Notes under the pieces: model-generated
What the model saw: the letters and a program-made list of their open reading frames with translations, nothing else
Databases searched by the model: none
What the model was told of the DNA's origin: nothing
In this document: piece after piece, positions 1 to 32,000 of the stretch
Numbering within the stretch: the first letter of the stretch is position 1
Layout: every line of letters begins with the position of its first letter
Position numbers and translations under genes: made by a program
DNA from: Ruminococcus albus 7 = DSM 20455
Lineage (GTDB): Bacteria > Bacillota > Clostridia > Oscillospirales > Ruminococcaceae
Assembly: GCF_000179635.2 (NCBI RefSeq)
Contig: NC_014833.1
Location: forward strand, 3,330,001 to 3,362,000
DNA: 32,000 nucleotides
Direction: 5' to 3'

Positions 1-386
1 GTGCCGCTATTTGCTCTGAAAAATGCGCCGAGGAACTGGGACTTGAGATACTCAGGCACAGCGTTCAGAACGCTGCCGAGAATTATACAAAGTTCATACT
101 CATCTCTCACGAAACCTTCAAGGCGGATAATGCGGATACTATATCCGTGTGCCTTGCACTCCCCCACCAATCATCATCCCTTTACAGGCTGCTGACAAAA
201 TTCTCGGTGGCAGGGCTGAATATGACCATGATAGAAAGTATGCCCATAGCCAACACGGATTTTGATGTTATGTTCTACCTTGATTTCAAGGGCGATATCG
301 GCAAGAAGGAAGTTACCACACTGCTCAGCGAACTTTCACAGGAGCTAAGCTATTTTAAATTTCTCGGTAACTACAAGGAGGTATAA
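1..386 (+). CDS. pheA: Prephenate dehydratase, C-terminal part with ACT domain; the 5' end lies outside the window
   Basis: Frame 3 is open from the window edge to the TAA at 384-386. The translation (AAICSEKCAEELGLEILRHSVQNAAENYTKFILIS ... ISVCLALPHQSSSLYRLLTKFSVAGLNMTMIESMPI ... FYLDFKGD ... LGNY) matches the PDT C-terminus plus ACT regulatory domain pattern. Confidence 0.8.
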   Translation, partial: AAICSEKCAEELGLEILRHSVQNAAENYTKFILISHETFKADNADTISVCLALPHQSSSLYRLLTKFSVAGLNMTMIESMPIANTDFDVMFYLDFKGDIGKKEVTTLLSELSQELSYFKFLGNYKEV

Positions 387-389
387 GAT

Positions 390-863
390 ATGCGTATCGG
401 TCACGGATATGATGTACACAGGCTAACCGAAGGCAGAAAGCTGATACTGGGCGGAGTAGAGATACCCTATAAGTACGGTCTTGACGGTCATTCGGATGCT
501 GATGTTCTCGTGCACGCACTTATGGATGCCATTCTCGGTGCACTGGCACTTGGTGATATCGGTCAGCATTTTCCAGATACCGACCCTGAATACAAAGGCG
601 CCGACAGTATGAAACTGCTGGACAAGGTCATCGAATTTGTAGATGACAGCAACTATGTTTTCTCTAATGCCGATATGACTATATGCTGCCAGAACCCCAA
701 GCTTGCTCCTTACATAATGGATATGCGCAACAATATCGCCATGACTATCGGCTGTGATATCGACCAGATATCCATAAAAGCAACTACTGAGGAGAAACTC
801 GGTTTCACAGGTGAGGGACTGGGTATATCGGCTACAGCAGTGGTACTGCTGGAGGATCTCTGA
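390..863 (+). CDS. ispF: 2-C-methyl-D-erythritol 2,4-cyclodiphosphate synthase
   Basis: 157 aa starting [12 protein letters not shown], with [15 protein letters not shown] and the FTGEGLG tail typical of IspF. An AGGAGG RBS lies 7 nt upstream of the ATG. Confidence 0.95.
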
Positions 864-1366
864 TGCATCTCAGACCGTACAAGCCCTGCGATGCTGAAAA
901 GATAGTCAGCTGGATAAAGGATGAAAGGTCATTCAGGCTGTGGTCATCGGACAGGTTCGGTGATTTCCCGCTGACAGCAGACGCACTTAACAGCTACTAC
1001 TCCGAATACAGGGACAATGACCGCCATCTGGAATTTACGGCATACGATGATAAGGGTATCTGCGGACACATGATAATGCGCTTTACCGATGTAGAAAGAA
1101 AAACAGTGCGTTTCGGGTTCGTCATAGTGGACAGCGAAAGGCGCGGACACGGGCTCGGCAAAAGTATGCTCGCTATGGCAGAAAATTACGCCTTTGATTT
1201 TCTCGGCGCTGAAAAGATAACTCTCGGGGTGTTTGAGAATAATCCCGCGGCACTGCACTGCTATCTCGCGGCAGGTTTCAGCATGATCGGTACTGAGGAC
1301 GGTTATTACAGCTTTCACGGCGAAGAATGGAAATGCACCGAAATGGAGCTTATCCATAAAGAATGA
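863..1366 (+). CDS. GNAT family N-acetyltransferase
   Basis: 167 aa. The ATG overlaps the ispF TGA. An acetyl-CoA binding motif (RRGHGLGKSML) is followed by NNPAALHCYLAAGF, as in GNAT folds. Confidence 0.8.
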   Translation: MHLRPYKPCDAEKIVSWIKDERSFRLWSSDRFGDFPLTADALNSYYSEYRDNDRHLEFTAYDDKGICGHMIMRFTDVERKTVRFGFVIVDSERRGHGLGKSMLAMAENYAFDFLGAEKITLGVFENNPAALHCYLAAGFSMIGTEDGYYSFHGEEWKCTEMELIHKE

Positions 1367-1381
1367 TATTATAGCTACAGA

Positions 1382-1418
1382 CTGACAAGGTGGAAATCTT
1401 CCCCCTGTCAGTTTTTTT
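1382..1418 (+). terminator. Rho-independent terminator after the GNAT gene
   Basis: Stem CTGACA(A)GG / CCCCTGTCAG followed by T7 (1412-1418). Confidence 0.7.
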
Positions 1419-1550
1419 AACGGCTGTTTTTATTGAAAAAAATTTTTTTCAAAAAAGTGTAACTATTAAGTGAGTTCTTCCGTCTAATATTATGTAAGGC
1501 AAAAACAATGACCCGGGTAAAATGAAAAATAAAAAACGGAGGAAATTACA

Positions 1551-2414
1551 ATGAAAACAAGAATTATCATCGCAGCCGCAATAGCAGCAGTTTCAATGGC
1601 AGCATTCACAGGATGCAGCGGAACATACTCAGTAGATGAAAAAACAGGTGCTGTGAACATCACCCCTGCAGAGGCATCAAATGAAAAGCAGGGTGCTCCG
1701 GCAGGTGATACAAAGATCAAGGAAGAGATCTCTGTTGAATCTTCATCGGCAACCGAATCCAAAGCAAAAGATAATAACGTTTCAAAGGCTGAGGACAACT
1801 CTGAGCCTGCTCAGGCTGAAGATTCTGTAAAGAATGATATGCCTGTTCAGTCACAGGCTGAAACAGCTACCGCGGTGAACAATGCACAGGAAAACAGTGT
1901 GGACATGGATACATCGGCACTTTATCAGTACGCGCTCACAGCAGTGGAAGTATTTAATAATGCAGGCTATAATGCCAGCGGACTTCAGGTAAGGTGGGCT
2001 CATGGAACCAGTGACGAGAATTTTGAACCCTGTGAAAGAACTCTCGGTTCGTTTAGATATTATGATTTAGGTGAGTATAGTGAAGATTACCTGCAGGAGG
2101 TAAGGGATAATCTCTACGGCGGATATCTGAGTGAGAACATTTGCAACACATATGGCTTGTACAAAGCAGAGAACGCTATAGTTGAACATGATGGACAATA
2201 TTATTTTGATTCTCACTATATGGGAACAGGCAATTATGATCTGTTTGAGTGTATCGAAGGCAGCGTCAATGTGATAGATGCTGATACCTATACTGTAGAT
2301 GCTATGCACAAGGACGGTATGAATATTTCAGGTGAGGGCAGAAAGTGCGTGATAACACTGAAGAAAGTAATCGGTACTGACAGCTGGCAGATAGACAGCG
2401 TTCAGGATCTGTAA
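1551..2414 (+). CDS. Putative lipoprotein of unknown function
   Basis: 287 aa. Signal peptide with lipobox AFTGC, then an acidic, Ser/Ala-rich low-complexity linker, then a Tyr/Gly/Asp-rich globular C-terminal domain. A GGAGG-like RBS (ACGGAGGAAA) lies upstream. Confidence 0.7.
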   Translation: MKTRIIIAAAIAAVSMAAFTGCSGTYSVDEKTGAVNITPAEASNEKQGAPAGDTKIKEEISVESSSATESKAKDNNVSKAEDNSEPAQAEDSVKNDMPVQSQAETATAVNNAQENSVDMDTSALYQYALTAVEVFNNAGYNASGLQVRWAHGTSDENFEPCERTLGSFRYYDLGEYSEDYLQEVRDNLYGGYLSENICNTYGLYKAENAIVEHDGQYYFDSHYMGTGNYDLFECIEGSVNVIDADTYTVDAMHKDGMNISGEGRKCVITLKKVIGTDSWQIDSVQDL

Positions 2415-2485
2415 TATAAAACGTTGAGCAGACGCGGAAACACAGCTGCTCAGTCTGTTGAAAAACCTATAATTAGATATAATCA

Positions 2486-2525
2486 AGTGGACGCCCTTTG
2501 TTACAGGACGTCCACTCTTTTATTA
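2486..2525 (+). terminator. Terminator hairpin after the lipoprotein gene
   Basis: Perfect 8-bp stem AGTGGACG / CGTCCACT followed by CTTTTATTA. Confidence 0.55.
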
Positions 2526-2603
2526 TAGATCTCCATTGTGGAGCGCACTCATTTGGATATCTTTCCGCAGCGGTGATCATCAGGATTTCTGCTGTAATTT
2601 CAG

Positions 2604-2638
2604 GCATAAAAACAGCCCGCAGAAAAATCTGCGGGCTG
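2604..2638 (-). terminator. Rho-independent terminator of the hydCBA operon
   Basis: Perfect 10-bp stem CAGCCCGCAG / CTGCGGGCTG (2613-2638). On the minus strand it is followed by TTTTTAT. It sits 15 nt after the hydA stop. Confidence 0.8.
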
Positions 2639-2652
2639 AACGTATTAGCATA

Positions 2653-4395
2653 TTAGTCCTGATACTTGCCTCTCTTAACGTAGGTAGTATGCAGATACTT
2701 GTGAGCGTTGTGAGCGCCGGGAGCTTCAAAGAATTCCTTGTACAGCATATCGCAAACAGGGCTCTCGTGAGACATTCTCAGCTTCATGCTGCTGTCTGCA
2801 TCGTACAGAGCCTTAGCTCTGATAGCCTTGAGGTCAACGAAGTTTCTAACTGCGTCGCTCTGAACAGGCTGACCGCCGCCGTTGATACAGCCGCCGGGAC
2901 AAGCCATGATCTCAACGAACTGGTAATCTCTCTCGCCGGAGAGTATGCCGTCGATGATCTCTCTTGCGTTAGCAAGACCGGAAGCAACTGCTACCTTTAC
3001 GGTAACGCCGCCTACTGTGTAGGTAGCTTCCTTCAGACCCTTTGTACCTCTTACATCGTGGAACTCCAGAGGCTCGCACTTGCCGTCCAGCTTAACAGCT
3101 GCGGTTCTGAGAGCAGCCTCCATAACGCCGCCTGTTGCGCCGAAGATAGCGCCTGCACCGGAAGCGATCTCGAAAGGATCGTCAAACTTCTCGTCAGGCA
3201 GAGCATTGAAGTCGATACCAGCTTCTCTGATCATTCTGCCCAGCTCACGGGTCGTGAGTGCAACATCAACGTCATCATAATCGCCGTTTCTCTGCTCTTC
3301 TCTTGTTACCTCGAACTTCTTAGCAGTACAAGGGATAACGCTGACTACGAACAGGTTCTTGGGATCGATGCCGTTCTTCTGGCAGTAGTAGCTCTTGAGC
3401 AGTGCGCCGAACATCTGCTGAGGAGACTTGCAGCTCGACAGATGAGGCAGGAAATCAGGATAGAAGTGCTCACAGAACTTTACCCAACCGGGGCAGCAAG
3501 AGGTGAACATAGGCAGAGTGCCCTTGTTCTGGATCCTCTCGATCAGCTCGTTAGCTTCTTCCATGATCGTGAGGTCGGCAGTAACGTCCATGTTGAAGAT
3601 GTTAACGTCGCCCAGTCTTCTGATAGCAGCGACCATCTTGCCCTCAACGTTAGTACCAACAGGGTTGCCGAACTCTTCGCCCAGAGTAGCTCTGATAGAA
3701 GGAGCGGTGAAGAATACGACCTTCTTCTCGGGATCTGCGATAGCGTCCCAAACTTTCTTCTCGCTGCTCTTCTCGGTAAGAGCGCCTACAGGACATGATA
3801 CGATACACTGACCGCAGCCTACGCAAGCGGTAGATGCCAAAGGCATATCGAATGCGGAACCAACGTGAACGTTGAAACCTCTTCTGATGTTGCCGATAAC
3901 GGAAACGCTCTGTACATTCTTACAAGCAGCAACGCATCTCATACACTGTATGCACTTGTTGTTATCTCTTACGAGGAAAGGAGTGGAGTCGTCGATAGGC
4001 TTGTTCATTTCCTCGGGCATGAATCTGTCCTCATCTGCGCCGTAAGCAACGCTGAGCTTCTGCAGCTCACAGTTGTTAGCTCTTACGCAGGACAGACACT
4101 TCTTCTTGTGGTTTGAAAGGAGAAGTTCCAGAGTAGTCTTTCTGGACTTTCTAACCTTAGGAGTATTTGTGAATACCTCCATGCCCTCTGCTGCAGGATG
4201 TGTACAAGCAGCAACAAGACCTCTTGCGCCTGTGATCTCAACTACACAGATACGGCAAGCGCCGATGCAGTTAACGTCCTTCAGGTAGCAGAGTGTAGGT
4301 ATATCAACATTAGCAGCCTTAGCAGCTTCGAGAACGGTAGAACCTGCGGGAACTTCAACAGGTATGCCGTTTATTTTAAGATGAATCATTTCCAT
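2653..4395 (-). CDS. hydA: [FeFe] hydrogenase catalytic subunit (HydA/HndD type of trimeric NAD(P)- and ferredoxin-linked hydrogenases)
   Basis: 580 aa. N-terminal 2Fe-2S ferredoxin-like fold (CYLKDVNCIGACRIC) and several Cys clusters. H-cluster motifs are present: TSCCPGW, IPCTAKKFE and EIMACPGGCINGGGQP. A small-subunit-like C-terminal tail follows. GAGGAGG RBS. Confidence 0.95.
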   Translation of the reverse strand: MEMIHLKINGIPVEVPAGSTVLEAAKAANVDIPTLCYLKDVNCIGACRICVVEITGARGLVAACTHPAAEGMEVFTNTPKVRKSRKTTLELLLSNHKKKCLSCVRANNCELQKLSVAYGADEDRFMPEEMNKPIDDSTPFLVRDNNKCIQCMRCVAACKNVQSVSVIGNIRRGFNVHVGSAFDMPLASTACVGCGQCIVSCPVGALTEKSSEKKVWDAIADPEKKVVFFTAPSIRATLGEEFGNPVGTNVEGKMVAAIRRLGDVNIFNMDVTADLTIMEEANELIERIQNKGTLPMFTSCCPGWVKFCEHFYPDFLPHLSSCKSPQQMFGALLKSYYCQKNGIDPKNLFVVSVIPCTAKKFEVTREEQRNGDYDDVDVALTTRELGRMIREAGIDFNALPDEKFDDPFEIASGAGAIFGATGGVMEAALRTAAVKLDGKCEPLEFHDVRGTKGLKEATYTVGGVTVKVAVASGLANAREIIDGILSGERDYQFVEIMACPGGCINGGGQPVQSDAVRNFVDLKAIRAKALYDADSSMKLRMSHESPVCDMLYKEFFEAPGAHNAHKYLHTTYVKRGKYQD

Positions 4396-4412
4396 AGTTC
4401 TATACCCTCCTC

Positions 4413-6305
4413 TTACTTCTTGATGATAGCGCCGAACTTACAGTTGTTCATGCAGACACCGCACTTGATACACTTGGTTGTATCAATAACGTGAGGATTC
4501 TTGACAGTACCTGTAATAGCGTTTGCGGGACAGTTTCTAGCGCAGAGCGTACAGCCCTTGCACTTGTCAGCGATGATCTCATACTGGAGCAGGTTCTTGC
4601 AGACGCCTGCAGGACATTTCTTCTCCTTGATGTGTGCGAGATACTCGTCGCCGAAATACTGAAGTGTGGAGAGTACAGGGTTAGGAGCAGACTGACCCAG
4701 TGCGCACAGTGAAGAAGACTTCATGTGTGTAGCCAGATCCTGGATCTTCTCCAGATCCTCCATCTCGCCCTTGCCGTCAGTGATCTTCTCCAGCAGCTGG
4801 AGGAGCTTTCTTGTACCAACACGGCAGGGAGTACACTTACCGCAGCTCTCATCAACAGTGAAGTTGAGGTAGAACTTGGATACATCGACCATACAGTTGT
4901 CCTCGTCCATAACGATAAGTCCGCCTGAACCCATCATGGAGCCCAGAGCAGCGAGGCTCTCGTAGTCGATAGGAGTATCTATATGCTGTGCAGGGATACA
5001 TCCGCCGGAAGGACCACCTGTCTGCGCAGCCTTGAATGCCTTGCCATCGGGGATACCGCCGCCGATCTCTTCGATGATCTCACGGAGAGTTGTACCCATA
5101 GGTATCTCAACCAGACCAACGTTGGTGATCTTGCCGCCCAGAGCGAATACCTTAGTACCCTTGGACTTCTCAGTACCCATAGCAGAGTACCAAGCAGCAC
5201 CCTTTCTGATGATCTGTGCGATGTTAGCGTATGTCTCAACGTTGTTCAGCAGAGTAGGCTTGCCGAACAGACCCTTAACAGCAGGGAAAGGAGGTCTCGG
5301 ACGAGGCTCACCTCTGTTACCCTCGATAGAGGTCAGCAGAGCAGTCTCTTCGCCGCATACGAACGCACCTGCACCCAGTCTGATCTCGATATCGAAATCG
5401 TGGCCTGTGCCAAGGATGTTCTTGCCAAGCAGACCGTACTCTCTTGCCTGATCCAGAGCGATCTGGAGTCTGTTAACAGCAACAGGGTACTCAGCTCTTA
5501 CGTATACATAACCCTGATGAGCGCCTACAGCGTAGGAAGCTATTGTCATAGCCTCGATAACAGCGTGGGGGTCACCCTCGAGGATAGATCTGTCCATGAA
5601 TGCGCCGGGGTCGCCCTCGTCTGCGTTACAAGCAACGTACTTTACATCGCCGGGAGCGTCCTTTGTGAACATCCACTTTCTGCCGGTGGGGAAGCCTGCA
5701 CCGCCGCGTCCTCTGATACCGGAATCGAGAACTTCCTTAACTACCTCATCGGGAGTCATGGAGGTCAGTGCCTTATACAGTGCCTGATAACCGTCGGTAG
5801 CGATATACTCCTCGATATCCTCGGGGTCGATAACGCCGCAGTTTCTCAGTGCGATTCTCTTCTGCTTTCTGTAGAAGTTTGTCTCATACAGAGATATGAT
5901 GGAACCGTCCTCGTGAACAGTCTCCTGATACAGCAGATCCTTGCAGATCTCACCGTTCACGAGATGCTCGTCAACGATCCTCTTGATGCCCTCGGGAGTA
6001 GCCTGTGCATAGAAAGCACCCTCAGGGTAAACGATAACAATGGGTCCGAGTGAGCAAAGGCCGAAGCATCCTGTTCTTACTACAAGTACTTCATCAGCTA
6101 TGCCCTTAGCAGCCAGCTCTTCCTTCAGTGCCTTCAGCACGTCCATGGAATGAGAGGACTGGCAGCCTGTACCGCCACAGACAAGTACCTGCTTGCGGTA
6201 GCCTGTTTCCTTAGCGAGCTTTTCGCCCTCCTCGGCAATTATTGTCCTGACTTTAACGATATCCGCTTTAGCGGCTTTGATCTTATTCAGTTCTTCGATG
6301 GTCAT
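4413..6305 (-). CDS. hydB: NuoF-like flavoprotein subunit of the hydrogenase (HydB/HndC)
   Basis: 630 aa. N-terminal thioredoxin-like 2Fe-2S domain. NADH/FMN-binding core (GRGGAGFPTGRKW, CNADEGDPGAF) and ESCGKCTPCR 4Fe-4S motif. Two C-terminal ferredoxin CxxCxxCxxxCP motifs. AAGGAGG RBS. Confidence 0.95.
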   Translation of the reverse strand: MTIEELNKIKAAKADIVKVRTIIAEEGEKLAKETGYRKQVLVCGGTGCQSSHSMDVLKALKEELAAKGIADEVLVVRTGCFGLCSLGPIVIVYPEGAFYAQATPEGIKRIVDEHLVNGEICKDLLYQETVHEDGSIISLYETNFYRKQKRIALRNCGVIDPEDIEEYIATDGYQALYKALTSMTPDEVVKEVLDSGIRGRGGAGFPTGRKWMFTKDAPGDVKYVACNADEGDPGAFMDRSILEGDPHAVIEAMTIASYAVGAHQGYVYVRAEYPVAVNRLQIALDQAREYGLLGKNILGTGHDFDIEIRLGAGAFVCGEETALLTSIEGNRGEPRPRPPFPAVKGLFGKPTLLNNVETYANIAQIIRKGAAWYSAMGTEKSKGTKVFALGGKITNVGLVEIPMGTTLREIIEEIGGGIPDGKAFKAAQTGGPSGGCIPAQHIDTPIDYESLAALGSMMGSGGLIVMDEDNCMVDVSKFYLNFTVDESCGKCTPCRVGTRKLLQLLEKITDGKGEMEDLEKIQDLATHMKSSSLCALGQSAPNPVLSTLQYFGDEYLAHIKEKKCPAGVCKNLLQYEIIADKCKGCTLCARNCPANAITGTVKNPHVIDTTKCIKCGVCMNNCKFGAIIKK

Positions 6306-6319
6306 ACTGCCTTACCTCC

Positions 6320-6811
6320 TTACTTGTAGCTATCCAGGATCTTTGCGACCTGTTCGGGTTTCAGCTTGCCGTAAACGTCCTCATCTACCAGCATTACGGG
6401 AGCCAGACCGCACGCACCTACGCAGCGGCAGGAATCGATAGAGAACATACCATCAGCAGTGCACTCACCGCTCTTGATGCCAAGCTTTGCCTCAACAGCC
6501 TCCAGTATTTTATCGGAGCCCTTAACATAGCAGGCAGTACCGAGACAGACACTGATCCTGTGCTTGCCCTTGGGGGTAAGTGAGAACTGGCTGTAGAACG
6601 TAGCAACGCCGAATACCTCCGACAGTGATACGCCCAGTCCGTCAGCGATCATCTTCTGGACCTCGATAGGAAGATAGCCGTAGATCCCCTGAGCCTCCTG
6701 CAATGTAGGCATCAGTCCACCGGGCTGGTCATGGTGCTTTGCAATGACTTCCTTAAGCTGTGCCTCCTGCTCAGGAGTACCCTGAAAAGGAATAACGGTT
6801 TTCTCAGTCAT
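6320..6811 (-). CDS. hydC: NuoE-like 2Fe-2S subunit of the hydrogenase (HydC/HndA)
   Basis: 163 aa. It carries the VCLGTACYVKG ... CRCVGACGLAPV thioredoxin-like [2Fe-2S] pattern. AAGGAGG RBS. It is the first gene of the hydC-hydB-hydA unit, with intergenic gaps of 14 and 17 nt. Confidence 0.9.
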   Translation of the reverse strand: MTEKTVIPFQGTPEQEAQLKEVIAKHHDQPGGLMPTLQEAQGIYGYLPIEVQKMIADGLGVSLSEVFGVATFYSQFSLTPKGKHRISVCLGTACYVKGSDKILEAVEAKLGIKSGECTADGMFSIDSCRCVGACGLAPVMLVDEDVYGKLKPEQVAKILDSYK

Positions 6812-6946
6812 AAAATAACCTCCTTAATTGATTTTGCATAACAAAATATACTGATCATGCGCTGTACATTTATTTTTGGGTATAGGGGATATAAGTGCGT
6901 ATATGCCCCTTTTATCAACGTGCAGCCAACATTATTATTATACATT

Positions 6947-6975
6947 ATTTCGACACCCTTTTCAAGCATTTTAGA
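6947..6975 (-). promoter_or_regulatory. Candidate sigma-A promoter of hydCBA
   Basis: On the minus strand, TTGAAA (6970-6975), a 17-nt spacer, then TATAAT (6947-6952). This implies a leader of about 130 nt that contains the hairpin at 6884-6910. Confidence 0.45.
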
Positions 6976-7326
6976 AAAATTAATACACAAACTTGACTGC
7001 ATTTTTTTATGCATTTTTACGCAAAATGTTCGGTTAGTTGTATTTAATTCGGTTAGTTTTACCTAACATTGCGATAATCCTGCATTTTTCCGACCTCCTG
7101 ATTAAGTGTGTTCTGAAATGTCCTATGTGTTTTTTTATATGACTTCAGACTCTTGCAGGATTTCTTTCATTTCATTAACAATCCCAGTTATGAATAAAAT
7201 ATGTCAATTGGCTAAATGCACAAAATAATTTGACCAATTTTGTGAAAGATTTTTCGTAATTTTTGTATACAAAACACAAAAAATATGCTATAATATAATC
7301 AGTCCAAAGGAAGGGAGCGATGTTCT

Positions 7327-7956
7327 ATGAAGTCTATCATAACCATCAGCCGTGAATTCGGCAGCGGCGGCAGAGAGATCGGCAGAACTCTGGCAAAAGA
7401 ACTTGATATACCGTTTTATGACAAAGAACTTCTGGAAATGGCTTCCAAGGAAAGCGGGATATGTGAGGAGCTTTTCGTCAAAAACGATGAGAGCTATACC
7501 AACAGTTTCCTGTTCTCCCTTGTTATGGGCAGCTATCCGGTATCACCCGACGGCAGGATAAATCCCGATCTTCCACTGAATCACAAGATATTTCTTGCTC
7601 AGTTCGATACTATAAGAAAGCTGGGAGATAAAGGTCCCTGTGTAATAGTCGGCAGATGTGCAGATTACGTGCTGAAGGATCACCCCAATGTCATAAACTT
7701 CTTCCTGACAGGGGAATTAGCCGATAAAAAGGCAAGGATACTCGGCAGATACGATATTGAAAAGGACAAGGTGGAGGACTTCATAAAGAAGACCGATAAA
7801 CGCCGTGCTTCCTACTACAATTATTATACCGACCAGAAGTGGGGCGCAGCGCCCAACTACGACCTTTGTATCAACACGTCCAAGACGGGCATACAAGGTG
7901 CGGTAAAACTCATGAAGGAGTATATCCCCATCAAAGAGGGATTCAGATCCGAGTGA
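7327..7956 (+). CDS. Cytidylate kinase-like family protein (P-loop NTPase-like)
   Basis: 209 aa. The N-terminus ITISREFGSGGREIGRTLAKELDIPFYDKELL is typical of the cytidylate-kinase-2-like family. GGAAGGGAG RBS. Confidence 0.75.
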   Translation: MKSIITISREFGSGGREIGRTLAKELDIPFYDKELLEMASKESGICEELFVKNDESYTNSFLFSLVMGSYPVSPDGRINPDLPLNHKIFLAQFDTIRKLGDKGPCVIVGRCADYVLKDHPNVINFFLTGELADKKARILGRYDIEKDKVEDFIKKTDKRRASYYNYYTDQKWGAAPNYDLCINTSKTGIQGAVKLMKEYIPIKEGFRSE

Positions 7957-8014
7957 GTTCATTAAATAATGACATTCATGTTTTTAATTCATTTTACTTT
8001 CCTTACTACAAAGA

Positions 8015-8050
8015 GACACCGAGCCGGGAGGTCGGTGTCTTTTTGTTTTT
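8015..8050 (+). terminator. Rho-independent terminator between convergent genes
   Basis: Stem GACACCGA / TCGGTGTC followed by TTTTTGTTTTT. It lies between convergent genes, so it may also serve the minus-strand gene. Confidence 0.75.
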
Positions 8051-8052
8051 GC

Positions 8053-8742
8053 TTATTTTGCTTTCAGCTGTCCTCTTTCATGCACCTTCAGATGATGAGT
8101 ATCGTTAAAAGCACATATCCTGAAATTCGCCTTGCCGCCGTATCTGTCATCGGTGCAAAGCTCCGTTACCGCCGTCATGTCCGCGTTGAATCCCTGCCAT
8201 ACTATCATCGGTGATATATTCAGCAGATGCGCCGTTACCGCACACATCGCCCCGAAATGACAGAACATCGCTATAGTGTCATCACACTTGCGCTCCACCT
8301 CGTAATGTCTGCCTTTTCGTATAAGCCCGTACTTAGCAAGAACTTCGTCCACTCCTGCATCCACAGCTTTTATCCGCTCCCCCATGCCTGCCGCTTTCAT
8401 GGCAGGGTGCTCATACCAGCCGTCCTTTTCATACAATCCCGGTATCTCCGTCCAGTAATCCGGCGGCACATCCCAGACCGTTTCTTTCCTGCCGCTCTCG
8501 GGATTTTCCCACATAAGGTCGAACTCATGCAGCCAATCACATACCACTGCCCGCTTTCCGTGAAATTTTCTAAGCGTTATATCGCAGGTCTCCCGCGCCC
8601 TGCCCATAGGCGAAACATAAAATTCCTTTATGTCCTCCCCTGCCAGCCTTTCCGCCAGCAGACCTGCCTGTTCAATGCCCTTCTCTGTAAGACAGTCCTT
8701 AACGTAATCAGGCTCTCCGTGTCTGAGTATAAGTATCCTCAT
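8053..8742 (-). CDS. Histidine phosphatase family protein (phosphoglycerate-mutase-like)
   Basis: Catalytic RHGE motif (MRILILRHGEPDY). I prefer the second ATG (8742) because GGAGGA lies directly upstream of it. The first ATG of the tracked ORF (8754) lacks an RBS. Confidence 0.8.
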   Translation of the reverse strand: MRILILRHGEPDYVKDCLTEKGIEQAGLLAERLAGEDIKEFYVSPMGRARETCDITLRKFHGKRAVVCDWLHEFDLMWENPESGRKETVWDVPPDYWTEIPGLYEKDGWYEHPAMKAAGMGERIKAVDAGVDEVLAKYGLIRKGRHYEVERKCDDTIAMFCHFGAMCAVTAHLLNISPMIVWQGFNADMTAVTELCTDDRYGGKANFRICAFNDTHHLKVHERGQLKAK

Positions 8743-8842
8743 GTTTTCCTCCATATGGTGTGTTTTCCGTTTTTTCTTTTCTGATGAGAATTATAAGCGA
8801 TACCACGAACATCACTGCATACGCCGCAGATACGTTTGTCCT

Positions 8843-9316
8843 TCAGCACTCCCATACCATTATATACTCCTCTTCATTTTCATCTGCTATTTTAAAGCCG
8901 ACTTTCCTGTACATCTTAACTGCGTAATTCGCTTTCTGCACCGCCAGCGATGCTCTTGAAAATCCTGCATTTTTCAGGACTTCAAGCATCTTCATCATAA
9001 GTTCGGTGCCCATGCCCTGTCCGCGGTACTCCTTGTACAGCGATATCGCAAAGGAGGGTGTTTCATCATCGATATGACCGTAATCATCCATTATCCTCGT
9101 CCATACTGCCCCGACTATCCTGCCGTCACATTCGGCGCACAGCGCAAAGTCGCCCCTGCGTGTTCCGAAGTTTTCAACATATACCTGCAATTCGGGGCGC
9201 TTGATTATATCCTTAGAAGGCGGTTCTACCCCCTCAGTTATAAATATCGCCTCATACAGAAAATCTTCAAGGACAGTATATTCGCTTTTTTCAAGAGTTC
9301 TGATCTTGTATGCCAT
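8843..9316 (-). CDS. GNAT family N-acetyltransferase
   Basis: 157 aa with YRGQGMGTELM (Q/RxxGxG/A acetyl-CoA motif) and NYAVKMYRKVGF. GGAGG RBS. Confidence 0.85.
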   Translation of the reverse strand: MAYKIRTLEKSEYTVLEDFLYEAIFITEGVEPPSKDIIKRPELQVYVENFGTRRGDFALCAECDGRIVGAVWTRIMDDYGHIDDETPSFAISLYKEYRGQGMGTELMMKMLEVLKNAGFSRASLAVQKANYAVKMYRKVGFKIADENEEEYIMVWEC

Positions 9317-9335
9317 CGTACCTCCGCATAGTTTT

Positions 9336-9797
9336 TTATCTGAGTATCTCTCCGTTCACACATTCCACCATTACCGTGAAAGGTCCGTCGTTTTCAAGGC
9401 TGACTTTCATATCCGCCCCGAATATGCCCTTTTCAACCTTACCGTTTATGCGGTCATCACAGCACTTGCAGAAATACTCGTAAAGTTCATTCGACCTCTG
9501 CGGTTCTCCTGCATTCACGAAAGACGGACGGTTTCCCTTGTGACAGTCCGCATACAACGTGAACTGACTGACACAGAGTATATCTCCCCCCACATCGTTC
9601 AGCGCAAGATTTGTCTTGTCGTTCTCGTCCGCGAATATCCTCAGCTTGCAGACCTTGTCCGCCAGCTTTTCACAGTCATTTTCATCATCCCCGTGACCTG
9701 CGCCCATAAGTATCAGCAGACCCTTGCCTATCTCACCGACTACCTTGCCGTCTACCTCTACCCGCGCATGATTCACTCTTTGTATCAGTGTCTTCAT
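9336..9797 (-). CDS. dtd: D-aminoacyl-tRNA deacylase
   Basis: [32 protein letters not shown] ... SQFTLYAD ... GPFT matches Dtd. The ATG at 9797 shares one nucleotide with the TGA of the upstream gene (TGATG), which suggests translational coupling. Confidence 0.9.
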
Positions 9798-10645
9798 CAC
9801 TTCACCTCTATCTCATAACCATAGCTGAATACTTCCCCTGCGCCAAGCTTTACAGCGTGAGGCTTTTTCTCAATATCGGGATAAGCATCATCAGCATACA
9901 CAGGCACAGATGTCCAAGGTTCAAGGCATACGAATGCCGCCCTGTCATCTCCCGTAGGTGACCACACTGCTATGCACTCCGACTGCGGATACTTAACCGT
10001 CACCGCCCTTTCGGACTTTCTGCTTTTCAGCGTAACAGCCTTTGACTCGGGCTTGTCGATAATTATAGCATCATTGTCGAACAGCGCCCTTGTCACCGCA
10101 AGCACATTTCCGTTCTCCGCAAGGACATTTCCTGCGGCATCGAATATATGCTCATTCTTTTCGTATACTATATCATAGTCCTCAAAGCTTTCGCCCTCTT
10201 CCAGCGGACAGTTGAACGCAGGGTGTCCCCCGATATAGAAATACATATCCCTGTCACCTGTGTTCTTAACAATATTTTCCACCCTTACACCGCTTTCCAG
10301 TGCCGTGTAACGGACGGTCAGTTCAAACTCATAAGGATACTGTGCAAGCGTATCCTCGTTTTCACGCAGCACGAAACTTATGGTATCCCCGTCCGTACCT
10401 GCATACTCAAACTCCATATCCCGTGCAAAGCCGTGATTGGCTTTCATCCTGTAGTCCTTTCCGTCAGCGCGGTAAGCCCTGCCCTCAGGCGAGCACACAA
10501 ATGGGAAAAGCACAGGCGCATAACGCTTCCATGCATCACCGCACTGCCAGAGGTATTCCCTGCCCCCATGTTTTACAGAATGCAGCTCTGCCCCGAATGT
10601 ATCCGCCGATATCTCGGTATTTCCGTTCTTTACTGAATATAACAT
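9797..10645 (-). CDS. Aldose 1-epimerase family protein (LacX-like mutarotase)
   Basis: 282 aa. It has [14 protein letters not shown] and GGHPAFNCP motifs and the beta-sandwich composition of the aldose-epimerase superfamily. GGAGG RBS. Confidence 0.75.
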
Positions 10646-10825
10646 AGTTATATACCTCCATTCATTACTGTTAATAGTTTACCATATTCTCCCCCATAAT
10701 GCAAGCGCATACCACCGTTTCCCCACGCATAAAAACGCCCTTGTGTGATGCGACGGTACTCATCCCACAAACCCGTATCCAAACAGAAATTTAACTCTTT
10801 CGGGCAGCGCGGAAATTTTTATAAT

Positions 10826-11019
10826 ATGGTCATCCCGCTGATGTACCATATTAATCGGTCTTGTATCGAAGCCTTAATCACCAGCACAATGTTTCATTAT
10901 TATATTTGATTATCCCGTTTACACACCAATTGATTTGGTGTAATATCAGAACCAGAAATGCTCGGCGGTTATCCTTTGTTATATAGCACTTTGCGGTGTT
11001 GCGTCAAAGGGATGACCAT
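10826..11019. mobile_element. MITE-like intergenic element, copy 1 (alternative reading: structured ncRNA)
   Basis: Perfect 11-bp terminal inverted repeat: ATGGTCATCCC (10826-10836) and GGGATGACCAT (11009-11019). The identical 8-mer TTTTATAA lies just outside each end (10817-10824 and 11021-11028). There is no ORF inside. Both ends recur at 30466-30591. Confidence 0.45.
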
Positions 11020-11030
11020 GTTTTATAAAG

Positions 11031-11078
11031 AAAGAAAAAACAGAGGATAGCTACGTTTGCAAACATAGCTGTCCTCTG
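11031..11078 (-). terminator. Rho-independent terminator of the GGDEF gene
   Basis: Stem CAGAGGA(C/T)AGCTA / TAGCT(A/G)TCCTCTG (11041-11078). On the minus strand it is followed by TTTTTTCTTT. Confidence 0.75.
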
Positions 11079-11134
11079 CCCAATAGATAGCATAAATTTT
11101 CTGCGTCATATCCCGCAGATCTGTCAGTGTCGAA

Positions 11135-12238
11135 TTAATGCTCAACTCTGTTTTTGCCGTTGTTCTTGCCGTCGTACAACCTGTCATCAGCAAGACTTAT
11201 AATCTTTTCAATATTGTCATGGGGTTTGCCCTTGCATACGCCTATCGTCATCGTAACAGAGAATCTTTTTGCGCCTGCCCTGAATTTCTCTCGGCTCACC
11301 CGGTTTATGATCTCCTCAGCACAGGCTATACCACCGTCAAGCCCGGTCCCGGGCAGGATAAACAGGAATTCCTCTCCACCCCATCTTGAAACATATCCGC
11401 CTTCGGGTACATTTTTTCTGATGATATCAGCCACTCTCGAAAGCACCTCATCGCCCTTTGTATGACCGTAGGTGTCATTGATGCGCTTGAAGTCATCAAT
11501 ATCCCCCAGCCCGATAACATAGCCTCTTCCGCTCTTTTTGCTTCCTGCAGAGATCTCCGCCAGCTTTTCATTCATCTGACGTCTGTTGTTCAGTTTTGTC
11601 AGCGGATCGGTAGATGCCATTATCCTCAGCTGTTCTGTCTGCACCCTCAGCTTGCAGTCCTGATACATACGCATCCTGGTGAATATCAACGCAACATATA
11701 CCAACACGAATGAACCCACAATTATATTTATCACATAAAATACCGTGTTATATGACTGCTCCGCCATATCGTACTTCTCGCGCCCCGGGGTAAGGTATAA
11801 GAACCTCAGCAAACCGTAGATAGGCACCGATATGGACATGACTATAAACGGTATCACCCTGTTTTTGTTCGGCATCAGGAACGCCAGCGGTATTATCATC
11901 AGCAAAAACATACAGAAATCGGGCTTCAGCCCCACATATACCGTAGCCGTCGCCGCGTGTATTATTATCTCCGCCATTGTGGCATATACCAGGTTCAGCT
12001 TTTCTTTGACTTTTTTTGCCAGTATTATCAGCATCACATAAAATCCGACACTGAACACATTGAATATGACCATAGCCCATATCTTTGAAAACGCAAACAG
12101 CGTCAAATAAAGCGCATGAGCCGCAAGGCACGCAACTAGGGGCAAAAAATACATCAAGAAAATAGCTTTCTCAGATAACCTGTTATCCATACGTTCTATA
12201 AACGCAAGATCTTTTTTATATTGCTGTTCGCTGTACAT
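11135..12238 (-). CDS. Membrane-bound diguanylate cyclase (GGDEF domain)
   Basis: 367 aa. About six N-terminal transmembrane helices and a coiled linker. The C-terminal GGDEF domain has DIDDFKRINDTYGH and the active-site RWGGEEF. Confidence 0.9.
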   Translation of the reverse strand: MYSEQQYKKDLAFIERMDNRLSEKAIFLMYFLPLVACLAAHALYLTLFAFSKIWAMVIFNVFSVGFYVMLIILAKKVKEKLNLVYATMAEIIIHAATATVYVGLKPDFCMFLLMIIPLAFLMPNKNRVIPFIVMSISVPIYGLLRFLYLTPGREKYDMAEQSYNTVFYVINIIVGSFVLVYVALIFTRMRMYQDCKLRVQTEQLRIMASTDPLTKLNNRRQMNEKLAEISAGSKKSGRGYVIGLGDIDDFKRINDTYGHTKGDEVLSRVADIIRKNVPEGGYVSRWGGEEFLFILPGTGLDGGIACAEEIINRVSREKFRAGAKRFSVTMTIGVCKGKPHDNIEKIISLADDRLYDGKNNGKNRVEH

Positions 12239-12280
12239 ACTCTCACTTCACTTTCATAATGAGATCCTTGATTTGTATAA

Positions 12281-12309
12281 TTATAACATATCAAACCGAT
12301 TTAGTCAAT
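12281..12309 (-). promoter_or_regulatory. Candidate sigma-A promoter of the GGDEF gene
   Basis: On the minus strand, TTGACT (12304-12309), a 17-nt spacer, then TATAAT (12281-12286), about 40 nt upstream of the ATG. Confidence 0.5.
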
Positions 12310-12396
12310 GATTTCATGCAATGTAATTAAAAATTCATATTGTTATCTGATAAAACAAAAAAATGCCGTAAATCGGTTGATAGCCATTCATATAAA

Positions 12397-12449
12397 GTAT
12401 AATAAAATGCGGAGGACATCCATACTATAATAGTACGGCTATCCCCCGC
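12397..12449 (-). terminator. Candidate terminator downstream of radC
   Basis: Long interrupted hairpin: GCGGAGGA ... TCCCCCGC with an inner stem CCATACTAT / ATAGTACGG (12409-12449). On the minus strand it is followed by ATTTTATTAT. Confidence 0.45.
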
Positions 12450-12577
12450 AAATTCCATATAAAAGTTTTAGGTAGTGGGTTCAGCATAGCGAAGCTGACG
12501 CTTAGGAAAACCCTTTTTCAAAAGGTTTTTCCCCGAGAGAATGTCCCGATACACGTAGTACAGCCCTGTGAGCCAAG

Positions 12578-13267
12578 TCATTCAAAGGAGCGGAAAAAGC
12601 CGAGGGCTCGCATTGAGGTGACTTCATTGTTGGTGACGATGAGGTGATCCAGGAAGCAGACCTGATCATCGAGGAGGTTACGGAGTTTGCGCGTGAAGAT
12701 CACATCCTCATCGGAGGGTATGGCAGAGTTGCCGGGGTGATTATGGGCGAGGATGAGGATATCGGTGCAGTTAAGGGCGATGAAACTTTTAAGCTCATCC
12801 ACGTCGAAAGCGATACGGTCAGTGATACCTGCGGAAAGTACGGCAGAGGCGGTAAGTCTGCCTGCTTTGTTGATGCTGAATGCGCATAGCCTTTCTGTGG
12901 TATCGCCTTTGAAGAAATTTAGAAGATAGCGGCTGAGTGAATCAAAATCATCAGCATGGACGGACACGAAGCTTTCTTTTTCGGCACGCAGGAAGACCTG
13001 ACCCAGGAATAACAGCTGTTCGGCGCACCTTAGCCCTATGCCTTTAACCGCGGTGAGGGAGTCGATATCGGCGGAAAGGACGGTACGGAGGTTGCCGAAT
13101 GTATCAAGGAGCGCGTGGGCTGCTGCAGCGGTATCGGCGCGGGGGATGATATTGTAAAGCAGCATCTCCAGCACCTCATGGTCTGAAAAGCCGTTAAGGT
13201 CGAAGCTTTGTCTGAAGCGTTCACGCATACGTTCGCGGTGACCGCTGTGTATAGATTCATCAGCCAT
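12578..13267 (-). CDS. radC: RadC-like JAB-domain protein (UPF0758)
   Basis: 229 aa. The N-terminal HhH-like region (LLEMLLYNIIPR ... LLDTFGNL ... LTAVKGIG) and the C-terminal JAMM motif (ILAHNHPGNSAIPSDED) are typical of RadC. GGAGGA RBS. Confidence 0.85.
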   Translation of the reverse strand: MADESIHSGHRERMRERFRQSFDLNGFSDHEVLEMLLYNIIPRADTAAAAHALLDTFGNLRTVLSADIDSLTAVKGIGLRCAEQLLFLGQVFLRAEKESFVSVHADDFDSLSRYLLNFFKGDTTERLCAFSINKAGRLTASAVLSAGITDRIAFDVDELKSFIALNCTDILILAHNHPGNSAIPSDEDVIFTRKLRNLLDDQVCFLDHLIVTNNEVTSMRALGFFRSFE

Positions 13268-13296
13268 ACTTTCCTCCGTTTCTATGTATACAGCAA

Positions 13297-13322
13297 AGCC
13301 CCGCCGTGATGACGGTGGGGCT
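13297..13322 (-). terminator. Candidate terminator after the PLP-enzyme gene
   Basis: Hairpin AGCCCCGCCGT / ACGGTGGGGCT. On the minus strand it is followed only by TTTGCTGT, a weak U-tract. Confidence 0.4.
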
Positions 13323-13336
13323 TAGTTACGTACTTA

Positions 13337-14536
13337 TCAGTCTACAGTTTCAAGACCTTCAGCCTTGAATGCCTGTCTGAGATCGTTTATAAGGTCGTTC
13401 TTGTCCTCGATGCCGATAGCCACGCGGTAGAATCCGCCGTGGAATTCCTGTGGATAGAGGTACATTCTCTCGTCGTCCTCACCGAGGAATACTATCAGGC
13501 TGCCTGTGTTGCCGAGGGATACAGCTGATGTGAAAACATTCAGGTGAGTAACAACTCTGTTGTAGAGGTCGTGCTCGCCTTTAAGACCGAAGCTGAGTAC
13601 GCCGCCGAAGCCGTGTTTCATCTGCTTTACTGCCAGCTCGTGACCCTTGAAGCTCTTCAGACCGGGGTAAGCCACGAAGCTTACGCAGGGCTGCTTTTCA
13701 AGCCATTCTGCTACTGCAAGAGCGTTGTCGTTGTGTACCTGCATACGCAGGGGGAATGTTGCAGCACCTCTCTGTATCAGCCATGCGTTGAAAGGGCTGA
13801 TGCAGCCGCCGATATTTACCTGTGCCTGATAGCGTATAGCTTCGCAGGTCTCGTGGTCGGTGATGATAGCGCCGCCCATGGAGTCGCCGTGGCCGTTGAT
13901 GTACTTTGTAAGGCTCTCAACAACGAAATCAACGCCGTATTCCAGAGGTCTGGTATTGTAAGGCGAAGAGAATGTATTATCAACGGATACCTGTATATTG
14001 TTCTCGTGCGCCAGCTTGACTATTGCTTCGATATCGCAGATACAGCAGGTAGGATTGCCGGGGGTCTCGAAGTGTATCAGCTTGGTGTTGGGCTTGATTG
14101 CAGCCTTTATCTTTTCGATATCGGTGCAGTCAACTATGCTTGTCTCGATGCCCCACTTTTCGCACCAGAGTTCGTTGAATATACGGTAGGTAGCGATATA
14201 TGTAACAGTTGAGAATATAACATGGTCGCCCTTTTTGAGCTTGGTGAAGAACAGTGCGGAAAGTGCTGCAACACCGCTTGCGAGAACTACGCAGTCCTCA
14301 CCGCCGTGGAGGTTAGCTACTTTCTTTTCCAGCATACCCTGATTAACGCCGCCGTTTCTGGTATAGATGTTTGCTTCGGATGCAGACCAGTTCATGGTAG
14401 AGGGGTCATAGGGCAGCAGGAAGCTGTTAGCCATATAGATAGAAGGCTCGATAGCGCCGCTTGCGGGGTCGGGCTCGGCACCGACATGGATAGCGCGTGT
14501 GGTAAAACTCATTTCTTCAAGATTCTTGTCACTCAT
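13337..14536 (-). CDS. Cys/Met-metabolism PLP-dependent enzyme (methionine gamma-lyase / cystathionine gamma-synthase family)
   Basis: 399 aa. It has FTTRAIHVG at the N-terminus, DNTFSSP, and the PLP-lysine motif SLTKYINGHGD. Length and motif order fit the trans-sulfuration enzyme family. The exact activity cannot be assigned from the sequence alone. Confidence 0.85.
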   Translation of the reverse strand: MSDKNLEEMSFTTRAIHVGAEPDPASGAIEPSIYMANSFLLPYDPSTMNWSASEANIYTRNGGVNQGMLEKKVANLHGGEDCVVLASGVAALSALFFTKLKKGDHVIFSTVTYIATYRIFNELWCEKWGIETSIVDCTDIEKIKAAIKPNTKLIHFETPGNPTCCICDIEAIVKLAHENNIQVSVDNTFSSPYNTRPLEYGVDFVVESLTKYINGHGDSMGGAIITDHETCEAIRYQAQVNIGGCISPFNAWLIQRGAATFPLRMQVHNDNALAVAEWLEKQPCVSFVAYPGLKSFKGHELAVKQMKHGFGGVLSFGLKGEHDLYNRVVTHLNVFTSAVSLGNTGSLIVFLGEDDERMYLYPQEFHGGFYRVAIGIEDKNDLINDLRQAFKAEGLETVD

Positions 14537-14588
14537 TATTTTACTTCCTTTCAGAATAATGCTTTATCGCAATAAAATACTAAATCTT

Positions 14589-14612
14589 ATTATACCATAT
14601 TCATTTTTGAAT
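14589..14612 (-). promoter_or_regulatory. Candidate extended -10 promoter plus dyad upstream of the PLP-enzyme gene
   Basis: On the minus strand, TGGTATAAT (14589-14597) is immediately preceded by the dyad ATTCA-AAAA-TGAAT (14599-12). This is a possible site for the adjacent LysR regulator. Confidence 0.35.
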
Positions 14613-14643
14613 TTTGTAAATTTAATGTGAATTTTTGCCGAAG

Positions 14644-15579
14644 TCAGGTATTGTTCTTGTCGATAAGCTCGAAGCCGTAGCCAGAGATAACTTGTCTGAG
14701 GGTGCTTACATAAAGCTTTGCGGCGGCGGAAAGACCTGCGCGGACGTTCTCTATCCAGCCGATGAGCATATCCTCATCGGTCTCAAGAGGGACTGCGGTT
14801 ATGGTACCGCTGTTGATATCGCCGCCCAGCACACCGCTTGATATGGTATATCCGTTAAGCCCGCCAAGAAGGTTGAAAAGTGTGGCGCGGTCGCTGACGT
14901 GTATCTGCTTTTTAAAGGTACGGGTGCTGAGTATCTCCTCGGAAAAATAGAAAGAGTTCAGCTGACCCTGTTCAAAGCACACGAAGGGGTAGTCCTCAAG
15001 CTGGCTGCAGGTGACGATCTTCTCGCCGGCAAGGGGGTGATCCTTGCTTATGAAAACATGGGGCTCCACTCGGAAAAGCGGGTGGAAGGTGAGTCCGTTC
15101 TCTTTCAGCAGTTTCAGTATGACCTTGCGGTTGAAGTCGTTTATAAACAGTACACCGACTTCGCTGTTGAGATTTTTCACATCATCTATGATCTCGCCTG
15201 TACGTGTTTCGCGCAGGGTGTATTCATAGCTTTCGCGGTCAAGCTCGGAGAGCATTTTTACGAAGGCTTCAACGGCGAATGCATAGTGCTGGGTGGATAT
15301 GGAGCATATACGCTTTATCTTCTGTCCGCTGGAATAACGGGCTTCAAGGAGTTCAGCCTGCTCGACCACCTGTCTGGCATAGCTGAGGAACTCGCTTCCG
15401 TCTGAGGAGAGGGTCATACCTCTTGGGGTGCGGCGGAATATCTCGATGCCGAGTTCTTTTTCAAGCTCCTTTATGGCATTCGATAGGCTAGGCTGGGATA
15501 TATACAGCTGCTTTGCACCCTCGCTGAGGGAGCCGCAGTTGACCACGGTTATAACATATTTCAGCTGTTGCAGGGTCAT
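14644..15579 (-). CDS. LysR family transcriptional regulator
   Basis: 311 aa. N-terminal HTH (MTLQQLKYVITVVNCGSLSEGAKQLYISQPSLSNAIKELEKELGIEIFRR) and a C-terminal LysR substrate-binding fold. The start lies 3 nt after the YfhO stop. Confidence 0.9.
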   Translation of the reverse strand: MTLQQLKYVITVVNCGSLSEGAKQLYISQPSLSNAIKELEKELGIEIFRRTPRGMTLSSDGSEFLSYARQVVEQAELLEARYSSGQKIKRICSISTQHYAFAVEAFVKMLSELDRESYEYTLRETRTGEIIDDVKNLNSEVGVLFINDFNRKVILKLLKENGLTFHPLFRVEPHVFISKDHPLAGEKIVTCSQLEDYPFVCFEQGQLNSFYFSEEILSTRTFKKQIHVSDRATLFNLLGGLNGYTISSGVLGGDINSGTITAVPLETDEDMLIGWIENVRAGLSAAAKLYVSTLRQVISGYGFELIDKNNT

Positions 15580-15582
15580 AGG

Positions 15583-18249
15583 TCACACTTCCTTTGCGGT
15601 GAGGTTTATGATCACGGGCAGTATATACACTGCCGCGAACACGGCTGCGCTTGCAGCCATTACAGCCCACATTAGCACTTTTGCAGGCTTTTCGGGGACT
15701 TTGAGTTTCTTGCTTATGACGAAGTGCCACAGTGCGCAGAGGACTGTACCGATAAGGGTAAGGATAAGCCCCGGTACAAAGCCTTTGGGCATGGCGGTAA
15801 CGGTGATATCGTTATTGCCTTCGGAAAGCTGTACTGCGGTAAGGTCGCCAAGTACTTTTACACAGGGGACGGATCTTCCGTTGATACGGACTTTCAGACC
15901 GTCGGTATAGGGGACGTTTATCAGGCAGTACTCTCCGCCGCGGGCATTGATGCTGCCTGTGAGCATACCGCCTTTTCGGGTGAAGTTCACGGTATGTGCG
16001 CTTTCGGCGGCAGCAAGGAGTTTATTGGTATTTATGGCGGCAACACCCAGCGATCTCAGGGTAATATCCTTTTTGGCACGGGCTTTTACGGTGACGGGTT
16101 CGTTCTCGAATTCACCGAGCTTCAGCAAGCCGTTGAATTCACCGTCAGGATAGCTGCCCGAGATCGTCTTGCCATTTACTAGCACTTCAAAAGTACCGTC
16201 GATATAGCTGCCAAGGGAAACCTGCGGACGGTCAAAGGCATCGAAGTAAAGTGCAGTCCTGTCAAAGACGTCGATAGTCATTTCGTAGGTGGTATCTGCA
16301 GTGACGGTATAGCTGCCGCTGCCGTTTTCGGTGTCTTCAAAGGTGCTGACGGATACCGCATCGGATGAGAGGGTATTATCGCATATGAACTGCTGTATAT
16401 CACAGCGCGGGATATCGGGGAGGTCACCTTCGATCGAGGATATGTCATCAAGTATAAGTCCCGACGGCAGGTAGTTCTCATTGGGCACTATGGAGTAATC
16501 ATCGTTGGAGTATACGGCGTTATCGGCTTTGCCGCGGACTATACGGTACTTTATGCTCATTAGCATATCCGTGAGCCCTGTGCCGCCGCAGCTGCCCACA
16601 TCCATCCAGTTTGAGGATACTCCCATGCGCTTCATCATGTACATATAATCCTGGTCGTTGAGTGAGGTATAGTGGCTTACAGAGCCGTAGCCGAGAGCGC
16701 CGACGAGGTTTACATAGAACAGCTTGCCGTCCGTATTTACGCGGAACATATCGGTATCGTCTATCCTGTCAGCAAGGTCATAGACCTTGTTCTGTTCAGC
16801 GGCGCGTCCGGGGTTTATATATACGGGAGAGGTAAGATATATCCTGGTGTTTATAAGTGATTCGCAGAGGATAAGGGCAGTACAGAACAACGCGAGGGTC
16901 TTTGTGCTGAGGACACCTTTGCGGTAAAGGATGAGCAGTACCGTACTCATTACAGATACCATAAGGAATATTGTGATGCATATTTTCAGCGATTCCCTGT
17001 CGCCCCAGAGTGTTCTTGCATACGCACAGGCATCATCACGGTGACGGTCTGCATAGTCAGAAAGTATCTTTATGAATATATACAGTACAGCCAGCAGGGG
17101 TATTATGACAGCTGTGTGGTCGGTCAGCCTGTTTTTCGGGGGACATCTCTGAGCGTCCTTGTCTTCGAGATACATAGCTGTGCATACCGTCAGCATGAAC
17201 TCAGTCATAAAGGCGAACCTTGAGGGGAAGGACATATAGCTGCCTGTGTGCCACATAAGGTTCACGGGCTCGGCTATTATAGGTATGAGGGTCAGTAGGG
17301 AAAGGAGGAGCAGACGGTTCAGCTTTTTGCTGCGCGGTCTGCCGTCACAGGTGAAAAATACCGCTGCCGTCAGCACGAATGCGGAGCAGAGTACGGTGGG
17401 GAGGGTGGTCTCATAGGTGGTTATGAAGCCTGCGCTTTTTACAGAACTGAAAAACTCCTCCTTGACCCTGCCGCTTTTTGTGTACTGCAGAAGGCTTGGC
17501 AGCCATACCACAGCTGTCATAAGGGCTGCCGTGAAAGAACCGAATATAAAGCGCACTGCTGTATCTCCGCCTGTTTTCTCACGGCGCACAGCGGTAAGGG
17601 ATATACCTGTGAAAAGCATGATGAATATGACCGCCATATAGCCGATATAATAGTTTATTGTCATCATGGCTGCCAGTACAAGTGTGTAGGGGGTAACGCG
17701 CTTTTTCTCAAACAGCATATCAAGGCTCAGGAGCAGCAGAGGGAAAAGGTACATCATATCCAGCCATATCACGTTCTGGTAGTACATGAGCCCGTAGCCG
17801 CTGAGACCGTAAAGTATGCCCAGTGCCGTCACCCATACCGGGGAGAGTTTTCGGAAAGTCTTATAAAGGTACAGGGAAGCGGTGCCGCCGCATACCATAA
17901 GCTTCAGCATTACCAGGATATTTGCAAAGTAAAGCATATCCGTCTTTTTTACAAATGCCGCAAGGAACGAGAAAGGGCTTGCGAGAAAGAAGAATATCAC
18001 CGCCCACATATCCATGCCTGCGGCGTTATTGAGATTAAGGAAGACTCCGTCCTTGCCTGCCAGGATATCCTTGAAGTCGATGAGCAGAGGTATTACCTGC
18101 TGCACCATATCACACCATGCCACAGTGCCGTGTCCGAAAGGATAAGCACCGTCGAGTTTATATGCGTAAAGTATTACTGCCATTATAAGCAGCGGTGCTG
18201 ACAGTACTGTCAGCAGGGCGGCAGGCAGTTTTGGTTTTGTTTTTTCCAT
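15583..18249 (-). CDS. YfhO-family polytopic membrane protein (putative glycosyltransferase-C-type)
   Basis: 888 aa. More than 10 transmembrane helices in the N-terminal ~470 aa, a large soluble (extracytoplasmic) domain, and a final C-terminal transmembrane anchor. This is the architecture of the bacterial YfhO family. Confidence 0.7.
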   Translation of the reverse strand: MEKTKPKLPAALLTVLSAPLLIMAVILYAYKLDGAYPFGHGTVAWCDMVQQVIPLLIDFKDILAGKDGVFLNLNNAAGMDMWAVIFFFLASPFSFLAAFVKKTDMLYFANILVMLKLMVCGGTASLYLYKTFRKLSPVWVTALGILYGLSGYGLMYYQNVIWLDMMYLFPLLLLSLDMLFEKKRVTPYTLVLAAMMTINYYIGYMAVIFIMLFTGISLTAVRREKTGGDTAVRFIFGSFTAALMTAVVWLPSLLQYTKSGRVKEEFFSSVKSAGFITTYETTLPTVLCSAFVLTAAVFFTCDGRPRSKKLNRLLLLSLLTLIPIIAEPVNLMWHTGSYMSFPSRFAFMTEFMLTVCTAMYLEDKDAQRCPPKNRLTDHTAVIIPLLAVLYIFIKILSDYADRHRDDACAYARTLWGDRESLKICITIFLMVSVMSTVLLILYRKGVLSTKTLALFCTALILCESLINTRIYLTSPVYINPGRAAEQNKVYDLADRIDDTDMFRVNTDGKLFYVNLVGALGYGSVSHYTSLNDQDYMYMMKRMGVSSNWMDVGSCGGTGLTDMLMSIKYRIVRGKADNAVYSNDDYSIVPNENYLPSGLILDDISSIEGDLPDIPRCDIQQFICDNTLSSDAVSVSTFEDTENGSGSYTVTADTTYEMTIDVFDRTALYFDAFDRPQVSLGSYIDGTFEVLVNGKTISGSYPDGEFNGLLKLGEFENEPVTVKARAKKDITLRSLGVAAINTNKLLAAAESAHTVNFTRKGGMLTGSINARGGEYCLINVPYTDGLKVRINGRSVPCVKVLGDLTAVQLSEGNNDITVTAMPKGFVPGLILTLIGTVLCALWHFVISKKLKVPEKPAKVLMWAVMAASAAVFAAVYILPVIINLTAKEV

Positions 18250-18402
18250 AGTGACCTCACATTAAATTATCTGTTTATCGCTTATGCGTACTGACGTTTT
18301 AAAGCGCTGTACGCATACTATATAATTATAATGCCGATGCAGAGAAAAGTCAACCGCAGCGGGGAGTAATGATGAAATTTCGGTGAAATATACAGCATTG
18401 TA

Positions 18403-18431
18403 TTGATTTTTGAATTGAAGGGTGATATAAT
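18403..18431 (+). promoter_or_regulatory. Candidate sigma-A promoter of the first cyclophilin gene
   Basis: TTGATT (18403-18408), a 17-nt spacer, then TATAAT (18426-18431). This places the TTG start of the tracked ORF inside the -10 box and favours the ATG at 18461. Confidence 0.5.
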
Positions 18432-18460
18432 TGAGAGGTCAGGATCAAATACGGAAGGGA

Positions 18461-19189
18461 ATGAGTGATCTGAAATATTACGGTATGATCTCAGCGCTGA
18501 AAGCTATGGCGCTGACAGTGGCAGTGACACTTGCCTGCGGTGCGTTCGCATCCTGCGGCAGCACAGACACTGATAATGGCGCTAAGGCATCTGACAGAAA
18601 GGATGCTTCGGTACAGACTATCGACAGCAGCGCTGACACAGTCACTACAGGTGACGAGGATATCTCGGAGAACAGCTTTGTTATAACCCTGCGTGAGGAC
18701 AAAGCACCTATCACCTGCAAGAATTTTAAAAAGCTGGTAAACAGCGGTTTCTATGACGGACTGACATTCCATAGGGTGATCGACGGGTTCATGGCACAGG
18801 GCGGTGACCCCGAGGGCAACGGTACAGGCGGCTCGGGTGAGAACATCAAGGGCGAGTTTGACAGCAACGGTGTTGAAAACGACCTGAAGCACGTAAGAGG
18901 AACGGTATCCATGGCGAGATCACAGGATCCCGACAGCGCTTCGAGCCAGTTCTTTATCTGCTATGATGACTGCGCTGCACTTGACGGTGATTATGCTGCA
19001 TTCGGACAGGTGACGGAGGGCATGGAGGTAGTTGACAGGTTCCTGAACGTTGAAAGGACTATGGGACAGGATGGACAGATATCTTCTCCCGTAACACCCA
19101 TAACCATAACCGATGCGGAAATGCTATCTTCAGATGCTGACGGTCATGACAGAGCGATATTTACTGTGGAATTTTCAGAGGAGCAGTAA
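18461..19189 (+). CDS. Cyclophilin-type peptidyl-prolyl isomerase lipoprotein (one PPIase domain)
   Basis: Signal peptide with lipobox AFASC, then a Ser/Asp/Thr-rich linker. The cyclophilin core has [22 protein letters not shown] and SQFFI. The ATG at 18461 has the RBS GGAAGGGA. Confidence 0.9.
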
Positions 19190-19219
19190 AGGGATACGTA
19201 AAACTTGATAAGAAAGGAA

Positions 19220-20467
19220 ATGAATGATTTGAAAAATAACAGGATCAGAAAAGCGCTGAAAGTAATGGCGCTGACATTGGCTATGACACTGACCTGCGGT
19301 GCGTTCGCATCCTGCGGGAACACAGACAAGAAGAATGACTCGAAGGCAGCTGACAAAAAGGATGCTGCGGCACAGACAGATGATAAGGGCGGTGACGCAG
19401 TTACTTCCGGCGATGAGGATGCTTCGGAGGACAGCTTTGTGATAACCCTGCGTGAGGACAAGGCACCCATAAGCTGTGAGAATTTTGAAAAGCTGGTAAG
19501 CAGCGGTTTCTATGACGGAGTTACCTTCCACAGAGTAGTGGCAGGTTTCATGGCACAGGGCGGCGACCCTGAGGGCACAGGTGCAGGCGGCTCGGGTGAG
19601 AACATCAAGGGCGAGTTCAGCGCGAATGGTGTCGAGAATGACCTGAAGCATCAGAGAGGCACCGTATCCATGGCGAGATCACAGGACAACGACAGTGCTT
19701 CAAGCCAGTTCTTTATCTGCTATGATGACTGCGATTTCCTTGACGGCAACTATGCGGCATTCGGTGAAGTATCACAGGGCATGGAGGTAGTTGACAAGTT
19801 CCTCAACTGCGACAGACAGATGAATCAGAACTATGAGCTGGCTGAGCCCGTAAAGCCCATTACAATAACCAAGGCTGAGATGATAGATCCCGATACCGAC
19901 GGCCATAAGAGAGCGAAGTTCACAGTAAACTTCACAGAGAGAGAGTTCAAGGAAGGCGAGTTCACCATAACTCTCCGCGCTGACAAGGCTCCCATAACCT
20001 GTGAGAACTTTAAAAAGCTGGTAAAGGAAGGCTTCTATGACGGACTGACATTCCACCGCGTCGTTGATGACTTCATGGCACAGGGCGGAGATCCTGAGGG
20101 AACAGGCATGGGCGGTTCTTCTGAGACTATCAAGGGCGAGTTCAGCGAGAACGGTGTTGAGAATGATCTCAAGCACGTAAGAGGCACAGTATCCATGGCA
20201 AGATCAAGCGATCCTGACAGCGCTTCAAGCCAGTTCTTCATCTGCTTTACCGACTGCGCTTTCCTTGACGGACAGTATGCGGCTTTCGGTGAAGTAAGTG
20301 AGGGCATGGAAGTTGTTGACGGCTTCACTACCGTATCACGCGGTTACTCACAGTCTTCAAACCCTGAGCTTTCCGCACCCGGAACACCTATCACCATAAT
20401 CAAGGCTGAAATGGCTGATCCTGATGCTGACGGAAATGACAGAGTAAAATTCACAGTTAAATACTGA
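19220..20467 (+). CDS. Cyclophilin-type PPIase lipoprotein with two tandem PPIase domains
   Basis: The signal peptide and lipobox are nearly identical to the preceding gene. Two complete cyclophilin cores follow ([15 protein letters not shown] ... SQFFICY and [15 protein letters not shown] ... SQFFICF). The ATG at 19220 has the RBS AAAGGAA. Confidence 0.9.
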   Translation: MNDLKNNRIRKALKVMALTLAMTLTCGAFASCGNTDKKNDSKAADKKDAAAQTDDKGGDAVTSGDEDASEDSFVITLREDKAPISCENFEKLVSSGFYDGVTFHRVVAGFMAQGGDPEGTGAGGSGENIKGEFSANGVENDLKHQRGTVSMARSQDNDSASSQFFICYDDCDFLDGNYAAFGEVSQGMEVVDKFLNCDRQMNQNYELAEPVKPITITKAEMIDPDTDGHKRAKFTVNFTEREFKEGEFTITLRADKAPITCENFKKLVKEGFYDGLTFHRVVDDFMAQGGDPEGTGMGGSSETIKGEFSENGVENDLKHVRGTVSMARSSDPDSASSQFFICFTDCAFLDGQYAAFGEVSEGMEVVDGFTTVSRGYSQSSNPELSAPGTPITIIKAEMADPDADGNDRVKFTVKY

Positions 20468-20472
20468 TACAA

Positions 20473-20507
20473 AAAGGCACTCCCGGAAATATCGGGAGTG
20501 CCTTTTT
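20473..20507. terminator. Bidirectional Rho-independent terminator between convergent genes
   Basis: AAAAA-GGCACTCCCG-GAAATAT-CGGGAGTGCC-TTTTT: a perfect 10-bp GC-rich stem with A and T tracts on both sides. Confidence 0.85.
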
Positions 20508-20527
20508 CGGTAATGATCGTATAATTA

Positions 20528-22456
20528 TCAGGAGATAGACTTTTTGCCTTTGATGTGAGCAGCTATCCTTGAGATATCCGAAACGGTAACAGAACCGTCG
20601 CCGTTAACATCTGCGCGTGCAGCTTCTTCTGCTGACAGAGTCTTTTTGCCCTTTACAAGTGCCGCTGCCTTGGAGAGGTCGGTAACGGTTATGCTGCCGT
20701 CGCCGTTGACATCGCCGCGGAGGCCGTTATGATCGGATGTACTTGTGATGTACTTGATAGTGACATTTTTACCGGGCATGAAAAAGCTTGTTTCGATGTC
20801 TTTTGGGTCTACGAAGGTGACACCTGAGGCAGCGCTGTTCCAGCTGACAAATTCTCCGCGTTCACCGAGGTAGTATACATAGAATTCATCGCCTTCTTCG
20901 GCGGTGCGTGACAATGAGGATATTGTCATATTGTAGAGATATACGTTCTTGTCGGCTGTCACGGTGTAGATCTTCTTGGTAGTTGGTATAACACTGAATG
21001 AGTAGCTGCTTATGCCTATGTTGTTGCTGTATTTCGCACTGATCTCGTATACATTTACGTCTTTGCCGTCAAGCTCGATCGAGGTTGAAGCGGGGTCAAG
21101 TTCCTTTACGAATTCATCGTCTGCATAGAGTGCAAGGTATATAGGCTTGAAGTTTGTTTTCCACTCTACCTTCAGCTTCTTGCCGTCAGCAACGTATCCG
21201 CCGACGGGCTGTACAGTGAATTCGGGTGCGACACAATTGAATACCGAGCTTTCGATATAATCCTGATCACCTGATCCGTAGTATGTCCTTACCCTGTAAT
21301 AGCCGGATCCGTAATCAGACATGAACTCTTCGGCACCGATGAAGTTCTGTGTGGGTTCATCAAGAGGTGTATACATACAGCTTTCAAATATTATTTCGGT
21401 CATGACGGGGGCAAAGTCAACTTCCCAAGTAAGATCGGACAATTGGTTATTTGTTACGTCGATATCATTCGGCTGCTTGGTGAAGTGATAGTTTGTGTTT
21501 GCCCTGACTAAACGGAAGGGGGAAGAATCCACATAGCCCTCATAGCCGTAATCGTTTGTATAGTAGGCTCTCATGAAAAGATCCTGACCGATGTACTCAT
21601 CGGATATAGTTGCAACAGGTGCCCAGGTCAGATAATCGTTTGCCGGGCTTGCATAGACCACTTTATCGCCGCAGAATACCTTGATCTTATTGCAGCTGAA
21701 AGACAGCATACCGCAAACCTTGGCTTCATGCTCGTTTTCGGGTATGACGGTGTTGAATACAGAATCTACAAACTCGTAATCATAAGCCATTGATACGTAG
21801 GTTGAAGCGCTGACATAGTCATTTTCGCCGGAGCCGTAGTACATACGCACAAGTACGTTCAAGTCCGCATCGTTTTCTGTCATGGTGACACTGGCGGTAT
21901 TTCCGCTGACGTTGCAGCTGCGGTCGAATTCACCGTCTACGTATACATCAGCGTGGAGCGGAGTGAAGCCTGCGGTGTATGTGGCTGTTGCTGTTTTGTT
22001 CTGACCGGAGAGGACTACCCATTCGGAGTAATTTATGAGCCTGTATGCCATAACATGGAATATCTCGGTATCGACATACCCTGTTTCGGAGTAGTACACC
22101 CTCAGTTTAAGATCTCTGCCTGCAAGGGATAGAGGTATATTTGCATTTACGATGTTGGGGTCTTCGGTATTAACGGGCAGCTCGGAGAGAACTTCTCCGT
22201 CACTCTCAATGAGCTCAGCCTTGATATAATCAAAGGATACGGCAGCTGTTGCCAGACCTGTCTCGGAATGATCTTCGATTATAACATCAATGGGCTGCAC
22301 GATGACGGTGTTGGAGACCGACAATACTGTTTTGGGAGACCCGGCAGATGCAGCGCTAGCTGTGAATGCCGTTGAAGGCAGCAGGGTCATCGTCATGGCT
22401 GCTGACATTGCTATGCTGATTACGCGGTTTGTGATCGGTTTTTTGTTTGATTGCAT
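20528..22456 (-). CDS. Secreted dockerin-containing protein with repeated domains of unknown function
   Basis: 642 aa with a signal peptide. There are about five ~90-aa repeats, each ending in a Tyr-rich strand (RVYYSETGYVD, RMYYGSGENDYV, RAYYTNDYGYEGYVD, RTYYGSGDQDYI, AKYSNNIGISSY). The C-terminus carries a duplicated dockerin calcium-binding motif (GDVNGDGSITVTDL ... ADVNGDGSVTVSDI). AAGGAGG RBS. Confidence 0.85.
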   Translation of the reverse strand: MQSNKKPITNRVISIAMSAAMTMTLLPSTAFTASAASAGSPKTVLSVSNTVIVQPIDVIIEDHSETGLATAAVSFDYIKAELIESDGEVLSELPVNTEDPNIVNANIPLSLAGRDLKLRVYYSETGYVDTEIFHVMAYRLINYSEWVVLSGQNKTATATYTAGFTPLHADVYVDGEFDRSCNVSGNTASVTMTENDADLNVLVRMYYGSGENDYVSASTYVSMAYDYEFVDSVFNTVIPENEHEAKVCGMLSFSCNKIKVFCGDKVVYASPANDYLTWAPVATISDEYIGQDLFMRAYYTNDYGYEGYVDSSPFRLVRANTNYHFTKQPNDIDVTNNQLSDLTWEVDFAPVMTEIIFESCMYTPLDEPTQNFIGAEEFMSDYGSGYYRVRTYYGSGDQDYIESSVFNCVAPEFTVQPVGGYVADGKKLKVEWKTNFKPIYLALYADDEFVKELDPASTSIELDGKDVNVYEISAKYSNNIGISSYSFSVIPTTKKIYTVTADKNVYLYNMTISSLSRTAEEGDEFYVYYLGERGEFVSWNSAASGVTFVDPKDIETSFFMPGKNVTIKYITSTSDHNGLRGDVNGDGSITVTDLSKAAALVKGKKTLSAEEAARADVNGDGSVTVSDISRIAAHIKGKKSIS

Positions 22457-22597
22457 TTTTCATACCTCCTTGAAAGTACATATTATTTGTATAAATATTA
22501 ATATTTAACGGAATTGTTTCAATTTCGTTACAACTTACGTTTAAAGTATAGCATGAAGAAGATGAAAAGTCAATGAAAGACAATTATTTAACAATGC

Positions 22598-22626
22598 TTG
22601 ACAAATTGTCTGCTATATGATATAAT
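22598..22626 (+). promoter_or_regulatory. Consensus sigma-A promoter upstream of typA
   Basis: TTGACA (22598-22603), a 17-nt spacer, then TATAAT (22621-22626). Confidence 0.65.
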
Positions 22627-22643
22627 ATATTATCTGAAAGTGA

Positions 22644-22669
22644 CCTTGCGCTGAGCGCAGGGTTATTTT
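22644..22669 (+). terminator. Terminator-like hairpin in the typA leader (possible attenuator or short RNA end)
   Basis: CCTTGCGC-TGA-GCGCAGGG followed by TTATTTT, about 10-35 nt after the predicted transcription start and about 150 nt before the typA ATG. Confidence 0.4.
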
Positions 22670-22816
22670 GCTGTTTGGGGCAGTTCGTTAAATTGCACTT
22701 TACATTGTGCTAAGAACAGTCCTGAATTATGAAAGTTAAGGGTAAATTAAAAAATTGGGAAAAAACAGGCAAACAATAAGCAATAAACTTCTGTAATGAA
22801 AATGGGAGGAAGAAAA

Positions 22817-24631
22817 ATGGTAAGAGAAGATCTGCGTAATGTGGCGATAATCGCCCACGTTGACCACGGCAAGACCACTCTGGTAGACCAGATGCTCAAG
22901 CAGAGCGGTACCTTCAGAGAGAATCAGGCTGTTGAGGAGAGAGTCATGGACTCCAACGATATCGAGCGTGAGAGAGGTATCACCATACTTGCGAAAAATA
23001 CATCTATCAAGTACAAGGACGTTAAGATAAACGTCATCGACACCCCCGGCCATGCTGACTTCGGCGGTGAGGTCGAGCGTGTACTGAAGATGGTAAACGG
23101 CGTTCTGCTGCTGGTAGATGCTGCTGAAGGTCCTATGCCCCAGACCCGTTTCGTTTTGCAGAAGGCTCTGGAGCTGGGTCATAAGATAATAATAGTTGTT
23201 AACAAGATAGACCGTCCCGATGCGCGTCTTAAAGAGGTAGTCGAGGAAGTTCTCGAACTTCTTCTCGACCTTGACGCTACCGATGAGCAGCTGGACAGCC
23301 CTGTACTGTTCTGCTCAGGCAGAGACGGTACTGCTTCGCTTACCATGGACGGCGGTACGGATATGATACCTCTGTTTGACATGATACTCAACTATGTACC
23401 TGCTCCCGAGGTCGAAGAAGAGGGCGGTATGCAGTATCTGGTATCCGCTATCGACTATAATGAGTACGTCGGACGTATAGCTATCGGACGTATAGAGCGC
23501 GGTGTGATGAAGGTAAATCAGGACGTAAGCATCGGTGATTTCCACAACACCAAGCAGGAATACCGCGGCAAGATAGTTACCATGTATCAGATAGAGGGTC
23601 TGAACAGAGTTCCCTGCAACGAGGCTAAAGCAGGTGATATCGTATGTATAAGCGGTATCGAGAACATCACTATCGGTGATACTATCTGTGAAGCCGGCAA
23701 GTTCGAGCCTCTGCCTTTCGTAAAGATAAGCGAGCCTACTGTCGAGATGACATTCTCGGTAAACAACTCGCCTTTTGCAGGCAGAGAGGGCAAGTTCGTT
23801 ACTACCCGTCACATCAGAGACAGACTTTTCAAGGAACTGCTGAAGGACGTATCCCTGAGAGTATCCGAGACTGATAATGCTGATACCTATCGTGTTGCAG
23901 GCAGAGGTGAGATGCATCTTTCCATACTCATCGAGAATATGAGAAGAGAGGGCTACGAGCTGGGCGTATCCACACCCCGTGTGCTGTACCGCGAGATAGA
24001 CGGCAAGCTGAACGAACCTATCGAGAGAGTTGTAATAGACGTTCCCGAGGACTGCGTTGGTTCTGTAATGGAGAAGCTGGGCAGCCGTAAGGGCGAGCTT
24101 CAGGCTATGAATCCTATCGGCAGCAGAATGAGACTTGAATTCCTTATCCCTGCAAGAGGACTTTTCGGCTACAAGAGCGAGTTCCTGACCGATACAAAGG
24201 GCGAGGGCATTATGAGCTCGGTATTTGAGGGTTACGAGCCTTACAAGGGCGATATCCCCAAGAGAGCACAGGGTTCACTGGTTGCATTTGAGACAGGCGA
24301 GGCTGTTACCTACGGTCTGTACAATGCACAGGAGAGAGGCGAGCTGTTCATAACAGCAGGTACTCAGGTATACGAGGGCATGGTAGTAGGCGCATCACCC
24401 AAGTCTGATGACCTGGTAGTAAATGTCTGCAAGAAGAAGCATCTGACCAACACCCGTGCAAGCGGTTCGGACGATGCTCTGCGTCTTATCCCTCCGAGAA
24501 ATATGTCCCTGGAGGATGCACTGGAATTCCTGGCTGATGACGAGCTGCTGGAAGTTACTCCCAAGAGCATACGTATCAGAAAGAGAACACTGAGCAATCA
24601 GCAGAGAGCTAAGGACAGGGCTAAGATGTAA
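22817..24631 (+). CDS. typA: Translational GTPase TypA/BipA
   Basis: Starts [27 protein letters not shown], with [14 protein letters not shown] and NKIDR G-motifs and EF-G-like domains. The length (~604 aa) fits BipA. I prefer the ATG at 22817, which has the RBS GGGAGGAAG, over the upstream ATG at 22796. Confidence 0.95.
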
Positions 24632-24693
24632 GCCTGATCCGGCATTATTGAAGTTTTATGCTGCATTGTTTGTAATACAGATCATTGGTATGG

Positions 24694-24722
24694 GCGGACA
24701 GCTTTCGGGCTGTCCGCTTTTT
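24694..24722 (+). terminator. Rho-independent terminator of typA
   Basis: GCGGACAGC-TTTCGG-GCTGTCCGC followed by TTTTT. Confidence 0.85.
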
Positions 24723-24805
24723 GCTGATGAAAAAACACCCCTGCGCGTAAGAACGGTACGCATAAAGAAGTACTATGGCGTTTCTATTGACAGTACAGAG
24801 ATGAT

Positions 24806-25763
24806 GTGCTACAATTGTTACTGACAAAAATCGGAGTTTATAGGCAGGTGCTTAGATTGGACGATAACATTATATCCAAATTATGCAAAAAGTGTTTTTC
24901 TGAAATTCCACAATCAATTGAACGATGTTCGGTAGGACAAGGCAACTATGTCTTTATTGTTCAATTAACTGATACAACGTATGTCATTCGGTGCAGTCCC
25001 GAAAAGAACGCTTACAATGATACAGTATATTGGTTGGAGAAATTGGCATTTATAGAAATACCTATCCCTAAAATCGTTGCCAAAGGCGTATTTGAAGATA
25101 CCGAATATATTACCCTTACATATTTTGAAGGAAAGGATATCGGACTTGTATATTCACTTCTTAGTGATGAGGATAAGAGGACTATTGCAAGTGAAATTGT
25201 GTGCATTCAGGAGCGTGTCGCAGCATTGGAATTAGAAGATATTCCTTCCGAATGGACATGGCACTCCGAAATTAATTATATGCTTGACCGAGCTGAAGAG
25301 CGTATTGCGGCAAACGAATATTTTGATATTGAAAAAGTAGATAGACTTCGCAAATCAGCAATAGCTTTAGATAAGTATTTTGACAGAATAGAGCCAATAG
25401 CATATTTAGATGATGTAAGCACTAAAAATCTATTGATACATGACGGGCATATATCCGGGATAGTTGATATAGATTGGATAGGCATCGGAGATAGGCTTAC
25501 TTATGTTGCACTAACAAACATTGCTCTCCTGAACATGGGATATGATACAGATTATGTAAAATATATTCTGAAAGAAATGAATTTGAGCAGTATTCAGAAA
25601 AAAAGCATTTTTGTTTTATTCACTTATGTACTGTGTTGATTTTATGGGCGAGCGCGGAATGCAGTTTACGGATAAGTATATAGAGGTAAACGAACAAATT
25701 ATTGACAGACTTAACAGTATCTATGACTTGCTTTGGAAAGAATTTGAGGAACACGGTCATTGA
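24806..25763 (+). pseudogene. Aminoglycoside/choline-kinase-like phosphotransferase (APH family), apparently frameshifted
   Basis: The frame-2 ORF has a kinase catalytic-loop-like DDVSTKNLLIH and the metal-binding GIVDIDW, and stops at 25637-25639. Frame 3 is open from about 25587 to the TGA at 25761-25763 (FLFYSLMYCVDFMGERGMQFTDKYIEVNEQIIDRLNSIYDLLWKEFEEHGH). The two frames join if one A is removed from the A7 run at 25598-25604. Confidence 0.55.
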
Positions 25764-25812
25764 AATATAGTGATAAATTCTGATTTAGCTTAGCAACATA
25801 AATATGCACAAT

Positions 25813-25842
25813 GCCCCTGAGTGCTTTGTAACACTCAGGGGC
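25813..25842. terminator. Hairpin between the convergent APH-like gene and spoVAC
   Basis: Perfect 11-bp stem GCCCCTGAGTG / CACTCAGGGGC. The flanking U-tracts are weak on both strands. Confidence 0.5.
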
Positions 25843-25941
25843 AAAACTTCTATATAGGTATCTGTCTTAGGGTGTTTATAAAGAAGTATATATTGTTTAT
25901 CGGTGGATCCCCCTACACACATTACACACCTGTGCGTGTTG

Positions 25942-26403
25942 TCATTTGAATATGCAGTAGAGGATGCCGTAAGCTATACTTGCCAGGGTACCGTAAAGGA
26001 TGACAGGTCCGCTTATGATAAAAATTTTCGCACCGATACCGGTGATAAAGCCCTCTGTGCGGAACTCAACAGCAGGTGCACATACGGAGTTAGCGAAGCC
26101 TGTAATAGGCACGAGGGTACCTGCACCTGCGTGTTTGGCGATCTTTTCGTAAAGCCCCAGACCTGTCAGCAGGGCTGAAATAAATATCAGGGTAATGGAT
26201 ACAGCCGAAGCACCAGCCTTTTCATCCAGTCCCAAAGCGCGGTACATTGAATCCAGCGCCTGACCGGCAGTGCATATCAGTCCCCCTATAACAAAGGCTT
26301 TCGGCACGTTTTTGTACCACTTGCTGCCGCGTGATGCGGCGGTATACATCTGCTTGTACTGTGCCTTGGTTATAGCAATTTTTCCGTTATTGCCCCTCAT
26401 GGT
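25942..26403 (-). CDS. spoVAC: SpoVAC/SpoVAEB-family sporulation membrane protein
   Basis: The core (AFVIGGLICTAGQ ... AGAGTLVPITGFANSV ... GPVILYG) matches stage V sporulation protein AC. I prefer the ATG at 26403 (MRGNNGK...), which has the RBS GAAGGAGG 7 nt upstream, over the tracked start at 26442. Confidence 0.8.
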   Translation of the reverse strand, partial: TMRGNNGKIAITKAQYKQMYTAASRGSKWYKNVPKAFVIGGLICTAGQALDSMYRALGLDEKAGASAVSITLIFISALLTGLGLYEKIAKHAGAGTLVPITGFANSVCAPAVEFRTEGFITGIGAKIFIISGPVILYGTLASIAYGILYCIFK

Positions 26404-26530
26404 ATGACCTCCTTCAGATCCGCAGCGAAATTTTTCGGACAAATGCCGCCCTTATCCACAGCAATATTCGCCCTATATCTATTATAAACAAACAATGTAC
26501 AGCTGCTTTATTTATTGTTACCGAGCAGCT

Positions 26531-27350
26531 CTTATTTATACATTTTTCTGTCCATTTATTAATGATCTTTGTCTATATGGGAATTATTTCCACCAAATTT
26601 TAAGCATTCTTGCTAATTCACCTATTAATAAAACGTTTCCATTGTTGTATTATACAATTTGAGTTAAATAGTTTAAACAATCGACCGCCGACCATTTTTA
26701 GCTCACGCTCTTATCATCACCGCAATTTTCAGTCATCCCCCGACGAAAACCATTACCGAAAATTTGCGTTCCGAATCTCATCATAAACCTTCGCTCCAAA
26801 AATTATATACAAAAAATGTACGTTTTATCACCCTCTCATGTCATAACAGAGGTTGTTTGTACTTGTTTTTTATCGTTTATTAATGAAGTATAAACTTCTT
26901 CCATATTTTTCCACTACTTTTTATCCTTCTTTGCTTAAACCATAGTTCAGAAAACGTTTTCGATGGCATTTCGCACAATCGCCCAAAATGCCCTTTTTGC
27001 CCCATTCCGACCTCTGAAATTTGTGTACAAAAATTGTATAGTCCTCTTCAAAAGTATTACCTCGCAAGCCTTATTTTATACAGATTTCTTCCTAATTATT
27101 AAAGGATTTTTACCTATTGTAAGATTTTTCCAGTAGTTTTTAAGCATTATTGCTAATTCATTCGTTCAGATAACCATTCTATTGACACAATCTACAATTC
27201 AAATTGTGAACACCACTTCACAATTTTCTCCGCCGATTAATTAACCGCTCGACGGGGAAATTACATCCAATGCACCAGGACTTCATATTTTCACTGCTCC
27301 ATTAATTGACACCTCCCGACCGTATCTTCACCATATCATATCCCCCTCTA
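26531..27350. repeat. Three degenerate tandem repeat units (about 320, 220 and 280 bp) in non-coding DNA
   Basis: Collinear anchors recur with fixed offsets of +321 and then +219 nt. TTATTAA is at 26556, 26877 and 27096. TTTCCA is at 26587, 26908 and 27127. AAACGTTT is at 26631 and 26952. TTTTAAGCATT(C/A)TTGCTAATTCA is at 26598-26620 and 27138-27160 (22 of 23 identical). Confidence 0.55.
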
Positions 27351-27501
27351 TATAATAGAAGCCACCGCGCACACAATACCAAAGTCACCCGTTTATCGCT
27401 TAAATGAACTGCCTTGTTGTGCAAAATATCCTACTTCGTGCAACAAAATGTCTTTTCGGTTGTGCAATCACACAAAACATTTTAAATCTTGCAATATTAT
27501 A

Positions 27502-27530
27502 TTGACAAATGATATTATACGTCGTATAAT
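27502..27530 (+). promoter_or_regulatory. Consensus sigma-A promoter of the padR operon
   Basis: TTGACA (27502-27507), a 17-nt spacer, then TATAAT (27525-27530), about 135 nt upstream of padR. Confidence 0.7.
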
Positions 27531-27535
27531 ATCAT
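27509..27535. promoter_or_regulatory. Perfect 27-bp palindrome overlapping the promoter spacer and -10 box (candidate operator)
   Basis: ATGATATTATACG-T-CGTATAATATCAT has 13-bp arms with no mismatch. Its position fits autorepression by the downstream PadR-family regulator. Confidence 0.55.
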
Positions 27536-27665
27536 CAGAGCAAAGATATTGCACAACTCAAAATACTGTGAGAGAAAATATATTACACAGTATACTGCAC
27601 TGCAGAGCAAAAGAGACGAGATGACACAAAACAAAAGAAACGCCTTAGGGCAAGGAGAATGACTT

Positions 27666-28031
27666 ATGCACAGAGTAATTAAAGAAAGGAGCAGAAATAT
27701 GGGATTTCCGGTCAATGCAGGATTGCTTGATGCTATGGTGCTTTCAGTGGTCCGTAACGACGATACCTACGGATATGAGATAACCCAGTTTCTCAGAAAA
27801 GCCGTTGATATCTCCGAATCGACCCTCTACCCCGTACTCCGAAGGCTCCAGAAAAATGAGTTTCTGGAAACATACGATAAGGAGTTCATGGGAAGGAACC
27901 GAAGATATTACAGAGTCACCCCGAAAGGGAACGAGGCACTGGAGGAATACCGCCGTGAATGGCAGGCACATAAAGAGAAGGTAGACAGTATATTGATGAA
28001 CAAGGGGGCGGACGACAATGAACAGACTTGA
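27666..28031 (+). CDS. PadR family transcriptional regulator
   Basis: Winged-HTH signature: LLDAMVLSVVRNDDTYGYEITQFL ... STLYPVLRRLQKNEFLETY ... RRYYRVTPKG. The alternative start at 27699 (MGFPVNAG...) has the RBS AAAGGAG and is at least as likely. Confidence 0.9.
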   Translation: MHRVIKERSRNMGFPVNAGLLDAMVLSVVRNDDTYGYEITQFLRKAVDISESTLYPVLRRLQKNEFLETYDKEFMGRNRRYYRVTPKGNEALEEYRREWQAHKEKVDSILMNKGADDNEQT

Positions 28032-28875
28032 ATTTCTTACAAGCCTCAGATATAACCTTGAAAAAGGCGGGCTGCCCCGCGAGGATATCGAGGATGCGCT
28101 CAGCTATTATGAGGAGATTTTCCTTGATGCAGGCTACGGCAGTGACGAACAGACAGCTCAGACTCTGGGTGACCCCGAAACACTTGCCAAGGAGATACTT
28201 GTTGAAAACGGCATCCACCCCGACGGTGACGCCGCCTTTGAAGTAGGCACTGCAAAAAGAGCTCCCTTTGAAGACGTTCAGGATGTTGCATTTGAAGAAG
28301 TCGGCAAGGAGAATACCACCCAAAACAATACCGGCAATTACAATTACGGCTACGGCTATACAGGTGCCGAAAATACCAACACCGCAAATAACGGTCCGTA
28401 CGCTTCTGCTGCAGCCTCCGGTATATTCTTTGATGCAGCCACAAAAGCAAATCAGGCGATCAGCAGTGCTATCCACGATGCTAAAAACGCTTTTGAAAAA
28501 GGCTTCAACGATTCCAAAATGACATCAGAACAGAAAACACAGCGCAACAATAATTTCGCCAAGATACTGCTCGTAATACTTACCTTCCCCTTGTGGATAG
28601 GTCCGGTGGTAGGCTTGTTCGGAGCACTCATTGGTCTGGTGGCTGCACTGTTTTCCGTAGTCATAGCCCTTATCGCAGGCGGCGTATCACTTCTGGCAAC
28701 AGGTATAGCCCATCTCTTCATAGCTCCGCCCATCGGTATAATGATGATAGGCGGCGGTCTTATCGCCATGGGCATCTTCGGTCTTGTGGCAAGACCCGGC
28801 TTCACAGGCATCAGAAAGCTGGCAGGCGCTTTCATAAACGGCATACGCCGCCTTTTCGGAAAGTTATTCGGATGA
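28018..28875 (+). CDS. DUF1700 (HAAS)-domain membrane protein
   Basis: The N-terminus MNRLEFLTSLRYNLEKGGLPREDIEDALSYYEEIFLDAG ... LGDPETLAKEIL is typical of DUF1700. An Asn/Gly/Tyr-rich linker and Gly-rich C-terminal transmembrane helices follow. The gene overlaps padR by 14 nt. Confidence 0.8.
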   Translation: MNRLEFLTSLRYNLEKGGLPREDIEDALSYYEEIFLDAGYGSDEQTAQTLGDPETLAKEILVENGIHPDGDAAFEVGTAKRAPFEDVQDVAFEEVGKENTTQNNTGNYNYGYGYTGAENTNTANNGPYASAAASGIFFDAATKANQAISSAIHDAKNAFEKGFNDSKMTSEQKTQRNNNFAKILLVILTFPLWIGPVVGLFGALIGLVAALFSVVIALIAGGVSLLATGIAHLFIAPPIGIMMIGGGLIAMGIFGLVARPGFTGIRKLAGAFINGIRRLFGKLFG

Positions 28876-28891
28876 TAAGGAGGACAACATT

Positions 28892-29671
28892 ATGAATAAT
28901 ATAGATCTTGAAGAAAAGACATATACCACCACCCGCAGAGGTTTCCCCGTTTTCTCCCTAGGAATGATAGTCGTCGGTGCAGTCATGCTGATCGGCGGTG
29001 CAGTGTTCTATAAAACATCTGACAGATCAAAATACACCAACGTCAATACCATATCCGTTTCCGAGGAGATCGACCTAGGCAAGACAAGATCCGTGGATAT
29101 CAAAGCCTCCGCAGGCAAACTGGAGATACGCAGAAGCAATGACGATAAGGTACACCTTGAAGGTAATGTACCCAAGGACTACGTCCTCAAAGAAAGCGGC
29201 GGAATTCTCCGCGTCGGACTCGAACGTGATTTTTATATCAGCTTTGATTTCATGCAGCTGGGCGCCGTCATAGACGCAGTCCTCTACCTCCCCGATACCG
29301 AGTACAATAATATTAAGCTGGATGCAGGCGCAGGCGAGATAACCGTTTCAGAAGTAAAGTGCGATACCGCTTCCCTTGATACGGGAACAGGTGAACTGAA
29401 CATCAGTGATATTGAATGCAAAGGCTTGCTTGATGCCGATATCGGCACAGGCGAACTGGATATCTCCAACGCAAAAACAGGCGGTCTGAAGGTAGACCTC
29501 GGCACAGGCGATTTCACATTCAACGGTGAGGTCAACGGCGATATAAATGTTGACTGCGGTGTAGGCGACTGCAATATAAACCTCACCAACGATAAAGATG
29601 AATTCAATAAGAAATACTCCATAAAAACCGATACAGGTATAGGCGATGTCAAAGTCACCTTCAATAACTGA
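28892..29671 (+). CDS. DUF4097 / Toastrack beta-repeat protein with N-terminal transmembrane anchor
   Basis: One transmembrane helix, then repeated xDxGxGxLxI strands (LDAGAGEITV, LDTGTGELNI, ADIGTGELDI, VDLGTGDFTF, VDCGVGDCNI). AAGGAGG RBS. Confidence 0.8.
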   Translation: MNNIDLEEKTYTTTRRGFPVFSLGMIVVGAVMLIGGAVFYKTSDRSKYTNVNTISVSEEIDLGKTRSVDIKASAGKLEIRRSNDDKVHLEGNVPKDYVLKESGGILRVGLERDFYISFDFMQLGAVIDAVLYLPDTEYNNIKLDAGAGEITVSEVKCDTASLDTGTGELNISDIECKGLLDADIGTGELDISNAKTGGLKVDLGTGDFTFNGEVNGDINVDCGVGDCNINLTNDKDEFNKKYSIKTDTGIGDVKVTFNN

Positions 29672-29729
29672 CAGATATCTCACAGAATAAAAGTAAAACG
29701 TATCAACATAAATACACGGAGAACAATTT

Positions 29730-30458
29730 ATGACCAAAGATATAAAAAAAGAGCGCGTATGGAAAAAAGGCAGAACAACAAGCGCGGCAAGTCTGGCAAA
29801 ACAGCGTGAGAATGACATCGTAAGCCTTACTATGGGCGCCATGGGCAGCATTGTAGGTGTGTTCATGCTGTATATGTTCAACACAAAAATAGCAAATATG
29901 CCCGTCCCGCTTCGCGCCCCTCTGATGTTCGTCCTTTACTGGGCTGTCGCTGTGATACCGATAATAATTATCCGTCAGGATAAAATGCGCCCTGCCGACC
30001 TTGGATTTGAAAAGGAAGGTATCATCAGACAGATACTTATCGGCATCGGACTGGGTCTTGCGACCTCACTTGTGCTGACAGGCATACCTGTTCTCGCAGG
30101 CTTCGGAGAGTACGTAAACAGCGGCAAGTCCTATGACGAATTATGGAAGTTCGTATACGAATTCGCTTACTGCATACTTTCGGTAGGCGCCGCAGAGGAA
30201 CTGGTTTTCCGCGGCTTTATATACAGTAAACTGAAAAGCCTTTTCGGCAAAGAGATATATGCCGTCGTAGGTTCGTCCCTCCTCTTCGGACTTTTCCATG
30301 TATTCAGAGGAAATATAGCACAGATCTTCGTCACCGCAGTGATAGGCTTCATATTCTGCACCTACAAAAATAAGATAAAGGGCTGTACACTCCTGTCACT
30401 GATGATATGCCACGGCGTATACGATGCCATGATAACCGTATGGGCATTGTACAAATAA
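29730..30458 (+). CDS. CPBP family intramembrane glutamic endopeptidase (CAAX protease-like)
   Basis: Polytopic membrane protein with the three CPBP motifs: AAEELVFRGFIY, FGLFH and HGVYD. Confidence 0.85.
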   Translation: MTKDIKKERVWKKGRTTSAASLAKQRENDIVSLTMGAMGSIVGVFMLYMFNTKIANMPVPLRAPLMFVLYWAVAVIPIIIIRQDKMRPADLGFEKEGIIRQILIGIGLGLATSLVLTGIPVLAGFGEYVNSGKSYDELWKFVYEFAYCILSVGAAEELVFRGFIYSKLKSLFGKEIYAVVGSSLLFGLFHVFRGNIAQIFVTAVIGFIFCTYKNKIKGCTLLSLMICHGVYDAMITVWALYK

Positions 30459-30465
30459 AAATATA

Positions 30466-30591
30466 GGCATCCTGCTGATACACCAAATTAACCGCAGTTA
30501 TCCTTTACCCGCCGCAGGCGGGGAAAGGATAACATAAACACGACGTTCCCTGGTATATAGCACTTTGTGGTGATGTGATAAAGGGATGACC
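30466..30591. mobile_element. MITE-like intergenic element, copy 2 (alternative reading: structured ncRNA)
   Basis: The left end GGCATCCTGCTGATACACCAAATTAACCG and the right end GTATATAGCACTTTGTGGTGATGTGATAAAGGGATGACC match the ends of 10826-11019. It contains the hairpin GTTATCCTTT-ACCCGCC-GCAG-GCGGGG-AAAGGATAAC. The identical 11-mer AAATAAAAATA flanks it (30453-30463 and 30594-30604). Confidence 0.45.
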
Positions 30592-30659
30592 GTAAATAAA
30601 AATAAAAGCGTCCTGCAATAAATAAAGAGAATGCAGGCATAATAAAGGAGAAAACAAAC

Positions 30660-31628
30660 ATGAGCAAAGCAGCAAAGGCAGCCGGCAGGATACTGCGCAT
30701 CATCGGCAGGATCATCCTGTGGATATTCATAGTCCTCATATCACTTCTGGTGATATGCGGCGTGGTCAATAAAATAATGCAGCAGGGCGAAAAAGACCTG
30801 CTGAAGGATGACCGCTGTCATATGGTGGAAGTAGACGGAAAAAATATGAGCATATACACCGAGGGCAGCGGCGAACACACCATAGTACTCATGTCAGGCT
30901 GGGGAACACCCTCACCCATGTACGATTTCAGACCCCTGTACGAAAAACTCAGCGATGACTGTAAGATAGCAGTCCTCGAAAAGTTCGGCTACGGCTTCAG
31001 CGATAAAACAGACGGCGAAAGAGATATAGATACCCTTGTCCGTCAGGACAGAGAAGCCCTGCAGAAGGCTGGCATAGAAGCCCCATACGTACTTTGCCCC
31101 CACTCCCTTTCGGGTCTTGAAGCTACCTACTGGGCTCAGATGTATCCCGATGAAGTCGAAGCCATTATCGGACTTGATATGAGCACATCGGTGCTTATGG
31201 AGCTTGAAAGCGACAATATGCTAACCTTTGAAAAGGTGCTCGGCAAGACCGTAGCCCTTTCGGGCATCAACAGACCCATGCTTGCTTTATCGGATCTGCC
31301 CGAGTGCCGTAACGCCGAGGAAAAGAAACAGTATATAGCCGTATATTCCGCCAACGACGGCAACAGTACCGTCCTGAGAGAGGCTGACAGCCAGAAAGCC
31401 AACTGCGAAAAGATAAAAAGCCTGCCCCTGCCCAAGACTCCCACTCTGCAATTCATATCAGGCACTAACAGGGATAACGAACGCTGGGTAGATTCTCACC
31501 GCGAGATGACAGATGCTTCTTCCCACGGCAGAATGGTACAGCTCGACTGCGGACACTACGTCCACCACTACGAATCCGAAAAGATAGCCAAAGAGATAAG
31601 ATCTTTCCTGAGCGAACTGAAAAAATAA
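30660..31628 (+). CDS. Membrane-anchored alpha/beta hydrolase
   Basis: 322 aa. N-terminal transmembrane helix, then VLMSGWG (oxyanion region), a nucleophile elbow CPHSLSGLEA, and a C-terminal LDCGHYVHH (catalytic His region). AAAGGAG RBS. Confidence 0.8.
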   Translation: MSKAAKAAGRILRIIGRIILWIFIVLISLLVICGVVNKIMQQGEKDLLKDDRCHMVEVDGKNMSIYTEGSGEHTIVLMSGWGTPSPMYDFRPLYEKLSDDCKIAVLEKFGYGFSDKTDGERDIDTLVRQDREALQKAGIEAPYVLCPHSLSGLEATYWAQMYPDEVEAIIGLDMSTSVLMELESDNMLTFEKVLGKTVALSGINRPMLALSDLPECRNAEEKKQYIAVYSANDGNSTVLREADSQKANCEKIKSLPLPKTPTLQFISGTNRDNERWVDSHREMTDASSHGRMVQLDCGHYVHHYESEKIAKEIRSFLSELKK

Positions 31629-31676
31629 TACACCCTATGAAACCGTGGGTCCACCCACGACCGAGAGGAACGACAA

Positions 31677-31847
31677 ATGAAAAAACTGAAAAAATACGCA
31701 AAGACCATTCTGCAGATACTTCTGGTACTGGCAGCGGTCCTGCTGATATGGTCATTAGCCCTCAGGGCAGCCAAGCCCAAAAGCAGTACCTCACTGATGG
31801 ATCCGCCTTTCAGTATGTGGCGGCTCACCCCCAATGTCCGAAAATGA
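31677..31847 (+). CDS. Possible 56-aa single-pass membrane peptide
   Basis: Not in the ORF track because it is under 60 aa. MKKLKKYAKTILQILLVLAAVLLIWSLALRAAKPKSSTSLMDPPFSMWRLTPNVRK has a GAGAGGAA RBS-like sequence 6 nt upstream, a basic N-terminus and one hydrophobic helix. Confidence 0.3.
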   Translation: MKKLKKYAKTILQILLVLAAVLLIWSLALRAAKPKSSTSLMDPPFSMWRLTPNVRK

Positions 31848-31920
31848 TTATTTTACAGATATTAGTTTCATAACATCGACCGCTCAGATATAAACAGACA
31901 AATAATAAGGAGGATACAAA

Positions 31921-32000
31921 ATGAACGAAAAGAAATTTTACAGAGTAAGAAACGGTTCCATGATAGCAGGTGTGTGCTCAGGACTCGGCGCATATCTCAA
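31921..32000 (+). CDS. PspC-domain protein, N-terminal fragment; continues beyond the window
   Basis: MNEKKFYRVRNGSMIAGVCSGLGAYL matches the conserved start of PspC domains (LYR..........I.GVC.GLA.Y). A strong AAGGAGG RBS lies 7 nt upstream. Confidence 0.7.
   Translation, partial: MNEKKFYRVRNGSMIAGVCSGLGAYL

Follow-up and report, generated by a model that had tools for sequence, protein, structure and literature searches.

Non-autonomous elements of the MITE type have been described in several bacterial lineages, among them MIC231, derived from IS231, in the Bacillus cereus group, RUP in Streptococcus pneumoniae, the Correia or NEMIS elements of Neisseria and the ERIC or IRU elements of enterobacteria. 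Correia and RUP-type elements give a TA dinucleotide duplication. A second class of short intergenic repeats, the REPs, comprises imperfect palindromes of about 20-40 nt that lack target-site duplications and are usually clustered. Among insertion sequences, IS10 and IS50 make 9-bp duplications, and the preferred target of IS10 is NGCTNAGCN.

Here, we analyze a stretch of 32,000 nucleotides from the chromosome of Ruminococcus albus 7, referred to below as the window, and report that positions 10826-11020 form, with a probability that we put at roughly 85%, one copy of a non-coding, non-autonomous MITE family. About 52 kb, comprising the window and 10 kb on either side, holds three dispersed copies in both orientations (195 nt for copy 1, 132 nt for copy 2 and 105 nt for copy 3, all below ~500 bp) that have their terminal sequences in common. 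Like the known bacterial MITEs, these units measure 100-200 nt, have no coding capacity, lie between genes, carry terminal inverted repeats and target-site duplications, can be folded whole as a hairpin and occur as length variants within one family. No sequence similarity to MIC231, RUP, Correia/NEMIS or ERIC/IRU was detected. The R. albus family also differs from Correia and RUP elements in its duplication, which is 9 bp long and AT-rich, and from known bacterial MITEs in general by the two tandem left-end modules of copy 1 and by a distribution confined, as far as we saw, to the R. albus 7 lineage, apart from a doubtful degenerate end in one relative. A MITE is an ordinary kind of element, and this family appears to be undescribed: we found no R. 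albus MITE or insertion sequence in the literature, where the terminal sequences searched as text returned only unrelated primer coincidences.

Copy 1 extends over 10826-11020 on the plus strand, with boundaries taken from an alignment of seven ends (the six outer ends of the three copies and one inner end). It is located between two minus-strand genes, a GGDEF diguanylate cyclase gene upstream and an aldose 1-epimerase gene downstream. As context, the GGDEF gene is followed by a terminator-like palindrome (11041-11078, minus strand, 92% complementary) and a T-run, and the target 9-mer of copy 1 lies 12-20 nt downstream of this palindrome. The window lies on JHYT01000002.1 (assembly GCA_000621285.1), its proteins are identical to those of R. 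albus 7 = DSM 20455, and the close strains L003 and L011 carry copy 1 at the identical site.

An earlier sequence-only reading had delimited the element as 194 bp bounded by perfect 11-bp terminal inverted repeats. Those ends are exact, ATGGTCATCCC at 10826-10836 being the reverse complement of GGGATGACCAT at 11009-11019, but the aligned element is 195 nt long and its inverted repeats are imperfect and span ~23-24 nt. Composition-preserving shuffles of the window moreover contain, on average, about 2.1 perfect 11-mer inverted repeats within 300 nt, a second one is present in the real window inside coding sequence, and the 11-bp repeat has no significance by itself. Since it stands at chance level, the case rests on the recurrence of the family and on the flanking duplications. 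The 8-bp duplication proposed by the same reading, TTTTATAA at 10817-10824 and 11021-11028, is present as well, but the aligned ends turn it into a 9-bp duplication matching at 8/9 positions (TTTTATAAT at 10817-10825 and TTTTATAAA at 11021-11029). When the AT-rich flanks were shuffled, the procedure used for all duplication p values given here, a match of this quality had a p of 3.5e-5 at the exact offset and of 5.6e-4 with 2 nt of slack.

At the outer left end of copy 1, the terminal inverted repeat (ATGGTCATCCCGCTGATGTACCA, 10826-10848, plus strand) matches the left-end profile with an E value of 1.5e-7. The right terminal inverted repeat (10997-11020, minus strand, reverse complement CATGGTCATCCCTTTGACGCAACA) is defined by the inverted pair, the end alignment and the profile, and it belongs to a right subterminal block found in all three copies through right-end profile hits (...GTTATATAGCACTTTG...AAAGGGATGACCATG, here 10958-11020, plus strand). 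Between the two ends, an inner left-end module (TTGATTATCCCGTTTACACACCAATTGATTTGGTGT, 10906-10941, plus strand; left-end profile E 2.1e-7) is near-identical to the left end of copy 3 and holds the hairpin ACACCAA/TTGGTGT at 10923-10941, which had been correctly described. As read from the sequence, this module has no flanking duplication of its own and is therefore placed inside the transposed unit. The outer left end gives the best pairing with the right end of copy 1 (18/23 identical once the latter is reverse-complemented) and adjoins the duplicated 9-mer. In its modules, copy 1 is a composite of an outer left end and a copy-3-like core bearing the inner left end, and because the outer end both pairs best and adjoins the 9-mer while the inner one lacks a duplication, the 195-nt unit probably moved whole. 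Further inside, an internal repeat of the terminal motif (GGTTATCCTTTG, 10967-10978, plus strand) is present as the sequence-only reading had reported; its ability to pair with the right end gives rise to the alternative helix discussed below.

The same reading had noticed a second copy in the same orientation at 30466-30591. This copy is real, and its aligned bounds are 30463-30594 (plus strand). It lies between two plus-strand genes, encoding a CPBP-type protease and then an alpha/beta hydrolase, and the close strains L013-L017 and L020 carry it too. At the right end, identity to copy 1 is 85% over 41 nt and 76% over 58 nt, and the left ~35 nt match the profile of left ends. Its inverted repeats are more decayed, agreeing at 13/24 positions. 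The flanking 9-mer AATAAAAAT is repeated without mismatch (9/9) at 30454-30462, where it overlaps the stop codon of the upstream protease gene, and at 30595-30603, with a p of 4e-5 at the exact offset, rising to 2.9e-4 when 2 nt of slack are allowed. The interior of copy 2 holds a central G+C-rich hairpin (GTTATCCTTTACCCGCCGCAGGCGGGGAAAGGATAAC, 30497-30533, plus strand), identified by folding and self-matching, that has no counterpart in copies 1 and 3. In copy 2, GTTATCCTTT at 30497-30506 is homologous to GGTTATCCTTTG of copy 1 and contains the motif GRTYATCC, which recurs inverted at 30524-30533.

Copy 3 was found by extending the sequence rightward through the hydrolase gene. It lies 535 nt past the end of the window (L013 11876-11980, equivalent to window 32535-32639), in the opposite orientation, between a PspC-domain gene, whose terminator-like hairpin it directly follows, and a LicD gene downstream. 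It is flanked by two identical copies of the 9-mer ATTATGTAA (9/9; p of 9.5e-5 with 2 nt of slack), and its inverted repeats are identical at 17/23 positions. The match of copy 3 to copy 1 is confined to the right 115 nt of the latter, with 78-79% identity over 117-125 nt, the internal junction included.

The three copies thus have imperfect terminal inverted repeats of ~23-24 nt, and the seven aligned ends yield a terminal consensus of ~24 nt, (C)ATGGTYATCCCkyTGAyrcAcCA. Beyond this consensus, each side has its own block conserved between copies, CCAWATTAAYnnG on the left and GTTATATAGnnCTTT... on the right; the right-end profile recovers the three copies with E values of 1.5e-13, 4.7e-13 and 4.5e-11. 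The sequences that flank the copies are unlike one another, so that ends are conserved while flanks differ, and a 9-bp direct repeat is found at all three. These AT-rich 9-mers differ in sequence between copies, each is in register with the aligned ends, and the joint probability of the three flanking duplications is ~1e-11. Three different duplicated 9-mers in register with aligned ends are the signature of insertion through a 9-bp staggered cut. Three copies, each with its own 9-bp repeats and differing flanks, uphold the view that this segment belongs to a MITE-like family bearing terminal inverted repeats and a target-site duplication.

No transposase gene was called in the window, as had been noted, nor within 10 kb on either side of it. 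We propose that a DDE-type transposase, encoded elsewhere or lost, would bind the ~23-24-bp imperfect ends and probably the internal GRTYATCC repeats too. Acting in trans, this enzyme would excise or copy the unit and, by a staggered cut of 9 bp, insert it into AT-rich intergenic targets; repair of the cut would leave the 9-bp direct repeats. Copy 1 would have moved as one unit by means of its outer left end, the inner left end being carried along as a passenger or serving as an extra binding site.

The ends of the family offer some indication of what the partner may be. In the IS4 family (IS10/ISVsa5 and the IS186/IS231 group), which has transposases of the DDE_Tnp_1 type and 9-12-bp duplications, ends begin with 5'-CT or 5'-CAT, to be compared with CTGATTATCCC and CATGGTCATCCC in R. 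albus. On plasmid R100 we verified the IS10 end CTGATGAATCCCC beside a gene for an IS4-like transposase, and in E. coli K-12 the IS186 end CATAAGCGC. The R. albus termini CATGG and CTGAT, together with the 9-bp duplication, fit the IS4 family, although the similarity to IS10 and IS186 ends, noticed after the fact, is short, with only ~11-12 of the 18 terminal bases alike, and the targets are AT-rich 9-mers, unlike the preferred target of IS10. The gene calls of the ~52 kb contain no IS4-type transposase gene with R. albus ends. Assignment of the partner to the IS4 family is a lead only, and other families with 8-10-bp duplications (ISAs1, IS1, IS256 and the IS903 group) may also be candidates.

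Among close strains (at least 98.6% protein identity), we found no polymorphism between filled and empty sites, every contig, whether from isolate runs or metagenomes, being filled. In several independent runs, the short-read (Logan) contigs stop at shared positions within copies 1 and 3 (window 10936-10948 and L013 ~11960), as expected because repeats break assemblies. Relatives at ~80% protein identity have no copies at the corresponding intergenic regions: the protease and hydrolase genes are separated by 26 nt in L019 versus 201 nt in R. albus 7; L018 and L019 are without copy 3, yet the downstream ATGAGGATTCAGCATAAATTT is conserved; and in four relatives (L025-L028) the regions upstream of the epimerase gene measure 75-87 nt, have other neighbors and lack the element. 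Absence in these relatives is consistent with insertion, although their flanks are too diverged to display a single unduplicated 9-mer. For copy 1, no empty site was found among the relatives, all of which differ in synteny upstream of the epimerase gene, R. albus AD2013 being rearranged there. At window ~12239-12577, the GC skew of the plus strand flips from about -0.2 to about +0.08, although the neighboring genes on either side are all minus-strand genes; synteny with L018 and AD2013 (L024) breaks at the same point, which suggests a past inversion.

A profile search of all fetched loci returned no further copies, save for one doubtful end in L018. There, positions 19484-19540 resemble a degenerate mini-copy of ~57 nt (TACGGTTATCCCACTGACACATCA...GAGGATAACTAT) with flanks agreeing at 7/9 positions and a profile E of 0.15; 19/24 positions are like the right end of copy 2, a match we regard as doubtful. 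A collection-wide search of genomes and metagenomes with the pattern TATAGCACTTTGN{8,20}AAAGGGATG recovered the same locus in strain L011 and chance hits in L001 (in coding sequence), L010 and L012; the pattern represents a right-end subtype and is too specific, as copy 3 and a SNP in strain L020 indicate. Three patterns had no match in viral contigs, and BLAST searches with copies 1 and 3 gave nothing relevant among phages or in a plasmid collection that does not include those of R. albus 7. The family appears to be restricted to the R. albus 7 lineage.

Two further sets of repeats were noticed in the window. A 1.2-kb AT-rich, gene-free stretch between a SpoVAC-like gene and a PadR-family gene (26443-27665) contains three ~34-nt repeats resembling TTATTTATACATTTTTCTGTCCATTTATTAATGA and has a raised SNP density between strains (33 in 1298 nt). 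At 18431-20467, two adjacent peptidyl-prolyl isomerase genes carry ~300-nt direct repeats, spaced by 759 and 525 nt and 79-84% identical, which are repeated protein modules.

The position of the copies relative to transcription terminators deserves separate mention. Copies 1 and 3 have the same relative orientation, directly downstream of an intrinsic-terminator-like T-run and 5-20 nt from the stem, and copy 2 surrounds a G+C hairpin resembling a terminator, which in a relative marks the orthologous site as well. It is conceivable, but on our assessment unlikely, that the element or its transposase targets terminator structures, or that the hairpins have been co-opted for mRNA 3' ends or stability, with GRTYATCC forming a protein-binding array.

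The copies might also have arisen without small units ever having transposed: full-length insertion sequences would have inserted at the three sites and then lost their interiors in place. Such relics would equally yield inverted repeats and 9-bp duplications, the copies do differ in length and in interior sequence, and no active partner was found. Against this scenario, the inner part of copy 1 and copy 3 have the same junction, which independent deletions would not reproduce, and the internal GTTATCCTTT block is common to copies 1 and 2. Because internal sequence and junction are common to copies 1 and 3 at unrelated loci, a small unit must be taken to have propagated rather than insertion sequences to have decayed independently, and we consider decay in place improbable.

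We give still less credence to the possibility that the copies are palindromes maintained by the host, of the REP/BIME kind or associated with terminators, which spread by recombination or through RAYT-type enzymes and whose flanking repeats are accidental. The copies do resemble REP/BIME sequences (RAYT, Y1 transposases) as short intergenic palindromic repeats, often placed after terminators, the whole core folds as one long hairpin, and copies 1 and 3 directly follow intrinsic-terminator-like hairpins. The site of copy 2 is also relevant here, since in L018 (~80% protein identity) the orthologous position (9862-9990) is occupied by a different palindrome of ~100 nt (GATCAATTTTGAA...TTTCAAAATCGATC) around the same central hairpin, its center CCCGCCGCAGGCGG comprising 14 nt identical to the core of the hairpin in copy 2. 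Hairpins like CCCGCC-GNA-GGCGGG are also seen elsewhere, in L025 at 8560 and in L013 at 15655. The poor ends of copy 2 and the hairpin at the L018 site are at odds with a simple single-insertion history for this copy. However, accidental flanking repeats are difficult to reconcile with three of three copies having 9-bp direct repeats in register (each p < 6e-4), the ends consist of long asymmetric left and right modules unlike the short REP palindrome, and the units of 105-195 nt occur singly, with no tandem or clustered arrays. These features set the R. albus family apart from REP/BIME elements.

Equally remote, in our estimation, is the alternative that the segment is a structured non-coding RNA gene or a cis-regulatory leader in which terminal pairing and an inner helix form a switch. 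The sequence-only reading had pointed to two mutually exclusive helices. The right end can indeed pair with several partners, but it does so because the terminal motif GRTYATCC recurs inside the element, and the alternative helices are a product of this recurrence. Both strands fold better than shuffled sequence, with z-scores of -3.5 to -4.5, a property that does not discriminate since inverted-repeat elements all fold well. Two SNPs in strain L011 keep one plus-strand helix paired, changing U-G to C-G and G-C to G-U, and a single position is changed on both sides between copies. Yet the core has a consensus fold of one long hairpin, the covariation term of which is close to zero (-0.21 kcal/mol), and no covariation goes beyond the inverted-repeat pairing. 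No Rfam family matches in the window at the gathering score; weak hits around the three copies are at chance level, and sub-threshold hits, such as miRNA models on the neighboring terminator, are not meaningful. Where the terminal stems are mismatched, some positions become G-U on the plus strand and others on the minus strand, so that neither strand is favored. The orientation relative to genes varies too, copy 2 lying between plus-strand genes, copy 1 between minus-strand genes and copy 3 being inverted, and an RNA gene would leave the flanking 9-bp duplications unexplained.

Sequence variation between strains does not speak for an RNA either, SNP density not being reduced in the copies. Relative to a strain diverged by ~1%, copy 2 has 6 SNPs in 132 nt, which fall inside both of its supposedly conserved blocks, and copy 3 has none in 105 nt, compared with 1.7% in other intergenic sequence and 0.95% in coding sequence; copy 1 has 4 in 195 nt (2.05%, versus 1.0-1.8% overall). 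The copies look as if they evolve neutrally, with no sign of purifying selection. An RNA hairpin made from a copy that is co-transcribed with a neighboring gene would be a by-product.

Other functional readings of the segment fared no better. The description of copy 1 as free of open reading frames is right in that conserved coding sequence is absent, although short ORFs of at most 54 aa do overlap the element and are not conserved between copies. One ORF starts from an ATG inside the right end (MVIPLTQHRKVLYN...) and, between copies 1 and 3, has 7 of 11 changes at third positions (by hand count; p ~0.04 before correction for six frames); its stops differ between copies and the excess is absent between copies 1 and 2, so that a coding reading is rejected. 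A reading of TTATCC(A/C/T) as a DnaA box is a coincidence, the best case having two mismatches to TTATCCACA, and the numbers of promoter and terminator sites inside the copies, outward or inward, do not exceed those in shuffles. In copies 1 and 3, the inner left-end module contains a weak inward promoter-like site, TTTACA-17-TAATAT (9/12).

Taken together, our findings add to a well-studied cellulolytic bacterium of the rumen a MITE family that appears to be undescribed. The family accounts for contig breaks that recur when the R. albus 7 lineage is assembled from short reads, and it marks intergenic insertions that possibly alter operon structure, copy 2 expanding to 201 nt a gene junction that measures 26 nt in one relative. 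If the partner transposase is found, the ends and the 9-bp AT-rich target could be of modest use for Ruminococcus genetics.

Follow-up and report, generated by a model that had tools for sequence, protein, structure and literature searches.

Putative promoter/operator modules repeated in tandem between padR and a spoVAC-like gene of Ruminococcus albus

Several bacterial genes are served by tandem promoters, among them the cell-wall-protein operon of Brevibacillus brevis (P1-P5) and the rRNA genes (P1/P2). Non-coding paralogues are known from multicopy sRNA genes such as LhrC1-4 of Listeria, Qrr of Vibrio and PrrF1/2 of Pseudomonas, which have clear Rho-independent terminators and conserved stem-loops. 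Regulators of the PadR family act on divergently encoded genes, as in the pairs PadR/padC and LmrR/lmrCD. SpoVAC, a protein of the spore channel, reportedly acts as a mechanosensitive channel, and R. albus is described as non-sporulating. The operator of Rex reportedly follows TTGTGAA-N4-TTCACAA, said to be the consensus of Ravcheev and colleagues from 2012. It is rare for a bacterial intergenic region of 1-2 kb to be conserved and non-coding and yet to match no RNA family. The locus described here contains such a region and was compared with these systems on the basis of its sequence.

The analyzed stretch of 32,000 nucleotides from the R. albus 7 chromosome (the window) harbors a 1,265-bp gap between two divergent genes, a spoVAC-like gene on the minus strand and padR on the plus strand. 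The spoVAC-like gene is solitary, and no spoVAD-sized ORF was found after it in this locus. In the available part of a supplementary RNA-seq table for R. albus 7, spoVAD and spoVAE are listed at another place in the genome (Rumal_1029-1030) and are silent in culture. On the other side of the gap, padR is followed by genes for a HAAS protein, a DUF4097/toastrack protein and a CAAX-protease-like protein. Across the relatives, amino acid identity amounts to 91-96% for PadR, 77-82% for SpoVAC and 45-71% for HAAS. The same locus occurs in identical form in assembly GCA_000621285.1 and in several Logan assemblies, and the closest other genomes carry the label Ruminococcus albus. Logan contigs from SRR1168360/61/525/528 and SRR4055030 may stem from RNA-seq of R. 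albus 7; one of the Logan contigs (L008) covers positions 27294-25817. By contrast, contigs of the SRR0599xx series break within the array and resemble low-coverage DNA.

The original prediction had placed three degenerate tandem repeats of 220-320 bp in an ORF-free region at 26443-27400. Between 26443 and 27514 there is indeed no ORF of 60 aa or more, the longest reaching 55-58 aa. The three tandem copies were recovered too, but the array proper extends over 26481-27224 and its direct, diverged copies share a core of only about 185 bp, with periods of 321 and then 219 nt. All three copies (A, B and C) are oriented toward the spoVAC-like gene, and the padR-HAAS-toastrack operon runs the opposite way. 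The spacers between the cores measure about 5-135 nt and are not conserved. Sensitive self-BLAST aligned A with C at 68% identity over 175 nt, A with B at 61% over 163 nt and B with C at 60% over 167 nt, and copy-to-copy identity overall is 58-68%. Self-alignment placed the three copies collinearly, with local alignment scores of 29-53 for the copy pairs versus 11.5 +/- 1.8 (maximum 22) for dinucleotide shuffles, corresponding to z = 9.6-23.6. The sequence anchors described earlier at constant offsets reappeared in a repeat search as two three-copy families with spacings of 321/219 and 321/218, and the 23-mer said to link two of the units occurs exactly twice in the 32-kb window (26598-26620 and 27138-27160; 0 expected). 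Tandem Repeats Finder missed the array in the window because the copies are too diverged.

A profile was built from the three window copies, iterated with nhmmer and searched over the corresponding loci of 80 relatives. It detected 26 copies in seven genomes, the window included, all of them in the same orientation and all between padR and spoVAC. Their number differs between genomes: three copies are present in the window and in L012, four each in R. albus AR67 (L013), R. albus KH2T6 (L016) and the MAG L010, at least one in L015, where the contig is cut, and seven in R. albus 8 (L014), in which about 1.9 kb are free of ORFs of 60 aa or more. A further genome, L011, stayed below the normal nhmmer threshold and has its own tandem pair of 204-nt copies with a 207-nt period and 88% identity; 18 nt separate the end of this duplication from the ATG, and the part of it next to the promoter shows a weak relationship to the unit. 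With this diverged two-copy unit included, the module is borne by seven relatives, and the variation in unit number that the original prediction had proposed to look for spans two to seven copies. About 60 more distant relatives show no internal repeats upstream of spoVAC, and their gap is usually shorter than 300 nt. As one genome (L017) possesses the divergent padR-spoVAC pair without any repeats, the pairing of these genes predates the array. Copy number appears to have changed repeatedly through local tandem duplication; copies of recent origin share 88% identity in L011 and up to 79% in R. albus 8.

Table 1. Features of the padR-spoVAC intergenic region and its flanking genes in the window; positions on the minus strand that are given with a hyphen and descending numbers are read toward spoVAC.
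Feature	Position	Strand	Remark
spoVAC-like gene	25942..26400	-	152 aa; array points at it; Pfam SpoVAC_SpoVAEB, E = 4e-40
spoVAC leader	26401..26480	-	read from sequence
leader palindrome CGAAAAATTTCG	26437-26426	-
leader RBS GGAGG	26412-26408	-
Unit A	26481..26684	-	proximal, type 4
A: TTTAAA-17-TATAAT	26677-26649	-
A: e-block (22 nt)	26618-26597	-	preceded by GAAACGTTTT
A: TTAATA-N16-TATAAA	26562-26535	-
A: hairpin AGCTGCT...AGCAGCT	26534-26501	-
A: Box3	26500-26481	-	ends in TATAAT
B/A spacer	26685..26801	-
Unit B	26802..26998	-	middle, type 3; most degenerate copy
B: TTAATA-N16-TACAAA	26883-26856	-
B: GTGATA-18-TATAAT	26831-26802	-
Unit C	27020..27224	-	distal, type 1/2
C: TTGTGAA-N6-TTCACAA	27204-27223		perfect 20-bp palindrome at unit start
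C: e-block	27158-27137	-
C: TTAATA-N16-TATAAA	27102-27075	-
Conserved non-repeat intergenic part	27225..27501	.	alignment of about 70% to AR67 and KH2T6
CGGTTAATTAA	about 27243-27233	-	within the conserved non-repeat part
TTGTGCAA boxes	27417 and 27460		two of three in window
Predicted padR promoter	27502..27535	+	perfect TTGACA-17-TATAAT; same promoter and palindrome in AR67, R. albus 8 and L011
Perfect 27-bp palindrome	27509-27535		overlaps padR promoter including the -10
padR	27666..28031	+	first gene of padR-HAAS-DUF4097(toastrack) operon; Pfam PadR, E = 2e-18; HAAS and DUF4097 adjoin

Alignment of the 26 copies resolved the unit into a series of blocks, described here in the direction of spoVAC (coordinates in Table 1). 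Block (a) is the palindrome AAATTGTGAA-N6-TTCACAATTT in type 1/2 units, perfect in unit C, and GTTTAAAC..TTTAAC in types 3 and 4. Block (b), TTGTACAAT/TTGTATAAT, lies 17 nt after TTTAAA in types 3 and 4 and is followed by block (d), AAAACGTTTTCT, and by block (e), TTTAGCAAnAATGCTTAAAAT, a 22-nt stretch that is near-invariant across the 26 copies. After blocks (f), TGGAAA, and (g), TTAATA, comes a spacer of fixed length and variable sequence, and then block (i), (T)GTATAAA. Block (j) is a variable segment; in proximal units it folds into a G+C-rich hairpin, in which species differ by one compensatory change. Block (k), TACATTTTTTGTATATAAT, closes the unit, and alignability stops after it. Blocks b to i comprise 126 columns with one indel in the 26 copies, and conserved unit columns are 86% A+T. 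Unit B has a degraded e-block and has lost the first -10-like box, and it keeps AAAACGTTTTCT together with the two promoter-like pairs listed in the table. The spacer between B and A contains an ORF of 33 aa that is not conserved, and a AAATTTTCG...TTTTCG motif reminiscent of the leader. The idea that the spacers represent a decayed leader plus gene start was set aside, as this spacer is weakly similar to the true leader (z = 3.4) and the others were not significant.

The units do not behave like coding sequence. Several copies have plus-strand frames of 45-75 codons with similar translations (e.g. ...GNYxHQILSIxAN...), which might point to remains of a tandemly duplicated small protein gene or to small hydrophobic peptides that are still encoded. 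However, the translations are similar because the DNA is similar, and many copies contain stops in that frame, often in the same column. No open frame is shared and conserved across the copies; the longest ones differ or are interrupted, in line with the earlier statement that short ORFs are not conserved between units. Column entropy by phase was 0.88/0.92/0.83, so that no 3-nt periodicity is apparent (permutation p = 0.86), and the conserved blocks extend without interruption over 10-22 nt and show no wobble pattern. A coding origin is thus considered very improbable, and the decayed gene array that had been offered as one of four options is contradicted by the lack of codon periodicity, the scattered stops and the signs of purifying selection on the units.

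A long ORF-free region with internal repeats could also represent a mobile or dispersed repeat (MITE/REP), a CRISPR-like or iteron array, a riboswitch-type leader or a large structured RNA; this group of explanations is given very little credence. Units were absent beyond this locus from the window and from the loci of the 80 relatives, which argues against MITE/REP elements. A metagenome scan with the most conserved 19-mer yielded three further arrays among the 120 matches listed, and the plasmid, phage and viral collections contained nothing related to the units. Since these scans (for the metagenomes, among the matches listed) were without dispersed copies, the module looks locus-specific. 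CRISPR repeats and iterons had been dismissed from the outset, rightly in view of diverged units of about 185 bp with periods of 219-321 nt, variable spacers, no short exact repeats, and spoVAC and padR as neighbors. Over the whole window, 12 DnaA boxes were counted versus 7.9 +/- 2.8, and a perfect one lies in the leader; because the boxes are not enriched, the idea of a DnaA-box cluster or origin fails. Regarding structured RNA, Rfam gave no match at gathering scores for the whole window, and at E values up to 10 just sub-threshold noise of 12-21 bits. RNAalifold predicted a consensus of -1.07 kcal/mol with three invariant pairs for the 26 units and of -1.55 kcal/mol for the seven proximal units with leader, in both cases without compensatory support. 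When all column pairs were compared, a single 4-bp helix occurred with several pair types, and the best hand-picked helix, taken as 8 bp, pairs in 72.5% of cells versus 68.4% in shuffles. The large structured RNA locus among the four options therefore finds no support, with a consensus of about -1 kcal/mol and no Rfam match.

Conservation of the units was set against neighboring neutral positions. At the four-fold degenerate sites of spoVAC, the window agrees with its relatives in 33-46% of cases, a level that corresponds to saturation, and with AR67 in 43%. In the latter comparison identity was 0.72 for unit C, 0.61 for unit B and 0.78 for unit A, whereas the inter-unit spacers reached 0.46 and 0.48 and the leader 0.54. 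Between species the units are 61-78% identical, and the spacer between B and A (48-50% to relatives) is about neutral. The pair AR67 and L010 gave 0.68-0.84 for units, 0.53-0.57 for spacers and 0.64 for four-fold sites. As the units are conserved while spacers and four-fold sites look neutral, the copies are under purifying selection; this holds for every copy with the possible exception of unit B, the least constrained one. In a neighbor-joining tree the units of the window, AR67, KH2T6 and L010 group by position and not by genome. The duplications in these species are therefore older than the species themselves, and the individual positional copies have been retained. Separate expansions of younger age are seen in R. 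albus 8 and L011.

These data bear on the view that the distal units are non-functional relics of a duplication of the spoVAC promoter by slippage or unequal crossing-over and that the proximal unit alone works. It is consistent with the degraded unit B, which is 64% identical to its orthologues versus 74-77% for unit A (compared with the proximal units of AR67, KH2T6 and L010), with type 2 units that are barely above neutral between AR67 and L010 (0.68 vs 0.64), and with the recent duplications in L011 and R. albus 8. However, unit C and the type 1/2 units of relatives share 71-74% identity, at a distance where four-fold sites (0.43) and adjacent spacers (0.46-0.48) are saturated. Nearly all of the 26 copies have the key blocks unchanged, the same positional types recur in four species, and the core is almost free of indels. 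Relics are thus an improbable explanation for the distal units.

The array is best explained as a series of tandemly amplified promoter/operator modules of the spoVAC-like gene, a reading to which a probability of roughly 0.55 is assigned from sequence comparison. The proximal module lies where spoVAC would have its promoter and leader, and in L011 the duplicated segment reaches right up to the RBS. A CGAAAAWTTTCG-type palindrome located 10-20 nt before the spoVAC RBS is also found in L012, R. albus 8 and L015, and in partial form in L010, AR67 and KH2T6. TTAATA and TATAAA are a constant distance apart in 25 of 26 copies, with variable sequence in between, and in the window all three units carry TTAATA-N16 plus a -10-like box (TATAAA, or TACAAA in B). 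Type 3/4 units carry TTTAAA-17-TATAAT/TACAAT at their 5' end, and conservation ends exactly at a TATAAT box. The rigid geometry, the spaced -35/-10 pairs, the A+T-rich palindromes, the end of conservation at a -10-like box and the neutral spacers together argue for promoter/operator modules; they favor the duplicated cis-regulatory module among the options of the original prediction.

Each module of about 185 bp would accordingly represent upstream regulatory DNA with palindromic operator-like sites, the 22-bp near-invariant block and -10 elements. The latter are predicted to be two or three elements of the sigma-A type with the form (T)GTAYAAT, two of them with a -35 partner at fixed spacing, and the module would end in TATAAT, followed by an unconstrained transcribed spacer. 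The distal modules may have been kept as additional copies, either firing toward spoVAC themselves or binding the same regulators. How strongly or how responsively spoVAC is expressed would then depend on copy number; the response would probably be one to envelope stress, which is proposed because of the padR-HAAS-toastrack-PspC neighborhood. Promoter-like hexamer pairs are in modest excess over shuffles (13 vs 6.3 +/- 2.8 expected), but such pairs are common in A+T-rich DNA. Against the promoter reading, the most frequent -10 candidate is TATAAA, without the final T that is usually critical, and the last TATAAT box has no conserved -35. Furthermore, the keeping of several diverged copies instead of one strong promoter would be left unaccounted for.

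The rigidity of the e-block is better explained if each unit is a small non-coding RNA gene or the array a repeat-containing RNA. The 22-nt block is stiffer than typical transcription-factor sites, and a base-pairing RNA seed would fit it at least as well. Such an RNA would start at the 5' TTTAAA-17-TACAAT and be largely unstructured, with the 22-nt UUUAGCAAnAAUGCUUAAAAU as seed or protein-binding site. Constraint is confined to a discrete segment of about 170 nt between neutral spacers, the 22-nt block is near-invariant in 26 copies, type 3/4 units have a promoter-like element ahead of the conserved segment, and copy number varies as in known multicopy sRNAs. Proximal units have, near their 3' end, a variable hairpin with the compensatory pairs GCTGCTC/GAGCAGC and GCTGCCC/GGGCAGC, followed by a U-rich stretch. 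However, no sense-strand intrinsic terminator of the canonical form was found inside the arrays of the window, AR67 and R. albus 8: hairpins are weak in most units (z near 0), and the U-run is offset, starting 3-10 nt after the stem. The units share no consensus fold and show practically no covariation, type 1/2 units and unit B lack the 5' promoter, and no complementary target was found in the window. A transcribed purine-rich RNA, suggested by the G>C skew of the spoVAC-sense strand, was discarded as an idea, since the skew of the window is not kept but opposite in R. albus 8 and L012; it is also absent from variable columns. The duplicated sRNA among the original options is retained as the main rival, although the units lack terminators and conserved structure, and is regarded as unlikely. 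In its most specific form it is equally doubtful: the units would constitute a previously undescribed multicopy ncRNA family with two to seven tandem paralogues in the R. albus clade, essentially unstructured, acting via UUUAGCAAnAAUGCUUAAAAU either through base pairing as a seed or by sponging an RNA-binding protein, and tied to the PadR-HAAS-toastrack/PspC locus and the SpoVAC channel.

If the units are promoter/operator modules, PadR is a reasonable candidate for the regulator of the array, because it is divergently encoded and 91-96% identical across the genomes. The 27-bp palindrome over the padR promoter is likely a PadR auto-operator, judging from its position. The TTGTGCAA boxes, three in the window, all flank this promoter. 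The canonical PadR operator ATGT-N8-ACAT does not occur with up to one mismatch in 26401-27665, and its window-wide count equals chance. By-eye comparison with the consensus sequences for cre, CodY, CIRCE, sigma-54 and sporulation sigma factors gave no fit, and a Rex site in unit C was rejected as its half-sites are right and its spacing (6 nt) is wrong.

Taken as a whole, the element is described as a clade-specific array of non-coding modules that varies in copy number and is selectively maintained. What is new would be a variant of tandem promoter or regulatory duplication, with a non-negligible chance of a new multicopy RNA family. If the preferred reading is true, the locus provides a natural case of gene tuning via amplification of a promoter/operator and not of the gene. 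A lone SpoVAC homologue here adjoins a PadR-HAAS-toastrack-PspC envelope-stress cluster, and the array offers a handle on the role and control of this channel in vegetative rumen bacteria.

Compared with the known systems, the locus resembles the Brevibacillus P1-P5 and rRNA P1/P2 promoters in its serial sigma-A-type elements, the single downstream gene and the long nested leaders. In contrast to these, the predicted promoters are embedded in homologous duplicated modules of about 185 bp, which lie 190-335 bp apart in two to seven copies, each with the same operator-like blocks. The diverged tandem non-coding paralogues, the variable copy number and a short invariant stretch that is a possible seed are shared with LhrC, Qrr and PrrF, whereas the units here lack terminators and conserved stem-loops and their conservation ends in a -10-like box. 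As for PadR/padC and LmrR/lmrCD, the PadR gene is small, a palindrome covers its promoter, and it has an intergenic region in common with the candidate target; however, ATGT-N8-ACAT is absent, and the shared region is repetitive and 1.3-2 kb long versus 100-200 bp. Like the Rex operator, unit C and the type 1/2 units of relatives start with perfect TTGTGAA and TTCACAA half-sites, but these are separated by 6 nt instead of 4. This spacer puts the half-sites on different helix faces, and the site is therefore probably one for another dimeric regulator.

The region between the divergent spoVAC and padR genes holds two kinds of candidate operator at the padR promoter, which has a perfect consensus. 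A 27-bp perfect palindrome, ATGATATTATACG-T-CGTATAATATCAT, overlaps this promoter and is probably an auto-operator for PadR, the candidate regulator. In the corresponding loci of R. albus AR67, R. albus 8 and a metagenome-assembled genome (L011), the padR promoter and the overlapping palindrome are arranged as in the window. The motif TTGTGCAA occurs at three exact sites in the 32-kb window, two located upstream of the padR promoter and one downstream in inverted orientation. Because all three flank the promoter, TTGTGCAA suggests a second, putative operator type. The TTGTACAA of the tandem non-coding units differs from TTGTGCAA by one base.

Features located in the window
Feature	Position	Strand	Remark
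Two adjacent cyclophilin-type PPIase lipoprotein-like genes	18431-20467	+	
Perfect DnaA box TTATCCACA	26452-26460	+	In spoVAC leader
Exact TTGTGCAA sites	27417-27424	+	Whole-window occurrences
	27460-27467	+	
	27549-27556	-	
padR promoter, TTGACA-17-TATAAT	27502-27535	+	Overlapped by the 27-bp palindrome

On the spoVAC side, the leader carries the sole perfect DnaA box of the window; AR67 and KH2T6 also have TGTGGATAA in their type 1 units. Overall, DnaA boxes showed no enrichment. The spoVAC upstream region of L011 (3573-3983) is itself tandemly duplicated, with two 204-nt copies at a 207-nt period and 88% identity. This duplication is independent and recent. It occurs in a metagenome-assembled genome without the standard units; duplication at the spoVAC promoter is therefore recurrent. 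The proximal unit contains a hairpin on the strand opposite spoVAC (3882-3894 (-) in the AR67 locus, about 26501-26534 in the window) that is directly followed by TTTTATTTAT. Together they look like a canonical intrinsic terminator, which would face the wrong way relative to spoVAC.

The spoVAC gene (25942-26400) is solitary in the window, with neither spoVAD nor spoVAE downstream, and a lone spoVAC is also found in most Ruminococcus relatives. According to the PMC6776011 supplement, spoVAD and spoVAE of R. albus 7 are annotated at another locus (Rumal_1029-1030) and have about zero reads in culture. Only few loci, e.g. in Butyricicoccus, harbor an ORF of about 340 amino acids after spoVAC. 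The metagenome-assembled genome GCA_002363195.1 encodes PadR and SpoVAC proteins identical to those of the window; its gene downstream of spoVAC encodes a GNAT acetyltransferase, whereas the window harbors an APH phosphotransferase gene (24806-25639). This difference is a strain-level gene swap adjoining the locus.

Elsewhere in the window, the PPIase genes share long near-identical stretches and the second contains two PPIase domains; the pair is a local duplication of gene and domain. The GC skew changes sign at about 12000-12600, from about -0.2 to +0.1/+0.2, coinciding with an A+T-rich gap (12239-12577, 35% GC). The genes on both sides are all on the minus strand despite the sign change. 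Only one near-DnaA box lies close by, and the cumulative skew has its minimum at 12 kb. This position could be a replication-related switch point.

Follow-up and report, generated by a model that had tools for sequence, protein, structure and literature searches.

The 201-nt spacer between a gene for a CPBP/Rce1-like protease (29730-30458) and a gene for an alpha/beta-hydrolase (30660-31628) in Ruminococcus albus 7, both on the plus strand of the 32,000-nucleotide stretch of DNA analysed here (the window), raises the question of what kind of sequence lies between the two genes and how it came to be there. An earlier note, made from the sequence alone, had read the spacer as containing a shorter second copy of a terminal-inverted-repeat element with a target-site duplication. 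The features that it described were all located where it had placed them, and its core reading was borne out by the alignment of this element (copy 2) with the first copy (copy 1) and by an empty site in closely related strains. The evidence set out below makes it very probable that window 30464-30593 is a miniature inverted-repeat transposable element (MITE), a non-coding derivative of an insertion sequence, inserted with an 11-nt duplication.

Copy 2 and its insertion site

Copy 2 is a non-coding element of 130 nt on the plus strand (30464-30593), with the ends TAGGCATCC...GGATGACCGT, and lies near the end of a PadR-HAAS-DUF4097-CPBP-hydrolase gene cluster. It is flanked by two exact copies of the 11-mer AAATAAAAATA, at 30453-30463 and 30594-30604, and the left one includes the CPBP stop codon TAA (30456-30458; open reading frame 29730-30458), both as the earlier note had it. 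The insertion target AAATAAAAATA is A+T-rich and lies 5 nt past that stop codon, and the insertion left intact the ribosome-binding site of the hydrolase gene together with about 50 nt upstream of it. An equally valid parse of the locus is a 131-nt element with a 10-nt duplication; read as TAGG...CCGTA in this way, the element has better-matching tips.

The left terminal inverted repeat, TAGGCATCCTGCTGATACACCA (30464-30485, plus strand), obtained a position-weight-matrix score of 22.1 and resembles the left end of copy 1. A conserved right-end block at 30551-30593 (plus strand) scored 25.1 and includes the right terminal inverted repeat (30571-30592), the reverse complement of which is CGGTCATCCCTTTATCACATCA. 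The two repeats pair TA-GG-CATCC with TACGGTCATCC and then agree at 6/10 further positions. Folding of the whole element gave -44.3 kcal/mol (z = -3.7), with the structure closed by the pairing of its two ends. The sole open reading frame that overlaps copy 2 is an antisense 93-aa frame with a TTG start that continues into the hydrolase gene and is spurious; at 130 nt, the element cannot encode a transposase.

The contigs that encode the neighbouring hydrolase were looked up in other assemblies, and both filled and empty alleles of the spacer were recovered among strains of about 99% identity. The filled allele occurs in three independent assemblies (L002-L004; one NCBI isolate and two Logan assemblies), and copy 2 is identical in all of them; the NCBI record for the CPBP protein is in assembly GCA_000621285.1 (contig JHYT01000002.1). 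The empty allele was found in two independent assemblies, an ENA metagenome scaffold (L008) and a Logan assembly (L009), which share ~98-99% DNA identity with the window. Their CPBP-hydrolase spacer is 60 nt long, compared with 201 nt in the window, and reads ...GTACAAATAAAAATAAAAGCG..., with a single AAATAAAAATA. When 30464-30604 (141 nt, 130 + 11) was removed from the window in silico, the resulting sequence matched that of L008 and L009 with 6 SNPs in 600 nt. In the outgroup L006 (80% hydrolase identity), the spacer is 26 nt long, contains AAATAAAA once and lacks copy 2. Since each allele was seen in at least two independent assemblies, it is unlikely that either is an assembly artefact.

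The presence of a single AAATAAAAATA at the empty site indicates that the flanking 11-mer was duplicated by the insertion and is not a chance match. The comparison of this spacer among related strains had been proposed in the earlier note, which had also considered that the spacer might prove ancestral and non-polymorphic, with no other copies in the genome, and that the flanking repeats might be chance matches. The close strains carrying exactly one AAATAAAAATA settle the latter point for the 11-mer; as to the former, strains differ at the site, and there is a third copy. Given the identical duplications, the invariant element in the filled strains, and the empty site in close strains and in the outgroup, we infer that the insertion of copy 2 is recent. 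Precise excision in the lineage of L008 and L009 is a possible alternative history, and under it the nature of the element would be unchanged.

Copies 1 and 3 and the range of the family

The likeness between copies 1 and 2 is concentrated in their ends. The left end of copy 2, GGCATCCTGCTGATACACCAAATTAACCG, aligns with 10828-10858 in copy 1 with 24 identical positions, one indel and 6 mismatches when counted by hand, and its right end aligns with 10977-11017 at 85% identity over 41 nt (or 33/38). The counts first given were about 25 of 31 for the left end and about 36 of 43 for the right end, the latter being slightly generous. The local alignment of the two copies scored 29, compared with 9.3 +/- 1.5 for shuffled sequences, about 13 standard deviations above them. 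A degenerate 24-mer for the right end matches only copies 1 and 2 in the 32 kb, with 0 matches expected from shuffles.

Copy 1 is a 196-nt composite member (10825-11020, plus strand; ends TATGGTCATCC...GGATGACCATG) located between two minus-strand genes, which encode an aldose epimerase and a GGDEF protein, and it is also present in L001, L010 and L011. It contains three forward end-motifs (10827, 10907 and 10967) and one reverse end-motif (11018), and amounts to a unit like copy 3 plus an extra left arm. Its tips match at 10/11 positions (TATGGTCATCC and CATGGTCATCC); once the terminal T/C mismatch is set aside, its terminal repeats have 13 identical bases (ATGGTCATCCC) and then 8/14 further matching positions. 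A candidate 8-bp duplication, TTTTATAA, borders it at 10817-10824 and 11021-11028. No empty site for copy 1 was found among the close strains, which are all filled, or among relatives of 82-84% identity, in which synteny is changed upstream of the epimerase gene. Within the centre of copy 1, the hairpin ACACACCAATTGATTTGGTGT is overlapped by a promoter-like TTTACA-17-TAATAT (10918-10946).

A third copy of about 102 nt was recovered by blastn of copy 1. It lies about 2 kb further on, outside the window, at L002 5808-5909 (minus strand in L002; corresponding to ~32,537-32,638 in window coordinates), between the terminator of the PspC gene and licD, and it is also present in L008 (11878-11979). 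Its centre is 93% identical to that of copy 1 over 59 nt, its terminal inverted repeats agree at 18/22 positions (GATTATCCCGTTTACACACCA and GGTTATCCATTTAACACACCA), and a 9-bp direct repeat, TTACATAAT, lies on either side of it as a candidate duplication. The orthologous PspC-LicD spacers of L006 and L007 (~80% protein identity) lack it. Comparison with these two spacers had suggested a 3-bp CAT repeat as the left boundary of copy 3; this boundary was dropped, as the alignment leads to the left repeat GATTATCCCGTTTACACACCA and the 9-bp repeat.

The family therefore comprises at least three copies in the ~52 kb of genome examined, all of them within about 22 kb. They share the end consensus YATGGTYATCCYKTTDAYRYACCA and imperfect terminal inverted repeats of about 22 bp, and none encodes a protein. 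The apparent duplications are 8 bp (copy 1), 9 bp (copy 3) and 11 bp (copy 2) long, of which an empty site confirms only that of 11 bp. Relative to the flanking genes, copy 2 is in the sense orientation and copies 1 and 3 are antisense; both orientations occur, which speaks for a mobile element rather than a cis-regulatory RNA.

Two further observations concern the surroundings of copies 1 and 3. Each follows immediately on the intrinsic terminator of the preceding gene (GGDEF for copy 1, PspC for copy 3) and has its right end toward that terminator; these terminators are at window 11040-11082 (minus strand) for copy 1 and at L002 5745-5800 (plus strand) for copy 3. The A/T-runs beside terminators may be preferred targets. 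Furthermore, contigs _57 (L003) and _112 (L010) of the Logan assembly SRR3314035 end inside the 59-nt segment common to copies 1 and 3, as would be the case if the repeat broke the assembly graph.

Searches over a wider range yielded only copies 1-3, the orthologue of copy 1 or chance matches. The first right-end pattern had 0 matches in 185,579 representative genomes, and a relaxed version had one match in the same set, in Aquimarina, which was rejected as chance because it lies inside a coding sequence (HIALWWGPKGM). Among metagenome contigs, the right-end pattern matched only L001, the orthologue of the copy 1 locus. Viral contigs gave 0 matches to the right-end and centre patterns; the terminal-repeat consensus had five matches there, which were discarded as chance, all being in coding sequence and none having an inverted partner. 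Blastn of copies 1 and 2 against plasmids returned no match, and a position-weight-matrix scan for the end-motif over ~170 kb of retrieved DNA, related species included, turned up nothing beyond the known copies. The genome, metagenome, plasmid and viral searches yielded no autonomous insertion sequence whose ends match those of the family. On these scans the family looks species-restricted or very narrow, or else the right-end patterns were too strict. A narrow range agrees with the genus-level specificity reported for prokaryotic MITEs (PMC11602168).

The nested hairpin and the operon transcript

Copy 2 contains a nested palindrome, GTTATCCTTTACCCGCCGCAGGCGGGGAAAGGATAAC (30497-30533), which was recognised as a self-inverse blastn match and by folding. 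The hairpin had been described as perfect; it is present, but its stem of 9 bp and 6 bp is interrupted by a 2x2 internal loop and is thus nearly perfect. Its arms, GTTATCCTTT, resemble the tips of the ends of the element. Its core, CCCGCCGNAGGCGGG, has the form CCCGCC-GNAG-GGCGGG, with a covarying A+T-rich lower stem and then ACGA.

Homologous hairpins were found in two other settings. In L007, whose hydrolase is 79% identical, an element at 3871-3949 occupies the same CPBP-hydrolase spacer as copy 2; its hairpin aligns with that of copy 2 with a score of 22 (shuffles, 9.3 +/- 1.5), and the inverted arms around it, GATCAATTTTGAA and TTCAAAATCGATC, are quite unlike those of copy 2. In L013 (5513-5617), and also in L014 and L015, a ~95-nt palindromic element with a homologous hairpin lies in the leader of a radical-SAM gene and is flanked by the 8-bp direct repeat AAAAATGT. 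The hairpins of these related species (L007 and L013-L015) have a GC-rich core, CCCCCGCCGNAGGCGG, homologous to that of copy 2. Small palindromic elements of the genus may have exchanged the hairpin as a module; alternatively, related elements may have independently entered the same CPBP-hydrolase spacer. That the GC-rich core is a selected 'cargo' module, carried in three differently armed palindromic elements of three Ruminococcus lineages, seems to us rather unlikely. If it were so, these small elements would spread a hairpin that functions as RNA or DNA, for instance by binding a protein or by directing how mRNA is processed or stabilised, and the CPBP-hydrolase junction would be a recurrent, possibly favoured, landing site.

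A stable GC-rich stem-loop just past a stop codon in an operon recalls intrinsic terminators and intercistronic stabiliser hairpins, and the earlier note had suggested that the element could act as a terminator. Prediction over 30350-30720 returned 0 terminator-like sites on either strand and no promoter-like site on the plus strand. On the operon strand, the hairpin is followed by AUAAACACG and the whole element by GUAAAUAAAAAU, both of which are A-rich and not U-rich. With no predicted terminator and no U-tract, a terminator role is not supported; copy 2 differs from intrinsic terminators in this respect and in that its hairpin arrived in a mobile insertion. In the operon transcript, copy 2 would be expected to form a long stem in which its two ends pair, without terminating transcription. 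At most, it could change how the mRNA is processed, or how stable its CPBP part is relative to its hydrolase part, and one might speculate that the long stem could serve as a substrate for double-strand-specific RNases or as a block to 3'-exonucleases. Such effects on mRNA processing and stability are described for Correia and ERIC elements. Most likely, copy 2 is near-neutral.

Identity of the element and its surroundings

Prokaryotic MITEs, which are non-autonomous class II elements, are defined by a size of about 50-800 bp and terminal inverted repeats of at least 10-15 bp, and their target duplications are quoted as 2-10 bp (PMC11602168). Copy 2 (130 nt), copy 1 (196 nt) and copy 3 (~102 nt) are all within this size range, and copy 2 has terminal inverted repeats and neither a transposase nor coding capacity. 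Its target sequence AAATAAAAATA is present twice when the site is filled and once when it is empty, and the 11 bp slightly exceed the quoted range. Its presence or absence is moreover polymorphic among ~99%-identical strains. Several observations count against the MITE reading or its simplest form. Duplications that differ in length (8, 9 and 11 bp) are not what one and the same transposase usually produces, and one simple recent insertion does not account for the related hairpin that L007 has in this spacer. In addition, the searches yielded no partner insertion sequence, and the three documented copies all lie within about 22 kb.

The element could also be a resident cis-acting RNA (a terminator, an attenuator, or a stabilising or processing hairpin) kept by selection, its likeness to copy 1 then reflecting RNA function. 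The strong fold of copy 2 speaks for this, as do some differences between the arms of copy 1, those of its orthologue in L001 and those of copy 2 that preserve pairing (G-C / G-U / A-U); in addition, the same spacer is occupied in L007 by a stem whose arms differ but whose inner hairpin is homologous. These apparently compensatory changes are few. The earlier note had weighed one G-C to G-U change as compatible with RNA pairing; the change is real, but over all mismatches between inverted-repeat arms in the three copies, 6 are wobble-compatible on the plus strand and 4 on the minus strand, with no significant strand bias, so that plus-strand G-U pairs were rejected as a mark of a strand-specific RNA. 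Searches of the whole window against Rfam 15 at gathering thresholds gave no match, and at permissive E-values the best match for the two copies was Termite-leu (20.5 bits against a 51-bit threshold, E = 0.034). Further evidence against a resident RNA is that the element is missing from 99%-identical strains, which have a clean single target, and from L006, that it lacks a U-tract and a predicted terminator, and that its copies are oppositely oriented to their neighbouring genes. We therefore regard this explanation as improbable, and an RNA role could in any case be a secondary effect of a MITE rather than a rival origin.

A hairpin-rich architecture, and a GC-rich hairpin core that is conserved across different elements, would also be expected of a REP/BIME-like or IS200/IS605-derived palindrome moved as single-stranded DNA by a hairpin-recognising Y1 (HUH) transposase; a very weak, sub-threshold Rfam match to IS605-orfB-I at window 27414-27532 (E = 0.13, 19.5 versus 94 bits) points the same way. 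REP/BIME and IS200/IS605 elements have no target-site duplication and no terminal inverted repeats, and they use a fixed short target on one side. Copy 2, in contrast, has inverted-repeat ends and an 11-nt duplication demonstrated by the empty site, and no Y1 transposase gene was seen in the window or its flanks. It is chiefly the target duplication that disfavours this origin, which we consider very improbable. Least credible of all is that the likeness to copy 1 and the flanking 11-mer arose by chance in intergenic DNA. The flanks are indeed A+T-rich and of low complexity, and the left ends match at only about 24/31 positions, but the right-end pattern with 0 expected matches, the alignment score far above shuffles and the 11-mer duplicated by insertion at the empty site together refute it.

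We return, then, to the MITE reading. In the mechanism we envisage, a DDE-type transposase encoded elsewhere in the genome would bind both ends of the element, cuts staggered by 8-11 bp would be made in the A+T-rich targets AAATAAAAATA (copy 2), TTACATAAT (copy 3) and TTTTATAA (copy 1), and gap repair would then give rise to the target duplication. The elements resemble bacterial MITEs generally in being non-coding and 100-200 bp long, in having imperfect terminal repeats that fold into a long hairpin and a target duplication, in occupying intergenic A+T-rich sites that are often beside terminators or in operons, and in showing strain polymorphism and a range at the level of the genus or species. 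Examples are the Correia elements of Neisseria, pneumococcal RUP, enterobacterial ERIC/IRU, and bcr1 and MIC231 of the Bacillus cereus group. The present family differs from known MITEs in that no sequence similarity to them was detected (no Rfam, plasmid or viral matches), in the extra nested palindrome of copy 2, and in a copy number of three or more; Correia and RUP have a TA duplication, unlike the 8-11 bp here. The IS231 subgroup of the IS4 family, to which the MIC231 cassettes belong, inserts into A+T-rich targets with duplications of ~9-12 bp (10-12 bp for IS231) and has ends beginning CATG...CATC. The A+T-rich targets and the long duplication are shared with the present family, and these ends resemble CATGGTCATCC, which gives a possible lead; the candidate duplications of 8 bp (copy 1) and 9 bp (copy 3) fall outside the 10-12 bp of IS231.

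The family is apparently undescribed so far, while the kind of element, a MITE, is well known. For a genus in which such elements are barely described, it is an additional MITE family whose duplication (10-11 bp) is unusually long, and it is a small repeat family at which short-read assemblies break. The recent, clean insertion polymorphism can be used as a strain marker in rumen Ruminococcus populations, and the filled and empty alleles form a natural pair for asking whether a MITE hairpin in an operon alters the expression of flanking genes. No new kind of biology is opened unless the common hairpin module proves functional.

Some features of the neighbouring DNA may be recorded here. About 130 nt upstream of the PadR gene, window 27450-27566 contains a perfect sigma-70-type promoter (TTGACA, 17 nt, TATAAT) that overlaps the palindrome GATATTATACGTCGTATAATATC, which is enclosed by the outer inverted repeat TTGTGCAAT/ATTGCACAA. 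This inverted repeat was considered as a further member of the family and rejected, as it surrounds a perfect promoter/operator palindrome upstream of PadR; the region probably serves the operon of copy 2 as its autoregulated promoter and operator. A 1.2-kb segment (26442-27666) lacks open reading frames longer than 66 aa, matches neither Pfam nor Rfam and is ~98% conserved in L008; it includes a 34-nt direct repeat in three diverged copies, at 26532, 26853 and 27072. A further strain difference was noted at 24771-25772, where the window has a ~1-kb low-GC (36%) segment with an APH-like phosphotransferase gene (24806-25639), and the 99%-identical strain L008 has in its place a different segment of ~0.55 kb (4713-5258) with a GNAT acetyltransferase fragment.
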